DNA of 64,000 bases from a virus. This document shows positions 1 through 64,000 of the stretch, in pieces; the stretch's first letter is position 1, and each line of letters begins with the position of its first letter. Both the position numbers and the translations under genes were made by a program. Under the pieces are notes generated by a model. The model saw only the letters and a list, made by a program, of their open reading frames with translations. It was not told the DNA's origin and ran no database searches. Where the stretch lies: positions 118,739-182,738 of IMG/VR virus record IMGVR_UViG_3300035070_003385; one strand, 5' to 3'.

Positions 1-122
1 TGACTGGCGAAAAAGATGAATTAGAAGGAACCCTTGTAGGAACCGATTCAGAAACAGGGCGCGCAAAAATAAGAACAGGGGACGGTAAATTGTATATCGT
101 AAAACACGATGAAATCATTTAA
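1..122 (+). CDS. 3' end of a hypothetical protein (partial, starts before the window)
   Basis: Open frame from base 3 (TGEKDELEGTLVGTDSETGRAKIRTGDGKLYIVKHDEII) to TAA at 120-122, overlapping the next start. Confidence 0.5.
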   Translation, partial: TGEKDELEGTLVGTDSETGRAKIRTGDGKLYIVKHDEII

Positions 123-414
123 ACAACATATAAAAAATACTCCAAATTTAAAAGAGCAACATTCAAACTGTGGTACTCAACAGTGTTGTGGTAAATGCAG
201 CACTGCAGTTACAGAAGGCTCAGAAACTTGGGAAGCTGGTTATAAGCGTAGAGTAGTCAAAACTACAAAACCAGAGCACAAAGAAAAAGGTATGAATTGG
301 AGAATTAAAGGTAAAGACCGTCCTGAAATTTCCATTAAATTGTATAAAGAAAAACCTTCCCAGGAAGAATTCAACAAACAAATGAAACGTGTTGCAGGAC
401 ACGAGTTCGGATGA
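109..414 (+). CDS. Hypothetical protein, putative internal head protein
   Basis: N-terminus MKSFKQHI resembles the T4 capsid-targeting sequence; Cys-rich motif HSNCGTQQCCGKC. Confidence 0.6.
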   Translation: MKSFKQHIKNTPNLKEQHSNCGTQQCCGKCSTAVTEGSETWEAGYKRRVVKTTKPEHKEKGMNWRIKGKDRPEISIKLYKEKPSQEEFNKQMKRVAGHEFG

Positions 415-977
415 AAAGATTTAAGCAATACATATCAGAAGAAACAGAAACACTTAATGAAAGCGCACTTAAAGCTTTACGGGTTGCTACTAAAGCCCAT
501 TCAGGACAGACACGTAAAAGCGGTGGTAAATATATTGAGCATCCAAAAGAAGTTGCTCGGTTCGTACAAAAGTTTAAAAAATCAAACAATCTTTCGGCGT
601 TAGTACAGGCGGCTTATCTACACGATACTATTGAAGATACTGATACAACATATGATGATTTGGTTAAACAGTTTGGTGCTCTTATAGCTGATATGGTTCA
701 GGAATTAACAACTGATAAAGCTGCATCTGATGCAATTGGTAAAGGTGAATATATTGCCAATAAGATGGCTAAAATGTCAAGTTGGTCATTAGTTATTAAA
801 CTCGCAGATAGATTAGCAAACGTACAAGACATTGATACACGGCCTGCAGATTTTCAAAAGAAATATGCTGCACAGACTGCGCTTGCTATTAAACGTCTTC
901 GTAGTGATAGATATTTAAGTAAAACACATAATAAAATCATATCAGCTATTGAGAAAAAAATTAAAGAATATGTATAG
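411..977 (+). CDS. RelA/SpoT-type HD hydrolase (small alarmone hydrolase/Mesh1-like) with capsid-targeting-like N-terminus
   Basis: Motifs AHSGQTRKSGGKYIEHP, AAYLHDTIEDT, VQELT and IKLADRLAN are typical of (p)ppGpp hydrolase domains; N-terminus MKRFKQYISE. Confidence 0.85.
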   Translation: MKRFKQYISEETETLNESALKALRVATKAHSGQTRKSGGKYIEHPKEVARFVQKFKKSNNLSALVQAAYLHDTIEDTDTTYDDLVKQFGALIADMVQELTTDKAASDAIGKGEYIANKMAKMSSWSLVIKLADRLANVQDIDTRPADFQKKYAAQTALAIKRLRSDRYLSKTHNKIISAIEKKIKEYV

Positions 978-1263
978 TTTCAAACAATATATTTCCGAAG
1001 GTATCATGGTTAAACTGATTCGTGGTAAAGGCCAGGATACTTTAAAAATGAGAGACACTAAAGAAAAAAGTTGGGTTGAATTACGAGGTAAACCTAATTT
1101 TGAAACTAAATATGATAAAAGAGATCCATTACATAAAGCAATTACAGCATTAGGTAAATCGGCAAATATATCTGATTTTATGAACGGTGATGAAGTCAGT
1201 ATTAATCCAAACCATCCTGACGGTAAAAAGGCATTGGCAGCAATGAAGAAGTTAATGAAATGA
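970..1263 (+). CDS. Hypothetical protein, putative internal head protein
   Basis: Internal ATG at 970 of ORF 949-1263 gives MYSFKQYISE and overlaps the upstream stop. Confidence 0.6.
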   Translation: MYSFKQYISEGIMVKLIRGKGQDTLKMRDTKEKSWVELRGKPNFETKYDKRDPLHKAITALGKSANISDFMNGDEVSINPNHPDGKKALAAMKKLMK

Positions 1264-1568
1264 AAAATTTTAAAAAATTCTTAGAAGAAAAAGATCCTCG
1301 ATTGGCGAAGGCTGGAGTGGATGGTTATAATAAACCAAAAAGAACTCCTAGTCATCCTACTAAAAGTCATATTGTCGTTGCTAAAGACGGTAATAAAATT
1401 AAAACTATTAGATTTGGTGAGCAAGGCGCATCCACTGCCGGTGATCCAAAAAAAGGTGAATCTGATAGAATGAAGGCTAAGAGAAAATCGTTTAAAGCAC
1501 GCCATGCTAAAAATATCGCTAAAGGTAAAATGTCTGGGGCATATTGGGCAGATAAAGAAAAGTGGTAA
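1260..1568 (+). CDS. Basic hypothetical protein, putative internal head protein
   Basis: MKNFKKFLEE N-terminus; Lys-rich; IRFGEQG motif; ATGA overlap with the previous gene. Confidence 0.65.
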   Translation: MKNFKKFLEEKDPRLAKAGVDGYNKPKRTPSHPTKSHIVVAKDGNKIKTIRFGEQGASTAGDPKKGESDRMKAKRKSFKARHAKNIAKGKMSGAYWADKEKW

Positions 1569-1618
1569 TTTAAATTTGATAAATATTAACAGTAATCAGG
1601 AACAAAGGTCTAAAACAA

Positions 1619-1837
1619 ATGAAAAGTTTTAAGCAATTTACACTTAATGAAAAAGTCAAGGTTGAATGCCCTAAATGTGATGGTGCTGGCTGTGATCATT
1701 GTGACGGTAAAGGTTATCACGCCGAACCTGAGCTTAACGAGTTATCCGCCGAAGAAAAAAAACTTGTTAATCAAATGTACGATAAAAAGGGTAACTTAAC
1801 ACCACTTGGTAAAAAAGTTATGAACTATAATAAATAA
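1619..1837 (+). CDS. Small zinc-finger protein, putative internal head protein
   Basis: MKSFKQFTLNE N-terminus; CPKCDGAGCDHCDGKG resembles DnaJ-type CxxCxGxG repeats; GATAAATA upstream. Confidence 0.6.
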   Translation: MKSFKQFTLNEKVKVECPKCDGAGCDHCDGKGYHAEPELNELSAEEKKLVNQMYDKKGNLTPLGKKVMNYNK

Positions 1838-1866
1838 ATTAAACCCAAATAAGGAGAATAAAAACA

Positions 1867-2181
1867 ATGGCACTTTGGGGAAAAACAGACGCATTAGCTT
1901 CAGTACCAACATGGTTGGAAGATGCTGCAGCTAACACAAACAAATCAAATGATCGTGATAACGCGATATTTGTTGACACAGGAGAAGCTGGTGTCGCAGG
2001 AAACCGCGCAAAAGGTATTAAAACGCCAGGTTGGAATATTTATTATACTTACACAGATCAAAACGGCGCTACACGCCATAAAAACGAAGCACTTATACCA
2101 ATGAAAGTTTCAGCCGGTGATGCTGGTGATTTAGGTGTTGCTGGTACTGGTGATGACTCTGTTGTAGCTGACCCAGCTTAA
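1867..2181 (+). CDS. Probable virion structural protein (MALWG-type N-terminus)
   Basis: Strong SD (AAGGAG); AATAAATA late-like motif at 1829-1836; N-terminus recalls T4-like marine phage structural proteins. Confidence 0.55.
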   Translation: MALWGKTDALASVPTWLEDAAANTNKSNDRDNAIFVDTGEAGVAGNRAKGIKTPGWNIYYTYTDQNGATRHKNEALIPMKVSAGDAGDLGVAGTGDDSVVADPA

Positions 2182-2198
2182 TTAAAGAAATATACATT

Positions 2199-2573
2199 AT
2201 GAAATTGACAGAATCAACCTTTCTATTATATGCTGCAAAATACTATGAAAATCCGCATTGCTCGGATATATCTGAGTTTGAAGAAGATCTAAAAAGATTG
2301 CAATACTTAAGAAAACTTTTTAGTAGATTTAAACAAACTGGAGAACTTAAAGAAAGGTTGATTCTAAATCATTTGATTATTTTATATAATTGTTTTGGCA
2401 CTGAAACAACAAATATATTGTTTATGAAGTTAGAGGAATACCACGAGTATTTGAAGCCTTTTGTGGCATACTTAAATTTTATGCCAGAATTTATTGAATA
2501 TGAAGATGAAAAAATTCATAATCGTCATTTTAGATCAAATGAATTTATAGAAGAAATTTTAAGGAAAATATAA
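2199..2573 (+). CDS. Conserved T4-like hypothetical protein
   Basis: LTESTFLLYAAKYYENPHC...EFEEDLKR...LILNHLIIL pattern recalled from T4-like phages. Confidence 0.65.
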   Translation: MKLTESTFLLYAAKYYENPHCSDISEFEEDLKRLQYLRKLFSRFKQTGELKERLILNHLIILYNCFGTETTNILFMKLEEYHEYLKPFVAYLNFMPEFIEYEDEKIHNRHFRSNEFIEEILRKI

Positions 2574-2574
2574 A

Positions 2575-3636
2575 GTGGTAGTAGATCTATTCTTAGTTTA
2601 TCAATTTATCCGTAGATTAGCTACGCCATTTGAAAAGTGGCCTGCTTACGAAGCAGGGGTTATAGATAAAAAAGGAAATATACTCAAAGGAAAAAACCAA
2701 AGAAATTTAAAATCTGAAAAAGATTCATTTGGTATTTTTGATTTGATGATATTAAAAATCAAAAAGCTTTTAGCTAAACTACCAGGCGGATCATCAAATT
2801 TTGCTTCCTATGCCGCAGCGCTGTTTCTCATAAAAGAATGGAAACATTTTACTAATGATAGCATGCTTAATGAATCTATTTCTGAAGAGAATATTGACCA
2901 GTCACTGGATTTGTTTTTTAGTAGATATAATCATTATAACACACTTTCAGAAAATGTCAATAGTTTTTTAGATGAAAAACTTAAAAAATCAGATGATATG
3001 GGTACATGGATTAAAGATTTTTATGACTCAGATGCTCCTCAATTCAAAGGTAAATCAAAAGCAAAACGCCGGCAAATGGCCGTTGCTGCAAAACTTGACG
3101 CTATGGATGAAGCACGAAAACTACAACCTCCTAAATGGAAAAAGGCTGGACCCAATGGAGAAAAAGAAATTACTTTTCCGACTGGCCGTCGCTTTAAGAT
3201 AGAAAAACAATATGATGAAAATATTCGTCATAAGGGTGAGTGGAAAGTAATGGAATGGGATCCTCGCTCTCGTGATTGGGAATGGCATGAAACATTTAGT
3301 CCACAATGGTATGCGAAAGAAAAAGTAATGGAACTAGGTAAATATGATTCCAAAGGTAAAAAAGTTACTGAGTCAGCAATTAATATGCGTACTTTAAAAC
3401 TTATCAATAAAATTAAAAAGTCCGGTGTTGTAAAATCCGGTTCTATGTCAAAAAATGTAAACACAAAACCGACGATGAAAGAAGAACCAACAAATAGCGT
3501 TGGATCTGGCGCTGTTGCTGGTTTAGGCGTTGGTCCACAGGGAGAGCCAGGATTGACTCCTGCTCAAATGAAAAAGTATAAAAAGAAAAACAAAGGTCCA
3601 AAAAGACTAAGGGATATTATAGGAGCGAATACATGA
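2575..3636 (+). CDS. Conserved T4-like protein with appended basic modules, probable head protein
   Basis: N-terminal VDLFLVYQFIRRLATPFEKWPAY domain followed by Lys-rich modules bounded by LDE/MDE/VTE. Confidence 0.6.
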   Translation: MVVDLFLVYQFIRRLATPFEKWPAYEAGVIDKKGNILKGKNQRNLKSEKDSFGIFDLMILKIKKLLAKLPGGSSNFASYAAALFLIKEWKHFTNDSMLNESISEENIDQSLDLFFSRYNHYNTLSENVNSFLDEKLKKSDDMGTWIKDFYDSDAPQFKGKSKAKRRQMAVAAKLDAMDEARKLQPPKWKKAGPNGEKEITFPTGRRFKIEKQYDENIRHKGEWKVMEWDPRSRDWEWHETFSPQWYAKEKVMELGKYDSKGKKVTESAINMRTLKLINKIKKSGVVKSGSMSKNVNTKPTMKEEPTNSVGSGAVAGLGVGPQGEPGLTPAQMKKYKKKNKGPKRLRDIIGANT

Positions 3637-4493
3637 TTACTCTTGAACAATTTAGCGCAATGATACCAAGAAATAAAGAACCTGAAGCCTGGTATGAAAA
3701 TGTTGTTGACATGTTTAAAAAATATGATATAATAACACCATTACGTATTGCTGGTTTTATGGCACAATGTGGTCATGAATCAGCTGACTTTACTGCACTC
3801 GAAGAAAATTTAAATTATAGCGAAAAAGCTTTGAATGGTGTATTTGGTAGGTATTTTGGAAAAGATAAAAGAAACGCAGCTGATTATGCTCGTAAACCTG
3901 AAAAGATTGCTAACTATGTGTACCAAGATGAATTCCGTTCTAAACGCGGGGCAATGGGTAATACAGAAGACGGTGATGGTTGGAGATTCCGCGGTAGAGG
4001 AATTAAACAGTTAACCGGGCGCAACAACTATACTGCATTTGGCAAATCTGTTGGAATGTCAGCAGAAGAAGCGGCTGAATACGTAGCAACGAAAAAGGGT
4101 GCTCTTGAGTCAGCTTGCTGGTTTTGGGCCACAAACAAAATTGATAGATATGCAGACAATGACGATATTGTAGGAATGACAAAACGTATTAACGGCGGTA
4201 CAATTGGTTTAGACGACCGTAAATCACGATATGCAAGGGCAAAAAGTATTTTAGGTGGTGAAAGTATTCCAACGCCAAAGAAAACTTCAAGCAGCTCCTC
4301 GTCTAATAAAAGAACACTGCGCAAAGGCATGAAAGGCGACGATGTTGCTAAAATGCAAAAAGCTCTCGGTGTTACTGCAGACGGCGATTTTGGGTTTGGT
4401 ACTTTGGGTGTAGTAAAAAAATGGCAGCGATCAAACGGATTAACTCCAGACGGTATAGTTGGTCCAAAGACTCAAGCAAAAATGTTTAGATGA
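3633..4493 (+). CDS. Endolysin: glycoside hydrolase family 19 with C-terminal peptidoglycan-binding domain
   Basis: AGFMAQCGHES, FRGRGIKQLTGRNNY and INGGTIGLDDR motifs; C-terminal LQKAL..ADGDFG..T/PDGIVGPKT PG-binding pattern. Confidence 0.9.
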   Translation: MITLEQFSAMIPRNKEPEAWYENVVDMFKKYDIITPLRIAGFMAQCGHESADFTALEENLNYSEKALNGVFGRYFGKDKRNAADYARKPEKIANYVYQDEFRSKRGAMGNTEDGDGWRFRGRGIKQLTGRNNYTAFGKSVGMSAEEAAEYVATKKGALESACWFWATNKIDRYADNDDIVGMTKRINGGTIGLDDRKSRYARAKSILGGESIPTPKKTSSSSSSNKRTLRKGMKGDDVAKMQKALGVTADGDFGFGTLGVVKKWQRSNGLTPDGIVGPKTQAKMFR

Positions 4494-4538
4494 TAAATAA
4501 TAAATAAGTTAAACCACAAACGAATAAGGAGACAGTAA

Positions 4539-4883
4539 ATGTCAATTAGAGATATTATAGAGCACTCGGTTAATAAAAATCCTCTCGCTATGAAAGAAGC
4601 ATTGGACGAAGAAATGCGTAATCGTATTGCTATAGCAATCCAAGAAAAAATGATGGCAGAAAAAAATGATGAAATGTTGGAAGCATCTGATGATGATGAA
4701 GACGACGAAGATGAAGATGATGCCGATGACAATGATGATGACGAAGACGAAATGGCGTCTGAAATGAAAAATCTCCATGCTTCTTCATGTGGCAAAACAG
4801 AAATGTATGCCAAAATGAAAGAAAAATATGGTTGTGATAAAGCAACATTTGAAGGTTTATACGCTTCTTACTGCAATAGTTAA
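4539..4883 (+). CDS. gp67-like prohead core protein
   Basis: Helical N-terminus (IIEHSVNKNPLAMKEALDEEMRNRIAIAIQEK) followed by a long Asp/Glu tract, the architecture of T4 gp67. Confidence 0.5.
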   Translation: MSIRDIIEHSVNKNPLAMKEALDEEMRNRIAIAIQEKMMAEKNDEMLEASDDDEDDEDEDDADDNDDDEDEMASEMKNLHASSCGKTEMYAKMKEKYGCDKATFEGLYASYCNS

Positions 4884-4892
4884 AAAGTTCAT

Positions 4893-5342
4893 ATGGCAAA
4901 ATTATATCTTTTAATCATATTAGCTAGCATTATCGGTGGCTTAGGTTACGCTGCTAAAAGCTACTATGAATGGTCAGAAGAAACCATTGGAACACTTCGT
5001 GAAAATAACGTTAAATTAGCATCTGCAGCCGAAACTCTACAAAATACAGTAGATCAAATGGTTGCAGATGCTGAACGCAACGAAGAGCTGAATCAAAATC
5101 TTACAATACAGTTAGCAGCATCACGTGAATATTTAAACACTTTACGAAATAAATTTGCGCGTATTGATTTAACTATGGAAGCCTTACAGGATCCTACAAA
5201 CTTAGAGGAAAGGGTACAGCGTGCAGTTGACAGACTTATCAGTGACATCGCTGAAGACACTACCGCTCCTGGTGATATCACTGATGCTCCTGACGGGGTG
5301 TCTGGGGAGAACGCCGGAACCGACAGTAGTAGTTCAGACTGA
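4893..5342 (+). CDS. Inner-membrane spanin (Rz/PseT.3-like)
   Basis: N-terminal TM helix, then coiled coil; 3' end overlaps a lipoprotein gene; lies near the endolysin. Confidence 0.7.
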   Translation: MAKLYLLIILASIIGGLGYAAKSYYEWSEETIGTLRENNVKLASAAETLQNTVDQMVADAERNEELNQNLTIQLAASREYLNTLRNKFARIDLTMEALQDPTNLEERVQRAVDRLISDIAEDTTAPGDITDAPDGVSGENAGTDSSSSD

Positions 5343-5601
5343 ATATCAAAAACAAAATATTCCAATTCAAGCAAGACCTCCTAAGGTAGAGTTTCCACCA
5401 GTTGAGTGGAGTGTTATTACCGAAGATAACATTGACGTAAAAATGGAAGAGCTGAAAGGTTCAACTGGCAATTTCGTCGTGTTTGCTGTAGGACCTAAAG
5501 GTTACGAAAATCTTGCTATTGGTATTGGTGAATTACGTCGATATATTAATGAACAAAAAGCTATAATTGTTTACTATGAAGATGCTTTAAAGAATAAATA
5601 A
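5221..5601 (+). CDS. Outer-membrane spanin lipoprotein (Rz1/PseT.2-like)
   Basis: Signal peptide with lipobox LLTGC, Pro-rich segment, overlap with the i-spanin. Confidence 0.7.
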   Translation: MQLTDLSVTSLKTLPLLVISLMLLTGCLGRTPEPTVVVQTEYQKQNIPIQARPPKVEFPPVEWSVITEDNIDVKMEELKGSTGNFVVFAVGPKGYENLAIGIGELRRYINEQKAIIVYYEDALKNK

Positions 5602-5631
5602 ATTTTATAAACTTCATTATGTTAAATATTG

Positions 5632-5654
5632 GGAGGTGTAATACCTCCTTTTTT
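5632..5654 (+). terminator. Rho-independent terminator
   Basis: GGAGGT-GTAAT-ACCTCC followed by a T tract. Confidence 0.7.
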
Positions 5655-5681
5655 AATTTAAAAACAAAGAAGTAAACACAA

Positions 5682-6149
5682 ATGGCCAATGAAGAATTAA
5701 ATACACTAAAAACAGATGTTGCTGTTATAAAAAAAGATATAAAACAAATAGATCGTGTATTCAATAAAGTTGATGGCGCAATCGAAGACATGTCTGAACT
5801 TCATAAAATCGCGGCAGTGCAAGATACGATATTAGAAAATACCGAAAGAAGACTCGTAAGTCTAGAAAACAATTTCGTAAAACACGGTGATGATGAACTT
5901 GCGTTTAGGAAAGATCTAAATAAATCTTTAAATGAAATGAAAGAAGAGGCACAAATCCAAAGAGAGCGTCGACATAAAGAAGTTTTAGAAACGCTCAACT
6001 CAATGAACTCGTCAGTAAAAAAACGCCTTGAAATACAAGATGAAAGAGTACGAGCATTGGAAAATTGGAGATGGTGGATCCTAGGTGCGTCAGCAGGACT
6101 TGTTTTCGTTTTAACAAAATATAATATGTTAATGTCTTTTTTTAGTTGA
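5682..6149 (+). CDS. Coiled-coil protein with C-terminal TM helix (XhlA/holin-like candidate)
   Basis: Heptad pattern; ERVRALENWRWWILGASAGLVFVL ending; next to the spanins. Confidence 0.45.
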   Translation: MANEELNTLKTDVAVIKKDIKQIDRVFNKVDGAIEDMSELHKIAAVQDTILENTERRLVSLENNFVKHGDDELAFRKDLNKSLNEMKEEAQIQRERRHKEVLETLNSMNSSVKKRLEIQDERVRALENWRWWILGASAGLVFVLTKYNMLMSFFS

Positions 6150-6174
6150 CATTTTATAATATTGGTGTTATATT
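6146..6174 (+). promoter_or_regulatory. Sigma70-type promoter upstream of primase
   Basis: TTGACA-N17-TATATT. Confidence 0.7.
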
Positions 6175-6209
6175 GAATAGTAACCATATAAATCAACTTG
6201 TGAGGCGAA

Positions 6210-7223
6210 ATGGTAGATTTCGTAGACCTTCATTATGCAACTTTGTTATCAAACAGGCTCGAACGCTTTCGAGTTAGATCTACAAACCCATATAAAATAA
6301 ATTTTAGATGCCCAGCGTGTGGTGATTCGCAAACATCACGAACAAAGGCTAGAGGATGGTTGTTAGAAAAAGATAACACGTTTCATTTTTATTGTCATAA
6401 TTGTGGAGCAAGCCAATCTTTTTCATATTTCCTAAAAAGCGTTGATAACCTAGTTTATAACGATTACATATCTGAAAAGTTTGTAAAAAAAGTAAGTGAA
6501 AAACAACCAGAAAAAACGGCAATAGAAAAAACAAAATTTGAAAAACCAGTATTTAATACAAATCCATTAAAAAAACTTAAAAAGATAAGTCAATTGGATG
6601 TTAACCATCCTTTAAAAAAATATATAATGAAGCGTGGCATTCCACCTGAGCATCATTATCGAATGTTTTACGCACAAAAATTTAAAACATGGATCAATAG
6701 TGTCATTCCAAATAAATTTGAAAATGTTGGAAAAGATGAGCCTCGTTTAGTAATACCATTCGTGGATAAAAAAGGTAAAGTCTTTGGAGTTTCAGCAAGA
6801 GGTTTCGACCCAAAGGGAATGCGCTATATTACAATTATGTTTGACGATCGCCCAAAGATTTTTGGCCTTGATAAAGTTGATTTTAATAAAAAATATTTTG
6901 TAGTTGAAGGAGCACTTGACAGCATGTTTCTTTCAAACGCAGTAGCGATGGCCGGTGCAGAAGGTAGTACTGCCGCGCTACAAAATATAACTAATGCGAC
7001 GTTTGTATTCGATGCCGAGCCAAGAAACAAAGAAATTCACAAACGAATGGAAAAAATAATTCGTAACGGTAATAAAATTTGTATTTGGCCGTCTGATGTT
7101 CCAGCAAAAGATATTAACGAAATGGTATTGGCTGGTGCAAATAACGTTGAAGAAATCATTTGTAATAATACATATACTAGCTTAGAAGCTAATTTAAAAT
7201 TAATGGCATGGAGAAAAGCATGA
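6210..7223 (+). CDS. gp61: DNA primase
   Basis: Zn finger NFRCPACGDS...YCHNCG; TOPRIM VVEGALDSMF and FDAEPRN; KDINEM. Confidence 0.93.
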   Translation: MVDFVDLHYATLLSNRLERFRVRSTNPYKINFRCPACGDSQTSRTKARGWLLEKDNTFHFYCHNCGASQSFSYFLKSVDNLVYNDYISEKFVKKVSEKQPEKTAIEKTKFEKPVFNTNPLKKLKKISQLDVNHPLKKYIMKRGIPPEHHYRMFYAQKFKTWINSVIPNKFENVGKDEPRLVIPFVDKKGKVFGVSARGFDPKGMRYITIMFDDRPKIFGLDKVDFNKKYFVVEGALDSMFLSNAVAMAGAEGSTAALQNITNATFVFDAEPRNKEIHKRMEKIIRNGNKICIWPSDVPAKDINEMVLAGANNVEEIICNNTYTSLEANLKLMAWRKA

Positions 7224-7693
7224 TACGGGCAATATTAGCATGTGATGATGATTGGGGTATAGGTAAAGGTGGTCAACTTCCTTGGCCTAATAACAAAGCT
7301 GACTTAAAATGGTTTAAAGAAACGACACTAAACGGGACAGTTATTATGGGTCGAAAAACGTGGGATAGTTTACCATTCAAACCGTTGCCAAACAGAAAAA
7401 ATATTGTAGTTTCTAATACTATGAAACACCAGGAAGGTATTGAAGTAATTCGTTCTGATATTTTTAATTCGAGAATGAGCATTCTTAGTAAAGAAAATAA
7501 TGTGTGGATGATTGGCGGTTGCCATTTAATAGAAAATAACTTACCTATTATTGATGAATTTTGGTTGAGCCGCATCAATGGTGTATATGATTGTGAAATA
7601 TTTTTGCCTAAAACGTTAATTGAATTAACGTACGAATTATATAGTAGTGAGCGTGAAGGTGAAGTATATGTAGACAAATGGAAAAAGATATAA
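7208..7693 (+). CDS. frd: Dihydrofolate reductase (likely start 7220)
   Basis: GIGKGGQLPW, DLKWFKETT, VIMGRKTWDSLP, PLPNRKNIVVS, IGG motifs. Confidence 0.93.
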   Translation: MEKSMIRAILACDDDWGIGKGGQLPWPNNKADLKWFKETTLNGTVIMGRKTWDSLPFKPLPNRKNIVVSNTMKHQEGIEVIRSDIFNSRMSILSKENNVWMIGGCHLIENNLPIIDEFWLSRINGVYDCEIFLPKTLIELTYELYSSEREGEVYVDKWKKI

Positions 7694-8583
7694 TGCATCA
7701 ATATAAAAAACTAATTAATGATATTATCGCAAATGGCGAAAACGTAAGTGATAGAACTGGTGTAGGAACACGCTCTATCTTTGGTTATCAAATGAAGTTT
7801 GATCTCGGTGAAGGCTTTCCTGCAGTCACCATAAAAAAGCTTGCGTGGAAAGCAGTTGTTGGGGAACTGCTGTGGTTTCTTGAAGGTGGTACTGATGAAC
7901 GTCGTTTAGCCGAACTTACATTTGGTAAAGACCGTGAAGATTTGGTTAAAAAGAAAACCATTTGGACAGCAAATGCTGATAAGCAAGGCGTGGAGCTTGG
8001 GCATTATAATGACGAATACATCAAGGATCTTGGTCCAGTATATGGATCCCAGTGGAGAAAGTTTTCTTATTATCAGGATGATCCAAGAGGTGTAGACCAA
8101 GTACTAAGTGTAATTAAACAAATTAAACAAACGCCTGATTCTCGACGCATTATTATGTCGGCCTGGAACCCTATGGTATTGAATACAATGGCTTTACCTC
8201 CTTGTCACGTTATGGCACAATTCGTAGTACGCAATGGAAAACTACATTGTCAAATGTATCAAAGGTCTGCAGACGTAGGTCTCGGGGTTCCATTTAATAT
8301 TGCATCATATGCACTACTTACTCATATTATTGCAAGAGAATGTAAGCTTGATGTTGGTACATATGTACATACGATTGGCGATGCTCATATCTATAACGAC
8401 CATTCATATAGTTTGGTGGAAATATTAGAAAGAGAACCATATCCGCTTCCAACTCTTGAAATAGACGAGTCTTTCGATTTAATTGAACGTCTTTCAGTTG
8501 GTTTTAAAAAGGAAGATTCTTCTTTATTTAAACTAATTAACTATAATCACCATTCAGAAATTAAAATGAATATGGCGGTGTAA
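7678..8583 (+). CDS. td: Thymidylate synthase ThyA (likely start 7693)
   Basis: DRTGVGT, LGPVYGSQWR, MALPPCH, YQRSADVGLGVPFNIASY, GDAHIY. Confidence 0.95.
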   Translation: MEKDIMHQYKKLINDIIANGENVSDRTGVGTRSIFGYQMKFDLGEGFPAVTIKKLAWKAVVGELLWFLEGGTDERRLAELTFGKDREDLVKKKTIWTANADKQGVELGHYNDEYIKDLGPVYGSQWRKFSYYQDDPRGVDQVLSVIKQIKQTPDSRRIIMSAWNPMVLNTMALPPCHVMAQFVVRNGKLHCQMYQRSADVGLGVPFNIASYALLTHIIARECKLDVGTYVHTIGDAHIYNDHSYSLVEILEREPYPLPTLEIDESFDLIERLSVGFKKEDSSLFKLINYNHHSEIKMNMAV

Positions 8584-8748
8584 AAAATTAAAAATATGTG
8601 AAACAATTAAAGCATATTGCGTGTAATACTAATAAATATAACATGTTGTTGACATTACCTGTCTAAAAATTCAAAAAATAAAAAATAAAAATAAAAACCG
8701 TATTGCGGAATACGTTTTCTTTACTTAATCAACAAAAAAGGTACTTGT

Positions 8749-10029
8749 ATGTTACAAAATTCTTTGACTCCAGAATATTTCAAAAAAGTAAATTATGTTT
8801 TAAAGCGAGACGGCACTACTGAAGGATTTGACGCAAGCAAAATAGAAACCGCAGTTTCTAAGGCAATGAAATCTATTGGAATTAGGAGTAAGAATCTTTC
8901 TAACGAAGTTACTGATGAGGTGGAAACGCTTTTAAACAATGATCCAAAAGATGTTATAGTAGATGTTGACTCAGTCCATAAAGCAGTAGAAAACGTAATT
9001 ATGGATATGGGTTTACACGATTTGGCTCGTGAGTATATTCTTTTCCGTTTTAATAACAAACCGAATATTTTTCGTAAACGTGCAGCATTAAAACCATACG
9101 AGTATCCACAGCTAGTTGAATACACAGATGCAATTCGTCATTCATATTGGGTACATACAGAATTTAATTATTCTTCAGATATTCAAGATATGAAAGTCAA
9201 AATGGATCCATCTGAAGTTGAAATCGTAAAGAAAGCTATGTTAGCTATTTCACAAATCGAAGTTGCTGTTAAAACATTTTGGTCTAAGATTGGCGATCGT
9301 TTTCCTAAACCTGAAGTAGCTGCTGTCGGTATTACATTTGGTGAATCAGAAGTACGCCACGCCGATGCATATTCGAACTTAATTGAAATCATGGGTCTTA
9401 ACGAAGAGTTTGAAAAAGTCGTAGAAGTGCCTGCTATGAAAAAGCGTATCGCTTACCTTGAGCAATCAATTGGATCGCCAGCAGATGATAAAGACTATTT
9501 CCATAAAATTATTTTATTTTCGATGTTCGTGGAAAACGTTTCGTTATTTAGCCAATTCCTTATTATGATGGCTTTCAATAAACACAAAAATGTACTCAAA
9601 GGTATTTCAAACGCCGTTGAAGCTACATCCAAAGAAGAAGATATTCACGCTCGTTTTGGGTTTGAACTTGTGAATATTATTCGTGAAGAAAACCCAGATT
9701 GGTTTGATAAAGATAGTAACGCAGAAGTCAATCGTCTTTGCCGTGACGCATTCAAAGCAGAATCAGCAATTGTTGATTGGATTTATGGCGACCACGATCT
9801 AGACTTTTTACCTAAAGCAACAGTGAAAGAATTTTTAAAGCACCGTTTTAATCAATCACTCAAAGCAATTGATATGAAGCCTTTGTATGAAGTAGATGAA
9901 GAAGCGGTCCGCAGCACTGACTGGTTTGTAGAAGAAATTTTAAGCACTAAAAACGTCGACTTTTTTGTTAAGCGTTCAACCGCGTATTCAAAGAAAACAA
10001 AAGCTTTCACTGAAGATGATTTATTTTAA
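8749..10029 (+). CDS. nrdB: Ribonucleotide reductase class I beta subunit with N-terminal ATP cone
   Basis: VLKRDGTTEGFDASKI ATP-cone start; ferritin-like ExxH motifs (EVRHADAY, EEDIH); VENVSLFSQF. Confidence 0.9.
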   Translation: MLQNSLTPEYFKKVNYVLKRDGTTEGFDASKIETAVSKAMKSIGIRSKNLSNEVTDEVETLLNNDPKDVIVDVDSVHKAVENVIMDMGLHDLAREYILFRFNNKPNIFRKRAALKPYEYPQLVEYTDAIRHSYWVHTEFNYSSDIQDMKVKMDPSEVEIVKKAMLAISQIEVAVKTFWSKIGDRFPKPEVAAVGITFGESEVRHADAYSNLIEIMGLNEEFEKVVEVPAMKKRIAYLEQSIGSPADDKDYFHKIILFSMFVENVSLFSQFLIMMAFNKHKNVLKGISNAVEATSKEEDIHARFGFELVNIIREENPDWFDKDSNAEVNRLCRDAFKAESAIVDWIYGDHDLDFLPKATVKEFLKHRFNQSLKAIDMKPLYEVDEEAVRSTDWFVEEILSTKNVDFFVKRSTAYSKKTKAFTEDDLF

Positions 10030-10040
10030 GGAAATATGTA

Positions 10041-11738
10041 ATGAGAAAATACAAAAAATTCTATTGGCTAAATGATGACGCAAAGACATTTTTGTCGCGT
10101 GGTTATTTAGAAGAAAAAGAAAAGCCACAGGACCGTATTCGTGTCATTGCTGATAAAGCTGAATGGTACCTTAAGGATATGGCAAAAACAAAAGCAGGTA
10201 AAACTACATATGATGGTTTTGCAGATAAGTTTTACGATTATATGAGCCGTGGATTTTATTCCTTAGCATCTCCTATTTGGGCTAACTACGGTAAAGAGCG
10301 TGGACTACCAGTATCATGCTTTGGTTCTTACATCGATGATAGCATGGAAGCAATACTATTTGGTCATGCTGAAAATGGTATGTTAATGAAAAACGGTGGT
10401 GGTACGTCAGGTTACTTTGGCGCTGTTCGTCATCGTGGTGCTCCAATTCGTGATTCAGGCGAGTCTTCAGGTTCAGTGCACTTTATGCAGATGTATGATA
10501 CTTTGGCATCAGTTGTATCGCAAGGTTCAGTTCGCCGCGGTTTCTTTGCGGCATACCAAGACATTGAGCATCCTGATGCTGACGAGTTTCTAGACATTGG
10601 CACAGAAGGTAATCCTATCCAAGGGCTTACAACTGGTATCACTGTTAGTAATAAATTCATTGATGAAATGAAAGCAGGCGATCCTGAGAAACGTCGTTTG
10701 TGGGCTAAGGTGCTACAGCGTCGTTCTGAAATTGGTTATCCTTATATCCTATTCTCGGATAACGTAAACAACGGTCGCCCTCAAGTTTATAAAGATAAGG
10801 ATATGCGAGTATATGCTTCCAATATGTGTGCCGAGATTGCATTGCCATCCTCACACGAAGAAACGTTTACTTGTGTGCTATCATCTCTTAATGTTTTACA
10901 TTGGGATGAAATCAAAGAAACAGATGCTATTGAAGTATTAACAATGTTTCTTGATACAGTATGTGAAGAGTTTGTTCGTAAAACCGCCGGCCAAATCTAT
11001 ATGAAACGTGCTCGTGATTTTGCTGTGAAACACAGAGCCCTTGGTGCTGGTATTTTGGGCTGGCATTCGCATTTACAATCTAAAATGATTTCCTTTGAGT
11101 CAAAAGAAGCTGCGCAACTAAATCTTGAAATTGCTAAAACAATGCAAGAAAAATCATATCAAGCTTCGCGTGAAATGGCTAAGACATTAGGTGAGCCAGA
11201 ATTGCTAGAAGGTTATGGAATGCGTAATACCACAACAATGGCTATTGCTCCTACAAAATCATCGAGCTTTATCCTTGGGCAAGTATCACAATCCATTGAG
11301 CCAGAATTCTCTAACGCTTACGTTAAAGATTTGGCGAAAATGAAAGTTACTATTCGCAATCCATATCTTAAGGAATTGCTTGTATCTAAAGATCAAGATA
11401 CAGTTGATGTATGGGACTCTATTAAAACCCGCGATGGCTCAGTACAGCATCTTGAGTTCTTGACTGAAGACGAACGCGCAGTATTTAAAACATTCTCTGA
11501 GATTAGTCCTAATACTATTGTTGACCAGGCAGCTATTCGTCAGCAATTCATTGACCAATCACAAAGCTTAAACTTGATGCTTGATCCAGACATGACAGTT
11601 AAAGATATTAATTCGTTATATCTATATGCGGCTGAAATGGGCGTAAAAAGCTTGTATTATGCGTATTCTATGTCCGCGGCGCAATCACTAACTCGTAAAC
11701 GCGTTATGTCTGATGATTGCGCAGCATGCGAAGCATAA
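10041..11738 (+). CDS. nrdA: Ribonucleotide reductase class I alpha subunit (no ATP cone)
   Basis: PVSCF, SNMCAEI, AIAPTKSSS, IDQSQSLNL, KSLYY, C-terminal CAACEA. Confidence 0.95.
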   Translation: MRKYKKFYWLNDDAKTFLSRGYLEEKEKPQDRIRVIADKAEWYLKDMAKTKAGKTTYDGFADKFYDYMSRGFYSLASPIWANYGKERGLPVSCFGSYIDDSMEAILFGHAENGMLMKNGGGTSGYFGAVRHRGAPIRDSGESSGSVHFMQMYDTLASVVSQGSVRRGFFAAYQDIEHPDADEFLDIGTEGNPIQGLTTGITVSNKFIDEMKAGDPEKRRLWAKVLQRRSEIGYPYILFSDNVNNGRPQVYKDKDMRVYASNMCAEIALPSSHEETFTCVLSSLNVLHWDEIKETDAIEVLTMFLDTVCEEFVRKTAGQIYMKRARDFAVKHRALGAGILGWHSHLQSKMISFESKEAAQLNLEIAKTMQEKSYQASREMAKTLGEPELLEGYGMRNTTTMAIAPTKSSSFILGQVSQSIEPEFSNAYVKDLAKMKVTIRNPYLKELLVSKDQDTVDVWDSIKTRDGSVQHLEFLTEDERAVFKTFSEISPNTIVDQAAIRQQFIDQSQSLNLMLDPDMTVKDINSLYLYAAEMGVKSLYYAYSMSAAQSLTRKRVMSDDCAACEA

Positions 11739-11752
11739 ATTAAAATAAACTA

Positions 11753-11781
11753 TTGACATTGTAATAGAATCAGTATATAAA
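11753..11781 (+). promoter_or_regulatory. Sigma70-type promoter with GAATC in the spacer
   Basis: TTGACA-N17-TATAAA; GAATCAG at 11767. Confidence 0.65.
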
Positions 11782-11810
11782 TTATTAACGGTGAAAAAAA
11801 GGTTTGAACA

Positions 11811-12299
11811 ATGAAAAAAATACTAACTGGTTTATTAATTATATTTGCATCAGCTACGTCATCCGCTGCAAATTGCAATAAAGAAAATCAAATCCACGCG
11901 CTAGCAATGAACATGTATCACGAGGCGCGTGGAGAAGGATCTGAAGCAATGCAATTGGTTGGAGAAGTGACTTTGAATAGAACTGGCAGTAAGCATTTTC
12001 CAAATAACATTTGTGATGTTGTTTATCAAGCGCGGCTTGATAGTAAAGGAAATCCAAAGCGTCATAAATGTCAATTTTCGTGGTTTTGCGATGGACGATC
12101 AGATAAACCTTATGATGCAAAATCATGGAAACTAGCTGAAGCCATAGCAAGCGGCCTTGTAAATAAATCTATTTCATTAATTGGAATTAATGCCACGCAC
12201 TATCATACAACGCGTGTAAAACCATATTGGGCAAAAAAATATAATAGGCTTGGTAGACATGGAGATCACATTTTTTATCAAATGGGAAACAAGCTGTGA
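11811..12299 (+). CDS. Cell wall hydrolase, SleB/Hydrolase_2 family
   Basis: Signal peptide; LAMNMYHEARGE, CQFSWFCDG, ATHYH, HIFY motifs. Confidence 0.9.
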   Translation: MKKILTGLLIIFASATSSAANCNKENQIHALAMNMYHEARGEGSEAMQLVGEVTLNRTGSKHFPNNICDVVYQARLDSKGNPKRHKCQFSWFCDGRSDKPYDAKSWKLAEAIASGLVNKSISLIGINATHYHTTRVKPYWAKKYNRLGRHGDHIFYQMGNKL

Positions 12300-12457
12300 T
12301 ACGATGGTATGATTATATAGTAGCATTTTGGGCAGCATATATAATGCTAACTACAGCGTTTACTATTCCTTGGGTTGGCTTTGTTATAGCATATGCTATG
12401 TATGAATACGGTTGGGACTATTATTGCCAATTTAGGCTACGGCTAGAAAATAATTAA
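12296..12457 (+). CDS. Small membrane protein (53 aa, not in the ORF track)
   Basis: GTG start overlapping the upstream TGA; hydrophobic MIRWYDYIVAFWAAYIML... Confidence 0.5.
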   Translation: MIRWYDYIVAFWAAYIMLTTAFTIPWVGFVIAYAMYEYGWDYYCQFRLRLENN

Positions 12458-12479
12458 AAAAATAGGAGTTATATTTAAA

Positions 12480-12704
12480 ATGTTACATACTATTGAATCT
12501 CTTATACAGCGTCTTGATATAATGAAAGATAAAGCAATTCAATTACATCGCATTCGCAATCAATATAGCGAATTAAGTGAAAAAGAATATGATAAAGATT
12601 TTGCAAAAATGTTGTTAGACGACATACAAAGTATGGCATTATTGATTGCGCAAGATCGGGAAGGTAAAGAAATATTGACTGATATGGATGAATGGAAAAA
12701 ATGA
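12480..12704 (+). CDS. Hypothetical protein
   Basis: SD AGGAG; helical ORF in the + strand operon. Confidence 0.6.
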   Translation: MLHTIESLIQRLDIMKDKAIQLHRIRNQYSELSEKEYDKDFAKMLLDDIQSMALLIAQDREGKEILTDMDEWKK

Positions 12705-12774
12705 AATATATGATTGACATCGATGACAAAGCATTTTGGAGTGAAAACTTCTTTCGTGAAACAGGAGAAAAGCT

Positions 12775-12924
12775 ATGAATAATTTTAATGGATTATTTTT
12801 ATCATTTGTATTGATTACCATTATGATGGTGGTGATTCCTATTATTTGGTTAGCAATCGCGTATCCAAATAATTGTAAACAATCTGTTCTTATCCCATGC
12901 TTTGATTTGGAGGATACTCGATGA
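12775..12924 (+). CDS. Small membrane protein (49 aa, not in the ORF track)
   Basis: SD AGGAG; TM segment LFLSFVLITIMMVVIPIIWLAIAY; ATGA overlap with the next gene. Confidence 0.5.
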   Translation: MNNFNGLFLSFVLITIMMVVIPIIWLAIAYPNNCKQSVLIPCFDLEDTR

Positions 12925-13238
12925 GAGACTTTATTTTAGATAACTGGAACCTAGTAATGGATTACGAAAAGAATCCATTGAGCAATATTCCATCACTGCC
13001 AGTACGACATATGGTTATGCAAGTGCTAGCATGGATGTGGGTAATTATATTTACTATCGCAAGCGGTACATGGGCCTGGGCTGGTATTAATGCTATTGTG
13101 CATACTGCACTAATTGCAGGTATTGTATTAACTGTTGCGGTATTTGAAACTGCAAAGCGCAAGCCTAGCGCATTTAATGCTTATAAAAATGTATTTGGCG
13201 CTTATAATGGTCGTGCTCGCGGCGGTGAACATGAATAA
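12921..13238 (+). CDS. Hypothetical membrane protein
   Basis: SD GGAGG; two hydrophobic segments. Confidence 0.6.
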   Translation: MRDFILDNWNLVMDYEKNPLSNIPSLPVRHMVMQVLAWMWVIIFTIASGTWAWAGINAIVHTALIAGIVLTVAVFETAKRKPSAFNAYKNVFGAYNGRARGGEHE

Positions 13239-13734
13239 AGTACAAAAGTTTCGAAGTAAAATTGATAACTTCTTTGGCTGGGTAAAAGTTACCGAGCTAG
13301 TTGAACTTGACAATATTGATGTTAGTGAAGATCCAGTACGCCCAGAGCTTGATGTAAAATGGCGTACAAGCTACGGTAGAAAAATATACGGACTAAAATA
13401 TAAAGATGAAATCGAAGGCGTCATTTGTATTGCATATACAAATGACGTACCCTCAAGTGTAAAAGAATTAGACCTAATGAGTCAAAATGCACACTTGCAG
13501 AATAATAGCGATACTGCGGTTGCTTACACTGTGTGGAGCCGTAAACGTGGTGCTGGTAAAGAAATTATCGGTAAAATTGGAGAAATGATGAAAGCTAGTG
13601 ACAACATCACTACGTTAGTAACATTGTCTCCTTTGACGCCAATGGCAACACATTTTCATATTCGTAATGGCGCAAAGCAATTTGCTATTAACAGTACCAC
13701 TCAAAACTTTAAGTATGATTTAGTAAAGAAATAA
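13231..13734 (+). CDS. Hypothetical protein (within ORF 13135-13734; likely start 13231)
   Basis: DPVRPEL and AVAYTVWSRKRGAG motifs; possible acetyltransferase-like fold is uncertain. Confidence 0.55.
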   Translation: MNKVQKFRSKIDNFFGWVKVTELVELDNIDVSEDPVRPELDVKWRTSYGRKIYGLKYKDEIEGVICIAYTNDVPSSVKELDLMSQNAHLQNNSDTAVAYTVWSRKRGAGKEIIGKIGEMMKASDNITTLVTLSPLTPMATHFHIRNGAKQFAINSTTQNFKYDLVKK

Positions 13735-13738
13735 TTAA

Positions 13739-14215
13739 ATGAATCAATTAGAACATGCGTTTTTTAATCGCAAAAAGGATAATAATATGATAAAAATTAA
13801 AAAGGCTTTTTGGTTTATGTTAGGAGTTATTTTAGTAGGAGTAGCTTACATTGGTATATTTCTTCCAGGATTGCCATGGAGCACCCCAATCCTTGGAGCG
13901 ACATTTTGTTTTGCCAAGTCCTCCGACCGTCTCCATAACTGGATTATGAACCACCCACGCTTCGGGCCGTTCGTTAAAAATTGGTCTAAGTATCGTGTAT
14001 ATCCACAAAAAGCAAAATATCTTATGGTAGCTGTTATGGCCTCATCATTGGGGTTTATGTATTTTGGCACAGGTAACGTAATGGCAACACTATATTTGTT
14101 TATTACGTTTGCGATCATTATAACATGGGCATGGCGTTATCCTGGATCTCAAGCAGAAGCAGAACGTCGTATTGCAGCCGGTGAACGTATTGGTTGGTTA
14201 AAAATAAAAAAATGA
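13739..14215 (+). CDS. YbaN/DUF454 family inner membrane protein (likely start 13787)
   Basis: GIFLPGLPWSTP...FCFAKSSDRLHNWIMNHPRFGPFV signature. Confidence 0.8.
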   Translation: MNQLEHAFFNRKKDNNMIKIKKAFWFMLGVILVGVAYIGIFLPGLPWSTPILGATFCFAKSSDRLHNWIMNHPRFGPFVKNWSKYRVYPQKAKYLMVAVMASSLGFMYFGTGNVMATLYLFITFAIIITWAWRYPGSQAEAERRIAAGERIGWLKIKK

Positions 14216-14244
14216 TTGTTAATGAATTTAATTTCATTTTTTAG

Positions 14245-14273
14245 TTGACATTCCTTTTAGAATCAGTTATATT
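14245..14273 (+). promoter_or_regulatory. Sigma70-type early promoter with GAATC in the spacer
   Basis: TTGACA-N17-TATATT; GAATCAG at 14260. Confidence 0.8.
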
Positions 14274-14307
14274 GTTTATATAAGGTAAATAAAAAGGAAT
14301 CGATCTT

Positions 14308-14676
14308 ATGAAATTCGCAGTATACCAAATTCAAATGACTAAAGCAATCTCTGATGCTGTAAATGCTGGTGAAATTGTACCATCCTTTGAAGCTAAAAAT
14401 AAAATGAACATTGATTTCTCTGGTAACAAAATTGGTGGTCTAGCTTCTGATGCATTTGATGCTGGTTATTACACTCATGTTGCTAACATCGAAGCTGAAG
14501 ACTACAACGATTGTTTCGAGGTTGGTAACATCGGTCCTGATGAAAACATTGAGCGTTTAGGTCGTATGTCTTCACTTTCAGTTGGTGATGTTATTGTCGC
14601 TGAAGATGGTACAGTAGCGGTTATTGCTCCAATGGGTTTCGTTGCTTTTTCTCACAATCCAAAGGTAACAGCATAA
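14308..14676 (+). CDS. YodL-like domain protein
   Basis: FAVYQI start and MSSLSVGDVIV motif. Confidence 0.55.
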   Translation: MKFAVYQIQMTKAISDAVNAGEIVPSFEAKNKMNIDFSGNKIGGLASDAFDAGYYTHVANIEAEDYNDCFEVGNIGPDENIERLGRMSSLSVGDVIVAEDGTVAVIAPMGFVAFSHNPKVTA

Positions 14677-14757
14677 TGGGAGCTTTTGTTGGATGTTTAG
14701 TTTTTTTCGTATTCTTAATCATTGTTACGGCAATTTACGAAAAATTTTATCCTTGAA

Positions 14758-15315
14758 TCATTTTGACCATCTTCGTATAGAAATAGCAGTTTTTGCTTTA
14801 TAATATGAATAACTTACCTTATCATTTTGGTTGCCTCCTAAAATGGTATAATATTCTATTCCTTGACTTGTAAAAGAATTTATATAAAAACCTACATGCC
14901 CTTGCCAAACAGAACCGCCTCGAGGAAATATTATTATATCGCCTCGCTGCGGAGATTCTACTTCATTTCCCCAATCAAGAAAGCTTCGTGCCATTAAAGG
15001 ATGATCGTGAAATTCGCTAGATCCCGGGATGTCAACGGAATCAAGAATAACATTGACGAATGCTGCACACCATTCAGTGCGTGTTGGATCTATTCCTAGA
15101 AGTGATTTTAATGAACTGCGGTGATTATTTTCATGCATGCCAACGTACTTATCCGCGTTAGCAATTAGGCTGCTGATTTTAGTTTCTTTTTTAATGGTTT
15201 CTACGCTAGAGCAAGAGACTAGAAAAACTAAAATAAATAGAAATAGTATTTTCATATAATAAAAGGAAACCTTTTTATGTATACTGCAATGATTCTCGTA
15301 TGTCTTTCTGATCAT
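14758..15315 (-). CDS. NlpC/P60-CHAP-like peptidase (TIGR02594-type), probable lipoprotein (likely start about 15258)
   Basis: WCAAFVN, GDIIIF, GHVGFY, LGGNQ motifs; lipobox-like LVSC. Confidence 0.8.
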   Translation of the reverse strand: MIRKTYENHCSIHKKVSFYYMKILFLFILVFLVSCSSVETIKKETKISSLIANADKYVGMHENNHRSSLKSLLGIDPTRTEWCAAFVNVILDSVDIPGSSEFHDHPLMARSFLDWGNEVESPQRGDIIIFPRGGSVWQGHVGFYINSFTSQGIEYYTILGGNQNDKVSYSYYKAKTAISIRRWSK

Positions 15316-15498
15316 ATTGTAGACATTAATAACTGTTTAGTTTTATCTAATCAATACGTACACAAAACCGAAGTGGAATGTGTAAATTCTATTGCTGATT
15401 TTTTAAATAATGAAATGTTTTATGTGATGTATAACGATTACAATTTGGAAAATTTTTCATGTTACGAATGGTTTAACAATTCTGGCAGTAAAATATAG
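15277..15498 (+). CDS. Hypothetical protein
   Basis: SD AAGGA; Cys-containing small ORF. Confidence 0.5.
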   Translation: MYTAMILVCLSDHIVDINNCLVLSNQYVHKTEVECVNSIADFLNNEMFYVMYNDYNLENFSCYEWFNNSGSKI

Positions 15499-15554
15499 TG
15501 ATATTCTGTTATTTATCTATTTACAAACAACACAATGTATAATATAATAAATTT

Positions 15555-15866
15555 ATGTTAGAAAATTTTATAAAAAAAGACGACACCGATTCTGTAAAGT
15601 GGGGCTCAAAAATTGAGGTTGAGGTCCGCAGGAGAATTAAACTTGCAGTCGCGGCATATGCATATGAGTATGAAAATGAATCTATTTTATCAGATGCTGA
15701 ATACGATAAAGAGTCTTTACTCGTAAACCCAAAACAAAAAACTGGAAACTCGAGATTAGATCGTTTCTTTCGTAATAATTTTAATCCAGACACTGGGCAA
15801 TGGATCCGAAAACATCCAGACATTCCTCAAATAAAAAAAATATATAATGATTATTACAAGAGGTGA
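15555..15866 (+). CDS. Stand-alone protein resembling domain Ia of NAD-dependent DNA ligase
   Basis: AYAYEYENESILSDAEYD resembles the LigA YY...isDaeYD motif; no adenylation domain present. Confidence 0.55.
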   Translation: MLENFIKKDDTDSVKWGSKIEVEVRRRIKLAVAAYAYEYENESILSDAEYDKESLLVNPKQKTGNSRLDRFFRNNFNPDTGQWIRKHPDIPQIKKIYNDYYKR

Positions 15867-16969
15867 ATATGTGGTCATCACAACAAAAACTGGCTCTTAA
15901 GGCTGTAGACAAATGGTTCTATACAGAATCAAAAAATAAACAGGTATTTCGCATCTTTGGATATGCCGGTACCGGTAAGACCACTCTTGCCACACACTTT
16001 GCTCAAAACATTGATGGGTTAGTTCTCTTTGCTGCTTTTACTGGTAAGGCTGCACTTGTAATGAAAAAGCGAGGTTGTGTTGGCGCAAGAACCATCCACA
16101 GCCTAATTTATATCGCAAAGCAAAACAAAAAGACCGGCGAAATTACTTGGAAAATGAATAAAGACAGTTCTCTTAAAGACGCGTCTCTTCTTATTATTGA
16201 CGAATGTTCTATGGTAGATAAAGATTTAGCAGAAGATCTTTTATCGTTTGGCATACCTATTCTAGTTCTCGGAGATCCGGCCCAGCTTCCGCCAGTTTCA
16301 GGCGCTGGATACTTTACTGACGCAAAGCCAGACATCATGCTAACTGAAATACATCGTCAGGCTAAAGATAATCCTATTGTCTATCTTGCTTCCGAAATTC
16401 GAGAAGGGCGGTATCCAAATCATGGATCTTACGGTGAGTCTAGGATCGTCTCTAAGATCGCATCAACCGACGCACTAAATTCTAGTCAAATTTTGGTAGG
16501 TCGAAACGCAACTCGTGATAATATGAATATAAAAATGCGCAAGCTTTTAAAAATAAACGGCGAATATCCAATTCAAAAAGAAAAGCTCATATGCCTTAGT
16601 AATGACAAAGACTTAGGAATATTTAACGGCGGAATATTTAGCGTTGATAGAGTAATCGATACAAGACAAAAAAGTAATTTTTTGCATATGAGTTTGTATC
16701 CAGAAGATGATGATGAAGGTATGCCGGTATTAGTAAAAGTTCACAAAAGTCAGTTTAGTGGAGAAGTATCAGCTCCAAACTGGAAGTTGTTAAAAGGAAG
16801 TCAACAATTTGATTTTGGCTACGCAATTACATGTCATAAATCACAAGGATCCCAATGGGATAACGTATTAATATACGATGAGTCTTGGTGCTTTCGTGAC
16901 GATTGGCAACGTTGGCTGTATACTGCAATTACCCGCGCGTCTGAAAAGGTAACGTTAGTTAAAAATTAA
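15863..16969 (+). CDS. dda: SF1B DNA helicase (Dda/RecD-like)
   Basis: GYAGTGKT, AFTGKAA, IIDECSMV, GDPAQLPPV, YAITCHKSQGSQW, YTAITRA. Confidence 0.88.
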   Translation: MNMWSSQQKLALKAVDKWFYTESKNKQVFRIFGYAGTGKTTLATHFAQNIDGLVLFAAFTGKAALVMKKRGCVGARTIHSLIYIAKQNKKTGEITWKMNKDSSLKDASLLIIDECSMVDKDLAEDLLSFGIPILVLGDPAQLPPVSGAGYFTDAKPDIMLTEIHRQAKDNPIVYLASEIREGRYPNHGSYGESRIVSKIASTDALNSSQILVGRNATRDNMNIKMRKLLKINGEYPIQKEKLICLSNDKDLGIFNGGIFSVDRVIDTRQKSNFLHMSLYPEDDDEGMPVLVKVHKSQFSGEVSAPNWKLLKGSQQFDFGYAITCHKSQGSQWDNVLIYDESWCFRDDWQRWLYTAITRASEKVTLVKN

Positions 16970-16992
16970 CAAATCTTATGATGTATTTTTAG

Positions 16993-17021
16993 TTGACAAA
17001 TTTTAAAAAATGTGTTAAAAT
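16993..17021 (+). promoter_or_regulatory. Sigma70-type promoter
   Basis: TTGACA-N17-TAAAAT. Confidence 0.65.
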
Positions 17022-17045
17022 TGTTCTTAGATAAGGAGAACAAAA

Positions 17046-17477
17046 ATGAATATCCATCACCGTCCGATCCTTGACACAAAGCGAGTATGTGAACTTTATT
17101 CTGAAAAGGATGGGGTTCCTGTAACGTATGTTTGCACTTCAGCTATTGGCGGAGGAACTCAAGCAATCGATATTTTCTATCGTGAGACCCCTCATCCTGA
17201 GTTTGGTAATCGTTACTTTGGTTTGTATCGTAATCAACATTTTAGTGCGGATGGAATGATTATGATCACTAACGCAGACAAGATTGAAGAAGCTGAATTT
17301 GGTATGCTTGAAGGTCCCGAAGGTTGGGAATACAGCCAACACCGACACGACTTCCGCTATGTCGGTGCTTGTGCTGTTGATGGTGGTCGTGCATACTTTA
17401 AACGTGTTGGTGACTTGAGTGTGCCAGTGAAATACTTTGTTGTAAAAGATGGAAAATTTGTGGGATTAACAATGTGA
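17046..17477 (+). CDS. Hypothetical protein
   Basis: SD AAGGAG; AVDGGRAY motif seen in phage hypotheticals. Confidence 0.65.
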   Translation: MNIHHRPILDTKRVCELYSEKDGVPVTYVCTSAIGGGTQAIDIFYRETPHPEFGNRYFGLYRNQHFSADGMIMITNADKIEEAEFGMLEGPEGWEYSQHRHDFRYVGACAVDGGRAYFKRVGDLSVPVKYFVVKDGKFVGLTM

Positions 17478-17686
17478 GTAAGATACAAGAAAAACTAAAT
17501 GGCATTATGAACGAAATACAAGCTCTTATGGAATCACATCCTAGAGCTCATCTCGAGCCTGATACTAAAATACATGAACTGATGTATAATGCAGGCATAT
17601 ACTTTGCTCATATGGATGATGAAAACAGAGATTATTATCAATTTGTTCAAATAGCTATAAAAGAAGAAATGGAGTGGAAATTATGA
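17474..17686 (+). CDS. Hypothetical protein
   Basis: Overlapping start/stop in the operon. Confidence 0.55.
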   Translation: MSKIQEKLNGIMNEIQALMESHPRAHLEPDTKIHELMYNAGIYFAHMDDENRDYYQFVQIAIKEEMEWKL

Positions 17687-17865
17687 CAGACGGACCGTTT
17701 AAATTTGCATTTAATGCCGATACAACTGGTGTTATTCGTAGGGAAATTATAACCTATCGTATGCGAGATGATGGTAGAATATTTAAAGAGGAAGCTGTTC
17801 GTGATTATTACCAAAGCGGAGATTATCATGACTCGCAAACAGCTGTTCCATTAGTGGAGAGGTAA
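17674..17865 (+). CDS. Hypothetical protein
   Basis: Tightly packed operon ORF. Confidence 0.5.
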   Translation: MEIMTDGPFKFAFNADTTGVIRREIITYRMRDDGRIFKEEAVRDYYQSGDYHDSQTAVPLVER

Positions 17866-17866
17866 A

Positions 17867-18097
17867 ATGGCTACATTACCCCAAGGTAGAAACCCGCTAA
17901 CACAAGCGGATTTATTAAAGATGATACCTGGCAATAATATTTATGATACAGAAGAAATCATTAAAAAGGACACTGAAATGTTAGCTTGGCTCCGACTTGC
18001 AGCTGAAAACAGCGAAATCGCTACACAGGTTGCAGATCGATTTGAAACACTTACAAACACAGCTCACAACCGTAAACATTGGACAGGACACGAATGA
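17867..18097 (+). CDS. Hypothetical protein
   Basis: SD GAGG; operon position. Confidence 0.55.
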   Translation: MATLPQGRNPLTQADLLKMIPGNNIYDTEEIIKKDTEMLAWLRLAAENSEIATQVADRFETLTNTAHNRKHWTGHE

Positions 18098-18417
18098 TGA
18101 AAAAAGAATACGTTGTTATAACTACAATTTCAACTCACAAATCTCGATTTGTTATTCATAAAGATGAATTGCAAAAAATGAACACTGATATTACTCTTAC
18201 AGACGAATTGGCTTTTGACTGGGCAAAAGACTCTGTTTTGTGTAATGAAATTAAAGAATTTTCTCAAGAATGGCTAGGAGACAGTTTTATTGATGCCGAT
18301 ATTAAAACTGAAGAAGAAATTTTACAATTGTTTGACCGTGAAAATGATTACCTGAAAAACTGGCCGGTTAGCCAAAAAATGGATTGGATAAAAAATTGGA
18401 GAGAAACAGATGTCTGA
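18079..18417 (+). CDS. Hypothetical protein
   Basis: Operon ORF overlapping both neighbours. Confidence 0.55.
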   Translation: MDRTRMMKKEYVVITTISTHKSRFVIHKDELQKMNTDITLTDELAFDWAKDSVLCNEIKEFSQEWLGDSFIDADIKTEEEILQLFDRENDYLKNWPVSQKMDWIKNWRETDV

Positions 18418-18676
18418 CATAGTAGTGACTATATATGGAAAAGATAATTGCCATTGGTGCAAAGAAGCAAAATCTTTAGCTGAAAATTATTCTCTTAAGT
18501 ACGAATATAAAAATATAGGCACATCAGAAAATAGAAACGAAATGTTTAAATTGGTTCCTAATGCTAAAACTGTACCACAAATATTTTGGAATAATAAACA
18601 TATAGGTGGATATAATGAATTTGCTTCTGAAATCGAAAATACGTTAGGTAGCAATTTTGGGCAAGAACTTTTTTAA
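18410..18676 (+). CDS. nrdC: Glutaredoxin
   Basis: IYGKDNCHWC active site; TVPQIF; HIGGY. Confidence 0.9.
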   Translation: MSDIVVTIYGKDNCHWCKEAKSLAENYSLKYEYKNIGTSENRNEMFKLVPNAKTVPQIFWNNKHIGGYNEFASEIENTLGSNFGQELF

Positions 18677-18691
18677 ATTGTCATTTGGCTA

Positions 18692-18725
18692 TTGACATTT
18701 ACTTAATAATAGTATAGATTGATTC
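18692..18725 (+). promoter_or_regulatory. Sigma70-type early promoter with GATTC abutting the -10 box
   Basis: TTGACA-N17-TAGATT-GATTC. Confidence 0.7.
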
Positions 18726-18747
18726 TATAAACAAAAGGAATCAAAAT

Positions 18748-18990
18748 ATGCCATATACAGTTGAACTCGACATTTCTCACGAAGCTGACCATTCAGAAGT
18801 TGTAGAATTTGCATCTAATTTGGATTGTGCAGCTAAACTTTTAATGGAAAATGGCCCAGCAGGCGGTAACCCTCTTTATGAATTCTCATCTGATAACTAT
18901 AATAAGATTCGAGAATTACTTGTTGAACTCTTTGGCCAAGGCCACGGTTTCGATGAAGAAGAACTTAAAACTATGATCGTAGAGGTATAA
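18748..18990 (+). CDS. Hypothetical protein
   Basis: SD AAGGA; GPAGGNP motif. Confidence 0.6.
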   Translation: MPYTVELDISHEADHSEVVEFASNLDCAAKLLMENGPAGGNPLYEFSSDNYNKIRELLVELFGQGHGFDEEELKTMIVEV

Positions 18991-18993
18991 ATT

Positions 18994-19182
18994 ATGATTG
19001 ATTATATTGAATTTGCAAAACGTCTTCGCGGCTTGGCAAGACGTGCTGATAATTTTGGAAAAAACCGTAAAGACGTTCTTTGGGAAATTATTGCAATTGC
19101 TGAAGATTACGAACAAAAAGCAAATCGTATTGAAATGGAAATGATTATCCAAGCTCAGCGCGACGCAGTAGAGGCATCTTAA
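18994..19182 (+). CDS. Hypothetical protein
   Basis: Operon ORF, helical. Confidence 0.5.
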   Translation: MIDYIEFAKRLRGLARRADNFGKNRKDVLWEIIAIAEDYEQKANRIEMEMIIQAQRDAVEAS

Positions 19183-19183
19183 C

Positions 19184-19525
19184 ATGAGTATGCATATGAT
19201 ACATGGTGTACAAGTACACGGCAAATCTAAAAAGAAACTAACACCTAAAGACCGGTTAGCTGCTGTTGAACATGAAAAATGGCTTAAGTCAATTGGAGTT
19301 GGTAAAACAAAAGCACGGAATACAAATACAATTCCAGACTACAGTACAGGACCAAGAATGACTTCAGATAAAATTGCTGGGCATGGCCGCGCTAAAGAGC
19401 GTAGTATATACAGTGGTGAACGACGTCTACTTGGTATTGCTACAATGCATAAGTCAAACATGGTACCTATCTTTGCCGATAAAAAAGAAGATGCAAAAGA
19501 TATTGCAGAAATGCGGAGAAATTAA
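19184..19525 (+). CDS. Conserved hypothetical protein of marine T4-like phages
   Basis: C-terminal GIATMHKSNMVPIF motif. Confidence 0.6.
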   Translation: MSMHMIHGVQVHGKSKKKLTPKDRLAAVEHEKWLKSIGVGKTKARNTNTIPDYSTGPRMTSDKIAGHGRAKERSIYSGERRLLGIATMHKSNMVPIFADKKEDAKDIAEMRRN

Positions 19526-19729
19526 ATGAAGCTTACTTCCGATATGATCATAGATGATGAATATATTATGTTTGGTAATAAGATTACACGCTTTGAAGTT
19601 ATTGATGATGACGGCCGATCTTATACAAAAAATAACATAAAAGAAATAAAGTTTCAATTACAAGATGACAACCTAACATTGAAGGCTTTTATTCATTATG
19701 TTAAAGAAGATGAAATATGTATTGACTGA
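19526..19729 (+). CDS. Hypothetical protein
   Basis: Operon ORF; FEVIDDDGRSY. Confidence 0.5.
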   Translation: MKLTSDMIIDDEYIMFGNKITRFEVIDDDGRSYTKNNIKEIKFQLQDDNLTLKAFIHYVKEDEICID

Positions 19730-19780
19730 TAAATTAATATAAGCATGCTTAATAAATAACTCTGTAAAAGGAGTTACATC

Positions 19781-20215
19781 ATGTGGTATTATCAAGGTAA
19801 AGAATTTACTTCGGAAATGATTGGGGATTATATTGGTTTCGTATATATAATTACTGACACTTCAAACGATAAAAAATATATCGGAAAAAAAATCTTTAAA
19901 TCCAAAAGAAAACTTCAACCGCTTAAGGGTAAAACCCGAAAACGGACTAAAATTGTTGAATCTGATTGGATGAAATATTACGGCTCATCAGAAGAAGTTA
20001 AGCTTATGGTTGAAGAAAAAGGTGCAAATACCTTTTACCGAGAAATAATTCATCTTTGTGATAAGAAAGGAGAAATGGGATATCTTGAGCTTTATGAACA
20101 AATCACTCGTCACGCGTTATTAGACGATTCATATTATAACGGTATTTGTCAAGCAAAAATCCACAGAAGCCATGTTAAAGGATTAAAATGGCTTATGAGT
20201 CATACTAATGGTTGA
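19781..20215 (+). CDS. GIY-YIG family endonuclease
   Basis: GFVYIIT...KKYIGKK; YYGSS; FYREII; YYN. Confidence 0.8.
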   Translation: MWYYQGKEFTSEMIGDYIGFVYIITDTSNDKKYIGKKIFKSKRKLQPLKGKTRKRTKIVESDWMKYYGSSEEVKLMVEEKGANTFYREIIHLCDKKGEMGYLELYEQITRHALLDDSYYNGICQAKIHRSHVKGLKWLMSHTNG

Positions 20216-20240
20216 CATTTATATTTAGTTGTGTTATATT
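20212..20240 (+). promoter_or_regulatory. Sigma70-type promoter
   Basis: TTGACA-N17-TATATT. Confidence 0.7.
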
Positions 20241-20275
20241 AGAAATATAGAATCAAACATGCCGGAGAAAAGCAA

Positions 20276-20524
20276 ATGATTATTAAAAGAAAAAGTGTTA
20301 TTAGCGGAATTATTCGTTCATTGGATATTCCTGTTAATCCTGACGATTATGCTATATGGAAATCTGGCCTTGAAAGTATTCAAATGGCTATGCCTTATCT
20401 TAATGACGATGATCGTGAGTTTATTCTTTCTGGTATTATTGCTAGCGAATGGGATAGCGCCTTTTCTGAAACGATTGAGGATATTATTTCTGACACGGTT
20501 GCAAACAGAAAGATTTCAGCTTGA
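20276..20524 (+). CDS. Hypothetical protein
   Basis: SD GGAG; IQMAMPYLNDDDREFILSG. Confidence 0.6.
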   Translation: MIIKRKSVISGIIRSLDIPVNPDDYAIWKSGLESIQMAMPYLNDDDREFILSGIIASEWDSAFSETIEDIISDTVANRKISA

Positions 20525-21171
20525 TTATATTATTTAATGGCCCTCCCAGGTCAGGAAAAGATGAAGCTGCCAGTTACTTTAAACAGAAAGGATTTAAACA
20601 TCTTTCTTTTAAGTACCAACTATACAAAGAAACGTGCAACTATTTTAAATGTAATTACGAATGGTTCATGGATCGTTATGATAACCGCGCTGTGAAGGAA
20701 GTCCCACATATTAATTTAGGCCATATGTCTTGTCGTGAGGCTATGATATATGTATCAGAAAAAATTATTAAGCCAAAGCTCGGTTTAGATTTTTTTGGAA
20801 AACAGGTTGCAAATGAAATTGATATATCAAAAAACTATTGTATTTCAGACGGTGGCTTTATTGATGAACTCATTCCAGTTATAAATAGAATTGGTTCCGA
20901 TAATTTTGTTTTGGTACAACTTACTAGAGACGGCTGTGATTATTCCTCAGATTCAAGAAGGTATTTCGACGGAAATCTTTACCGTGAATATGTAAATTCA
21001 TACGCAACACCAATTCAAAAAAAATATGTTTTGCCTCACAAATTTAATGTCAAAACGTATAGAATTCATAATAACGGCGAACTCGGAGCCTTTCACAATG
21101 TATTAAAAGATATTTACACAAAGGAATGTCATGAGAGCGCACCAGGAGCAAAAGAAAGCTGCAAAGTCTAA
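20521..21171 (+). CDS. Deoxynucleoside monophosphate kinase-like P-loop protein (T4 gp1-like)
   Basis: GPPRSGKD Walker A; ISDGGF. Confidence 0.7.
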   Translation: MIILFNGPPRSGKDEAASYFKQKGFKHLSFKYQLYKETCNYFKCNYEWFMDRYDNRAVKEVPHINLGHMSCREAMIYVSEKIIKPKLGLDFFGKQVANEIDISKNYCISDGGFIDELIPVINRIGSDNFVLVQLTRDGCDYSSDSRRYFDGNLYREYVNSYATPIQKKYVLPHKFNVKTYRIHNNGELGAFHNVLKDIYTKECHESAPGAKESCKV

Positions 21172-21355
21172 AATATTTTGCGAAAATCCATATGATTTAG
21201 AAACTTTTTTTGAATCTTTAGAAATTGCGGCATACGGAAATAAAGAGCTTATTTTTATGGATAAATTTATAGCTTATTTGCGACTAGACCCGTTAGTCGA
21301 CACGACAAAAATAAGTTATAAAATATTACAAGAATTAAATCTTATAAAAATTTAA
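21131..21355 (+). CDS. Hypothetical protein
   Basis: Operon ORF. Confidence 0.45.
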   Translation: MRAHQEQKKAAKSKIFCENPYDLETFFESLEIAAYGNKELIFMDKFIAYLRLDPLVDTTKISYKILQELNLIKI

Positions 21356-21373
21356 ATTTGAGGAAATTATATT

Positions 21374-21637
21374 ATGTACGATAAAAATGAAATTATCGAG
21401 TCTTTGAAAAAAGGCTCATGTAAAATTGTTTTTACAAAAGTAAATGGCGATGAACGTGTAATGAACTGCACCCTCCACGAGTCCTTTCTCCCAGAGCAGA
21501 TTGACGTAGAAGAACATATTCAAAAGAAAAAACCGAATCAAGATGTGCTTGCGGTCTGGGATAGCGATATTGGCGGCTGGCGGTCATTTCGCTGGGATTC
21601 AATTAAAGAGTTTAATGTAGATTTTTGGATAAGTTAA
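21374..21637 (+). CDS. SH3/WYL_2-like conserved T4-like protein
   Basis: FTKVNGDERVMNCTL and VWD....GWRSFR motifs. Confidence 0.65.
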   Translation: MYDKNEIIESLKKGSCKIVFTKVNGDERVMNCTLHESFLPEQIDVEEHIQKKKPNQDVLAVWDSDIGGWRSFRWDSIKEFNVDFWIS

Positions 21638-22581
21638 TGAGCTGCGTTTATAAAGGAAAAGTAATAGAAACAGATTTGTCGAAAAATTCACAAGGCGGAA
21701 CTGAAATGATGCGCAGTCGCCTCGTAAAAAATATAGATAAAACTTTACTTGAAAAATACGCTATTCATTTATCAAGACCTCGCGAATTTCATGATGATGT
21801 AAAGAATATTCTTTGGTGCCACGATCTTGCCTTGGATCCTGAAAACAAAATTCTTAAAAACAATGGTTGGGAAAAATTCGATCATTTTGTATTTGTTTCA
21901 TATTGGCAAAGAGATCAATATATTTTAATTTACGGAATTCCTTATTCTAAATGCACAGTTATTCAAAATGCTATTGAATTAGAATATTCGCCGGTTATGA
22001 AACAAACAGATCAAATTCGTTTAATATATCATACAACTCCACATAGGGGTCTTGAACTCGTGTATCCAATTGTAGATGCATTATCAAAACAATACGATAA
22101 TATTCATTTAGACGTATATTCATCTTTTTCAATATACGGTTGGAAGCAAAGAGATAAACCGTTTAAAGAACTTTTTGATAAGATTAAAAATCACAGTCAT
22201 ATGACATATCATGGCTCTGTTAATAACAACGATATTCTTATGGCATTGAGTAAAAGTCATATATTTTTATTCCCTTCTATTTGGCAAGAAACATCGTGCA
22301 TTGCTATGATTGAAGCTATACGCTCTGGTGTTTTAGTAATTCATCCTAGCTACGGCGCTCTTCAAGAAACTGCTGTTGATGCAACTGTGATGTACGAATA
22401 TACTGAAATTGCAAATGATAATGCAAACATGGCTTTTTCCGTGACCAAAAATTTATTAGAAGCTCAAAAAGTTGAGCCGAATTTATTTAATACTATGACT
22501 TCGTCCGAGCGATTTGTGCTTCCTAAAAATAGTATAAATAATTTTACTAACTCTTGGAATAACTTATTGAGGCATTTATAA
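21625..22581 (+). CDS. Glycosyltransferase, GT-B fold (GT4-like; likely start 21637)
   Basis: GGTE, WCHD, TTPHRGLE, PSIWQETSCIAMIEA motifs. Confidence 0.8.
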   Translation: MDKLMSCVYKGKVIETDLSKNSQGGTEMMRSRLVKNIDKTLLEKYAIHLSRPREFHDDVKNILWCHDLALDPENKILKNNGWEKFDHFVFVSYWQRDQYILIYGIPYSKCTVIQNAIELEYSPVMKQTDQIRLIYHTTPHRGLELVYPIVDALSKQYDNIHLDVYSSFSIYGWKQRDKPFKELFDKIKNHSHMTYHGSVNNNDILMALSKSHIFLFPSIWQETSCIAMIEAIRSGVLVIHPSYGALQETAVDATVMYEYTEIANDNANMAFSVTKNLLEAQKVEPNLFNTMTSSERFVLPKNSINNFTNSWNNLLRHL

Positions 22582-22923
22582 TTGGGCGAGCTCATTTCCT
22601 TTCCAAAAATCAAATTGGATACACCACCACAATCAGCTGAAGAATTGGCTGAAAAACTAGCTGATTATAGAATTAGCTTTTCAACCGACGTTGCTGAACA
22701 ATTGTGGAATTTAGTTCTTCTTGAAATGGTAAGATCTGGGTGTAAATTTGACGACAATATAGAAGAGTATTTTCCTTCGATTATACTTTTATTAGAAGCA
22801 ATCAAATCACTACATCTGCATACTAATAAAATTCATCATACACTTCAAGATTTTGCAAAAGATTTCGTTATTGAGGAAGATATGGATGAAGAATCTATTG
22901 ACATTAACGATCTTTTAGATTAA
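22582..22923 (+). CDS. Hypothetical protein
   Basis: ELISFPK start; acidic tail. Confidence 0.55.
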   Translation: MGELISFPKIKLDTPPQSAEELAEKLADYRISFSTDVAEQLWNLVLLEMVRSGCKFDDNIEEYFPSIILLLEAIKSLHLHTNKIHHTLQDFAKDFVIEEDMDEESIDINDLLD

Positions 22924-22964
22924 TATAGATCTGTACAATACAGATATGAAAGAAACAATATAAT

Positions 22965-23825
22965 ATGGCTATTTTAATTGACTTTAATCAAGTAATGTTG
23001 GCATCTTTATTTGCTAGCATTGGAAACCACCACAACATTGACGTTGATGAAAACCTTTTACGTCACATGTTCCTTAATTCTATTCGATCAAATCGAAAAA
23101 AGTTTCACGAAGAATTTGGTGAAATTGTAATTTGCGCTGACGGCCAAAAATCATGGAGGCGTGAAAGCTTTCCATACTACAAGGCAGCGCGTAAAAAAAC
23201 CCGTGATGAGTCTGAATTAGATTGGAACCACCTGTTTGGTATCATAAACAACATTCGCTCTGAGCTAAAGGAATACTTTCCATATAAAGTAATTCACATT
23301 GACCATTGCGAAGCAGATGACGTAATTGGAACAGTACTACACAAATATGGAACCGAGCTAAACATTGGAGCTGAGCAATTTCTTATTTTATCTGGCGACC
23401 ATGATTTTAAACAATTGCACAAATATGCAAACGTAAAACAATACGATCCTGTTCGTAAGAAATGGATTCAAAATTCCGATCCTGATAAATATTTACGAGA
23501 ACATGTATTAAAAGGAGATGTTGGCGACGGAGTTCCAAATATTCTATCGGCTGATAACTGTATAGTAATTGGCGATCGCCAAAAGCCAATGACAGCAAAA
23601 AGAATTGCAAACTTTACTGAAAATCCAGAATCAATGGATTCTCAAACAAAGGCTAGGTTTGATCGTAATACTCTTATGATTGATCTTTCTAAAGTTCCGC
23701 AAAATTATCAAGATATAATTCTTTCTGAATATGCTATTGAAAAAGAATTTGGAAGATCTAAACTATTTAACTATTTCGTACAAAAGAAACTAAAAAACTT
23801 AATTACTGACATACAGGATTTTTAA
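22965..23825 (+). CDS. rnh: RNase H / 5'-3' exonuclease (FEN family)
   Basis: ILIDFNQ, WRRESFPYYKAAR, EADDVI, LSGDHDFKQL, GDVGDGVPN. Confidence 0.92.
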   Translation: MAILIDFNQVMLASLFASIGNHHNIDVDENLLRHMFLNSIRSNRKKFHEEFGEIVICADGQKSWRRESFPYYKAARKKTRDESELDWNHLFGIINNIRSELKEYFPYKVIHIDHCEADDVIGTVLHKYGTELNIGAEQFLILSGDHDFKQLHKYANVKQYDPVRKKWIQNSDPDKYLREHVLKGDVGDGVPNILSADNCIVIGDRQKPMTAKRIANFTENPESMDSQTKARFDRNTLMIDLSKVPQNYQDIILSEYAIEKEFGRSKLFNYFVQKKLKNLITDIQDF

Positions 23826-24265
23826 TGTTATTATCATTATCTGAAATTATTAACAAGGCGTGCAAACTTGACTCAAAAGAGGAAAAAATAGCATGGCTTC
23901 AAAAAAATGACACCGTTCCTCTACGAACAATTCTTAAAAACACGTACGATAAAAGTGTTGAATTTTTAATTCCTAGTGTTCCACCCCCTTGGAAAAAGAA
24001 CGGGTATTTTGACGTTGAAGGAATGTTGTTTAAAGAAGCAAGGCGTTTGCGTATTTTTATAAAGGGTGGAGGCTATGATAACCTAAACCAAGTAAAAAGA
24101 GAAAACCTTTTTATCAGTTTGTTACAAGACGTTGACGATAAAGACGCAGATTTGTTATGTAAAATGATTGCCCAAAAACCAATTAAGGGATTGCCAAAGG
24201 CAGTTGTGATAGAAGCATTCCCGGGCCTAATTACAGCAATAGTAAAAGAGAAAGAAAATGGCTAA
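23825..24265 (+). CDS. Conserved T4-like hypothetical protein (DUF6433-like)
   Basis: LSEII...KIAWL...KRENLFISLL pattern, typically found after rnh. Confidence 0.65.
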   Translation: MLLSLSEIINKACKLDSKEEKIAWLQKNDTVPLRTILKNTYDKSVEFLIPSVPPPWKKNGYFDVEGMLFKEARRLRIFIKGGGYDNLNQVKRENLFISLLQDVDDKDADLLCKMIAQKPIKGLPKAVVIEAFPGLITAIVKEKENG

Positions 24266-24416
24266 ATCGTTCAAAAAATTTAGAGAAGATTATGATGAAT
24301 GGGACGATGATGATGAAAATTATGATCGTAAAAAGCAAAAAATGAATATCCAAAACCAGCGCCGTAAAAAAGCAAAGGAAAGATCTTCTATTTTCGACGA
24401 AAACGAAAAACCATAA
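24258..24416 (+). CDS. Small charged protein (52 aa, not in the ORF track)
   Basis: MAKSFKKFREDYDEWDDDDENY...; overlaps the upstream stop. Confidence 0.55.
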   Translation: MAKSFKKFREDYDEWDDDDENYDRKKQKMNIQNQRRKKAKERSSIFDENEKP

Positions 24417-24435
24417 TTCTTTTTCATATTAACTA

Positions 24436-24469
24436 TTGACATTTGAGTACAAATAGCGTATATTGATTC
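24436..24469 (+). promoter_or_regulatory. Sigma70-type early promoter with GATTC abutting the -10 box
   Basis: TTGACA-N17-TATATT-GATTC. Confidence 0.75.
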
Positions 24470-24498
24470 TATAAGGTAAAACAAAAGGAATCAATACT

Positions 24499-24888
24499 AT
24501 GGGTACTTCATCAATGATCGGCTACTACAACGAAGACGGCTCAGTTACTGCAACGTACTGCCATTACGATGGTTACCTTGCTTATAACGGCCGTCTTTTG
24601 GTTGAAAGCTACAACACCTCAGAAAAAGCAAAAGCTGTCGCCAACTCAGGTTACCTTTCAAGTCTCAAGTCTAACTTATATGAAAGTGTAGTTGAAGCAG
24701 TACATAACGAACTTGCTGTTGAATATGATTCTCCAAAGGTATTCTTGCAGTGTGGCGATAACCACGCAGGTGCTGATTATCTTTACTTCTTTGATGGGGA
24801 GGCATGGCTTTATACAGACACGCATACTTCTTACTGGCACCGCCGCTGGGAAGAAGTTGAAATGAATTTAAATGAGGTAACTGCATAA
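24499..24888 (+). CDS. Conserved phage hypothetical protein (YCHYDGY family)
   Basis: MGTSSMIG...YCHYDGY motif; SD AAGGA. Confidence 0.65.
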   Translation: MGTSSMIGYYNEDGSVTATYCHYDGYLAYNGRLLVESYNTSEKAKAVANSGYLSSLKSNLYESVVEAVHNELAVEYDSPKVFLQCGDNHAGADYLYFFDGEAWLYTDTHTSYWHRRWEEVEMNLNEVTA

Positions 24889-24894
24889 TAACTA

Positions 24895-24923
24895 TTGACA
24901 TTTGCTCGCGAATCAGATAGATT
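24895..24923 (+). promoter_or_regulatory. Sigma70-type early promoter with GAATC in the spacer
   Basis: TTGACA-N17-TAGATT; GAATCAG at 24910. Confidence 0.75.
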
Positions 24924-24951
24924 GTATATATCAAATGAAAAGGACTACATC

Positions 24952-25308
24952 ATGACTAAAGTAACAAAATTCGACAAACCAACTCTTCGCAATCTTCGTA
25001 ACGAAATGCAAGCATTGCTTGATGCATATGGCGTCGAAACTAATTTGGAAATCTTAGTAGGAAACATGAGTTATTCAGACGCTGAAGTTAACATTAAAAT
25101 CCAAGCAAAAGTAAAAGGTGCGGTTACTATGACTGATCGAATTCTTCAAATGGAGGCCGAACGTCTTGGTTTAAAAATGGAAAATAAAGCAGGTGAAAAA
25201 CTTGTATCGTATAAAACACGCGCTCAAAAATATTCATTCGTATATGAGTCTCGTGGAAAAATGTATAAGACCGACGAACGTGGTATCGTAGCACGTTTCG
25301 CGGCATAA
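24952..25308 (+). CDS. Hypothetical protein (within ORF 24895-25308; likely start 24952)
   Basis: SD AAGGA before MTKVTKFDK. Confidence 0.6.
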   Translation: MTKVTKFDKPTLRNLRNEMQALLDAYGVETNLEILVGNMSYSDAEVNIKIQAKVKGAVTMTDRILQMEAERLGLKMENKAGEKLVSYKTRAQKYSFVYESRGKMYKTDERGIVARFAA

Positions 25309-25326
25309 GTTAAGAAAGACTATAAT

Positions 25327-25905
25327 ATGAAACTAAATGAAAAACTAATCCTCGTAGATTGTGATGGTGTATTGCTCGATTGGCAATATTCCTTTTATAA
25401 ATGGATGGAAGCACGAGGTCATACTCCGCTTTCATATGAAGAATATGATATGGGTAAAGTATTTAATATGCCTTATTCAGAAGCAAAGCAAATGTGCGAA
25501 TACTTTAATACATCGGCCGCAATTGGATGGCTAACTCCATTCCGAGATGCTGTTAAATACGTACGCAAACTTCACGAAGATCACGGCTATGTATTCCATT
25601 GCATTACATCTCTGTCTACTGATAAGTATGCAGGTAAACTTCGTACAAAAAATCTTGAAGCTATTTTTGGCAAAAAGGTTTTTGAGGAAGTTATCTGCCT
25701 TGAATGCGGTGGAGATAAGGATGAAGCCCTTGAGCCTTACCGTGACACTGGCTGCTTCTGGGTTGAAGATAAGCCAGAGAACGCGGACCTTGGAATTAAA
25801 CTTGGTCTAAACTCGATACTCATCGAACATGAACACAATAAAGATTATGTCGGTTTGGCACAAAAAGTTGCAAATTGGAAGGAAATTTACGAAATGATTG
25901 TATAA
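25327..25905 (+). CDS. HAD-family hydrolase, T4 gp30.2-like
   Basis: LVDCDGVLLDW motif I; WVEDK motif. Confidence 0.75.
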   Translation: MKLNEKLILVDCDGVLLDWQYSFYKWMEARGHTPLSYEEYDMGKVFNMPYSEAKQMCEYFNTSAAIGWLTPFRDAVKYVRKLHEDHGYVFHCITSLSTDKYAGKLRTKNLEAIFGKKVFEEVICLECGGDKDEALEPYRDTGCFWVEDKPENADLGIKLGLNSILIEHEHNKDYVGLAQKVANWKEIYEMIV

Positions 25906-25907
25906 AT
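25900..25907 (+). promoter_or_regulatory. T4-type late promoter
   Basis: Exact TATAAATA. Confidence 0.55.
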
Positions 25908-25937
25908 AAAGGTAATACAGATTAGTTATATTATGCT

Positions 25938-25970
25938 AAGGCGATTCTGTATGGATCGCCTTTTTATTTT
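25938..25970 (+). terminator. Rho-independent terminator-like hairpin
   Basis: AAGGCGAT...ATCGCCTT followed by a T tract. Confidence 0.6.
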
Positions 25971-25985
25971 TTTAAAGGAGACTTA

Positions 25986-26219
25986 ATGCCTCATTATAGT
26001 TTTGAAGACAAAGAAACGAATGAACAATTTGATAAGATTATGAGTATGTCCGAACGCGAGACATATTTAATAGAAAACCCCACCGTAAAACAAATATTTA
26101 AGAGATTTCCGGGAATCGTTGACTCGGTACGCATTGGTGTCCGTAGACCCGATGATAATTTTCGTGATGTATTACAAAAAGCAAAAGTTCATAAAGATAA
26201 CACAATAAACATACGATAG
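25986..26219 (+). CDS. FmdB-like small protein lacking the Zn-ribbon cysteines
   Basis: MPHYSFED..T.E.F..IMS pattern; SD AAGGAG. Confidence 0.55.
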   Translation: MPHYSFEDKETNEQFDKIMSMSERETYLIENPTVKQIFKRFPGIVDSVRIGVRRPDDNFRDVLQKAKVHKDNTINIR

Positions 26220-26255
26220 GAAACGAAAAATTTTCCTCATTCGTAAGGAGGTTTC

Positions 26256-27008
26256 ATGGCAACACAGCAGCGTAGATTATCTAAGAGAGAAAAGCGTAGA
26301 CAAGAAAGAGAAATGGATCATATGGTCGGTATTTTAAATCAAAAGTTTTCAATGCGAAAGATCAGCCCATTAACTCCAAAACAAAACGATTTATTTAGAT
26401 CTTATAAACAAGGATATAATCTCGCAGCCATCGGAACAGCAGGTACAGGAAAAACAATGTGTGCTACATACTTGGCACTCAAAGATGTACTAGAGAAAGG
26501 AGAGTATGAAAAAATCGTCATAGTTAGATCTGCAGTTCAAACGCGCGAACAGGGATTTGTCCCAGGTACATTAGAACAAAAGGAAGCAATATTTGAAGCT
26601 CCTTATGTTGACATAGTCAACGATTTGTTTGGAAGAAAGGACGCTTATCAAATACTTAAAATGAAAGGGATGATTAAATTTACAACTTCTTCGAATATCA
26701 GGGGTCTTACGTTTGATAACTCGGTTATAATTGTAGATGAATGCCAATCTATGAATTACCACGAGCTTGATACTATTATTACGCGAGTTGGCGAATCGTC
26801 AAAAATTATTTTTTGCGGAGATACAGCGCAAGACGACTTAGCTGCTTCTAAAAATAAAGCTGATAATTCAGGACTATACGACTTTTTAAAAGTTCTTAAA
26901 CAAATTACATCCTTTAACGTTATAAATTTTGGAGTAGACGATATTGTTCGCTCTGGGCTTGTAAAAGAATATATAATTGCAAAAGAAAAAATATTAGAAG
27001 CTGCTTAA
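26256..27008 (+). CDS. phoH: PhoH family ATPase
   Basis: GTAGTGKT, GFVPG, IRGLTF, VDECQ, GDTAQDD, IVRSGLV. Confidence 0.92.
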   Translation: MATQQRRLSKREKRRQEREMDHMVGILNQKFSMRKISPLTPKQNDLFRSYKQGYNLAAIGTAGTGKTMCATYLALKDVLEKGEYEKIVIVRSAVQTREQGFVPGTLEQKEAIFEAPYVDIVNDLFGRKDAYQILKMKGMIKFTTSSNIRGLTFDNSVIIVDECQSMNYHELDTIITRVGESSKIIFCGDTAQDDLAASKNKADNSGLYDFLKVLKQITSFNVINFGVDDIVRSGLVKEYIIAKEKILEAA

Positions 27009-27016
27009 ATACTGAT

Positions 27017-27053
27017 TAGTGCCTCTTTATAAATATAAGTAAAAGAGGCACTA
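27017..27053 (+). promoter_or_regulatory. 12-bp hairpin enclosing a late promoter and sequestering the PAAR gene SD
   Basis: TAGTGCCTCTTT / AAAGAGGCACTA perfect inverted repeat; TATAAATA at 27028-27035. Confidence 0.75.
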
Positions 27054-27058
27054 ACATT

Positions 27059-27361
27059 ATGAGCAAAGGAATTGTAAGAGATAGAATAGACCGTCATTAT
27101 GGTCACGCGTCTCCTACTCCAAACCCATTCCACCAAACTCCATATAACTCAACGAAACAAGAAAAAGTTTTCGTTGAGACACGTAGGGCTATTGTCAAGG
27201 GTGATAAAACCGCCTGCGGAGATCCTGCCGTAGGCGCATCTACAAAGGTTTTTGCGCAAGGAATTGGTGTGCATAGAAAGCTGGACACTACGGGCGGTCA
27301 TGGATCTTGGCCTGCAAATGCCGCGAAAGGTGGTTCTGGTAAGGTATTTGCAGGTGGATAA
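27059..27361 (+). CDS. PAAR-like tail spike tip protein (gp5.4-like)
   Basis: D.H.GH, VFVE, GDKTACG, GASTKVF, TGGHG, GSGKVFAG pattern. Confidence 0.8.
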   Translation: MSKGIVRDRIDRHYGHASPTPNPFHQTPYNSTKQEKVFVETRRAIVKGDKTACGDPAVGASTKVFAQGIGVHRKLDTTGGHGSWPANAAKGGSGKVFAGG

Positions 27362-27364
27362 ATT

Positions 27365-27625
27365 ATGAGTACGAAACCAAATTATAGAAGTTTTCTTGCT
27401 CAAATCGCGGCAGAAACAGACCCTATTGAAAAACAGCGTTTGATTGAACTTACGTATCAATTTGTGTTTGACGATATTAATGAAGAAGATAAAATAGCCT
27501 TTTCGTATGTTAACGACGATTACGTAGTACCAAACCCAGGTTACCAACCTTACGGTCCTGAAACAATGGGTCTCTTTGCTGCATACGTCGGGCTGTATTA
27601 TAGTGACGAAGGAGAAACCACATAA
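27365..27625 (+). CDS. Hypothetical virion-associated protein
   Basis: Late operon position. Confidence 0.55.
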   Translation: MSTKPNYRSFLAQIAAETDPIEKQRLIELTYQFVFDDINEEDKIAFSYVNDDYVVPNPGYQPYGPETMGLFAAYVGLYYSDEGETT

Positions 27626-28656
27626 TGGCTATAATATTACGCCGCGATAAAGGTTTTGCACTTACTTTTGATGAGTTAGACGATAACTTCGCTCAACTTT
27701 CTGGTGGATCTAGTTTAATTATCGCTAATACCGCTCCTTTAGAGCCAAGCGATGGCCAAATGTGGTTGGATACAGGTATCACTCAAAGAACCTTTGCATG
27801 GTCGGTTGAAGCTGGTGGTGTATGGCTTGACATTTCTCCTAGTAATAAAACAACAATATCAGAGACTGAACCTCTCGTAAAAAATACTGGAGACGGTTGG
27901 TTTGATACGTCAGCTGGTGGTGTAGGTTCTTTAGTATTATGGAATGGCACCTCTTGGGTTGAAGTAATTGGAACTGGTGGTAATAATGATGTAGCCATTG
28001 CTACTGTTCAAGAGATTACAGCATCAGGTACAATTGCTCTAGATAAAACAACAGGTGGTGCGTGGGTAAGGTTCCACGGTGCAACAGGTTCTGGTGGTGG
28101 TGCAGGTCTTTATACTTCGAATAACGGAAACTTTTACGCAGTAGCCTCCAGATCTGGTGCTGCAGGCGAAGCAGTGTTCTACGTTTCGGACGTATCGACA
28201 CTCCAAGGTACATCTGTAACATTAGGTGCTGGTGGTGCAGCCCACTTGTTGGGTGTACCTAATGGTAGTGCTAGAACGGATAGTGGTACAGAAGGTACTA
28301 CTTCAAGTTGGACATTAGGTTCTGGCGCTATCGACATCACGCCAGGTACAGCAGGCGGGTCAGGTGTGGTAACAGCAATATCTAACGGATATCCTACACC
28401 TGCAAATGGTACAGATGGTACAGTAACAAACACATCCGGTATTACACTTGATCCTTCATACTCAGGTATGGCATCGGTTTATGAGGATAATGCCACAAAC
28501 TACTTGATTGGAACCTCGAGGTTTATTGAACAGGGTGGAGGCCAGACCAGTGGTGGAGTGGGTTTAGCTACGGCAAGTAGCGAGTCCGCAGCGGCCATTG
28601 TTGTGGCATCTCCAGCTGGTTGGAATGGTGCTATCTACATCGTGTACGATAATTAG
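27625..28656 (+). CDS. Gly-rich fibre/virion structural protein
   Basis: N-terminal RRDKGFALTFDELDDNF, P...G..W.DT repeats, GxxGG-rich C-terminus. Confidence 0.65.
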   Translation: MAIILRRDKGFALTFDELDDNFAQLSGGSSLIIANTAPLEPSDGQMWLDTGITQRTFAWSVEAGGVWLDISPSNKTTISETEPLVKNTGDGWFDTSAGGVGSLVLWNGTSWVEVIGTGGNNDVAIATVQEITASGTIALDKTTGGAWVRFHGATGSGGGAGLYTSNNGNFYAVASRSGAAGEAVFYVSDVSTLQGTSVTLGAGGAAHLLGVPNGSARTDSGTEGTTSSWTLGSGAIDITPGTAGGSGVVTAISNGYPTPANGTDGTVTNTSGITLDPSYSGMASVYEDNATNYLIGTSRFIEQGGGQTSGGVGLATASSESAAAIVVASPAGWNGAIYIVYDN

Positions 28657-28667
28657 AGGATTAACAA

Positions 28668-28985
28668 ATGACTAAAATATTTGAAAAAGACGGGCGCCGC
28701 ATTGTAGTAGCAGATGATGCCAACTTGGCTGATTGGCCTGGTTATGTTGAGGAAGGGTTAGCCGAAGAAGTTAGAACAGAACGTGATGCCCTCTTGTTAG
28801 CATCTGATGCAAATTGGGCAAAATGCACTTCAATACTTTGGGGCGGTGGAAGCTATGCAGCGTGGAAAAGCAATACATACTGCCAAGCTTGGGCAATTTA
28901 TCGTCAAGCACTCAGAGATGTTACAATCCAAGCAGGTTTCCCCGAAACAATTGTTTGGCCAACTAAACCAGGAGAAAATTTCTAA
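28668..28985 (+). CDS. Tail fibre assembly chaperone-like protein
   Basis: [11 protein letters not shown]...[19 protein letters not shown]. Confidence 0.75.
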
Positions 28986-31900
28986 TGGCTTTTCCAACAT
29001 CACCATCAGATGGCGACACATATGTTGTTGGGTCTGTTACGTTTACTTATAACGCGGCAACCAACGTTTGGGTTAGATCAGGAAGCGGTTCTGTTGCAAT
29101 ACAAGGTACTCAAGGTACTACTGGCGAACAAGGTACTCAAGGTACTACTGGCGAACAAGGAACGCAAGGCGCAATTGGAGCTGGTCTTCAAGGCGAACAA
29201 GGAACGCAAGGTAGTTTTGGCATTCAGGGCCAGGATGGGCGAGGCGAAACTGGCTTCCAAGGTTTACAAGGTATTACTGGCGAACAGGGTATTCAAGGCG
29301 AGCAAGGCGTCCAAGGTATTCAAGGTTGGCAAGGCGTTCAAGGTCTGCAAGGTACTATCGGTGAATTTGGTCTACAAGGTCTTCAAGGGCGACGTGGTAT
29401 TCAGGGTATCCAAGGCTTTCAAGGAATCCAAGGACTTCAAGGAAACCAAGGTATTCAAGGTATTCAGGGTATCCAAGGACTTCAAGGAAACCAAGGTGTC
29501 CAGGGGATGCAAGGTATTCAAGGTATTCAAGGTATCCAAGGACTTCAAGGAAACCAAGGTGTACAAGGTACAGGCGGTTTAGGTGAGCAAGGTTTACAAG
29601 GCACTAATGGTGAGCAAGGCATTCAAGGTACTGCCGGGTACGGAAATCAAGGTTTACAAGGTATTCAAGGCAACTTAGGATTCCAAGGTATTCAAGGTAC
29701 TCAAGGCGCACAAGGTAACCAAGGTTTTCAAGGACCGCAGGGTATTCAAGGCGAACAGGGTGTACAGGGTGTTCAAGGCGACTTTGGATTCCAAGGTACA
29801 ACTGGCGTAGGCTTTCAAGGGACGGTTGGACAACAAGGTATTCAAGGTATTCAAGGACTTCAAGGAAGTCAAGGTGTACAAGGTACTCAAGGCGTCCAAG
29901 GCATTATGGGAGAGCAAGGACTTCAAGGTTCTCAAGGACTCCAAGGTGCGTTCGGCCCTGCTTTAAATATTATTGGAGCAGTAGGCGATGTTAACGTAAA
30001 TCCACCTAACAATCCAAACACATTATTAAATGCACAATTCCCGTCAGCTGGTGTTGGTGAAACTGTTATTGACGAAGCGTCAAACGATTTGTGGGCATAT
30101 ACTGGCAATAATGTTTGGATAAATGTTGGTCCTGTAAGAGGGGTACAGGGTTTCCAAGGTATGCAAGGTGTTCAAGGCGTACAAGGCGTGCAAGGTATGC
30201 AAGGTACCCAGGCTCCTCAAGGTATTCAAGGTAATTTGGGTACACAAGGATCCCAAGGTACTCAGGGTATTCAAGGCGTACAAGGTATTCAAGGTATCCA
30301 AGGTGTACAAGGTATACAGGGCGAGCAGGGTGTTCAAGGACTTCAAGGATCTCCTATACAAGGTATGCAAGGTCGTCAAGGTATCCAAGGTTTCGATGGC
30401 ATCCAAGGTATTCAGGGCGAACAAGGTATTCAGGGTATTCAAGGCGAGCAAGGCGTACAAGGTGTACAAGGCATGCAGGGTATCCAAGGTACTCAAGGTA
30501 TTCAAGGTGGAGGCGGACACCAAGGATTGCAAGGCAGCCAAGGCCTTCAAGGTATTCAGGGCATTCAAGGCAAAACTGGTGATCCATTTAGAATAATAGG
30601 ATCTATCGAAGACGTTAATGTTAACTTCCCGGCGCGCACTCCTGAAGAAATAATAAGAGAAGCATTCGGGCCGACACTCGATGGGCAACCTCCAACTGAA
30701 AGACCTTCTATAGCGGGCCCGGATCTTTCAGACGGTATTATTGATCGCCAGCTAAACGAATTTTGGTTGTGGGACGGTAATGAATGGATAAACACCGGAG
30801 ACATAGTTGGTCCGCAGGGTATCCAAGGCACTGCCAATCAAGGCCGGCAAGGTATCCAAGGTACTCAAGGTGTGCAAGGTATCCAAGGCCGTCAAGGTAT
30901 CCAAGGTATACAGGGCGAGCAAGGTTTACAAGGTACTGCAATACAAGGATCGCAAGGTTTTCAAGGCATTATTGGAAATCGTGGATTTCAAGGTTTTCAA
31001 GGTATTCAAGGTATACAGGGTACTGCGATTCAAGGTACACAAGGTATGCAAGGTATCCAAGGTCGTCAAGGTATCCAAGGTAATACCGGTAACCCGTTTA
31101 GAATACTTGGGACCGTGGCAGACGTAAATCAGGCTCCAACATTTGATCCACAAGTAATATTAGAAACTGCGTTTGCAGATGCTGTTCCAGGTGATGCTGT
31201 TATAGATGAATTAACAAATGACTTGTGGACTTTTACTCCTGACGACGGTGGAGAATGGATAAATGTAGGAAACATTGTTGGCCCACAGGGTATTCAAGGA
31301 ATCCAAGGTATTCAAGGTATTCAAGGTATTCAGGGTGTGCAGGGTAATGCGGGCGAACAGGGTGTCCAAGGTATTCAAGGATCGTACGGCCGGCAGGGTA
31401 TCCAAGGTACTGGAAATGAAGGTTCTCAAGGTGTCCAAGGTACAACTGGCGCGCAGGGTGTACAAGGTTTACGTGGACCCGGCCAAGGTGTCCAAGGTAT
31501 ACAAGGTACTGCCACACAAGGTATACAAGGTATACAAGGTACTCGTGGCGTGCAAGGTAGACAAGGTATTCAAGGACGCCAAGGTTTACAGGGCATTCAA
31601 GGTCGTCAAGGTATTCAAGGTTTACAAGGTAGCCAGGGTGTACAAGGTATTCAAGGTCTACAAGGTACTCAAGGTCGTCAGGGTATTCAGGGTATTCAGG
31701 GTATTCAAGGTGTGCAGGGTATCCAAGGTATTCAAGGTTTACAAGGTATCCAAGGTATTCAGGGTCGTCAGGGTATTCAGGGTATTCAAGGTATGCAAGG
31801 CCGCCAAGGCCGGCAAGGTATTCAAGGTCGTCAAGGTACACAGGGTACACAAGGTCGCCAAGGTACACAAGGTATCCAAGGTCGCCGAGGTGCACAAGGT

Positions 31901-34159
31901 ATCCAAGGTCGCCAAGGTACTCGAGGTGCTACTGGATACCAAGGTATGCAAGGACGGAGAGGTATTACTGGAGCTCAAGGTGTACGTGGCTGGCAAGGCG
32001 TTATGGGCCGGCAAGGTTTTCAAGGTATCCGCGGGTTCACCGGTGCTGGTACTCAGGGTACGCAAGGTATCCAAGGTATTCAAGGTCGTCAAGGTATTCA
32101 AGGTCGTCAAGGTATTCAAGGTACTCAAGGACTTACTGGTCAAGGTCTCCAAGGTCAGGCCGGGTCAACACAAGGTGCTCAAGGTAATCAAGGTATTGCC
32201 GGCGAAGGTGGGGGAGATCCGTTACCTATAGGTCAAGAAGGTGAAGTATTATATAATACTCAAGATAATACGAACAAAGCTAAGTTTGACGATCTAGTTA
32301 ACATAGAACCAATTATTGTAACTGCAGAAGACCAAGTGCCTGCTTACTTTACTGAACCAGGGCCTCCGCCACCGTCTAGCCAGGAGATCTTTAATAATTG
32401 GTATAGGTTTTCACACAATTCAGGAACCAATTACCCAGCAAATGCGTCAGACGTTACCGCATCGCAATGGCAGTTTGACGCCGTAAACGATGAAATCGTT
32501 GGGTTAAACAACACTGGCACTGCCGTTGGTTTTGTTTCGGATCTTAAGTATTCATACTACACCTTAACATCCACTTTAAGAAGTGGCCAATACGACAACG
32601 ATACGATTGGCATTGTTCTTGCATTCACGACAGAAGGAACTCCTGGACAGCCAGATTACAGGGAACATACACTAACAGCATTCAGAACTGGTGGTGGTAC
32701 TGAAGGCGGGCGCACATGGGGTGTTACATATAATGCTCAACCCGGCGTATCTGTCATTATTGCTAACGGTTCCACTGCGGTACCTACTACTGGTGTGTGG
32801 TTTACGCTTGGTTCTACGATCGTCGACGTGGATCGACAAGGTGATACAATAATTGTAAAGACTTCTCCGTTTGGTAGCGCAACATTGAGCGCAGCTTCAA
32901 CTCTCACTATTGATTTAACGGATGCAACATTCGTTGACGGTAACGGTGATCCAATTCTAGAAAGGTTTAGAGGTCCTCAAGCTTACGGTTACATGGCTTA
33001 TAGCCAAGGGGATGCGAGATTTAGCGGTAATTTTAGTGGTGTTTCATCCACAGACAATGTTGTTTATGATGTTATATCTGGTAAAGTTTATGGCTCACAA
33101 GTAAGCCCGCCGTATTATAAAGAGTTAGTGGGAGCTGCATCGTTTAATGACATTGCAGAACCTGGCAGATTTTACAATAACCCAGACACTCGAATTACTA
33201 CTTGGAAATCTTCATTTGATAACAACAATTACCTGATAGGAGGAAGTGGCGGTGGATCGCAAGGCGTCCAAGGTATTCAAGGAACAACCGGTGGCGGCTC
33301 AATCGATTGCGTAGACTGTGACTATGACGAGCCAACCGATACGAATAACAGTGTAGCAATACACTCAAAGCAGTCAATGTACCTATTCATCGATGATAAT
33401 AACACCGCAGGAGAAGATTCAAATTACTTTGGTTTCTATAATAACCTTGATCCATACTCAGATACGGTAAATAGAGATAATACCATTTTTAGAATCGATG
33501 AGGATGGTTCAGTTAGAACAACAAATACAATATATGCAACAACAAGCGGAATACGTTTCCCTGATGATGCATACGGTGGTAGCGGTGACACTGCAAAGAT
33601 CTACCTAGGCAGTGCTGGGGGAGAAGCTACTCAGCTTACTCTTGAAGTGACCAACGATATAAATGATGAGATACATCTAAAAGTTCCAGACGATGACGGT
33701 GTAAAGATCAACGGATACATCGTTTACCATGAAGGGAACCATGTATGTGGTAATACAGGCGGTGGCGATGGTGCTGGGCTTTCTTCAAGAACTAATCTGC
33801 TAGCAACTACATCTTCTTTGGCAGACAACGCAAGTGAAGATGTAAACCTAACCGGATTTAAAGGTTACGCAGTATATGCAATCACAACAGATAGGGCGGC
33901 TTGGGTTAGATTATATATTAATGCTGCATCAAGAACTGCTGATGCTAGTAGAAACGAATTGACAGATCCGGACCCAGACGCAGGAGTAATCTTAGAAGTT
34001 ATAACGAATGGTGCTGAAACCGTTGTTATTTCACCAGCAGTATTTGGATACAACGGCGAAGTTCCAGCAACAACAAATATACCAATGACGATTACAAATA
34101 AATCAGGATCGAGTGGAGCTGTCCAAGTAACTGTTACTGCTCTTCAATTAGAGGTATAA
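28985..34159 (+). CDS. Collagen-like (Gly-X-Gln) fibre protein, 1724 aa
   Basis: Long uninterrupted GXQ runs split by three related globular spacers; C-terminal globular domains. Confidence 0.85.
29102..32200 (+). repeat. 9-bp coding repeat (CAAGGTATT and variants) encoding QGX triplets (approximate bounds)
   Basis: Directly visible tandem caaggt/cagggt + NNN units. Confidence 0.9.
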
Positions 34160-34162
34160 TAA

Positions 34163-35875
34163 ATGTTAAGAGAATGGATAGTTACTCTTTATAATCACGA
34201 GGATCTAGATGATTTTTATGATGATATGGAAACTCCTGGTGGTAGCTTATACATTCCTGACAGGGAAGTTACTGTTGAAAAAAAGAGACTTATAAGCCGC
34301 AATACTCATTATATGTTAACAGATGAAGAAGCCGAAGCGATAAAAAATGACAATAGGGTTCGTGGAGTCGATTTAGCAGAACTGGTAAATCTCACTATTC
34401 AGCCTTCCGGGTATAAGATAGAGGATGGTATATTTGCTAAAGATTGGGGTGCAGGTGGACCCCCATATACTTCTTTAACTGATTTAAATTGGGGTCTTTT
34501 ACGCCAGTCTGAATCTTCCAATAGGTCAAATTGGGGCGATAACGGCACTCCTGAATTAACATCCGATTTGATCATAACGGCATCTGGAAGAAATGTTGAT
34601 GTAGTTATTTTTGATGGGCACATAGATCCAAATCACCCAGAATTTACTGTCAACTCAGATGGCTCTGGCGGATCGAGAATTAATCAATATAACTGGTTTC
34701 AAAACAACATAGGGTTTGGAACTGGTACATACACTTATACACCGTATGTTGATGGTAGTAACGCTGCAAGGACTAGCGATAACGATCATGGTGTTCACGT
34801 GGGCGGAACCGTAGCAGGGAATACTCAAGGTTGGGCTCGAGACGCCAATATATACAATATAAATCCACTTGGGTCAAATTCAAATTTTGGTACTCTTGGT
34901 CTAGACTCTTCAACTTATTGGGATTACGTAAGAGCTTGGCATAATAATAAACCAATTAATCCAGTGACTGGGAGGAAAAATCCTACTATTACAAATCATA
35001 GTTACGGGTCATCAATTACATACAATTCTGATGGTTTTGGGCCGGTGACTTCAGTAACTTTTCGTGGTGTAACGTACTCACCAGGAAGAGCACTAACCGT
35101 CGCAGAACTTCAAGCGCGAGGTTTCTTTACAAATGACACTTCACCCGGACCGATCCCGTATTATTTTACATCATCAATTTCAGACTTTGAAGATGCAATA
35201 AACGATGGTATATTGACGATGTCAGCTGCAGGTAACGAATCGTGGAAAATAGTTAATCCTTCAGACCAAGACTATAACAATTCTTTTTTGGCAACATATA
35301 ACGGTAGTAATTTTTTATGGTGGTTACATCGTGGAAACGGTATGGGTGCTGGCATTGATTCTAATATAACTGTTGGCGCTGTTGGGGTTAATGTAGAAGA
35401 TTATAAAGGCAATTTTAGTAACTGCGGTAGCCAAGTAGATATATTTGCTGCTGGAACCGCAATACAAAGCTCTCTTCACACTGTATCTGGCGAACAAGGT
35501 TCTACAGTTTATGACGCAAGAAACACTACTTACTATCTCGGGAAATACAGTGGTACGAGTATGGCTTGTCCTCAGATATGTGGCATGTTAGCATGTCTTG
35601 CTGAACATTGGCCAAATATGACTCAGGCAGAAGCGACTCAGTGGCTCGTAGATTTTTGTAACAAAAATCAAATGGGTGATACTGGCGCAGATAACGCAAT
35701 GGACGTGCAAAGCTTGCAAGGGGCCCCAAACAAGTTTGCGAGATGGATCAATCAAAGGCCGGTCAACGGTGGAACATATCCTCGAAAAAACTTTAGACCG
35801 AGAACAGTTGATGACGACCCTGTTCATTATGGAAAAAGAGTGTACCCAAGACCTCGTATACGACGAAGAGGTTAA
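34163..35875 (+). CDS. Subtilisin-like S8 serine protease
   Basis: Catalytic motifs VVIFDG, HGVHVGGTVAG, AAGNE, YSGTSMACP. Confidence 0.9.
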   Translation: MLREWIVTLYNHEDLDDFYDDMETPGGSLYIPDREVTVEKKRLISRNTHYMLTDEEAEAIKNDNRVRGVDLAELVNLTIQPSGYKIEDGIFAKDWGAGGPPYTSLTDLNWGLLRQSESSNRSNWGDNGTPELTSDLIITASGRNVDVVIFDGHIDPNHPEFTVNSDGSGGSRINQYNWFQNNIGFGTGTYTYTPYVDGSNAARTSDNDHGVHVGGTVAGNTQGWARDANIYNINPLGSNSNFGTLGLDSSTYWDYVRAWHNNKPINPVTGRKNPTITNHSYGSSITYNSDGFGPVTSVTFRGVTYSPGRALTVAELQARGFFTNDTSPGPIPYYFTSSISDFEDAINDGILTMSAAGNESWKIVNPSDQDYNNSFLATYNGSNFLWWLHRGNGMGAGIDSNITVGAVGVNVEDYKGNFSNCGSQVDIFAAGTAIQSSLHTVSGEQGSTVYDARNTTYYLGKYSGTSMACPQICGMLACLAEHWPNMTQAEATQWLVDFCNKNQMGDTGADNAMDVQSLQGAPNKFARWINQRPVNGGTYPRKNFRPRTVDDDPVHYGKRVYPRPRIRRRG

Positions 35876-35881
35876 AAACTA

Positions 35882-35909
35882 TTGACATTTTTTAATATTA
35901 GTATATAAT
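35882..35909 (+). promoter_or_regulatory. Sigma70-type promoter
   Basis: TTGACA-N16-TATAAT. Confidence 0.65.
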
Positions 35910-35934
35910 AAAACAAATATTAAAGGAATCAAAA

Positions 35935-36603
35935 ATGTTTAATCACGTAGAGCACGGTTTAGTGCTCCCAAAACTCACTCGCAAGACTAGTGAAACAGGC
36001 CGTAAATATTTTACACCTGATGGTAATGCGTATCCATCTATTACAACGGTATTAGGTATCTTAAGTAAAGAAGGAATTTTGGCTTGGCGGGCTCGTGTTG
36101 GCGAAGAAGAAGCAAACAAAATTTCTCGTCAGGCTGCTGGGCGAGGAACGGCTGTTCACACACTTGCAGAAGATTACCTAAACAATAAAGAAGATTGGAA
36201 AGGCAAACACATGCCTGCCAATTTGAACACATTCAACGATCTGCGTAAAGTTATCGACAATCGCATAGACAACGTATGGATGCAAGAAGAATTTCTTTAT
36301 AGTGATAAATTAAAATGTGCAGGTCAGGTTGACTGCATTGCAGAGTATGATGGCGAGCTATCAATTATCGACTTTAAAACTTCTCGCAAACCCAAGAAAG
36401 AAGAATGGATCCAATCATATTTTATTCAGGCCTCTTTTTATGCGGCTGCGTTTTTTGAACGCACGGGAATTCCAATCAAACAGGCCGTGATCCTAATCGC
36501 GGTTGACGGCTCGGAATCTCAAGTTTTTAAGATTAATACTTTTGATTACTTATCGCATTTTCTCGCAGTTCGTAAAAAATATAAAGAAATAAAAGGTGTT
36601 TAA
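35935..36603 (+). CDS. PD-(D/E)XK exonuclease
   Basis: YPSITTVL, GTAVH, AGQVDCI, IIDFKTS, Q..FYA. Confidence 0.85.
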   Translation: MFNHVEHGLVLPKLTRKTSETGRKYFTPDGNAYPSITTVLGILSKEGILAWRARVGEEEANKISRQAAGRGTAVHTLAEDYLNNKEDWKGKHMPANLNTFNDLRKVIDNRIDNVWMQEEFLYSDKLKCAGQVDCIAEYDGELSIIDFKTSRKPKKEEWIQSYFIQASFYAAAFFERTGIPIKQAVILIAVDGSESQVFKINTFDYLSHFLAVRKKYKEIKGV

Positions 36604-36615
36604 GGTAATTAACTA

Positions 36616-36644
36616 TTGACATTTCGTTTAGAATCAGTTATATT
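36616..36644 (+). promoter_or_regulatory. Sigma70-type early promoter with GAATC in the spacer
   Basis: TTGACA-N17-TATATT; GAATCAG at 36631. Confidence 0.8.
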
Positions 36645-36672
36645 GATATTAACAAATGAAAAGGAATAGATT

Positions 36673-36978
36673 ATGACAAAGTTCAACAAAGAAGACTTCA
36701 ACTACTACGGCGGATACCTTACATACACTGGTGAATATGAAGGTCGTCCAACATATGAAGATAAGCCAGGAGTTCATCCTACACGCGTCGGCAAAGGTAA
36801 AGATCTTTTTATTGCGCGCTTCAAGCATAAAGGTCCAATCACTAAAGCAAAATTCCTGAAAGAGCTTATTAAAAACCATACTGTTGAGGATTATGCAAAT
36901 GCTTATCTTTTTGGAATGGCTCCGATAGCTATCCTTAAAAATAAAAATCCAGCTTGGCATGAAAAGGCAATGGCATAA
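36673..36978 (+). CDS. Hypothetical protein
   Basis: Follows promoter and SD; YYGGYL...FIARFK. Confidence 0.6.
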   Translation: MTKFNKEDFNYYGGYLTYTGEYEGRPTYEDKPGVHPTRVGKGKDLFIARFKHKGPITKAKFLKELIKNHTVEDYANAYLFGMAPIAILKNKNPAWHEKAMA

Positions 36979-37191
36979 ATGAAGTATTTTAAATCTAAAT
37001 TTATTAATACCGTTGGGCATGCTTTTAATGGAACTGCGTGGACCTTTAAAGGCTGTGAAGTAATAATGGACGAAACAGGGTTTGCATGTACTTGTATGAA
37101 AAGAATGAAATATAAATGCAATCATATAAAATCAGTAGAACTAGGAATTTTAGGAGTAGGACAAACATACTATGAACTTATTCATTCTTGA
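36979..37191 (+). CDS. SWIM-like zinc-finger protein
   Basis: FACTC....YKCNHI. Confidence 0.55.
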   Translation: MKYFKSKFINTVGHAFNGTAWTFKGCEVIMDETGFACTCMKRMKYKCNHIKSVELGILGVGQTYYELIHS

Positions 37192-37729
37192 TAAATCGCC
37201 AGTAAAATCTGCACAATTGCAGTGCGATAAGCATATTGTTAAAATGATTGTTGAATCAGCACAAATGCTTTCAACGACCCACAGAATGCTAGACGGGGAG
37301 CTAGAACGCCGTCGATCAAAATCAGGCAAGACTGTAGTTAAGTACTGGAAGCTTCCTGACAGCCGTGAAAACTTCTTCTACAAGGCTGTTCATATGTACC
37401 ATCCATGTACCGTATGGACCGCTGAATCTAATAACAATTATAATTGGCATTGGGTACATTTTGCTGCACTTTGTGATGAATATAAATATCGTTACGGAAA
37501 AATACACGCAACTGATAAATTACTTCGTGAAGAGCTACGTTCTTTACCCAAGAACATACCAATTGGTCATTTGACACCACAGCCGTTAGCTATGAAAGCA
37601 AATCCTGAATGCATGGATCCAAATAACATTGTGGGTTCTTATAGAAAATTTTACCAAACAAAACAGCATCGTTTTAAAATGGCTTGGACTAAAAGAGAAA
37701 TACCAGAATGGTTTGAATTTGCTGCTTAA
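37172..37729 (+). CDS. Pyrimidine-dimer DNA glycosylase-like (DenV/Pyr_excise family)
   Basis: MNLFILD..P..SAQ..CDKHIVKMIVESAQML; HPCTVW; YR.FY. Confidence 0.75.
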   Translation: MNLFILDKSPVKSAQLQCDKHIVKMIVESAQMLSTTHRMLDGELERRRSKSGKTVVKYWKLPDSRENFFYKAVHMYHPCTVWTAESNNNYNWHWVHFAALCDEYKYRYGKIHATDKLLREELRSLPKNIPIGHLTPQPLAMKANPECMDPNNIVGSYRKFYQTKQHRFKMAWTKREIPEWFEFAA

Positions 37730-37756
37730 TTTTATAGTAGGAGAAAATAAATTTTA

Positions 37757-38056
37757 ATGCGATATATAGTAGCCGAAGAAGAGCTCGGGGTTTTTTTAGG
37801 TGCCTTTAAAAATCACGGTGTTTTTGCAAAAACAGATATATTTGGTATATCAAAAGCCTTTAGTTTTAACACTAAAGAAGACGCTAAAGAATTTATAGAC
37901 GATTACGCTGGTGAAAAAAAAGATACTTGGAAAATTATTGAAATAAAAACCAATAACAAATATGTTGACGTTATTGATCTTATAAAAAACGGCCATGAAA
38001 AATATACACACGGAATGATAGACTCTATGCACATGTATTCTACTGAGCTACACTAA
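37757..38056 (+). CDS. Hypothetical protein
   Basis: SD AGGAG. Confidence 0.6.
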   Translation: MRYIVAEEELGVFLGAFKNHGVFAKTDIFGISKAFSFNTKEDAKEFIDDYAGEKKDTWKIIEIKTNNKYVDVIDLIKNGHEKYTHGMIDSMHMYSTELH

Positions 38057-38074
38057 TTTTTTTGATTTTATCCA

Positions 38075-38103
38075 TTGACATTTCATTTAGAATCAGTTAT
38101 ATT
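38075..38103 (+). promoter_or_regulatory. Sigma70-type early promoter with GAATC in the spacer
   Basis: TTGACA-N17-TATATT; GAATCAG at 38090; near-identical to the 36616 cassette. Confidence 0.8.
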
Positions 38104-38130
38104 GATATTAACAAATGAAAAGGAATCACA

Positions 38131-38307
38131 ATGGAATCTTATACTGTAAAAGCATATGTTTGGAAGAATGGATCTAAAGAATTGGTTGAATGGGCATCTG
38201 GATTTACACACCGCCAAGCAGATCAATACTTTAAAGCTCTTCGTGACTCCGAAAAATTTGCTAAAATTGAAATGTCTATGGATAAATTAAACGAAATTAA
38301 CTATTGA
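38131..38307 (+). CDS. Small hypothetical protein (58 aa, not in the ORF track)
   Basis: SD AAGGA; MESYTVKAYVWKNG...; sits between two promoters. Confidence 0.55.
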   Translation: MESYTVKAYVWKNGSKELVEWASGFTHRQADQYFKALRDSEKFAKIEMSMDKLNEINY

Positions 38308-38332
38308 CATTCCGGATAGAATCAGATATAAT
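38304..38332 (+). promoter_or_regulatory. Sigma70-type early promoter with GAATC in the spacer
   Basis: TTGACA-N17-TATAAT; GAATCAG at 38319. Confidence 0.85.
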
Positions 38333-38368
38333 AATTATATCAAATGAAACCAAACTAGGATATATATC

Positions 38369-39325
38369 ATGGCACACGAACTTGAAATGGTTAACGGCGA
38401 AGCACAAATGGCGTATCGCGCAAGCAAAGGTCTACCTTGGCACGGTCTTGGCACACCAGTATCTGACGATATGACACCATTAGAAATGATGGATGCAGCT
38501 GGTCTTAACTGGGAAGTTGAAGAATCAGAATGTTTTGCGCGTTGGAATGGTGATAACGTACCAACTGGTCAAAAGGCACTCATTCGTTCAACGGATGGTA
38601 AAGTACTTACACAAGTTGGCGCTGGCTGGAACCCGGTACAAAACGCTGACGCATTTGAATTTTTTAATGATTTTGTTTCCGCAGGAGACATGCAAATGGA
38701 TACGGCTGGTTCTTTAAAAGACGGCCGGTTGGTTTGGGCTTTGGCTGACGTAAAAGATGGCTTTTCTCTGTTTGGAGGAGACGAAGTAAAAGGTTATCTT
38801 TTATTTTCAAACCCCCATATGTATGGAAAGTCCATTGATATTAAATTCGTAATGGAACGTGTTGTTTGCAATAACACCTTGTCTGTTGCGTTAAACGAAG
38901 TTGGTCAGCCATCTGTTCGCGTTAATCATCGTTCAGTATTTAATCCTGATAGTGTCAAGGAAATTCTTGGCCTAGGTCATAACAAAGTTGAAAAGTTTAA
39001 AGAAGCTGCAGAATTCCTTGGCTCAAAACGTTATACCGATAATCAACTTACTCAGTTCTTTGGAGTTGTTTTTGGCAAATCAACAAAAGAAAAAGAAGAG
39101 CTTGCACGCAACGCAAAAGAAGCGATGGACATCGTTGAAAATCAGCCAGGCGATCATTTTGTACCAGGAACATGGTGGAATGCATATAATGCAGTTACTT
39201 ACATGACAGACCATAAACTAGGTCGCTCAGCCGATACTCGTATGGCTTCTGCCTGGTTTGGTGGGAATGCAAAGCGTAAAGTTGATGCACTTAGCCTTGC
39301 TATAGAAATGGCGGAGACAGTATAA
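38369..39325 (+). CDS. DUF932/DUF945 (TIGR03299-like) phage/plasmid protein
   Basis: PWHGLG, AGLNWEV, AGSLKDG, VVCNNTL, WNAYNAVT motifs. Confidence 0.85.
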   Translation: MAHELEMVNGEAQMAYRASKGLPWHGLGTPVSDDMTPLEMMDAAGLNWEVEESECFARWNGDNVPTGQKALIRSTDGKVLTQVGAGWNPVQNADAFEFFNDFVSAGDMQMDTAGSLKDGRLVWALADVKDGFSLFGGDEVKGYLLFSNPHMYGKSIDIKFVMERVVCNNTLSVALNEVGQPSVRVNHRSVFNPDSVKEILGLGHNKVEKFKEAAEFLGSKRYTDNQLTQFFGVVFGKSTKEKEELARNAKEAMDIVENQPGDHFVPGTWWNAYNAVTYMTDHKLGRSADTRMASAWFGGNAKRKVDALSLAIEMAETV

Positions 39326-39432
39326 TGAAAATTAAAAAAGTAATCTTTTGGGGAGTCTGGTTTGGACTCCTCCTTATTCTCATCGATCCATTGAAAATTA
39401 TTAATTAAATATCCTGCAATTTTTTTAATCTT

Positions 39433-39831
39433 TTGAATAAACACATAATAAACAAAAAAGGTGATTCATTGTTTTCAAGTAACCCATATTCTGCTTCCAT
39501 AAATGCGTTGTTACAAGCGACTGCTTTATTTGCTTCGTCACAAGGTGTAATCTGGGCAATGTATCCAGTTATGGTAATGATGTGTTATATGGCATTTATG
39601 CAATCTGTTGCGGCGGCAAGTTTATTTTCCGGATTTATTGAAAAAAATATTGGAAATAAAGATGCAGATCTAAATCATAGCATTTCCATATTAGTAGCTT
39701 TTTTATATTTAACATCTTCTTATCAGACATATATTTTAGGATATGAAGTTATGTCTGGTATTATGTTTGCGCATGCAACAATATTTTTAATTACAAACGT
39801 TCTTGGTGTTTTAAAGGAATATAAGGGTTAA
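39433..39831 (+). CDS. Hypothetical multi-pass membrane protein
   Basis: Several hydrophobic segments; start uncertain. Confidence 0.45.
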   Translation: MNKHIINKKGDSLFSSNPYSASINALLQATALFASSQGVIWAMYPVMVMMCYMAFMQSVAAASLFSGFIEKNIGNKDADLNHSISILVAFLYLTSSYQTYILGYEVMSGIMFAHATIFLITNVLGVLKEYKG

Positions 39832-39834
39832 TTA

Positions 39835-40266
39835 ATGAAAATACTAATTTTTGGGCTTCCTGGAAGTGGTAAATCTACATTAGCAAAACCATTTGCAGAA
39901 CTGGTAGGCGGTGTGCATATTAATGCAGATGATATTCGCTCACATTATAACGATTGGGACTTTAGTTTATCTGGAAGAATACGCCAAGCAGTTCGCATGA
40001 AACACTTATCTGATGGTGTTGTGATGGCTAATAAGATTGCGGTTACGGATTTCGTATGCCCCACAGAAGCCGCGCGGGCCGCTTTTGAACCTGATTTTAC
40101 AGTATGGATGGATACTATTAAAGAAAGTAAATTTAAAGATACCAACGATATTTTTGAAAAGCCTAATCAAGTAGATTACCATGTTAAGGAATGGTTTACA
40201 GATACCCATAATACATTAATGCTTGCTTTAAAAAGATATCAGCAATGGAAAGAAAACAATGTTTGA
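39835..40266 (+). CDS. Adenylylsulfate kinase-like P-loop protein
   Basis: GLPGSGKSTLA, NADDIR, DFVCP, FEKP. Confidence 0.75.
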   Translation: MKILIFGLPGSGKSTLAKPFAELVGGVHINADDIRSHYNDWDFSLSGRIRQAVRMKHLSDGVVMANKIAVTDFVCPTEAARAAFEPDFTVWMDTIKESKFKDTNDIFEKPNQVDYHVKEWFTDTHNTLMLALKRYQQWKENNV

Positions 40267-40669
40267 TTTACAAAAACCAACTACTATGCTACTTGGGAGG
40301 TGGCAGCCGTGGCATGACGGTCATACTGAATTATTCAAACGAGCATATGCAGAAACTGGGCAAGTATGTATTATGGTTCGTAACGTAAGTTTCATTGTTG
40401 GGCAGGATGCTGGCGCTGGGCGAACAGTTGCACAGGACGATAATCCTTTTAGTTATGATTATGTAGTAGACGGTATTGAAGACGCTTTACATTCAGCAGG
40501 ATTTACAAGAGGCACAGAATATGTTATAATGCAAGTACCAAATATTGTAGACATCAGTTATGGACGTGGCGTAGGATATACCTTGACAGAACACGATCTT
40601 GGTGATAAAATACATAATATAAGCGCAACTAAAATAAGAAAACAAATGAGAGAAGAAGGAACATTATGA
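40259..40669 (+). CDS. Cytidylyltransferase-like nucleotidyltransferase
   Basis: GRWQPWHDGH (HIGH motif); ISATKIR. Confidence 0.8.
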   Translation: MFDLQKPTTMLLGRWQPWHDGHTELFKRAYAETGQVCIMVRNVSFIVGQDAGAGRTVAQDDNPFSYDYVVDGIEDALHSAGFTRGTEYVIMQVPNIVDISYGRGVGYTLTEHDLGDKIHNISATKIRKQMREEGTL

Positions 40670-40974
40670 ATATACAAACACCGCAGGCACTCCCTTCAAC
40701 AATTACAGATCATGATCGAAAAGTTATTCAAAATGCTTTGCGAGAAATGTCAGACTCAATGACTCGAATTTCTGCAGAAAAGGATTTACAAAAAGAAATT
40801 GCTGAAGCTATTCTTGAAAATGTAAATGTCCCAAAGAAAGACTTTAATAAATTAGCGCGCATTTTTCATGCGTCAAGTATTATGGAAGAAGCTGCTCGTA
40901 ATGAAGAATTCATGGGGTTTGCAGAAGCCGTGATGGCGCCAATTTCAAACAGAATTGAAAATAAGGAAACATAA
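40666..40974 (+). CDS. DsbA-like dsDNA-binding protein
   Basis: EMSDSMTRI.AEKD..KEI......V..K.FNKLARIFH resembles T4 DsbA. Confidence 0.6.
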   Translation: MNIQTPQALPSTITDHDRKVIQNALREMSDSMTRISAEKDLQKEIAEAILENVNVPKKDFNKLARIFHASSIMEEAARNEEFMGFAEAVMAPISNRIENKET

Positions 40975-41003
40975 AGAATGAATAAGATTGTAAATATATT
41001 AAA

Positions 41004-41219
41004 ATGAAACCAAATACGCAATTTAATTTATCTGTAAAAGATATTGAACTAATTGAAAAGTCTTTAAGGGTTCAAATGCGCAATTTAAACATTCTTAAGG
41101 AAAAAGAAACGCACCATGTTCAATCGATTGAAGCCAAGTTAAGAGAAATAAATGAGCTGTTAGGCCGCATTCACAATCAAAAAAACTTTTATAGGCCAGG
41201 AAACAGATTTAATCTTTAA
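41004..41219 (+). CDS. Hypothetical protein
   Basis: Helical small ORF; FYRP tail. Confidence 0.55.
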   Translation: MKPNTQFNLSVKDIELIEKSLRVQMRNLNILKEKETHHVQSIEAKLREINELLGRIHNQKNFYRPGNRFNL

Positions 41220-41220
41220 G

Positions 41221-41250
41221 AAACAGGAGTATTTAGGTACTCCTGTTTTT
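41221..41250 (+). terminator. Rho-independent terminator
   Basis: AAACAGGAGTA-TTTAGG-TACTCCTGTTT plus T tract. Confidence 0.75.
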
Positions 41251-41259
41251 ATAAAAAGG

Positions 41260-41288
41260 TTGACAATGTTTGATCACTATGGTATTAT
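41260..41288 (+). promoter_or_regulatory. Sigma70-type promoter
   Basis: TTGACA-N17-TATTAT. Confidence 0.55.
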
Positions 41289-41392
41289 TATATTATGTAA
41301 AAGAGAATTGAAAAGCCATTGGATATAAAAAGGAAATATTTGGATTTCCTAAATACGTCTAATATTATTTAAATAACAGGAAAGAAAAAACA

Positions 41393-41608
41393 ATGGATCA
41401 CAAAAAAACAAACGATTTTACTGTATTAGAAACAAAACGTAGTTCTACTCGTGGCGAGAAAATATGGCAAATAATTTTAGGTGGCAAAGCTATAACAACC
41501 TGTGTTACTAAAAAGCAAGCAGTCGACCTTGCAGAAAAACTAAATTTAGATCCGTATTTTTTAAATAGAGGTCAAACTAGGGCTGATATAATTGCTAACA
41601 GCGGTTAA
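41393..41608 (+). CDS. Hypothetical protein
   Basis: SD AGGA; DPYFLNRGQT. Confidence 0.55.
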   Translation: MDHKKTNDFTVLETKRSSTRGEKIWQIILGGKAITTCVTKKQAVDLAEKLNLDPYFLNRGQTRADIIANSG

Positions 41609-41624
41609 GAATAAAGTTACAAAT

Positions 41625-41650
41625 AAAAAAGGGAGATCCGAAGATCTCCC
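41625..41650 (-). terminator. Terminator of the gp23 transcript with a C(UUCG)G tetraloop
   Basis: Minus strand GGGAGATC-TTCG-GATCTCCC-TTTTTT. Confidence 0.85.
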
Positions 41651-41672
41651 AAATACTCATTAAAGAGTGTGT

Positions 41673-41704
41673 GAGGAGGGGTTTTATCCCCTCTTCTTTT
41701 TTTT
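41673..41704 (+). terminator. Terminator for the convergent + strand transcript
   Basis: GAGGGG-TTTTAT-CCCCTC followed by a T tract. Confidence 0.65.
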
Positions 41705-41705
41705 A

Positions 41706-43028
41706 TTAGAACAAGTTGCTTACGCGAACTCTGCGGTAGTAAACGTTGCTATTATCTGTAAGAGCACCTTCGCTACGTGATCCGCCATGTGCAAATGGGT
41801 TAGCAACCATGCCGTAACGAGTTTTGAACCCGATTTTTGGCTGGAAGCTGTTTTCACCAACTGCGCGGTACATTTGCAATGGTACATATGGGCAATAGAA
41901 GAGACCTGCGTCGAATGCAGAAGAACCTTTATAACCTACAACCATATAGTTGCTACCTGCATATGGATCGATATATACTCTATAACGACCGTTCAAGATA
42001 CCTGCGAATGTATTGCCTGTATCATCAACGTTAAGTGCGTTGCTGTTAAGAGCTGGAGTATAATCAAGAACACCAGACATCTGAAGTGCCGATGCAACAT
42101 CGGAAGAACAGATAACGATGTTACCTTTACCGCGACGAGTTGCTTTTGCAATCGCGTTGGCTTCGATTTCAACTTGGAACATCAATCCTTTGAATTTCTC
42201 AACTGACCAACGGCCGTTTGCGTCAACATCAAGATCGAATACACCGGCTGATGCAGTTGCCGCAGCACCTGTTACAGCAGTGTTATAGATTGTACGAACA
42301 ACTTCACGGTTGATTTCCGCAAGGATTTCAGACTGAAGAATGTTTGCGAGTTCTGTTTCTGCATCGAGACCGTGAACAGCGCGAAGATCCTGAGCAAGCT
42401 CAGTTGTGTATTCTGCTTTCAACGCTCTGCTTTTCGCAGCAACAGTTACTTTTTCAATAGCAAGTGCCATTTCTGCGAAGTTTGTTCCGTTACCGTCGCC
42501 AAGAGCTTCAGCATCGCCAGTTGCAAGACCTGTACCAGCTGGTGCTGTTGCGCCTGCACCAGTTGCAGCAGGACCGTGTGTACCAGTACCTGAGAAATCT
42601 GTGTCAGCTTCGTTATAGAAAGCTTCCTGTGCAGTGTTACCTGACATTGCATTCAAGTTAGAACGCATTGCAAAGATAAGACCTGTTGGACCTGTCATTG
42701 GCTGTACACCAGCAATGTCATATGCCATCAAGTTTGGCATAGAACGGCGAACCAAGCTGATTAGAACTGGGTCATAACCTGCTGTTGGAGTTGCAGCACC
42801 GGAACCAAATCCGCCAGTTCCAGCTGCGTTTGTTGGGGCTTCTTGTAAAAGCGAAGTCATATTAATTGACTGATCGCCACTTTCTACAAGTGCCTTTTCT
42901 GTGTTTTCGAGAAGAGTAGCAGTTACTGCTTTTCTGTGCTCGTCTTTGATTGCTGCGAAAGATGAGTGCTCGAGAAGAGGTCCCCACTTTTCAACTAATG
43001 TTCTGCTAGATTGACTCATTTTTGTCAC
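41706..43028 (-). CDS. gp23: Major capsid protein (likely start 43019)
   Basis: KWGPLLE, GVQPMTGPTGLIFAMR, SRALKAEYT, FYCPYVPL, FQPKIGFKTRYG. Confidence 0.97.
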   Translation of the reverse strand: MTKMSQSSRTLVEKWGPLLEHSSFAAIKDEHRKAVTATLLENTEKALVESGDQSINMTSLLQEAPTNAAGTGGFGSGAATPTAGYDPVLISLVRRSMPNLMAYDIAGVQPMTGPTGLIFAMRSNLNAMSGNTAQEAFYNEADTDFSGTGTHGPAATGAGATAPAGTGLATGDAEALGDGNGTNFAEMALAIEKVTVAAKSRALKAEYTTELAQDLRAVHGLDAETELANILQSEILAEINREVVRTIYNTAVTGAAATASAGVFDLDVDANGRWSVEKFKGLMFQVEIEANAIAKATRRGKGNIVICSSDVASALQMSGVLDYTPALNSNALNVDDTGNTFAGILNGRYRVYIDPYAGSNYMVVGYKGSSAFDAGLFYCPYVPLQMYRAVGENSFQPKIGFKTRYGMVANPFAHGGSRSEGALTDNSNVYYRRVRVSNLF

Positions 43029-43058
43029 TCCTATCCCTGTTTGTTTTAACTATAGTGG

Positions 43059-43066
43059 TATTTATA
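43059..43066 (-). promoter_or_regulatory. T4-type late promoter for gp23
   Basis: TATAAATA on the minus strand. Confidence 0.85.
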
Positions 43067-43078
43067 ATTTGTTTATTT

Positions 43079-44044
43079 TCACTTTTGTTTACTATTGATG
43101 GCTTCAACGATTGCAGAAACCGAAGAATATTGAGAAACTGGTTTTTTCGTTTCAGTTTCTTCAGTAAGAACTTCGTCTTCTGTTTCTTCGCTTATTACCT
43201 GTGCCTTTTTAGTTTTAAAGAACGATTCCTTAAGGGTACCAAGGTCTGTCTCATATGCTTGAATGTCGTCATAATCAAGCTTTTCTGACAAAGATTTTAA
43301 TCTTTCTTTCTGAGAGACAGTAAGTCCTTCTGAAATATCATCAAAAACTTTTTCAGCTTTGAGACTGGCTATTTCCTTTGCAAGGGAAATATTTTCGTTG
43401 ATGGTTTCGTTTGTTTGTTTTTGAAGTTCATCAACTTGTTCTTCTAACCCAGCAACCACATCAACCGTTTCTTCATCAATATCGATGTTGTGACTGGAGA
43501 AAATATCTCTTAGGCCGTCCATTAATGATTCTGCCATTTCTACTTTAATGCCAGACTCTACAGCCACTTTATTTTCTTCCATCCACTGTTCAACAACATA
43601 GTCGAGATACGAGTCTAGGTTTTCGGTAATTTCTTCTATAGCTTCATTAACAGTTTCAACTAGCTTGTTATCAAACTCTTCTTCAAGAGCTGTAACAGCT
43701 TCGTTTACTTTTGTGTTTGTTGCTTCTCTGACAGCTGTTTCAAAAACTAATGATACTTTAGATTTGAATTTTTCAGAAAGATCTGTACCTTCAAACATTG
43801 AAGCAATAGACTCTTCAACAGATACAACTTCTTCTACAACATCTGTAGTTTCTACGACTTCTTCTGCATCAACGTCGTCAGCTTCTTCTGACATAGGTGG
43901 CGTTTCTACAGTATCCGCTTTAGGATCTACTTTCTTTTTAACATCAGCTTTTTTCTTTTTAATTTCGCCGCCTGCCGCTACCGTTGGTTCTGGAACCTCG
44001 GAAACGCCGTCGTCAGCAACGAATTTTTCTTCTAATTCTGACAT
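43079..44044 (-). CDS. gp22: Prohead core scaffolding protein
   Basis: Acidic coiled coil; LDSYLDYVVEQWMEEN; position between gp21 and gp23. Confidence 0.92.
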   Translation of the reverse strand: MSELEEKFVADDGVSEVPEPTVAAGGEIKKKKADVKKKVDPKADTVETPPMSEEADDVDAEEVVETTDVVEEVVSVEESIASMFEGTDLSEKFKSKVSLVFETAVREATNTKVNEAVTALEEEFDNKLVETVNEAIEEITENLDSYLDYVVEQWMEENKVAVESGIKVEMAESLMDGLRDIFSSHNIDIDEETVDVVAGLEEQVDELQKQTNETINENISLAKEIASLKAEKVFDDISEGLTVSQKERLKSLSEKLDYDDIQAYETDLGTLKESFFKTKKAQVISEETEDEVLTEETETKKPVSQYSSVSAIVEAINSKQK

Positions 44045-44087
44045 ATTTACTCTCCTCTTAATTGGATTCGTGTTATATTATAATCCA

Positions 44088-44095
44088 TATTTATA
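44088..44095 (-). promoter_or_regulatory. T4-type late promoter for gp22
   Basis: TATAAATA on the minus strand. Confidence 0.8.
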
Positions 44096-44099
44096 ATTT

Positions 44100-44786
44100 T
44101 TAATTTTTCAGAGAAGTAAGGAATTTCTCAAAGAGCTTTGCCGCGTGTGATTCGTCAATTACTCTAACAGTTTTCTTATATTCCCTTTTCACTTCTTGAA
44201 CTATCTCCTCAACAACCTGTTGAACAGCGTGTTGACGCCAAGTTCCAGCGGCAATATCATAATAATATTCCGTGTTTTCCATTATGCCATTTACAAAACA
44301 ATCAGGCCCAGATGGATCTGTCACAATATCAACAGTTGCTAAATGAAAGTCGTCTTGCACTTCCATTACGCCGTCTTTAGTAGGTTTCACGGAACCTAGA
44401 CCGCGAGTGGAAACGCCAACCCTTACGCCTTCGTCTACGAAAGTTTTGACAATTTCGCCCATTGGAGTTGACAAAATTTTTGCCTTTCCAATAAAGTTTG
44501 ATCCTTCTTGCTTCATTTCAGTAATAAGATGTGAAACTCTATCACCGTTAATTTGCGGACCGTCAGGATGTCCCAATTCGCCAAGAGCTCTTTTTGTCTC
44601 AATAAACGTTTTTTGGTACCTATTCATTTCTTTTTCAAGAATGGTAGAAGGATATATGCGACCGTTACGATTTTTCATATCGCCTTGCATGAAGATACCT
44701 TCAATGAAGTAATTCTTCTTACCGTTTTCAGTTGCTTCTGTGACAACCTCGCAATCTTCGTTGAATACTTCAGTAATTAACTTCAT
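44100..44786 (-). CDS. gp21: Prohead protease
   Basis: IEGIFMQ..NRNGRIY, ALGELGHP, GVSTRGLGS, DIVTDPS. Confidence 0.95.
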   Translation of the reverse strand: MKLITEVFNEDCEVVTEATENGKKNYFIEGIFMQGDMKNRNGRIYPSTILEKEMNRYQKTFIETKRALGELGHPDGPQINGDRVSHLITEMKQEGSNFIGKAKILSTPMGEIVKTFVDEGVRVGVSTRGLGSVKPTKDGVMEVQDDFHLATVDIVTDPSGPDCFVNGIMENTEYYYDIAAGTWRQHAVQQVVEEIVQEVKREYKKTVRVIDESHAAKLFEKFLTSLKN

Positions 44787-44811
44787 GTATATAACTCCTC
44801 TTTGTATCTCT

Positions 44812-44819
44812 TATTTATA
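44812..44819 (-). promoter_or_regulatory. T4-type late promoter for gp21
   Basis: TATAAATA on the minus strand. Confidence 0.8.
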
Positions 44820-45078
44820 CTTTAGCATCGTAATAGTTTTTAGATAATTCGCCACGCTCAATAGTTTCTCCAGCTTTTCTAACTTTAACATACGTTCTTT
44901 GTACGTTTCCAAGAGGAGTTGTGAATGTTCGAACACCAGCTGCTGTAGTTCCATTCGCATCTAAATATGTATCCGCGGCAGAGGCGGCATTATCATATTC
45001 CCATATATTATTTGATCCTGGAACTACTACCCAAGCCATATTACATTGCTTCTCTTGCAAAACCAAGAATTTCTTCAA
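44815..45078 (-). CDS. Hypothetical head-associated protein (likely start about 45039)
   Basis: In the head operon between the core protein and gp21. Confidence 0.55.
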   Translation of the reverse strand: MKKFLVLQEKQCNMAWVVVPGSNNIWEYDNAASAADTYLDANGTTAAGVRTFTTPLGNVQRTYVKVRKAGETIERGELSKNYYDAKV

Positions 45079-46720
45079 ACCCTACTTTGTCTGCCATTGC
45101 AGTATTTTGCATTTTTTTACGGTTTGCGGAAGAAAGATTTTTGAACATTTGGTTTAAAAGATCGGTATCTTGCTTTTTTAAAATAACAGAAGAACCGTCC
45201 TTAAGTTTTACCATACCAGTTTTAAATTTTTCGTTCAATTCCTCATCAATCTCAGTTTCTTCTTTTTTATCCCAAGGAGCTTTTTTTAAGGAAACTTCAC
45301 CTTTCGGTTTAACCTTCATACCTTGAAGAGCTCTTGTAATTGTTTTTTGTGAAATAGTTTTCTTTGCTTCGTCTAGTTCAACTTCTTCACGCATTTTTTT
45401 CTGAACCGCTTTGTATTCTTTACGGCGGTCAGAGTCTTTATCCATTAAAGAAAGAATTTTTTCACGTGGCTCTGTGTCTAAGTCATCAACAAACTTCTTC
45501 AGTTGTGCTGTTTGACCTTTCTTCATCATCATAGCAGCTTTTATAAAGTCCATCTTATCAATGCCGCCATATTTACGGGCATAATCTTCAAGTTCTTTTG
45601 CAACACGTGACATTGTAGCTTCATCAAGATTTGATTCTCTTATTGAGGCTTTGTATAATTTTATTGCTTCTTTATACTTTGGATTCTTTATCATTCGCTT
45701 TGACTCAGCATCATCTGGATTTTGATGAATCATACGTACCGTTGGTTCGTCCAACTTATGAGTTTTCATATGCTTTTTATATGCATCGAACTTTTTAGAA
45801 TCTACTGCTGGGCCAAATCTGTTTCTCATCGGCGTGGTTATTTCATTGACAGATTCAGCAAGCATCCAACCTTTTGCAAGATATTCTTTTTGTTTAGTCT
45901 TATCAATAACAATAGTTTTGCCGGCGTTATCTACAACCATAACTTCGGTTTTAGGATTTTTTAACTGACGAGCTTCTTCAAGTTCAGCTTCTTCACCCAT
46001 CGCCATTACTTCAGCTGTTGCGTACGAGTACAGAGTTTGGATTTCCTTAGCAACGCCCGCCAATTTGTTTTGGAACCATTCTTCTGGATCCTGTGTTGAT
46101 TGGAGGTAACGCGAAATACCAGATATGTTATGTGACATAGAGCGTAAAGAATTCATCATCATTGGAATTTCCTCCCACGCATTTTCGTCAAGTTCTTCAC
46201 GCATGCTAGCTAAAGATTTTTGAGTAGAAGTCATTGTGCGTACTGGTTTTTTCCGGCCGGTCTTCGTACGGCCCATAGCTGCATTATGCGCTGCATCTTT
46301 TGCACGCTGAATCTTAATAAAGTCGCCAGACATCTTTGGCGCGCCTTTACGACGTGGAGCCTCGTCCAGGTCAGCTTCTTTCATATTTTTAGAAATTGCT
46401 TGGCGGCGCTTATGGAGATATTCGTCTGATGAGTCGATATCGCCATCGTTGTCAATGTCTTTGTCTTTACGGTCGTCAAATTTCTTTTTAACGGCTTTTG
46501 GATTGACTTTATCTAGCGCTTCATAAACTGCAGCGTCTTCTCCTGGGGCTAAATCTGCTCTACGTTTAACTTTGGCCGTGCCTGGTATTTCGCCAGTAAA
46601 CTGATGGTCCAAAGCAACAGGATGGCCAACCATAGTTACAATATGTTTATCCTTAAACGCCTTTTCGTCGCCTGCTTTTGGCTGTGCCACTTCGGCTATT
46701 AAATTTTTAAAGGTTTTCAT
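45041..46720 (-). CDS. Prohead core / internal head polyprotein at the gp67-gp68 position
   Basis: MKTFKNLIAE N-terminus, repeated (L/I)xE junctions, synteny between gp20 and gp21. Confidence 0.7.
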   Translation of the reverse strand: MKTFKNLIAEVAQPKAGDEKAFKDKHIVTMVGHPVALDHQFTGEIPGTAKVKRRADLAPGEDAAVYEALDKVNPKAVKKKFDDRKDKDIDNDGDIDSSDEYLHKRRQAISKNMKEADLDEAPRRKGAPKMSGDFIKIQRAKDAAHNAAMGRTKTGRKKPVRTMTSTQKSLASMREELDENAWEEIPMMMNSLRSMSHNISGISRYLQSTQDPEEWFQNKLAGVAKEIQTLYSYATAEVMAMGEEAELEEARQLKNPKTEVMVVDNAGKTIVIDKTKQKEYLAKGWMLAESVNEITTPMRNRFGPAVDSKKFDAYKKHMKTHKLDEPTVRMIHQNPDDAESKRMIKNPKYKEAIKLYKASIRESNLDEATMSRVAKELEDYARKYGGIDKMDFIKAAMMMKKGQTAQLKKFVDDLDTEPREKILSLMDKDSDRRKEYKAVQKKMREEVELDEAKKTISQKTITRALQGMKVKPKGEVSLKKAPWDKKEETEIDEELNEKFKTGMVKLKDGSSVILKKQDTDLLNQMFKNLSSANRKKMQNTAMADKVGFEEILGFAREAM

Positions 46721-46721
46721 T

Positions 46722-48392
46722 TCAGGCCCTCTTTTTAAATGATTTTGTTTTATTTATAACTTTAAGTGATTCTTCAGCATCAATTTCAACATTATCATCC
46801 GTTGGCTCGTTATTCTTAGGCTCTTTTTCGGAATTATCAAAATCGTCTTCTATGTCTACGTCTTGCATGTCTGGATCATTATATAACCCACTAGCTCTTT
46901 CTTGATCGATTTGCAATTGCATTTCGCGCATTTCATCGTCAGTCATAAACAAAACATTTTTGGTAATCCATTGTCTTGAATAGTATTTACCTACTTGTTC
47001 TTCCATATCTCTTAATGTTGTTATTTTTTCACGTAGAATTTCAGTCTGTTTTAATTCTTCAAAATAGTTATCTTTCATAAAGTCATAACGTATTTTATTT
47101 TTAATGTCTGCCCATTCTTCTGGATCCAACACTCCTTTTAAAATCAATTGCTTTTCAAGGAGGGAATCAAATAAACCTGAGAATCTATTTCTTAATCTAC
47201 GAATAAACTTACTAAACTTTATTTCATCACGCGTCATTTCAGAAACGCGGCCCATACTATACATATTTTCTGGCTCTAACCTAGAAACAGGAACCTTTAG
47301 AGATTTATATAATTTTCTTTGAAAATATGAAAGATTTTCATCACCGCTTAATGCTGCAGCATTACCGCCAGCTAAAATATCTACTTCTGTAGATCTTTCT
47401 CCACCACGGCGAGGGAACCAAAAATCTTCAGTCATAGTCATAAATTTACGACCGTCCGTAATATCACCACTATCAGAATCATACTGCAATTTGTTTTTAT
47501 GGCGAGTCATCATATCATGTAAATATTGCTCTGCTTTCATTTTAGGCAGGTTACCTACGTCGATATAAAAAATTCTTCTTTCAGGAGCTCTTGTAATTGT
47601 GTAAATTACGGTAGCATCTTCTAGCATGCGAAGCTGATTTAACGGTTTGATAGACGGGTGTAAGTATGAAAGAATCAATGAATTGTTTTCATTCATATAC
47701 CCAGAAGTTATTCTTGCTATTGAATCTTTTGCAATTCTATAACCCTGAACAGTTTGTCCAGATGAAACATTGGAACTAACCGCCTTGGATCCAAACCCTG
47801 AATCAGAATAAAGATAATATTCTTTTTTAACTTTTTTCAAAGGAATTCCAGAATGAGAATCCTTTTGTTTTTCATCCATTTCTTTAATAAGACGAAGTTT
47901 TCGTGGATCAATATAACGAACTTCTTTTATACCATCTTTTAAGTTTTCATTGTCTATAATAATATGATAATTTAATCTGCCGTCAACATAAAACTTTTGG
48001 AAAATGTCATAACCATAATTTGAAAAGTCAAGAAAACGAAGAATTTCTTCAAATTCCTCTATTATCCTATTTTTTACCTTATCTGGTAAATCAGTATCGT
48101 CTAAAACCACTTCAACAGCATTTTCGTGCGAATCGATGTTTATAGCTTCGTTAATAACTTCATCAACGGCCTGTGAAATTTCAGGCTGCAACATCATACT
48201 ACGGTATTTTGTTACTAGTTCGCCTTCAGTTTTGGCGTCGCCATCCATATTAATAGAAATACCATAGGATCCCCCGAGAGAGTTTCCTATGGTAATCGCG
48301 CCTTCGTCGTTAGACGGTTCTACAAAAGAAACCGCAATGTCTTCATCAGCACCGCCAACGTCTTTTTTTATTTCAAATCCAAAAATTCGCAT
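46722..48392 (-). CDS. gp20: Portal protein
   Basis: RAPERRIFYIDVGNLP, EDFWFPRRGG, YFEELK. Confidence 0.96.
   Translation of the reverse strand: MRIFGFEIKKDVGGADEDIAVSFVEPSNDEGAITIGNSLGGSYGISINMDGDAKTEGELVTKYRSMMLQPEISQAVDEVINEAINIDSHENAVEVVLDDTDLPDKVKNRIIEEFEEILRFLDFSNYGYDIFQKFYVDGRLNYHIIIDNENLKDGIKEVRYIDPRKLRLIKEMDEKQKDSHSGIPLKKVKKEYYLYSDSGFGSKAVSSNVSSGQTVQGYRIAKDSIARITSGYMNENNSLILSYLHPSIKPLNQLRMLEDATVIYTITRAPERRIFYIDVGNLPKMKAEQYLHDMMTRHKNKLQYDSDSGDITDGRKFMTMTEDFWFPRRGGERSTEVDILAGGNAAALSGDENLSYFQRKLYKSLKVPVSRLEPENMYSMGRVSEMTRDEIKFSKFIRRLRNRFSGLFDSLLEKQLILKGVLDPEEWADIKNKIRYDFMKDNYFEELKQTEILREKITTLRDMEEQVGKYYSRQWITKNVLFMTDDEMREMQLQIDQERASGLYNDPDMQDVDIEDDFDNSEKEPKNNEPTDDNVEIDAEESLKVINKTKSFKKRA
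46751..46758 (-). promoter_or_regulatory. T4-type late promoter
   Basis: TATAAATA on the minus strand, upstream of 46720. Confidence 0.8.
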
Positions 48393-48411
48393 TAATTAAT
48401 CATCCTATAAA

Positions 48412-48945
48412 TTAAGTAGTTGAAGTGCCAGTGGTTCCTTCAACTCTCCACAGATCGTATTGGAATGTAACTCCAAATTCTTCGATCACATCAGTGGATT
48501 CCCATGAAAGGGGTATCGCGTCAACAGTGACAGGATATATACCCTCAAATACATATGTTCTAAGCAAACTTCCATCTTTACCAAATTGAGTTACAATCGC
48601 GTTTGATTTGTAATCCTGTGGTAACGACCGTGCATTAGAATCATGAGTATTTATTGCATTTGACCATGTTTCCATTGCATTGCGAACTAAAAAGTCTTCA
48701 TCGTTAATAATTGTAACAGGCCAATCTTCAAACGTTCTGTCTCCGGCATATTTGACTTGACGACCAAAGTATGGAACCACATAAGAACCTAGAGTTGATC
48801 CAGGCAACGCCGCGGTTTTAACCATAAATGGTACTTTCAAATCAGCGAGGCCAGTAATTGGATTTGTGATTTGTACTTGGAAGAGGGTAGGTCTTGCCCC
48901 ACCCCCTACTAATTGTGATTTAAATTCGTTGATATTAAATGCCAT
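48412..48945 (-). CDS. gp19: Tail tube protein
   Basis: ARPTLFQV, LPGSTLG, AGDRTFEDW.VTIINDEDF. Confidence 0.95.
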   Translation of the reverse strand: MAFNINEFKSQLVGGGARPTLFQVQITNPITGLADLKVPFMVKTAALPGSTLGSYVVPYFGRQVKYAGDRTFEDWPVTIINDEDFLVRNAMETWSNAINTHDSNARSLPQDYKSNAIVTQFGKDGSLLRTYVFEGIYPVTVDAIPLSWESTDVIEEFGVTFQYDLWRVEGTTGTSTT

Positions 48946-48969
48946 GATTATCTCCTTTTCTTTTATTTA

Positions 48970-50811
48970 TTAGAGTGGCTGACCAACGATTTCATCAAAC
49001 TCAACACCAGTTCTTGTGGCAACGAATGTCAATTCAATGACGTTAATTGAACGAGCAGGCTTAATAAAGATATTGCCTCTAAACAAGTTTCTATCAACAA
49101 TGTCTGGGGTGTTTACAGTTGCATCAGATACAACTCTGAAATCAATAATACCACGTTTTCCTTGAATATCACGAAGGAATGGTTCCACTAAGTTTTTAAA
49201 CTGCGTTTGAGTAAACTCGTCGTTAAAGTCAAAGAGGAACGACGCCGACACGGTAGATATAGCTTTTTCAACTGTAATGAAAAGACGGCGAACATTAATA
49301 CGAGTAAATGCGCTTCCTGTTGCCGTGCCAAGGCCTGTTTTATCACCAAAGAGTAATACACCTTGACCAACTTGTGTAATAACTGGGTTAATATCAGAAC
49401 CGTATAATTGGTCTCTTTGGGCTTTATTTGGATTAAATGCCAATTTAACAACGTTTTTAATAAGGCCTCTTTTAAACCCGGCTGGCGATACCCAAGGCTC
49501 TACTCTCATAGTAAGACCTGCGATGTCACCGTTTAAAGGTATCCAACGGTATTCGTCGTTATATTTGTCATAACGATATTTATATCCGCTATCCATAAAC
49601 CAATAAGATGAAGATTGCACTAGATTTCTAAATGCAATAACGTTTGTCATTTTAGTTTCAGGATTTGCTGGAGTAACAGCATCAGCTAAAGGCGGCGAAA
49701 AGTAAACAACACAATCTTTTCTATGTTCAGCAATATTTGATACAACATAATTTGGAAGATTTGAACTGTTAGATTTACCGCAAATAATAGCGGAAATATC
49801 AACTTGATTAGCATCTTTATATAAATCGTAACCTAAAGCTAGTTGGCCAAAAGGTATAGAAGCTTCGCCAAGACCATCTGTGCCGTCTACCATACGATCA
49901 TAAATAGGAATTGTAATGCTAGTATTAACTAATGTGCCTGCGGCTATTTGTTTAACCCACGCAGAAGAATTAAACAACACGGTAGGATAATAGTTATTTG
50001 TACCGTCTGGCAGTTTTGCATCGCTATTGACTGATAAGTTTTCGTATAATTCAAGAACAGTACCAGCAATTCCGGTTATTTCGCCACCAGCATCAACAAC
50101 TGCAATGTGAATGTTATTTGCATTTGATGGGGCAGATTGCGCTATATTTGCATATCCCCATTTTCTTGTTATTTTTAACAGCGCAAGATCTGTTTCAGCT
50201 AACGTAAATCTATTTTTTGTTGTTATTGTATAGTTAAATGGTGCTACACCAGGACTTACAGTATCATCAGAAAATGCAGATACAACGAGGTCTTGGTATC
50301 CTACAGAATCGTTTCCTATCCGTATAATATCGTCTTGTTGTATAACGCCAATTGCGGTTGTAAACCCGTTTATGCTGAAAGTTGTTGTGTTAAACGCAAT
50401 AGTTCCAGTTATATCCCCAACACCAGAAATTGCTTCTTCGTAAGATGTTTGTGATGCTACGGAAACTTCAATGCTATTTCCTAATTCTCCTGGATATTTT
50501 GCCTGAAAATATGTATTATCAGCAATTGCAGTATTTGCTCCATCGGTGACGCGTGTTACATATAACGCGTTCGAATACGACAGAAAGTCTGCTGCACTAA
50601 AAAAGGTTTCGTGATTTTGCCAAGACGTGTTTGCGTGTGGTTTACCAAAACGACGAGCTAGATCTTCTTCCGAAGAAACTAAAATGCGTTCGTTAATTGG
50701 GCCCCAACGAAAAACACCGGCAATAGCGGCAGGTGGTGTTCCAATAGCCGGTATTACTGCCGACGCATCTACTTCCCTGACGATTACGGATGGACTTACA
50801 GAAAAAGTCAT
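48970..50811 (-). CDS. gp18: Tail sheath protein
   Basis: SPSVIVREVD, FRWGP, SPAGFKRG, RINVRRLF, IFIKPARSIN. Confidence 0.95.
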   Translation of the reverse strand: MTFSVSPSVIVREVDASAVIPAIGTPPAAIAGVFRWGPINERILVSSEEDLARRFGKPHANTSWQNHETFFSAADFLSYSNALYVTRVTDGANTAIADNTYFQAKYPGELGNSIEVSVASQTSYEEAISGVGDITGTIAFNTTTFSINGFTTAIGVIQQDDIIRIGNDSVGYQDLVVSAFSDDTVSPGVAPFNYTITTKNRFTLAETDLALLKITRKWGYANIAQSAPSNANNIHIAVVDAGGEITGIAGTVLELYENLSVNSDAKLPDGTNNYYPTVLFNSSAWVKQIAAGTLVNTSITIPIYDRMVDGTDGLGEASIPFGQLALGYDLYKDANQVDISAIICGKSNSSNLPNYVVSNIAEHRKDCVVYFSPPLADAVTPANPETKMTNVIAFRNLVQSSSYWFMDSGYKYRYDKYNDEYRWIPLNGDIAGLTMRVEPWVSPAGFKRGLIKNVVKLAFNPNKAQRDQLYGSDINPVITQVGQGVLLFGDKTGLGTATGSAFTRINVRRLFITVEKAISTVSASFLFDFNDEFTQTQFKNLVEPFLRDIQGKRGIIDFRVVSDATVNTPDIVDRNLFRGNIFIKPARSINVIELTFVATRTGVEFDEIVGQPL

Positions 50812-50865
50812 ATTTTTCTCCCCTGTGTAAGATTATTTGACACTTGTTTTCAATCTATTCTTGTT

Positions 50866-50873
50866 TATTTATA
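50866..50873 (-). promoter_or_regulatory. T4-type late promoter for gp18
   Basis: TATAAATA on the minus strand. Confidence 0.8.
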
Positions 50874-50884
50874 AAAAACCGTTT

Positions 50885-52504
50885 TTACATCATCCAGCGT
50901 TCGTCTTCTTCAATAGGCTGAAATCCTACGCTTAATGCATCTTCTCCGCTATCAATGAATCCGAATGGAAGAAGATCGTCTTGTATTTGCTCTTCGGTCT
51001 TTGCTCTTAGTTTATGTAGTGTATTTATATCTGTGATTTCTTTAAAGTATGCTTGACTTGTTAACCATCCAAATATAACCAAATTCATTACAAGATCGTC
51101 GTGAGATCCTGGTTCTGCTTCATACGAATTACCTTTTTTAGAAAATCTTGATAATTCTTGTATAGTTTCAAAATCGTTTATAATAAATTGGTTTTGTTCA
51201 ATAAGCATTTTTAACATTGAACAACCAACCGCCTTTACGGATTTTGTGGTTCTAACACCGGTATCAGACATTTTTCCAAACCCGGATGAAATTCTTTTAC
51301 CTTCTCGTCCTGCGCTTTCTGTGTGAAGTAAACTTTCGTAACCAAAGTCCATCAAAAGTGTATCTGATACCTGAGATCCAATATCGTTAATTTCAACTAA
51401 AACCAATGCTTCGTTATACGCAGTACCTACACGATATATAATAGACGCAAAATCTATTGGAGATATGTAATTATCTCTAAACGTGCAAACCTGTTTATAT
51501 GGCATTGTTGTAATATCTATTACATTAAATGTAGAATAATCCAAACCTTTACCTCGAGAAACGTCAACAGTCATTGCATATATGTGATTTTTTTCAGCTT
51601 GTTCGTATTGACTAATACCTTCACTTGCATATAGCGGTATAGAAAAGGCCAATTCTTTTAATTTCGCTCCGGATATGAGTGTTCCAGAAGACCCTAAAAA
51701 CTGACCATTGTATTCTTGATTAAATTTTTCTTCGTCGTGGTCTAACGATTCGAGTGTTTCAGTTTTCCATTTTTCGTTTCTTCCTGGAACATCGCTCCAC
51801 ACAACCTTCACAAACTCATATCCGTTTGTTCCTTCTTCAGCTCCTTTGCAAGTTTTCCAAAAATGGTTTAATCCGTTTGGTGTAGAGGTCATTAGAAGCT
51901 TTGTAGATTCACCCGATGAAATAGTAGGATATACTGACGCGAAGAATTCGTCATACCCCTCAATGAAGGCTACCTCATCTAGATACAAGAATGAGATAGA
52001 CTTACCGCGAATTGCAGAGCTTGATGTTGTACCAGCTAAAATGTTACATCCATTTTCTAATGCAATGTTACCTTTGTTCCATTCCTCGACACCTTGCTGA
52101 AGCCATTTTGGTAAAGCTTCAAAGGCCAATTTAATACGCGCGAGAACTTCTCGAGATGCGTCTCCTTTGTTTGCGAGAATAGCAACCGTTTTAAATTCGT
52201 TGAATAAAATATAATGTAGTATTACAGCCACGGCCGTTGTTGTCTTACCAGCTTGCCTTGCAGTTAAAACAGCAACGCGTCTATTATTTGTTATTTTTTC
52301 AACAATGTCTTGCTGGTAATCATACATGTCTAACGGAATGAGACCGTGGTCTACATGAACAATTTTTATATATTCTTTTGCAAAATATACAGGATCTTCG
52401 GAACATTTTAAATATTCTTTAATTAATTCCGGTGTCCATTCTATTTGTTCTCCAGTTTTCTTTAAATGTATGTTACCTAAGTAACCACTATTCATTAGTT
52501 TCAC
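50885..52504 (-). CDS. gp17: Terminase large subunit
   Basis: RQAGKTT Walker A, YLDEVAF Walker B, TSTPNGLNHF, DVSRG, HDDLVM. Confidence 0.96.
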   Translation of the reverse strand: MKLMNSGYLGNIHLKKTGEQIEWTPELIKEYLKCSEDPVYFAKEYIKIVHVDHGLIPLDMYDYQQDIVEKITNNRRVAVLTARQAGKTTTAVAVILHYILFNEFKTVAILANKGDASREVLARIKLAFEALPKWLQQGVEEWNKGNIALENGCNILAGTTSSSAIRGKSISFLYLDEVAFIEGYDEFFASVYPTISSGESTKLLMTSTPNGLNHFWKTCKGAEEGTNGYEFVKVVWSDVPGRNEKWKTETLESLDHDEEKFNQEYNGQFLGSSGTLISGAKLKELAFSIPLYASEGISQYEQAEKNHIYAMTVDVSRGKGLDYSTFNVIDITTMPYKQVCTFRDNYISPIDFASIIYRVGTAYNEALVLVEINDIGSQVSDTLLMDFGYESLLHTESAGREGKRISSGFGKMSDTGVRTTKSVKAVGCSMLKMLIEQNQFIINDFETIQELSRFSKKGNSYEAEPGSHDDLVMNLVIFGWLTSQAYFKEITDINTLHKLRAKTEEQIQDDLLPFGFIDSGEDALSVGFQPIEEDERWMM

Positions 52505-52916
52505 CTTTAATCATTTTAAGTAAATCGGCTGTAGAAAGTATAAGATTATTATTTGTTACGTTTGGCGAAGTATTAGATGCGCCGTTTTTTTCTTCTTTTG
52601 CATATTTTTTCTTAGTTGACATTTCAACAAAATCTTTATTTGCGTCAAGGAGCGTTTTCATTAAAGTTGATGCAACCTCAAAGGCGCGTGGAGACTCTGA
52701 TTGTTTTGCAAGTTCTATCATTTCCTTTAAAGCATCATCACCTTGTTCTATAATATTTTTTATATTTCCACGGGCTTGCTCGATATCAATAATTGTATCA
52801 TCTTCATCATCTACTGTCACTAACGGTTTTTCTTCAATTATTTCCGGTAGATTTTTTTCTTTTGCTTCTTCTAAAGGTCTTAAACCAAGAACTTTTGCAA
52901 TTTTGTCTTCACTCAT
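52488..52916 (-). CDS. gp16: Terminase small subunit
   Basis: ARGNI, SESPRAFEV, NNNLILSTADL. Confidence 0.9.
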   Translation of the reverse strand: MSEDKIAKVLGLRPLEEAKEKNLPEIIEEKPLVTVDDEDDTIIDIEQARGNIKNIIEQGDDALKEMIELAKQSESPRAFEVASTLMKTLLDANKDFVEMSTKKKYAKEEKNGASNTSPNVTNNNLILSTADLLKMIKGETNE

Positions 52917-53734
52917 ACTTCTGCCTCAGGATCTTCAGTCACAACTTTAATAGGAGCCCAATCATCATCATATTCGACGTCTAAGAAAGGTACAGCCTCA
53001 TCTGCATCGGTTGTTGGTGCTCCGTTTGCAGTTAACCCAGGGAATGTATTTACGCCCCTCACAGGATCTACGGTTTCCCCATTCGTGGTATTATAAACAT
53101 CAGTATCGACGAACTTAATTATTTTATTATCTTTTTCTGGTCCAAAGTACCAGCATTTCATTGTAAAATTAAGAGTCCATAATACAGATCTTCTTTCGGT
53201 AAACGCGCCTTCGTATAATTCTTCGTTCGTAACACCATTTAAAATAAGTGGTATATCAATAGGATCCATGTCATCGATTAATTTAACAGTTGATGTCCAT
53301 TCCGGTTTAAAGAATGGAATTATTTGTTCAACTATTTTTGTTGCATCTTCGGAATATTTTGTCATAATGTATAATGAAAAATCTACATTATATGGTGCTC
53401 CAGACCAATTATAATATCTTTTGTCTTCACTTTCTGAGCTAGTTTTAAATATTCTTTGCTTTGACGCAATTTTACGAGTTCCATCGTATGACATATTTGT
53501 CATTTCAAAAGACATTCTTGGCAGAGTAATAGCCGAGGGATTGCTTAAGTTCGGATCCTGTGTAATCTTTGCAAGAAACTTTTGAAACGGACCGTATGCA
53601 ATAGGTACTATGATACTTTGTACTTCAGCGTCATTGCTTCCATTCCGCGTGATTCGGATCTTATTGAAAAGAGTACCAAATAAAGCAACATACTTTCTTG
53701 TACTTGAATTATAAAAGTGATTTACAAATGCCAT
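52913..53734 (-). CDS. gp15: Tail sheath terminator/stabiliser
   Basis: FYNSSTRKYV..FG.LF, VPIAYGP, LPRMSFE, WTLNFT. Confidence 0.92.
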   Translation of the reverse strand: MAFVNHFYNSSTRKYVALFGTLFNKIRITRNGSNDAEVQSIIVPIAYGPFQKFLAKITQDPNLSNPSAITLPRMSFEMTNMSYDGTRKIASKQRIFKTSSESEDKRYYNWSGAPYNVDFSLYIMTKYSEDATKIVEQIIPFFKPEWTSTVKLIDDMDPIDIPLILNGVTNEELYEGAFTERRSVLWTLNFTMKCWYFGPEKDNKIIKFVDTDVYNTTNGETVDPVRGVNTFPGLTANGAPTTDADEAVPFLDVEYDDDWAPIKVVTEDPEAEV

Positions 53735-53740
53735 GTTATG

Positions 53741-54730
53741 TTATACCTGTTGACCTGCTAGGCTATCTATCAGCGTAAGAAGATCACCAACGTCCGTTGC
53801 GTTTCCGTCGGATGCAAAAGAGAACTTATCGATCGTATCAACTCTGAATGGACTAGCACCTCCGGCTGTATATCCAGATTCTGTACTCGATTGCCCTCCA
53901 GGATTATTTCCTCTTGCTTGGGATAAATCGCCAATATCGGTTGCGTTTCCATCAGATGCAAAAGGAAACTTATCAATTTCGTTAGTGGAATTCACATTTA
54001 CTGGAGACGCCCCACCAGATGCATAACCAGAAGTATCACTAGATTGCCCAGCATGAAATCTTCTATTCGTTACCAAGTCCCCTACGTCTGTGGAGTTGGC
54101 GTCGGCAGCAAAAGGAAACTTGTCAATTATGTTCGAGAAACCTGGTGGTGATCCACCAGCGTTATATCCTGATACACTGCTTGACGAACCAGACGCACCA
54201 TACCGACCCTGCGTTAGATCACCAACATCTGTTGCATCACTGTCAGTGGCAAAAGGAAACTTATCAACTGTATTTCTTGTAGAAGGGGAAGGTGTAAGAC
54301 CGCCAGAAGTGTACCCAGACTCAGTACTCATTTGGCCTGAAACAATTCTTCTTTCTACAGTTAAGTCACCCACATCAGTTGCGTCAGCGTCTGCTGCAAA
54401 AGGAAACTTGTCTATCGTATTTACCTGTGGAGGAACAAACCCACCAGAAGTATACCCACTTACAGAACTGGATTGCCCTGCTCCGCGAGATCTGGCTTGC
54501 GTAAGATCACCAACATCGGTTGAATTTCCGTCAGATGAAAAAGGAAACTTTTGAATAACATTAGATATTGGATTACCGCCAGAAGTATAACCACTTACTG
54601 ACCCATACGCATTCGGTGGAGGAGGTGGTGTAATGTTTAAACTTTCGTTTACAACGAATTTAGTCTTATCTCCTGGTACAATATTACCAGATGAGTCTAC
54701 AACTTCTGTACCTTGAATTTTATATACCAT
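53741..54730 (-). CDS. 48-aa repeat protein (predicted beta-propeller), paralog of 62906
   Basis: About six repeats of SGYxSGG...IDKFPFA.D..ATDVGDL...R...GQSS. Confidence 0.75.
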   Translation of the reverse strand: MVYKIQGTEVVDSSGNIVPGDKTKFVVNESLNITPPPPPNAYGSVSGYTSGGNPISNVIQKFPFSSDGNSTDVGDLTQARSRGAGQSSSVSGYTSGGFVPPQVNTIDKFPFAADADATDVGDLTVERRIVSGQMSTESGYTSGGLTPSPSTRNTVDKFPFATDSDATDVGDLTQGRYGASGSSSSVSGYNAGGSPPGFSNIIDKFPFAADANSTDVGDLVTNRRFHAGQSSDTSGYASGGASPVNVNSTNEIDKFPFASDGNATDIGDLSQARGNNPGGQSSTESGYTAGGASPFRVDTIDKFSFASDGNATDVGDLLTLIDSLAGQQV

Positions 54731-54735
54731 ATCTC

Positions 54736-55416
54736 TTATCCAGTGTTTGTTGGGTTTGTGATAGTTTCGCTAAACGGATCTATCTCTGTGAAATCTATTA
54801 TATCATCTCCAGCATTTTCAAAGTCTATATTATTTGCAATAGGATCTTTTGTTTTTAATGCAGTAAGCGAAGTAACAGCGGTTGTTTTATAATTATCAAA
54901 AAATGTATCTATATCCGATACACCAGTTTGGAATCTTTCATTTGAATATTCAAACAATTCGCACTGAAGGTCGAACACTTGTAAAGCACCGCTCTGATAG
55001 AAGACGCTCTCATGTTCAACGTGAGTAATTTTAAAGAACTTGTTAACCATAGGGAAGTATACGAGCTCCCCTTCTTTTGGTCTTAAAATAGTAGGTATTA
55101 TGTTAGTTACATTTTTTTCAAATGTTCGCATTGCAACAGTAAATGTAACTTGGTCACGAATTTGTAAACCAAATCTGCTAAGGAAGTCGCCTTCACCTTG
55201 GAAACCATCAACACTCTTAACATACATTTCCATTTCGTAAGCGGTATTAAAGATCGAAAGATCATCTTCATTTAATATATTGTCTACAGCCTGCAAACTA
55301 CGAGTAAGATAATACGTGTCTATCCCATAAATTTGAATAGACTCAATCACCAAGTCATCGATGAGAGTCTGTTCATTTGAATAATCGTAATTTTGAAAGT
55401 ATACGTTCGTTGCCAT
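54736..55416 (-). CDS. gp14: Neck protein
   Basis: LVIESIQIYG...YL.R, FLSRFG, PKEGELVYFP. Confidence 0.93.
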   Translation of the reverse strand: MATNVYFQNYDYSNEQTLIDDLVIESIQIYGIDTYYLTRSLQAVDNILNEDDLSIFNTAYEMEMYVKSVDGFQGEGDFLSRFGLQIRDQVTFTVAMRTFEKNVTNIIPTILRPKEGELVYFPMVNKFFKITHVEHESVFYQSGALQVFDLQCELFEYSNERFQTGVSDIDTFFDNYKTTAVTSLTALKTKDPIANNIDFENAGDDIIDFTEIDPFSETITNPTNTG

Positions 55417-55418
55417 TA

Positions 55419-56162
55419 TTAACCCACGAAATTATAGGTAAGAGGTTGCAGTGAGCTAATGGCATTTTCTTCCATTTCTTTTCGATCAGCCTTGGCTTCA
55501 CTTAATATTTGTTCTCCATTAAACTGAACACCACCTACGAGTTGCATATTTGTAAATTTAGTTAAGTTTAATCCCCACTGTTCTCTTATAAGAGCTGAGG
55601 TGTAATTTTGGAGCCAGCGATCCTGCCAAACATCAGAATATGTTTCTCCATCTATGATATCATATCCTTCAATGATAATATGTGATCCTGCGACCATTAT
55701 ATCTTTTTTACCATCAATATAAAGGCGATTTACATGGCGGTTATATCGTACTAAAGGTTTTCCTACTAAAATTTCCTGTAGGAATTGCAGATGAGACATT
55801 GACATATAATAGTTTTGTATACTATATCCTGTAATATCACTGAGGTTATTCAAAACGAATTGGTATTGTACATTAAAAATACCAGTACCCGTCGACACAG
55901 ATGAGCTTAAGTCAAATATTCGAGTAACACCTAGCATATTTGCTGGTATTGTAACATAACCTTGATCTATTTCATTTTGAGTAAGTTCGTGCTTAAGATA
56001 AACCATTTGACTTCCGTCATAATGATAATCTCTCCAAAAAGATATAGCTTCGTCAATACGGTCTTCAGTTTGTTCTTCGGAAACATTTATCTGAATAACT
56101 GGAGAACCTATTTTACGAAGAACGTAATCTTTAAACTCTTCGCGTGTTGTTGGTAATGCCAT
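55419..56162 (-). CDS. gp13: Neck protein
   Basis: LRKIGSPVIQINV, QWGLNL.KF, GGVQFNG. Confidence 0.93.
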   Translation of the reverse strand: MALPTTREEFKDYVLRKIGSPVIQINVSEEQTEDRIDEAISFWRDYHYDGSQMVYLKHELTQNEIDQGYVTIPANMLGVTRIFDLSSSVSTGTGIFNVQYQFVLNNLSDITGYSIQNYYMSMSHLQFLQEILVGKPLVRYNRHVNRLYIDGKKDIMVAGSHIIIEGYDIIDGETYSDVWQDRWLQNYTSALIREQWGLNLTKFTNMQLVGGVQFNGEQILSEAKADRKEMEENAISSLQPLTYNFVG

Positions 56163-56185
56163 GTGAATTAACCTATTTTTGTTTA

Positions 56186-56193
56186 TATTTATA
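56186..56193 (-). promoter_or_regulatory. T4-type late promoter for gp13
   Basis: TATAAATA on the minus strand. Confidence 0.8.
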
Positions 56194-56209
56194 AAAAAGA
56201 AGCTATCGT

Positions 56210-56370
56210 CATTTTTCTATTGACATTCCATAAATATTGGATATAATAGAATTAATAATTCTGGGAGCTATGGTATTAGATTACAATAATTTAAAATATG
56301 TACCATTTTTCTATTGACATTCCATAAATATTGGATATAATAGAATTAATAATTCTGGGAGCTATGGTAT
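56210..56370 (+). repeat. Exact 67-bp direct repeat (56210-56276 and 56304-56370), each copy with TTGACA-N16-TATAAT
   Basis: Direct comparison of the two copies. Confidence 0.9.
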
Positions 56371-57135
56371 CTAAACGCGCTCGATATCCTCTTCAATACA
56401 ATTTGTTCCATATTGGATTTCTACGATCCGTACTTCGTCCTTTGTATTATTTATCAATTGATGCCAAGTACCTACAGGAATATCAATTTCGTCGTGTTTT
56501 TCAAGCACAGAAGTTTGAATATTATCTAAATCATTTCCATGGTTTACTGTTGCAACACCATAGCTTACAATCCAATATTCATTGCGTGACTCGTGTCTTT
56601 GAAGACTTAAAGATTTACCTGGAGAAACAACAAGTTCTTTTGCTTTCGTGGAAGGACCGTCAGAATGAAGTACACGATAGTATCCCCATTTTCTTTCTGT
56701 TTTTGGAGTTTTCCATTCAGTGAGTATTTTACTGCTGGAGTTCATCTTGTGAACTCCGCCTACTCCAAATACAAAAGATAGTCGTGGATCATCAATTTTC
56801 ATTTCTGGAATATTTTCATCCGTCCTATCACCACCATTTGCAAAAATAATTTCTGAGTCCGGATACATAACCAAACAATTATGAATTGCTTGATTTGCAC
56901 CACCATCACTATCGTCAAATACCATAGCTACATCAACAACTGAAAGATTTTTTACAATTTCAACTCTTTCGTTTATATCCATGAATGGCTGACCTTTTTT
57001 ACGAGTCAACCATTCGTTACTGTTTACACCTACTACTAGGATATCACCTAGCTTTTTTGCTTCGTTAAAATATGCGATATGACCGCTGTGTAGCGGATCA
57101 AACCCTCCAGAAACTAAAACAACCTTCATTATCAA
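56371..57135 (-). CDS. Bifunctional cytidylyltransferase-like + cupin (mannose-6-phosphate isomerase type II C-terminal-like)
   Basis: SGGFDPLHSGH, FANGGDR, SSSKIL; WGYY...LSLQRHESRNEYW...EIQYG..E.DI.R. Confidence 0.85.
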   Translation of the reverse strand: MIMKVVLVSGGFDPLHSGHIAYFNEAKKLGDILVVGVNSNEWLTRKKGQPFMDINERVEIVKNLSVVDVAMVFDDSDGGANQAIHNCLVMYPDSEIIFANGGDRTDENIPEMKIDDPRLSFVFGVGGVHKMNSSSKILTEWKTPKTERKWGYYRVLHSDGPSTKAKELVVSPGKSLSLQRHESRNEYWIVSYGVATVNHGNDLDNIQTSVLEKHDEIDIPVGTWHQLINNTKDEVRIVEIQYGTNCIEEDIERV

Positions 57136-57860
57136 TCTCCTAAATGCATTCTTGATTCTTCTCCGTCAAAGAAGAACATTTGCCATAATCTGCAATCATG
57201 TATATCGCTGCCAAAGTATTCAGACGCAGCATGAATTGATCCCCCTTCAAATATAACCAAACGATTAAAAATATTACCGAAAGAATCTACTGTATCGAAC
57301 GGAGTTTTATCTAAAAATGTTTTTCCAGGAAATATTTTATGTCCAGTTCCATCTTCCCAATTAATTTGAGAGTTATGGTGAATTTTTGTTTCTCGGTGCA
57401 TGTATGTACTTGTACCAGTTTGAGGTGGAGCATTCGGTGTTAGATATATCATGGCTGCCCATTTTTGTTGGTCACAATGATACACTAGCTTTTCACCGGC
57501 ATAATTGTGCTGAAACCTACCATTCATACCATAGGTTTCCCACTCACTTATTCTTTCGCCGATAATACTTTCAAAAGTTTCCTTTAAGCCAGGAAATAGA
57601 TGTTGCGTTCTTGTTCTTCTTCCAATATAACCAGGATCATCAAAGTATTCCTGTTGCAAAGCATAGTCGCGCATCGCATAAGGATCTGCGTAAAAGTTAT
57701 CAACTATAATTGCTCTTTTATTTTCTTGAAGATTTGGGTTTACTTTATAGACAGGATCGGCTTCTCCCTCGTAAACAATTTCATTTTCTTGCGGCTGAAT
57801 AACTTCCTCAACCACATTTTCTTGAAAATGTTCTTCTTCTTGTATAATCCAATTTTTCAT
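57132..57860 (-). CDS. 2OG-Fe(II) oxygenase-like protein (DUF6445-like)
   Basis: IVDNFY, HCD...WAAMIYLTP, FNRLVIF...H iron-binding pattern. Confidence 0.75.
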   Translation of the reverse strand: MKNWIIQEEEHFQENVVEEVIQPQENEIVYEGEADPVYKVNPNLQENKRAIIVDNFYADPYAMRDYALQQEYFDDPGYIGRRTRTQHLFPGLKETFESIIGERISEWETYGMNGRFQHNYAGEKLVYHCDQQKWAAMIYLTPNAPPQTGTSTYMHRETKIHHNSQINWEDGTGHKIFPGKTFLDKTPFDTVDSFGNIFNRLVIFEGGSIHAASEYFGSDIHDCRLWQMFFFDGEESRMHLGD

Positions 57861-57861
57861 A

Positions 57862-59427
57862 TTAAAAACCTAAATGCTTTTGTCTAACAAAATCTAAATC
57901 ATATGTGGTAGTTGAAATAGGAGTTTCTTCCCCTTCAAATACTTCTTTATTTGGAGACAACTTCCTCCAACCAATACCCCACTTACGTGTAAGATATTCA
58001 ATATTTAAGTTATTTGAATGATCTAATTTTTGTTTTAAACCTTCTTCATTTTTTTCTGTTTGGCTACCGGTTTCATAATACATTGTACTATCACCGTGTC
58101 CATGCATATATTTATTCTCTAAGCCAACGATCTTTCGAATAGGACGGTGTGACATCCGCATAATATAATCTGCGTCTTCGCAATATGCAGGATATGTATT
58201 TTCATCAAATAAACCAAATACTTTAACAACATTTTCACGAATAAGAAAAAGATCCCACGCTCCGACTCCAAAGTCACCAGCATTTGGATGTATCATACCT
58301 ACGACTGGATCACCATTTATTCTTTCGACCATTTCAGCTAAAAGACCTGGGCCAAAAGCAACATCGTCGTTTGCAATAATCCAATATGGCGCTAACATAT
58401 AGCATTTAATAATAAGGTTCCAAGCTCCTGCGCAACCGACGTTTGCTGGCATATGAACTACCTTAATATTATCAATAAATTTGTGATCTATTTGAACTAA
58501 GCGATTTAGCTCTTCATCTAATTCACCGCGGCCATTATTGTTTATAATGACAAAGTTTTCCACAGGATAATCAACACTCATAATAAGTCTTGAAATCCAA
58601 TATGTACTATTTACAACCGGGGCACCAATAACTGGAATTTTATCTACCATACTTACCAACTCCTTTATATTAATATTTTTTCCATTTTCTTTCCACCAAT
58701 CAGTTATAAACTTGCTACTTTGGTCCTGAATGGTATCTATACTGTCTTTATTATCTTGCCTAATTAAAGTAGAATCGTGTAATCTGTTTTCTGTAAAGAA
58801 CGGAAATACATAACATCTTTTATAATTATAAGGATATATAACATTTTCAGGCAAAGGAATATGTAATGTTTCTTTTATTTTTAAATTAAACGAATTTGTT
58901 TTTTCGTCATAAAAGCTATTTAATATTTCTTTTGCGTATTCGCGTCGCATTAGATATGCGCAGCAAGACCAATCATTCCATCTTTTTCCTCTTATTCTCA
59001 TATCACTGCGGTTGACTGGGTCTTCTTTAATCAGTGACATTTGAATAACTTGCCAATCTTTTGGCAAAGGCTCAATAAATTCGTTAAGATCAAAATTCCA
59101 ATAATCAACCAAAGAAAAATTAATATCGTCTTCGCAAAAGAAACCAATTTTTTCTTCTGTTTCTGTATACCAACGATATATCATATGCAAATGTGAAACA
59201 GCAACAGACAGTACTTCAGACGAAATAACTTCAGGCGCCATATGTGGACTTGATATATTTAGCTGTTTTCGAATATCAACAGTTCTGCCGTCGTATCCTT
59301 CAATCATTTTAAAGTTTACTCCCCTCGAGGACAGCTGTGACTCTAAATCGCGCTGCCTCTCTAAGGAGTCTTTTAATGAAAGATAATATACAGTTGGAAA
59401 GTTTTTAAGCTGCTTTTGCTTTGTCAC
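57862..59427 (-). CDS. Fused glycosyltransferases (GT25-like + GT2-like)
   Basis: YYLSL...RQ, SHL..I, CEDD, CAYLM in the N-terminal half; NNNG, ANDD, FDEN.YPAYCEDADY in the C-terminal half. Confidence 0.8.
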   Translation of the reverse strand: MTKQKQLKNFPTVYYLSLKDSLERQRDLESQLSSRGVNFKMIEGYDGRTVDIRKQLNISSPHMAPEVISSEVLSVAVSHLHMIYRWYTETEEKIGFFCEDDINFSLVDYWNFDLNEFIEPLPKDWQVIQMSLIKEDPVNRSDMRIRGKRWNDWSCCAYLMRREYAKEILNSFYDEKTNSFNLKIKETLHIPLPENVIYPYNYKRCYVFPFFTENRLHDSTLIRQDNKDSIDTIQDQSSKFITDWWKENGKNINIKELVSMVDKIPVIGAPVVNSTYWISRLIMSVDYPVENFVIINNNGRGELDEELNRLVQIDHKFIDNIKVVHMPANVGCAGAWNLIIKCYMLAPYWIIANDDVAFGPGLLAEMVERINGDPVVGMIHPNAGDFGVGAWDLFLIRENVVKVFGLFDENTYPAYCEDADYIMRMSHRPIRKIVGLENKYMHGHGDSTMYYETGSQTEKNEEGLKQKLDHSNNLNIEYLTRKWGIGWRKLSPNKEVFEGEETPISTTTYDLDFVRQKHLGF

Positions 59428-61261
59428 GTGTAATTCTACCCATCATATAATCTTCACCCATTTTCGTAGAATCACCAGTATTCTTCAAAACTCTGAACTC
59501 ATCGATATTTATAATGTCAGGATGTATATACCAATCTTCATATGGTCTATCTTTATCTGGTGATATGTTGCCTGCGACCAATTGATAACCATAAGCTGCT
59601 AGGTACTTGCGAGATTTTTCACGATATCCACCGTTTGGATCTGCATAGTGATCGTGCTCAAATGTAATTACGCCAAAACGTTTTGTATCAAATGGAATTG
59701 AAAGTAAAACTTTATAACTTATCTCGGGTGGATCGCAGTCGATTTGAAGGTAATCAATATCCTTACCAAAACCAAGACCGTTGAGGAACGGCTCGTAGTT
59801 TACGGTTGTTGCGTCTTTGAGGATGCAAGTGTGTTTTCTTTCCTGGTTGTGCTGAGCAACAAACTGCTCGCTAATATCAAGTGATACGCCATTCCAACCG
59901 TAGTCTTTTTCCAATAGATATGTATTGTTTCCATATGTTGGATGGCCTGATCCAATCTCAACGTAACTGCCGTTCTTTTTACCACCGAATAGAGTAAGGA
60001 CAAACATATCTTGATACGCTTCCGAATAGTTTTGTTCGATGTTTTCTGATCCACCGAATTGATTTGCAAGATCGCCATGTTTATCTTTTGTATATAGAGT
60101 AAGACTTTTTGATTGGAATGCCCCTAATCTTGCTAGGTTTTCGTATACGGCATTACGATACTCTTCTTTCAAATCGTAGTTTGTATAAAGATCCATTAGC
60201 ATACTTCTGCAGTCTTCGCTAAGACCGCACCACCAAGCAGTATGTGCTTTTTGAAATAGCAAAGCATGTTTTCCAGGGTAATCTACAACTGTCCTTAGAG
60301 GCTCTAATATGTTGTTTGCGAATGAATAACCGATTGATGCAGTTGTATACGAGTCAAACCATTTACCATCACCAGGATCATTTTCATAAAACTTACTGAG
60401 TAAATAATATCCTTCAGGGCGATGCGGCTGAGTTGCAATAGCATGCTGCACAATACCCTTTACGGTAAATCTTCGAGTACCTTGTTTTTCAAAGCACATC
60501 GCAGCTCGAATAAGACATTCGTATTTTAATAAATCTTCTTCTGTTCTTTCAGCAGTGCGAATGTAAAAAGAAATTGCAGAAGCTAATTGACCAATTGTAT
60601 CATAATACAAAGCCAAATTCCAATTAGTTTCTGGGTTATTTGGATCCATGATATAAGTTTTTAACATATATTTTAAACCAACTATCCCAAACATTTCTCC
60701 AAATTTTTGAGTGCTAATAAGATTTAGCCATTCTACTCTGTTTTTATCAAAATCTTTGTATTGTAATTCACCATCTGGTATATTTAATGTTTTTTGCTTA
60801 CCTTTTTTAATTATCCCACAACCATGATCTGTATTAACAGTGTACATTTCCAAATCTTTTCGAGTTGCTCTTAAATTAACAAATGCTTTCCAGCAATCAC
60901 CATTCCAAGTACCTCCTGTAAAAGGTATAACTTGGTGTTCTTCTTTAAGCGGGTTCATATCATGGCATACTATATAACCACCTTCATTTAAAATATCAAT
61001 TGAATTTACAATATCACGATAAACTTGATCTGCATGATGTAATCCATCAACAAATATTACATCAAAAGTTTCTTTATTTTTTTTAAAAAATTCATCGGAT
61101 GTTATAACGCAATCAGCTTTTGACAGTGGTTCTGGGTCAACACTTACTTTATGTTCACATTTAATTTCTCTCCAATTATATCCTTCTGAAATTCCTATTT
61201 CAAGATAACTTTTTGCGTTTATATTGTTTATGAGAGATTGTATAATATCAGTTCTGTTCAT
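59405..61261 (-). CDS. Methyltransferase + TPR + FkbM-like methyltransferase fusion
   Basis: YLEIG, DVIFVDGLH, VCHD; helical TPR-like middle; YVEIGSG..GNNT..LE, IDYLQID, ITFEHD. Confidence 0.75.
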   Translation of the reverse strand: MNRTDIIQSLINNINAKSYLEIGISEGYNWREIKCEHKVSVDPEPLSKADCVITSDEFFKKNKETFDVIFVDGLHHADQVYRDIVNSIDILNEGGYIVCHDMNPLKEEHQVIPFTGGTWNGDCWKAFVNLRATRKDLEMYTVNTDHGCGIIKKGKQKTLNIPDGELQYKDFDKNRVEWLNLISTQKFGEMFGIVGLKYMLKTYIMDPNNPETNWNLALYYDTIGQLASAISFYIRTAERTEEDLLKYECLIRAAMCFEKQGTRRFTVKGIVQHAIATQPHRPEGYYLLSKFYENDPGDGKWFDSYTTASIGYSFANNILEPLRTVVDYPGKHALLFQKAHTAWWCGLSEDCRSMLMDLYTNYDLKEEYRNAVYENLARLGAFQSKSLTLYTKDKHGDLANQFGGSENIEQNYSEAYQDMFVLTLFGGKKNGSYVEIGSGHPTYGNNTYLLEKDYGWNGVSLDISEQFVAQHNQERKHTCILKDATTVNYEPFLNGLGFGKDIDYLQIDCDPPEISYKVLLSIPFDTKRFGVITFEHDHYADPNGGYREKSRKYLAAYGYQLVAGNISPDKDRPYEDWYIHPDIINIDEFRVLKNTGDSTKMGEDYMMGRITRDKAKAA

Positions 61262-61274
61262 AATAATTTTCCTC

Positions 61275-62357
61275 TCAGCCTAACATTTTTTCGATTGTCT
61301 TTGGATTTACTTCTAAGATAAACGCCGCATTATCTTGAAATCCAAATGTAATAAGTATTTTATCTTTATAATGACACATACCAGCTGAAAATTCAGTATG
61401 CCCGTTCATTAAAGAAAAATCTTTTGAATGTTTTAATATTTTCCAATCTTTATCAAATAATATAAACCTATGGCGATATACACCATCTTTTCTTCCAACA
61501 TCACTTTTAAATAAATCAACATCATGAGTAAGTGTTAGGTAATTATCACCAAATGGAATTACCTGCGATCCACCTCGAGGATCCTTACTCAAAAAGTTAC
61601 CAGATGTCTGTAAGTGTATAGTTTCGGAATCAACCCAATTTGACTCAAATACCTTATCATCAGTTGGTGTCTCATCAACTTTTACAACCTCAACTGGGTT
61701 ACACCATTTTATATATTTAAAAGGTTGATCTGCAATAGGCATCCAATTCTTTTCACAATATGAATTCTTATCGTTTGGCGGATGAATTCTCCATCTTGAA
61801 ACTTCTATAACTCTATCTTCATGGACTTCAATTTCGCAAAGCTCCATTCTTCCTTGGCCGTTTGTGGTTGTATCACGCCGAACGCCGGATGTAAATAGTT
61901 TTCCATTCCATTCGATTAAACGGGCATCTTCAAGACCAACGAAATCCCACATAGGTTCGTATGTATCAAACTTACTTGTATCGATTTTATTAAAGCGTGA
62001 TATTTCAAACGATTCATCCAGCTCACAGTAATAGTTTTCAGTTCGCAAGTGCATATCGTTCTCAGGATGTAAATACGTAAGAGGTCCCCACGGGTGTTGA
62101 AACAGTTTTCTTTCTGAATGATAGAAAGTATAGTTTACATGTCTTATATTTACAACAAGTTTACCGTCTATATTCAATATAGACGGGTTCATTAGACCTG
62201 TACCGTTTGTAAGACTAGAGGGGATAATGAGGGGGTGTATGTCACCCCCGTCATTTAAAACGTTTCTTGCTAAGCTATCATTATCACCGTATTGGTACGT
62301 ACTTTCAATTTGTTGTCCGTCTTTAGTGTTTTCGAAAAAACTCATAATATATTTCAC
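61275..62357 (-). CDS. Five-bladed beta-propeller glycosidase/phosphorylase-like protein (GH130/GH43-like)
   Basis: MNPSI, GLEDARL, EKNWMP, RGGSQ, EFSAG, FGFQD motifs. Confidence 0.65.
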   Translation of the reverse strand: MKYIMSFFENTKDGQQIESTYQYGDNDSLARNVLNDGGDIHPLIIPSSLTNGTGLMNPSILNIDGKLVVNIRHVNYTFYHSERKLFQHPWGPLTYLHPENDMHLRTENYYCELDESFEISRFNKIDTSKFDTYEPMWDFVGLEDARLIEWNGKLFTSGVRRDTTTNGQGRMELCEIEVHEDRVIEVSRWRIHPPNDKNSYCEKNWMPIADQPFKYIKWCNPVEVVKVDETPTDDKVFESNWVDSETIHLQTSGNFLSKDPRGGSQVIPFGDNYLTLTHDVDLFKSDVGRKDGVYRHRFILFDKDWKILKHSKDFSLMNGHTEFSAGMCHYKDKILITFGFQDNAAFILEVNPKTIEKMLG

Positions 62358-62385
62358 CTCACATTATCATAATCTTCCTTATTGT

Positions 62386-62393
62386 TATTTATA
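62386..62393 (-). promoter_or_regulatory. T4-type late promoter heading the glycan-modification genes
   Basis: TATAAATA on the minus strand, 29 nt upstream of 62357. Confidence 0.75.
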
Positions 62394-62406
62394 CATTGAA
62401 ACAGCG

Positions 62407-62880
62407 TTAAGGTTTCGTAGGCCAAGTAACAGTGTAAGGAAATCCATCCTGAGCTGTAACGTCTCTTAGAGCTTGACGATATGTAGCCCAAGCCTCATCA
62501 ATAGGAGTAGCCGTATCTGCAGCTTTTAATGTGGCCCAGTCACATTCGGCAAGAAGCGCGTCACGTTCTTTACGTACTTGCATTGCTTTTATCGATGTAT
62601 CGTGTTCGATCACTATTTCTGTTTTTTCTAAGACATTCCATCCGTATTTCCATAAACCGTCTTCATCAAGATACGGATTATTGGCATCAGCAATAGCTTG
62701 TTGCGTTGCTTCGTTGAATTCTGGTTTTTCTGTTGGATATACTGGAAATACATTTTCCACAGCAAGATAATCGTTGTTTAAAACTTTAGGTAAACTCTTA
62801 TTTTTGTTTTCTGCTCGGTACATATCATGATTATATGGATATGTCACGATGTTATTTTCGTTATCTGTTTTAATAAACAT
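62407..62880 (-). CDS. Tail fibre assembly chaperone-like protein
   Basis: VRKERDALL..CDW...[21 protein letters not shown]. Confidence 0.75.
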   Translation of the reverse strand: MFIKTDNENNIVTYPYNHDMYRAENKNKSLPKVLNNDYLAVENVFPVYPTEKPEFNEATQQAIADANNPYLDEDGLWKYGWNVLEKTEIVIEHDTSIKAMQVRKERDALLAECDWATLKAADTATPIDEAWATYRQALRDVTAQDGFPYTVTWPTKP

Positions 62881-62905
62881 TCTTTTTCTCCGTTAAACTG
62901 TTCGT

Positions 62906-64000
62906 TTATACCTGTTGACCTGCATTCCCCGACGGCGATGCCGTTAAATCCCCAACATCAGTTGCGTTAGTGTCAGAAGCAAACGGAAACTTATCAATTA
63001 TATTATACGATGTGGGTGGGAAATCGTTGAGAGTTCCTCCTGAACTGTAACCATTTCCTGTACTAGATTGTCCTGCCACCGCCTGTCTTGCTACCGTTAA
63101 ATCACCAACATCTGTTGCATTTGCATCAGCCGCGAATGGAAACTTATCAATTACATTTGTCGTGAATGCCGGCGCAGGCGGGGTCCTTGTTTGACCCCCA
63201 GACGTATAACCTGATTCGGAACTAGATTGGCCTGCTGCGTCATTTTTGGTTACAGATAGGTCTGCAATGTCAGTTGCGTTTGCGTCAGTTGCAAATGGAA
63301 ACTTATCAATTGTTAAACGTGGGATCCCATAGAGGCCTCCTGAAGCATAGCCATTTTCTGAACTTGATTGGCCCGCTAGGCCAATCCTAGCTTGCGTAAT
63401 ATCACCTACATCAGTTGCATTACCGTCAGTCGCAAAAGGAAACTTGTCTATCGTGTTAACGTTAGGCGGTGAAAAACCCCCTGAATTGTATCCCGATTCG
63501 GCGCTAGATTGCCCGGCTGATCCATACCGTATTTGAGTCAAATCACCTACATCTGTTGCGTTTGCGTCAGTAGCAAAAGGAAACTTATCAATCGTATTTA
63601 CATATGAGAGCTCGACTGGGCCAACTCCGCCTGATGTATACCCATGTGTTGAAGATGACTGACCACCCGACAGCCCCAATCTAGCTACCGTCAAATCACC
63701 GACATCAGTCGCATTACCATCACTGGTGAAAGAAAACTTTTCGATCTGGTTTCTTCTGATTGCTGGAAAAGTATAACCACCAGAAGTATAACCACTTACA
63801 GAGCCCTGGAACAAATACGCTGGCGTTTCGTCTCTATTTATAGACTCAACGCCGTAAATATTAGTACCACCATCAGGCGTGTAAAACTCAAGTATTAAAG
63901 TTTGACTTCCAGAAGTCGCCGGTGCAGTAGCTGCTTCCCATATTACAGAGTCAGGCCATGTAATTGTGTAGCTATCACTTACATTCAACTCTAAAAACCA
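62906..64000 (-). CDS. Fibre-associated 48-aa repeat protein (5' end outside the window)
   Basis: Frame is open to the window edge; TWPDSVIW..ATAP...FYTPDGG fibre-type domain, then six repeats matching 53741. Confidence 0.75.
   Translation of the reverse strand, partial: WFLELNVSDSYTITWPDSVIWEAATAPATSGSQTLILEFYTPDGGTNIYGVESINRDETPAYLFQGSVSGYTSGGYTFPAIRRNQIEKFSFTSDGNATDVGDLTVARLGLSGGQSSSTHGYTSGGVGPVELSYVNTIDKFPFATDANATDVGDLTQIRYGSAGQSSAESGYNSGGFSPPNVNTIDKFPFATDGNATDVGDITQARIGLAGQSSSENGYASGGLYGIPRLTIDKFPFATDANATDIADLSVTKNDAAGQSSSESGYTSGGQTRTPPAPAFTTNVIDKFPFAADANATDVGDLTVARQAVAGQSSTGNGYSSGGTLNDFPPTSYNIIDKFPFASDTNATDVGDLTASPSGNAGQQV

Follow-up and report, generated by a model that had tools for sequence, protein, structure and literature searches.

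A small alarmone hydrolase bearing a T4-type capsid-targeting leader in a marine T4-like phage, a candidate for packaging and injection

The DNA examined in this study (the window) is the final 64 kb of a 182,738-bp virus record in IMG/VR (36% G+C; estimated to be 91% complete). The source virus is an uncultured T4-like myovirus, and genes for a gp23-type major capsid protein, gp22 scaffold, gp21 prohead protease, portal, sheath and large terminase are found in the window in the order known from T4. Its major capsid protein shares no more than 65% identity with any record of the phage collection, the nearest being those of the Sinorhizobium phiM12-group phages, Melnitz and cyanophages. MazG was not found in the 91%-complete, 182,738-bp record, and no inference is drawn from this. 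Close to the start of the window, on the plus strand, lies a gene for a small alarmone hydrolase (SAH) precursor (411..977), an open reading frame of 188 codons plus stop that was recognised by Pfam HD_4 and phrog_990, and whose ATG overlaps the stop codon of the preceding gene.

The SAH matched Pfam HD_4 (PF13328) over residues 22-156 at an E value of 2.4e-16, above the cut-off, as well as Pfam HD (E 5.4e-06) and the metal-dependent phosphohydrolase family phrog_990 (5.8e-30). HD_4 is the sole domain of the 188 residues, which are without a synthetase domain, and this is the single HD_4 match in the whole genome. The first-pass annotation had claimed a full set of RelA/SpoT/Mesh1 HD hydrolase motifs, and all of them are present: AH30-x-G-Q33-x-R35 followed by Y41-x-x-H44-P45, L-H71-D72-x-x-E75-D76-T, and K-L-A-D133-R-L-x-N137. 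An alignment of 74 homologs shows no variation at H30, Q33, R35, Y41, H44, P45, H71, D72, E75, D76, D133 and N137, and the metal-binding and catalytic motif residues align with those of MESH1. When solved structures were searched by sequence the top match was human MESH1 (3nr1, E 1.4e-16), and Rel/SpoT hydrolase domains were matched also; both in sequence and in fold, bacterial SAHs and Rel hydrolase domains resemble the protein almost as well as MESH1 does. MESH1 is an enzyme that also acts on NADPH.

An AlphaFold2 model of the SAH built with the 74 homologs (pLDDT 90, pTM 0.85) has the all-helical SAH fold, and its top Foldseek matches were MESH1, the Pseudomonas aeruginosa SAH and Corynebacterium glutamicum RelH, with TM scores of 0.74-0.83 and a probability of 1.00; against MESH1 the scores were 0.80/0.83. 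The domain matches, the similarity to MESH1 and Rel, the predicted fold and the invariant motifs together lead therefore to the conclusion that the 188-residue protein is a small alarmone hydrolase in every feature open to computational testing. Its predicted mature HD-domain part consists of residues 18-188 (462..974, plus strand), the fold beginning at a helix of residues 17-29.

At the N-terminus of the protein, residues 1-17, MKRFKQYISEETETLNE, form an extension that is predicted to be disordered. It had been noted before that a leader precedes the HD fold, and this is upheld by the model, in which residues 1-14 have a pLDDT below 50 ahead of the opening helix, and by the alignments, as MESH1 and the Rel hydrolase domains align to the SAH only from about residue 20. 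The leader core, MKRFKQYISE (residues 1-10; 411..440, plus strand), is a decapeptide resembling the T4 capsid-targeting sequence and ending in I-x-E, and scores 26.4 bits against a position matrix. It is followed by an acidic linker, ETETLNE (residues 11-17; 441..461, plus strand), of which the final L-N-E before S18 belongs to a [LI]-x-E motif kept in orthologs. Cleavage might occur at either of two candidate sites, I-S-E10 and L-N-E17. Among phage SAHs without the leader, the closest, those of Vibrio phage pv27 (MYLVQKALDF, 47% identity) and BcepSaruman (MKIILDAIAF, 44%), open directly at helix 1, and neither these nor MESH1 share the N-terminus of the protein described here.

Comparison with a collection of 5.8 billion proteins was informative as to how well the leader is preserved. 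The best matches, at 50-98% identity, nearly all start with M-x-x-F-x-x-[YFH], and among other marine T4-like phages even homologs of only about 50% identity still have the leader. Among the 105 homologs with a short extension, a strict leader pattern was found in 73 and a loose one in 92, and a [LIVMF]-x-[ED] site precedes the HD core in every one of the 105. SAH orthologs have between 0 and about 30 linker residues separating the decapeptide from helix 1, while [LI]-x-E just before helix 1 is retained. It is retained also at the junctions of natural fusions (ESLNE/NAL and VDLDE/SAL, a slash marking the point that follows the site), in which the SAH forms part of frames of 575 and 1,197 residues, as would be expected of a site for release by a protease. 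Some homologs (P0027 and P0044) have the Cys-rich module of the neighbouring 101-residue protein fused in between their leader and the SAH. No cultured phage in the phage collection has both the leader and an SAH.

T4 internal proteins with a capsid targeting sequence were reportedly described by Mullaney and Black in 1996, and the sequence and its proteins are reviewed in PMC9026906 and PMC3012670. In the T4 record NC_000866, IPII and IPIII start with MKTYQEFIAE/A and gp61.1 with MKTFKEFIKE, and the leader of IPI is MKTFKEFTSTTTPVSTITE/A, which runs from MKTFKEFTS to ITE19/A. Mutational mapping in T4 has identified positions 4 and 7 as the determinants of targeting, and 8 and 10 as those of processing (PMC9026906). 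At exactly these positions the SAH has F4, Y7, I8 and E10 and T4 has Y/F4, F7, I8 and E10, and the T4-type character that the first-pass annotation had given to the leader is thereby confirmed at each mapped residue. As a cross-check, a matrix trained on the marine leaders alone was run over all 1,580 Met frames of T4, and the top four were gp61.1, IPI, IPIII and IPII. IPII and IPIII share one leader, and the chance that two independent leaders should fall within the top four of T4 is therefore about 5e-6 by our own arithmetic.

The leader is not limited to the SAH but was found on eight proteins of this genome, with matrix scores from 16.6 to 26.4 bits, the SAH having the highest; the next best of the 1,703 Met-initiated frames in the genome scored 4.8 bits. 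Beside the SAH on the plus strand, the open reading frames and the matrix identified a basic, Cys-rich protein of 101 residues (w109; 109..414; MKSFKQHIKN...LKE), a basic protein of 97 residues (970..1263; MYSFKQYISE) belonging to a family in which 90% of members have the leader, a basic protein of 102 residues that matches phrog_7595 (w1260; 1260..1568; MKNFKKFLEE) and, with the Pfam search also taken into account, a protein of 72 residues with CxxC...CxxC (1619..1837; MKSFKQFTLNE). Two larger leader-tagged genes, encoding a phrog_2496 protein and a DUF6267 protein, lie 15 kb upstream. Another tagged protein, of 559 residues (45041..46720, minus strand; MKTFKNLIAE by the matrix), is encoded between the portal and protease genes behind a late promoter motif of its own; this is the location of the T4 prohead-core genes 67/68, and the orthologs of the protein retain the leader. 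Seven of the eight tagged proteins have a pI of at least 9.2, as against 17% of 216 ORFs (median 5.6; binomial probability about 3e-5). The leaderless SAH of BcepSaruman has a pI of 9.3, so that a high pI is not confined to tagged SAHs.

Several trivial origins of the shared N-termini were considered. Repeated DNA or a common promoter or ribosome-binding site was ruled out, and the leader is seen to be conserved at the level of the peptide, because its codons vary synonymously and the upstream DNA is unrelated. Paralogy of the five adjacent small genes was rejected since their cargo parts fall into separate similarity families, with the exception that the 101- and 102-residue proteins clustered together, and also because the tag is found on enzymes that have leaderless homologs elsewhere. 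A chance origin was ruled out by the matrix scan together with a reversed-genome control.

Analysis of 80 related viral contigs placed these genes in a wider setting. The SAH is found there within an array of leader-tagged genes that varies in content and order. Conserved genes border the array, one flank having a cytidylyltransferase-like gene and the opposite flank a head protein, DUF7207 and the endolysin. The tag is present in some 70-100% of the members of 16 or more cargo families and never in the flanking families, giving a bimodal distribution of the leader fraction. Tagged cargoes in the related contigs include a nucleotidyltransferase of the CCA-adding/poly(A)-polymerase type and an HNH protein. 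The tag is also present in the cultured relatives Melnitz, Stenotrophomonas phage DLP6 and phage C48C1, and leaderless homologs of SAH, DUF6267 and other cargoes occur elsewhere, the DUF6267 homologs of S-PM2 and P-SSM4 being without the tag. Judged from these comparisons of sequence, the leader of the SAH is a real module that has been appended to the enzyme, is conserved as a peptide and is equivalent to the T4 tag.

One further tagged cargo family (F23) was considered as a possible ADP-ribosyltransferase, which would be a parallel to T4 Alt; its Pfam match (E 0.0019) is below the cut-off and STS and E-K-E motifs are visible. A profile search of F23 against solved structures gave no match, and its AlphaFold2 model had a pLDDT of 36 and was unusable.

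An indirect connection with phage particles is provided by the cyanophages. Sullivan et al. 2010 (PMC3037559) count the T4-GC 190 'cytitidyltransferase' among the virion structural proteins determined by experiment, and proteomic data are marked for it in their File S1. From their records, the N-termini of GC 190 proteins read MKKFSAFLKE in P-SSM4, MKSFSQFLTE in P-SSM2 and MKKFSAFLSE in Syn9 (gp184). GC 190 is homologous to the 762-residue gene that heads the SAH operon, which has no canonical leader in this phage and whose homolog is tagged in Melnitz and several metagenomic contigs. This shows that at least one enzyme family with the tag is found in the particles of related phages; it concerns GC 190 and not the SAH, and the peptides may have come from any of the three phages.

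The head machinery that such a leader would require is encoded on the minus strand of the window. The presumed processing enzyme, a gp21-type prohead protease (44100..44786), matched Peptidase_S77 (PF03420) at E 4.7e-35 and phrog_207, head maturation protease, at 1.2e-74; the protease invoked by the first-pass annotation is accordingly present in this phage. The gp22-type scaffolding protein (43079..44044; phrog_237, 1.7e-73) is the presumed docking partner of the leader, and the gp23-type major capsid protein (41706..43028; phrog_138, 6.8e-157) has a conserved maturation site, L-Q-E/A, with which the T4 gp23 site L-T-E65/A aligns. Because these gp23 maturation sites align, the specificity of the prohead protease is probably conserved with that of T4.

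The motif TATAAATA is found 25 nt upstream of the protease gene and 31 nt upstream of the first gene in both leader-bearing operons, a spacing like that at gp21, gp22 and gp23. Across the genome its frequency is no higher than composition predicts, and only its placement before late genes is telling. In the SAH operon the motif lies 2.6 kb upstream of the SAH, and no terminator was found on the plus strand between the two. We infer from this arrangement that the SAH may be co-transcribed from the late promoter motif.

Taken together, we lean towards a reading in which a catalytically competent small alarmone hydrolase of the RelA/SpoT/Mesh1 HD type is made as a precursor with a T4-type propeptide of 10-17 residues, is packaged, cut and injected, and is directed at alarmones. 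We regard this as reasonably probable, while packaging, cleavage, ejection, substrate and benefit are for the SAH each inferred. The operon would be transcribed late from the TATAAATA promoter, and the leader, chiefly by F4 and Y7, would dock the precursor on the scaffolding core of the assembling prohead. A gp21-type protease could then cut after I-S-E10 and/or L-N-E17 to leave a basic enzyme of some 19-20 kDa, which would stay in the head with the DNA and be ejected along with the genome into the next host. There the SAH might strip the 3'-pyrophosphate from (p)ppGpp, (p)ppApp or pyrophosphorylated tRNA ahead of phage gene expression, and so could lift stringent-response repression and/or pre-empt an abortive defence of the toxSAS type.

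Other interpretations of the leader deserve to be weighed against this. It could be a tag specific to the clade that has another role, in the context of translation initiation, as a signal for stability or degradation, or in a complex outside the capsid, with the SAH working only in the late cytoplasm of the producing cell, where an uncut precursor would already be an intact enzyme; a Shine-Dalgarno sequence is often not clear in tagged genes, and their opening codons include A/T-rich ones for Lys, as might be expected on this account. However, synonymous codon variation in combination with a strict F4, an aromatic residue at position 7, I or L at position 8 and E10 points to selection on the peptide, the marine matrix picks out the proven tagged proteins of T4, and a gene of the head module is itself tagged. 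When it is considered in addition that the tagged proteins are basic like the T4 internal proteins and that a tagged cyanophage enzyme is found in virions, a role apart from the capsid seems quite unlikely. It is also conceivable that the SAH is packaged and processed but is then not ejected, or is ejected unfolded and inactive, so that it would be basic ballast for DNA condensation like part of the internal-protein mass of T4. The basic nature of the tagged proteins and their internal-protein size would suit such a function, but across homologs of 50-98% identity the catalytic residues never change, as would be expected if enzyme activity were under selection, and enzymes or GFP fused to the tag in T4 have been delivered and were active once ejected (PMC9026906). 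We therefore hold inert ballast to be very unlikely.

The substrate is a separate matter, as a packaged SAH might act on something other than an alarmone, for example on NADPH, as a phosphatase like MESH1, or on a different defence signal or nucleotide carrying a 3'-phosphate, with a benefit that is metabolic or anti-signalling. Human MESH1, in structures that include its complexes with NADPH and PAPS, gives the best matches in sequence and fold, and promiscuous activity of SAHs has been reported (PMC9765508). Against this, the RelA/SpoT hydrolase motifs are complete and do not vary, the matches to bacterial SAHs and to the hydrolase domains of Rel are nearly as good, and the phage SAHs that have been tested so far counter toxSAS toxins. 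The stand-alone phage SAHs PaSpo of SSU5 and PbcSpo of PVP-SE1 neutralised all of the toxSAS toxins tested when co-expressed with them, and the authors suggested that SAHs allow phages to evade defences based on alarmones (PMC7229694). A substrate other than an alarmone is on balance unlikely, and the alarmone-directed, injected hydrolase remains our preferred interpretation.

Phage SAHs and the T4 tag are each of a known kind, and no paper was found that combines the two or describes the tag in marine T4-like phages. Our search, in which coverage of the literature was incomplete, returned no report of a packaged alarmone hydrolase, and none in which cyanophages or pelagimyophages have a capsid targeting sequence. 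As a tentative proposal, in which we place somewhat less trust than in the injection of the SAH itself, marine T4-like phages may carry a kit of injected enzymes that is readable from sequence, with the SAH among its most conserved members. Tens to hundreds of SAH molecules might enter with the DNA and, before phage transcription, either collapse the (p)ppGpp/(p)ppApp pool of the host or free tRNA 3'-ends of pyrophosphate, and in sister phages the SAH could be paired with the leader-tagged CCA-adding enzyme for rescue of tRNA 3'-ends against abortive infection of the toxSAS type. By our own arithmetic one molecule in a very small marine cell, of about 0.03 cubic micrometre, amounts to about 55 nM, so that with tens to hundreds of SAHs the dose would reach micromolar.

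If this is true, counter-defence and the reprogramming of the host by phages can begin with pre-made enzymes and not with early genes, and a 10-residue tag would predict the set of injected proteins in a large and ecologically dominant group of ocean phages. It would also revive an older idea, that marine phages override the starvation signalling of their hosts, now with a real alarmone hydrolase, and the roles of T4-like internal proteins outside the phages of E. coli would become directly testable.

As regards known enzymes, PaSpo of Salmonella phage SSU5 and PbcSpo of PVP-SE1 are likewise single-domain HD hydrolases of the RSH superfamily from lytic phages (PMC7229694), but have not been reported with a capsid-targeting leader or as virion proteins. 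Human and Drosophila MESH1 and the P. aeruginosa SAH (3nr1, 5vxa and 6yvc) share the fold (TM 0.74-0.83) of the protein described here as well as its metal-binding and catalytic motifs, whereas identity to them is 22-28% and these cellular enzymes are without the 17-residue N-terminal extension. The cyanophage GC 190 proteins have a leader of the same type as the SAH, but are a different enzyme, and PMC3037559 makes no mention of a targeting sequence.

The closest parallels are with T4 itself, of which this phage is a distant marine relative. IPI, IPII and IPIII begin in the same way with a propeptide of 10-19 residues, M-K-x-[FY]-x-x-[FY]-[IT]-x-E, that ends in [LI]-x-E and is cut by a gp21-type protease, and a gene for an S77 protease is also present here. 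In both cases the tag is carried by unrelated small basic proteins from variable arrays, and the array lies near an endolysin gene, as ipII and ipIII lie beside gene e. IPIII* (20.4 kDa, pI 9.7) and the SAH if it were cut only at E10 (178 residues, 19.9 kDa, pI 9.4) are alike in size and charge. IPI, in contrast, is a small protein inhibitor, while the cargo in this phage is a recognisable hydrolase of the RelA/SpoT family. For the delivery of active enzymes there is a precedent in T4 Alt and in staphylococcal nuclease, beta-galactosidase and GFP fused to the tag, which are packaged by means of propeptides that gp21 processes (PMC9026906). Alt is an ADP-ribosyltransferase, and the T4 fusions are artificial, whereas the joining of tag and enzyme described here is natural and is conserved in hundreds of metagenomic homologs.

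In sister contigs (L081, L027, L029, L032 and L074-L078) a nucleotidyltransferase of the CCA-adding/poly(A)-polymerase type, approximately 400 aa in length, carries the same N-terminal leader as the small alarmone hydrolase (SAH). In L081 (4916-6121) the leader reads MKSFISHLNE, and the protein matches PolyA_pol (7e-18) and PolyA_pol_RNAbd (3.8e-16). Since the two genes lie only one or two genes apart in these contigs, it is suggested that they form a tagged tRNA 3'-end repair pair.

The SAH also occurs embedded in natural in-frame fusions of 1,197 residues (L072, 1820-5413) and 575 residues (L073, 3224-4951). [L]-x-E sites are kept at both junctions, the pattern that would be expected of protease-released cargo. 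In some homologs (P0027 and P0044) the Cys-rich segment of the neighbouring tagged protein (CGTQQCCGKCSTAVTE; window 109-414, + strand) is fused between the leader on one side and the SAH domain on the other (MLKFSKFIEHPNCGTPDCCMKCDTAVTE...LNE|SAL), and this placement shows module shuffling inside the tagged array.

Members of cargo family F23 (L014, 714-1622; L007, 1069-1965) are leader-tagged, His-rich proteins of about 300 aa, in which STS and E-K-E motifs are visible and for which the match to ADP-ribosyltransferase exoenzyme is weak and under the cut-off (E 0.0019). A profile search of solved structures gave no match and the AF2 model was unusable; F23 may be a counterpart of T4 Alt. In T4 itself, the 54-aa hypothetical protein gp61.1 (gene 61.1; NC_000866, 18966-19130; L180, 267-431) starts MKTFKEFIKE and outscores the internal proteins IPI-III when the T4 frames are scanned with the marine leader matrix, and so may be an unrecognised tagged protein.

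No match to MazG (PF03819) was found across the whole genome, the record being 91% complete. MazG is encoded by Melnitz and S-PM2, and mazG is listed among the cyanophage core genes (Sullivan et al. 2010, PMC3037559). The 559-aa head-module protein (window 45041-46720, - strand) contains the motif DKDIDNDGDIDSSDEYLHKRR, a type common to many otherwise different phage proteins, for example Syn9 gp185 (GDIDNDGDKDSSDSYLLNRRK), which is annotated as a cytidyltransferase.

The SAH operon is headed by a cytidylyltransferase-like gene (genome 116572-118860, ending at window 122; L001, 15573-17858). Its 762-aa product is without the canonical leader in this phage, having the N-terminus MVEKKKNKK...DYIE|T, and the leader is present on the homologs in Melnitz, P-SSM2, P-SSM4 and Syn9. 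Just 3' of the tagged array lies an endolysin gene (GH19-like and PG_binding_1; window 3633-4493, + strand), an arrangement that resembles T4, where ipII and ipIII are found beside the lysozyme gene e.
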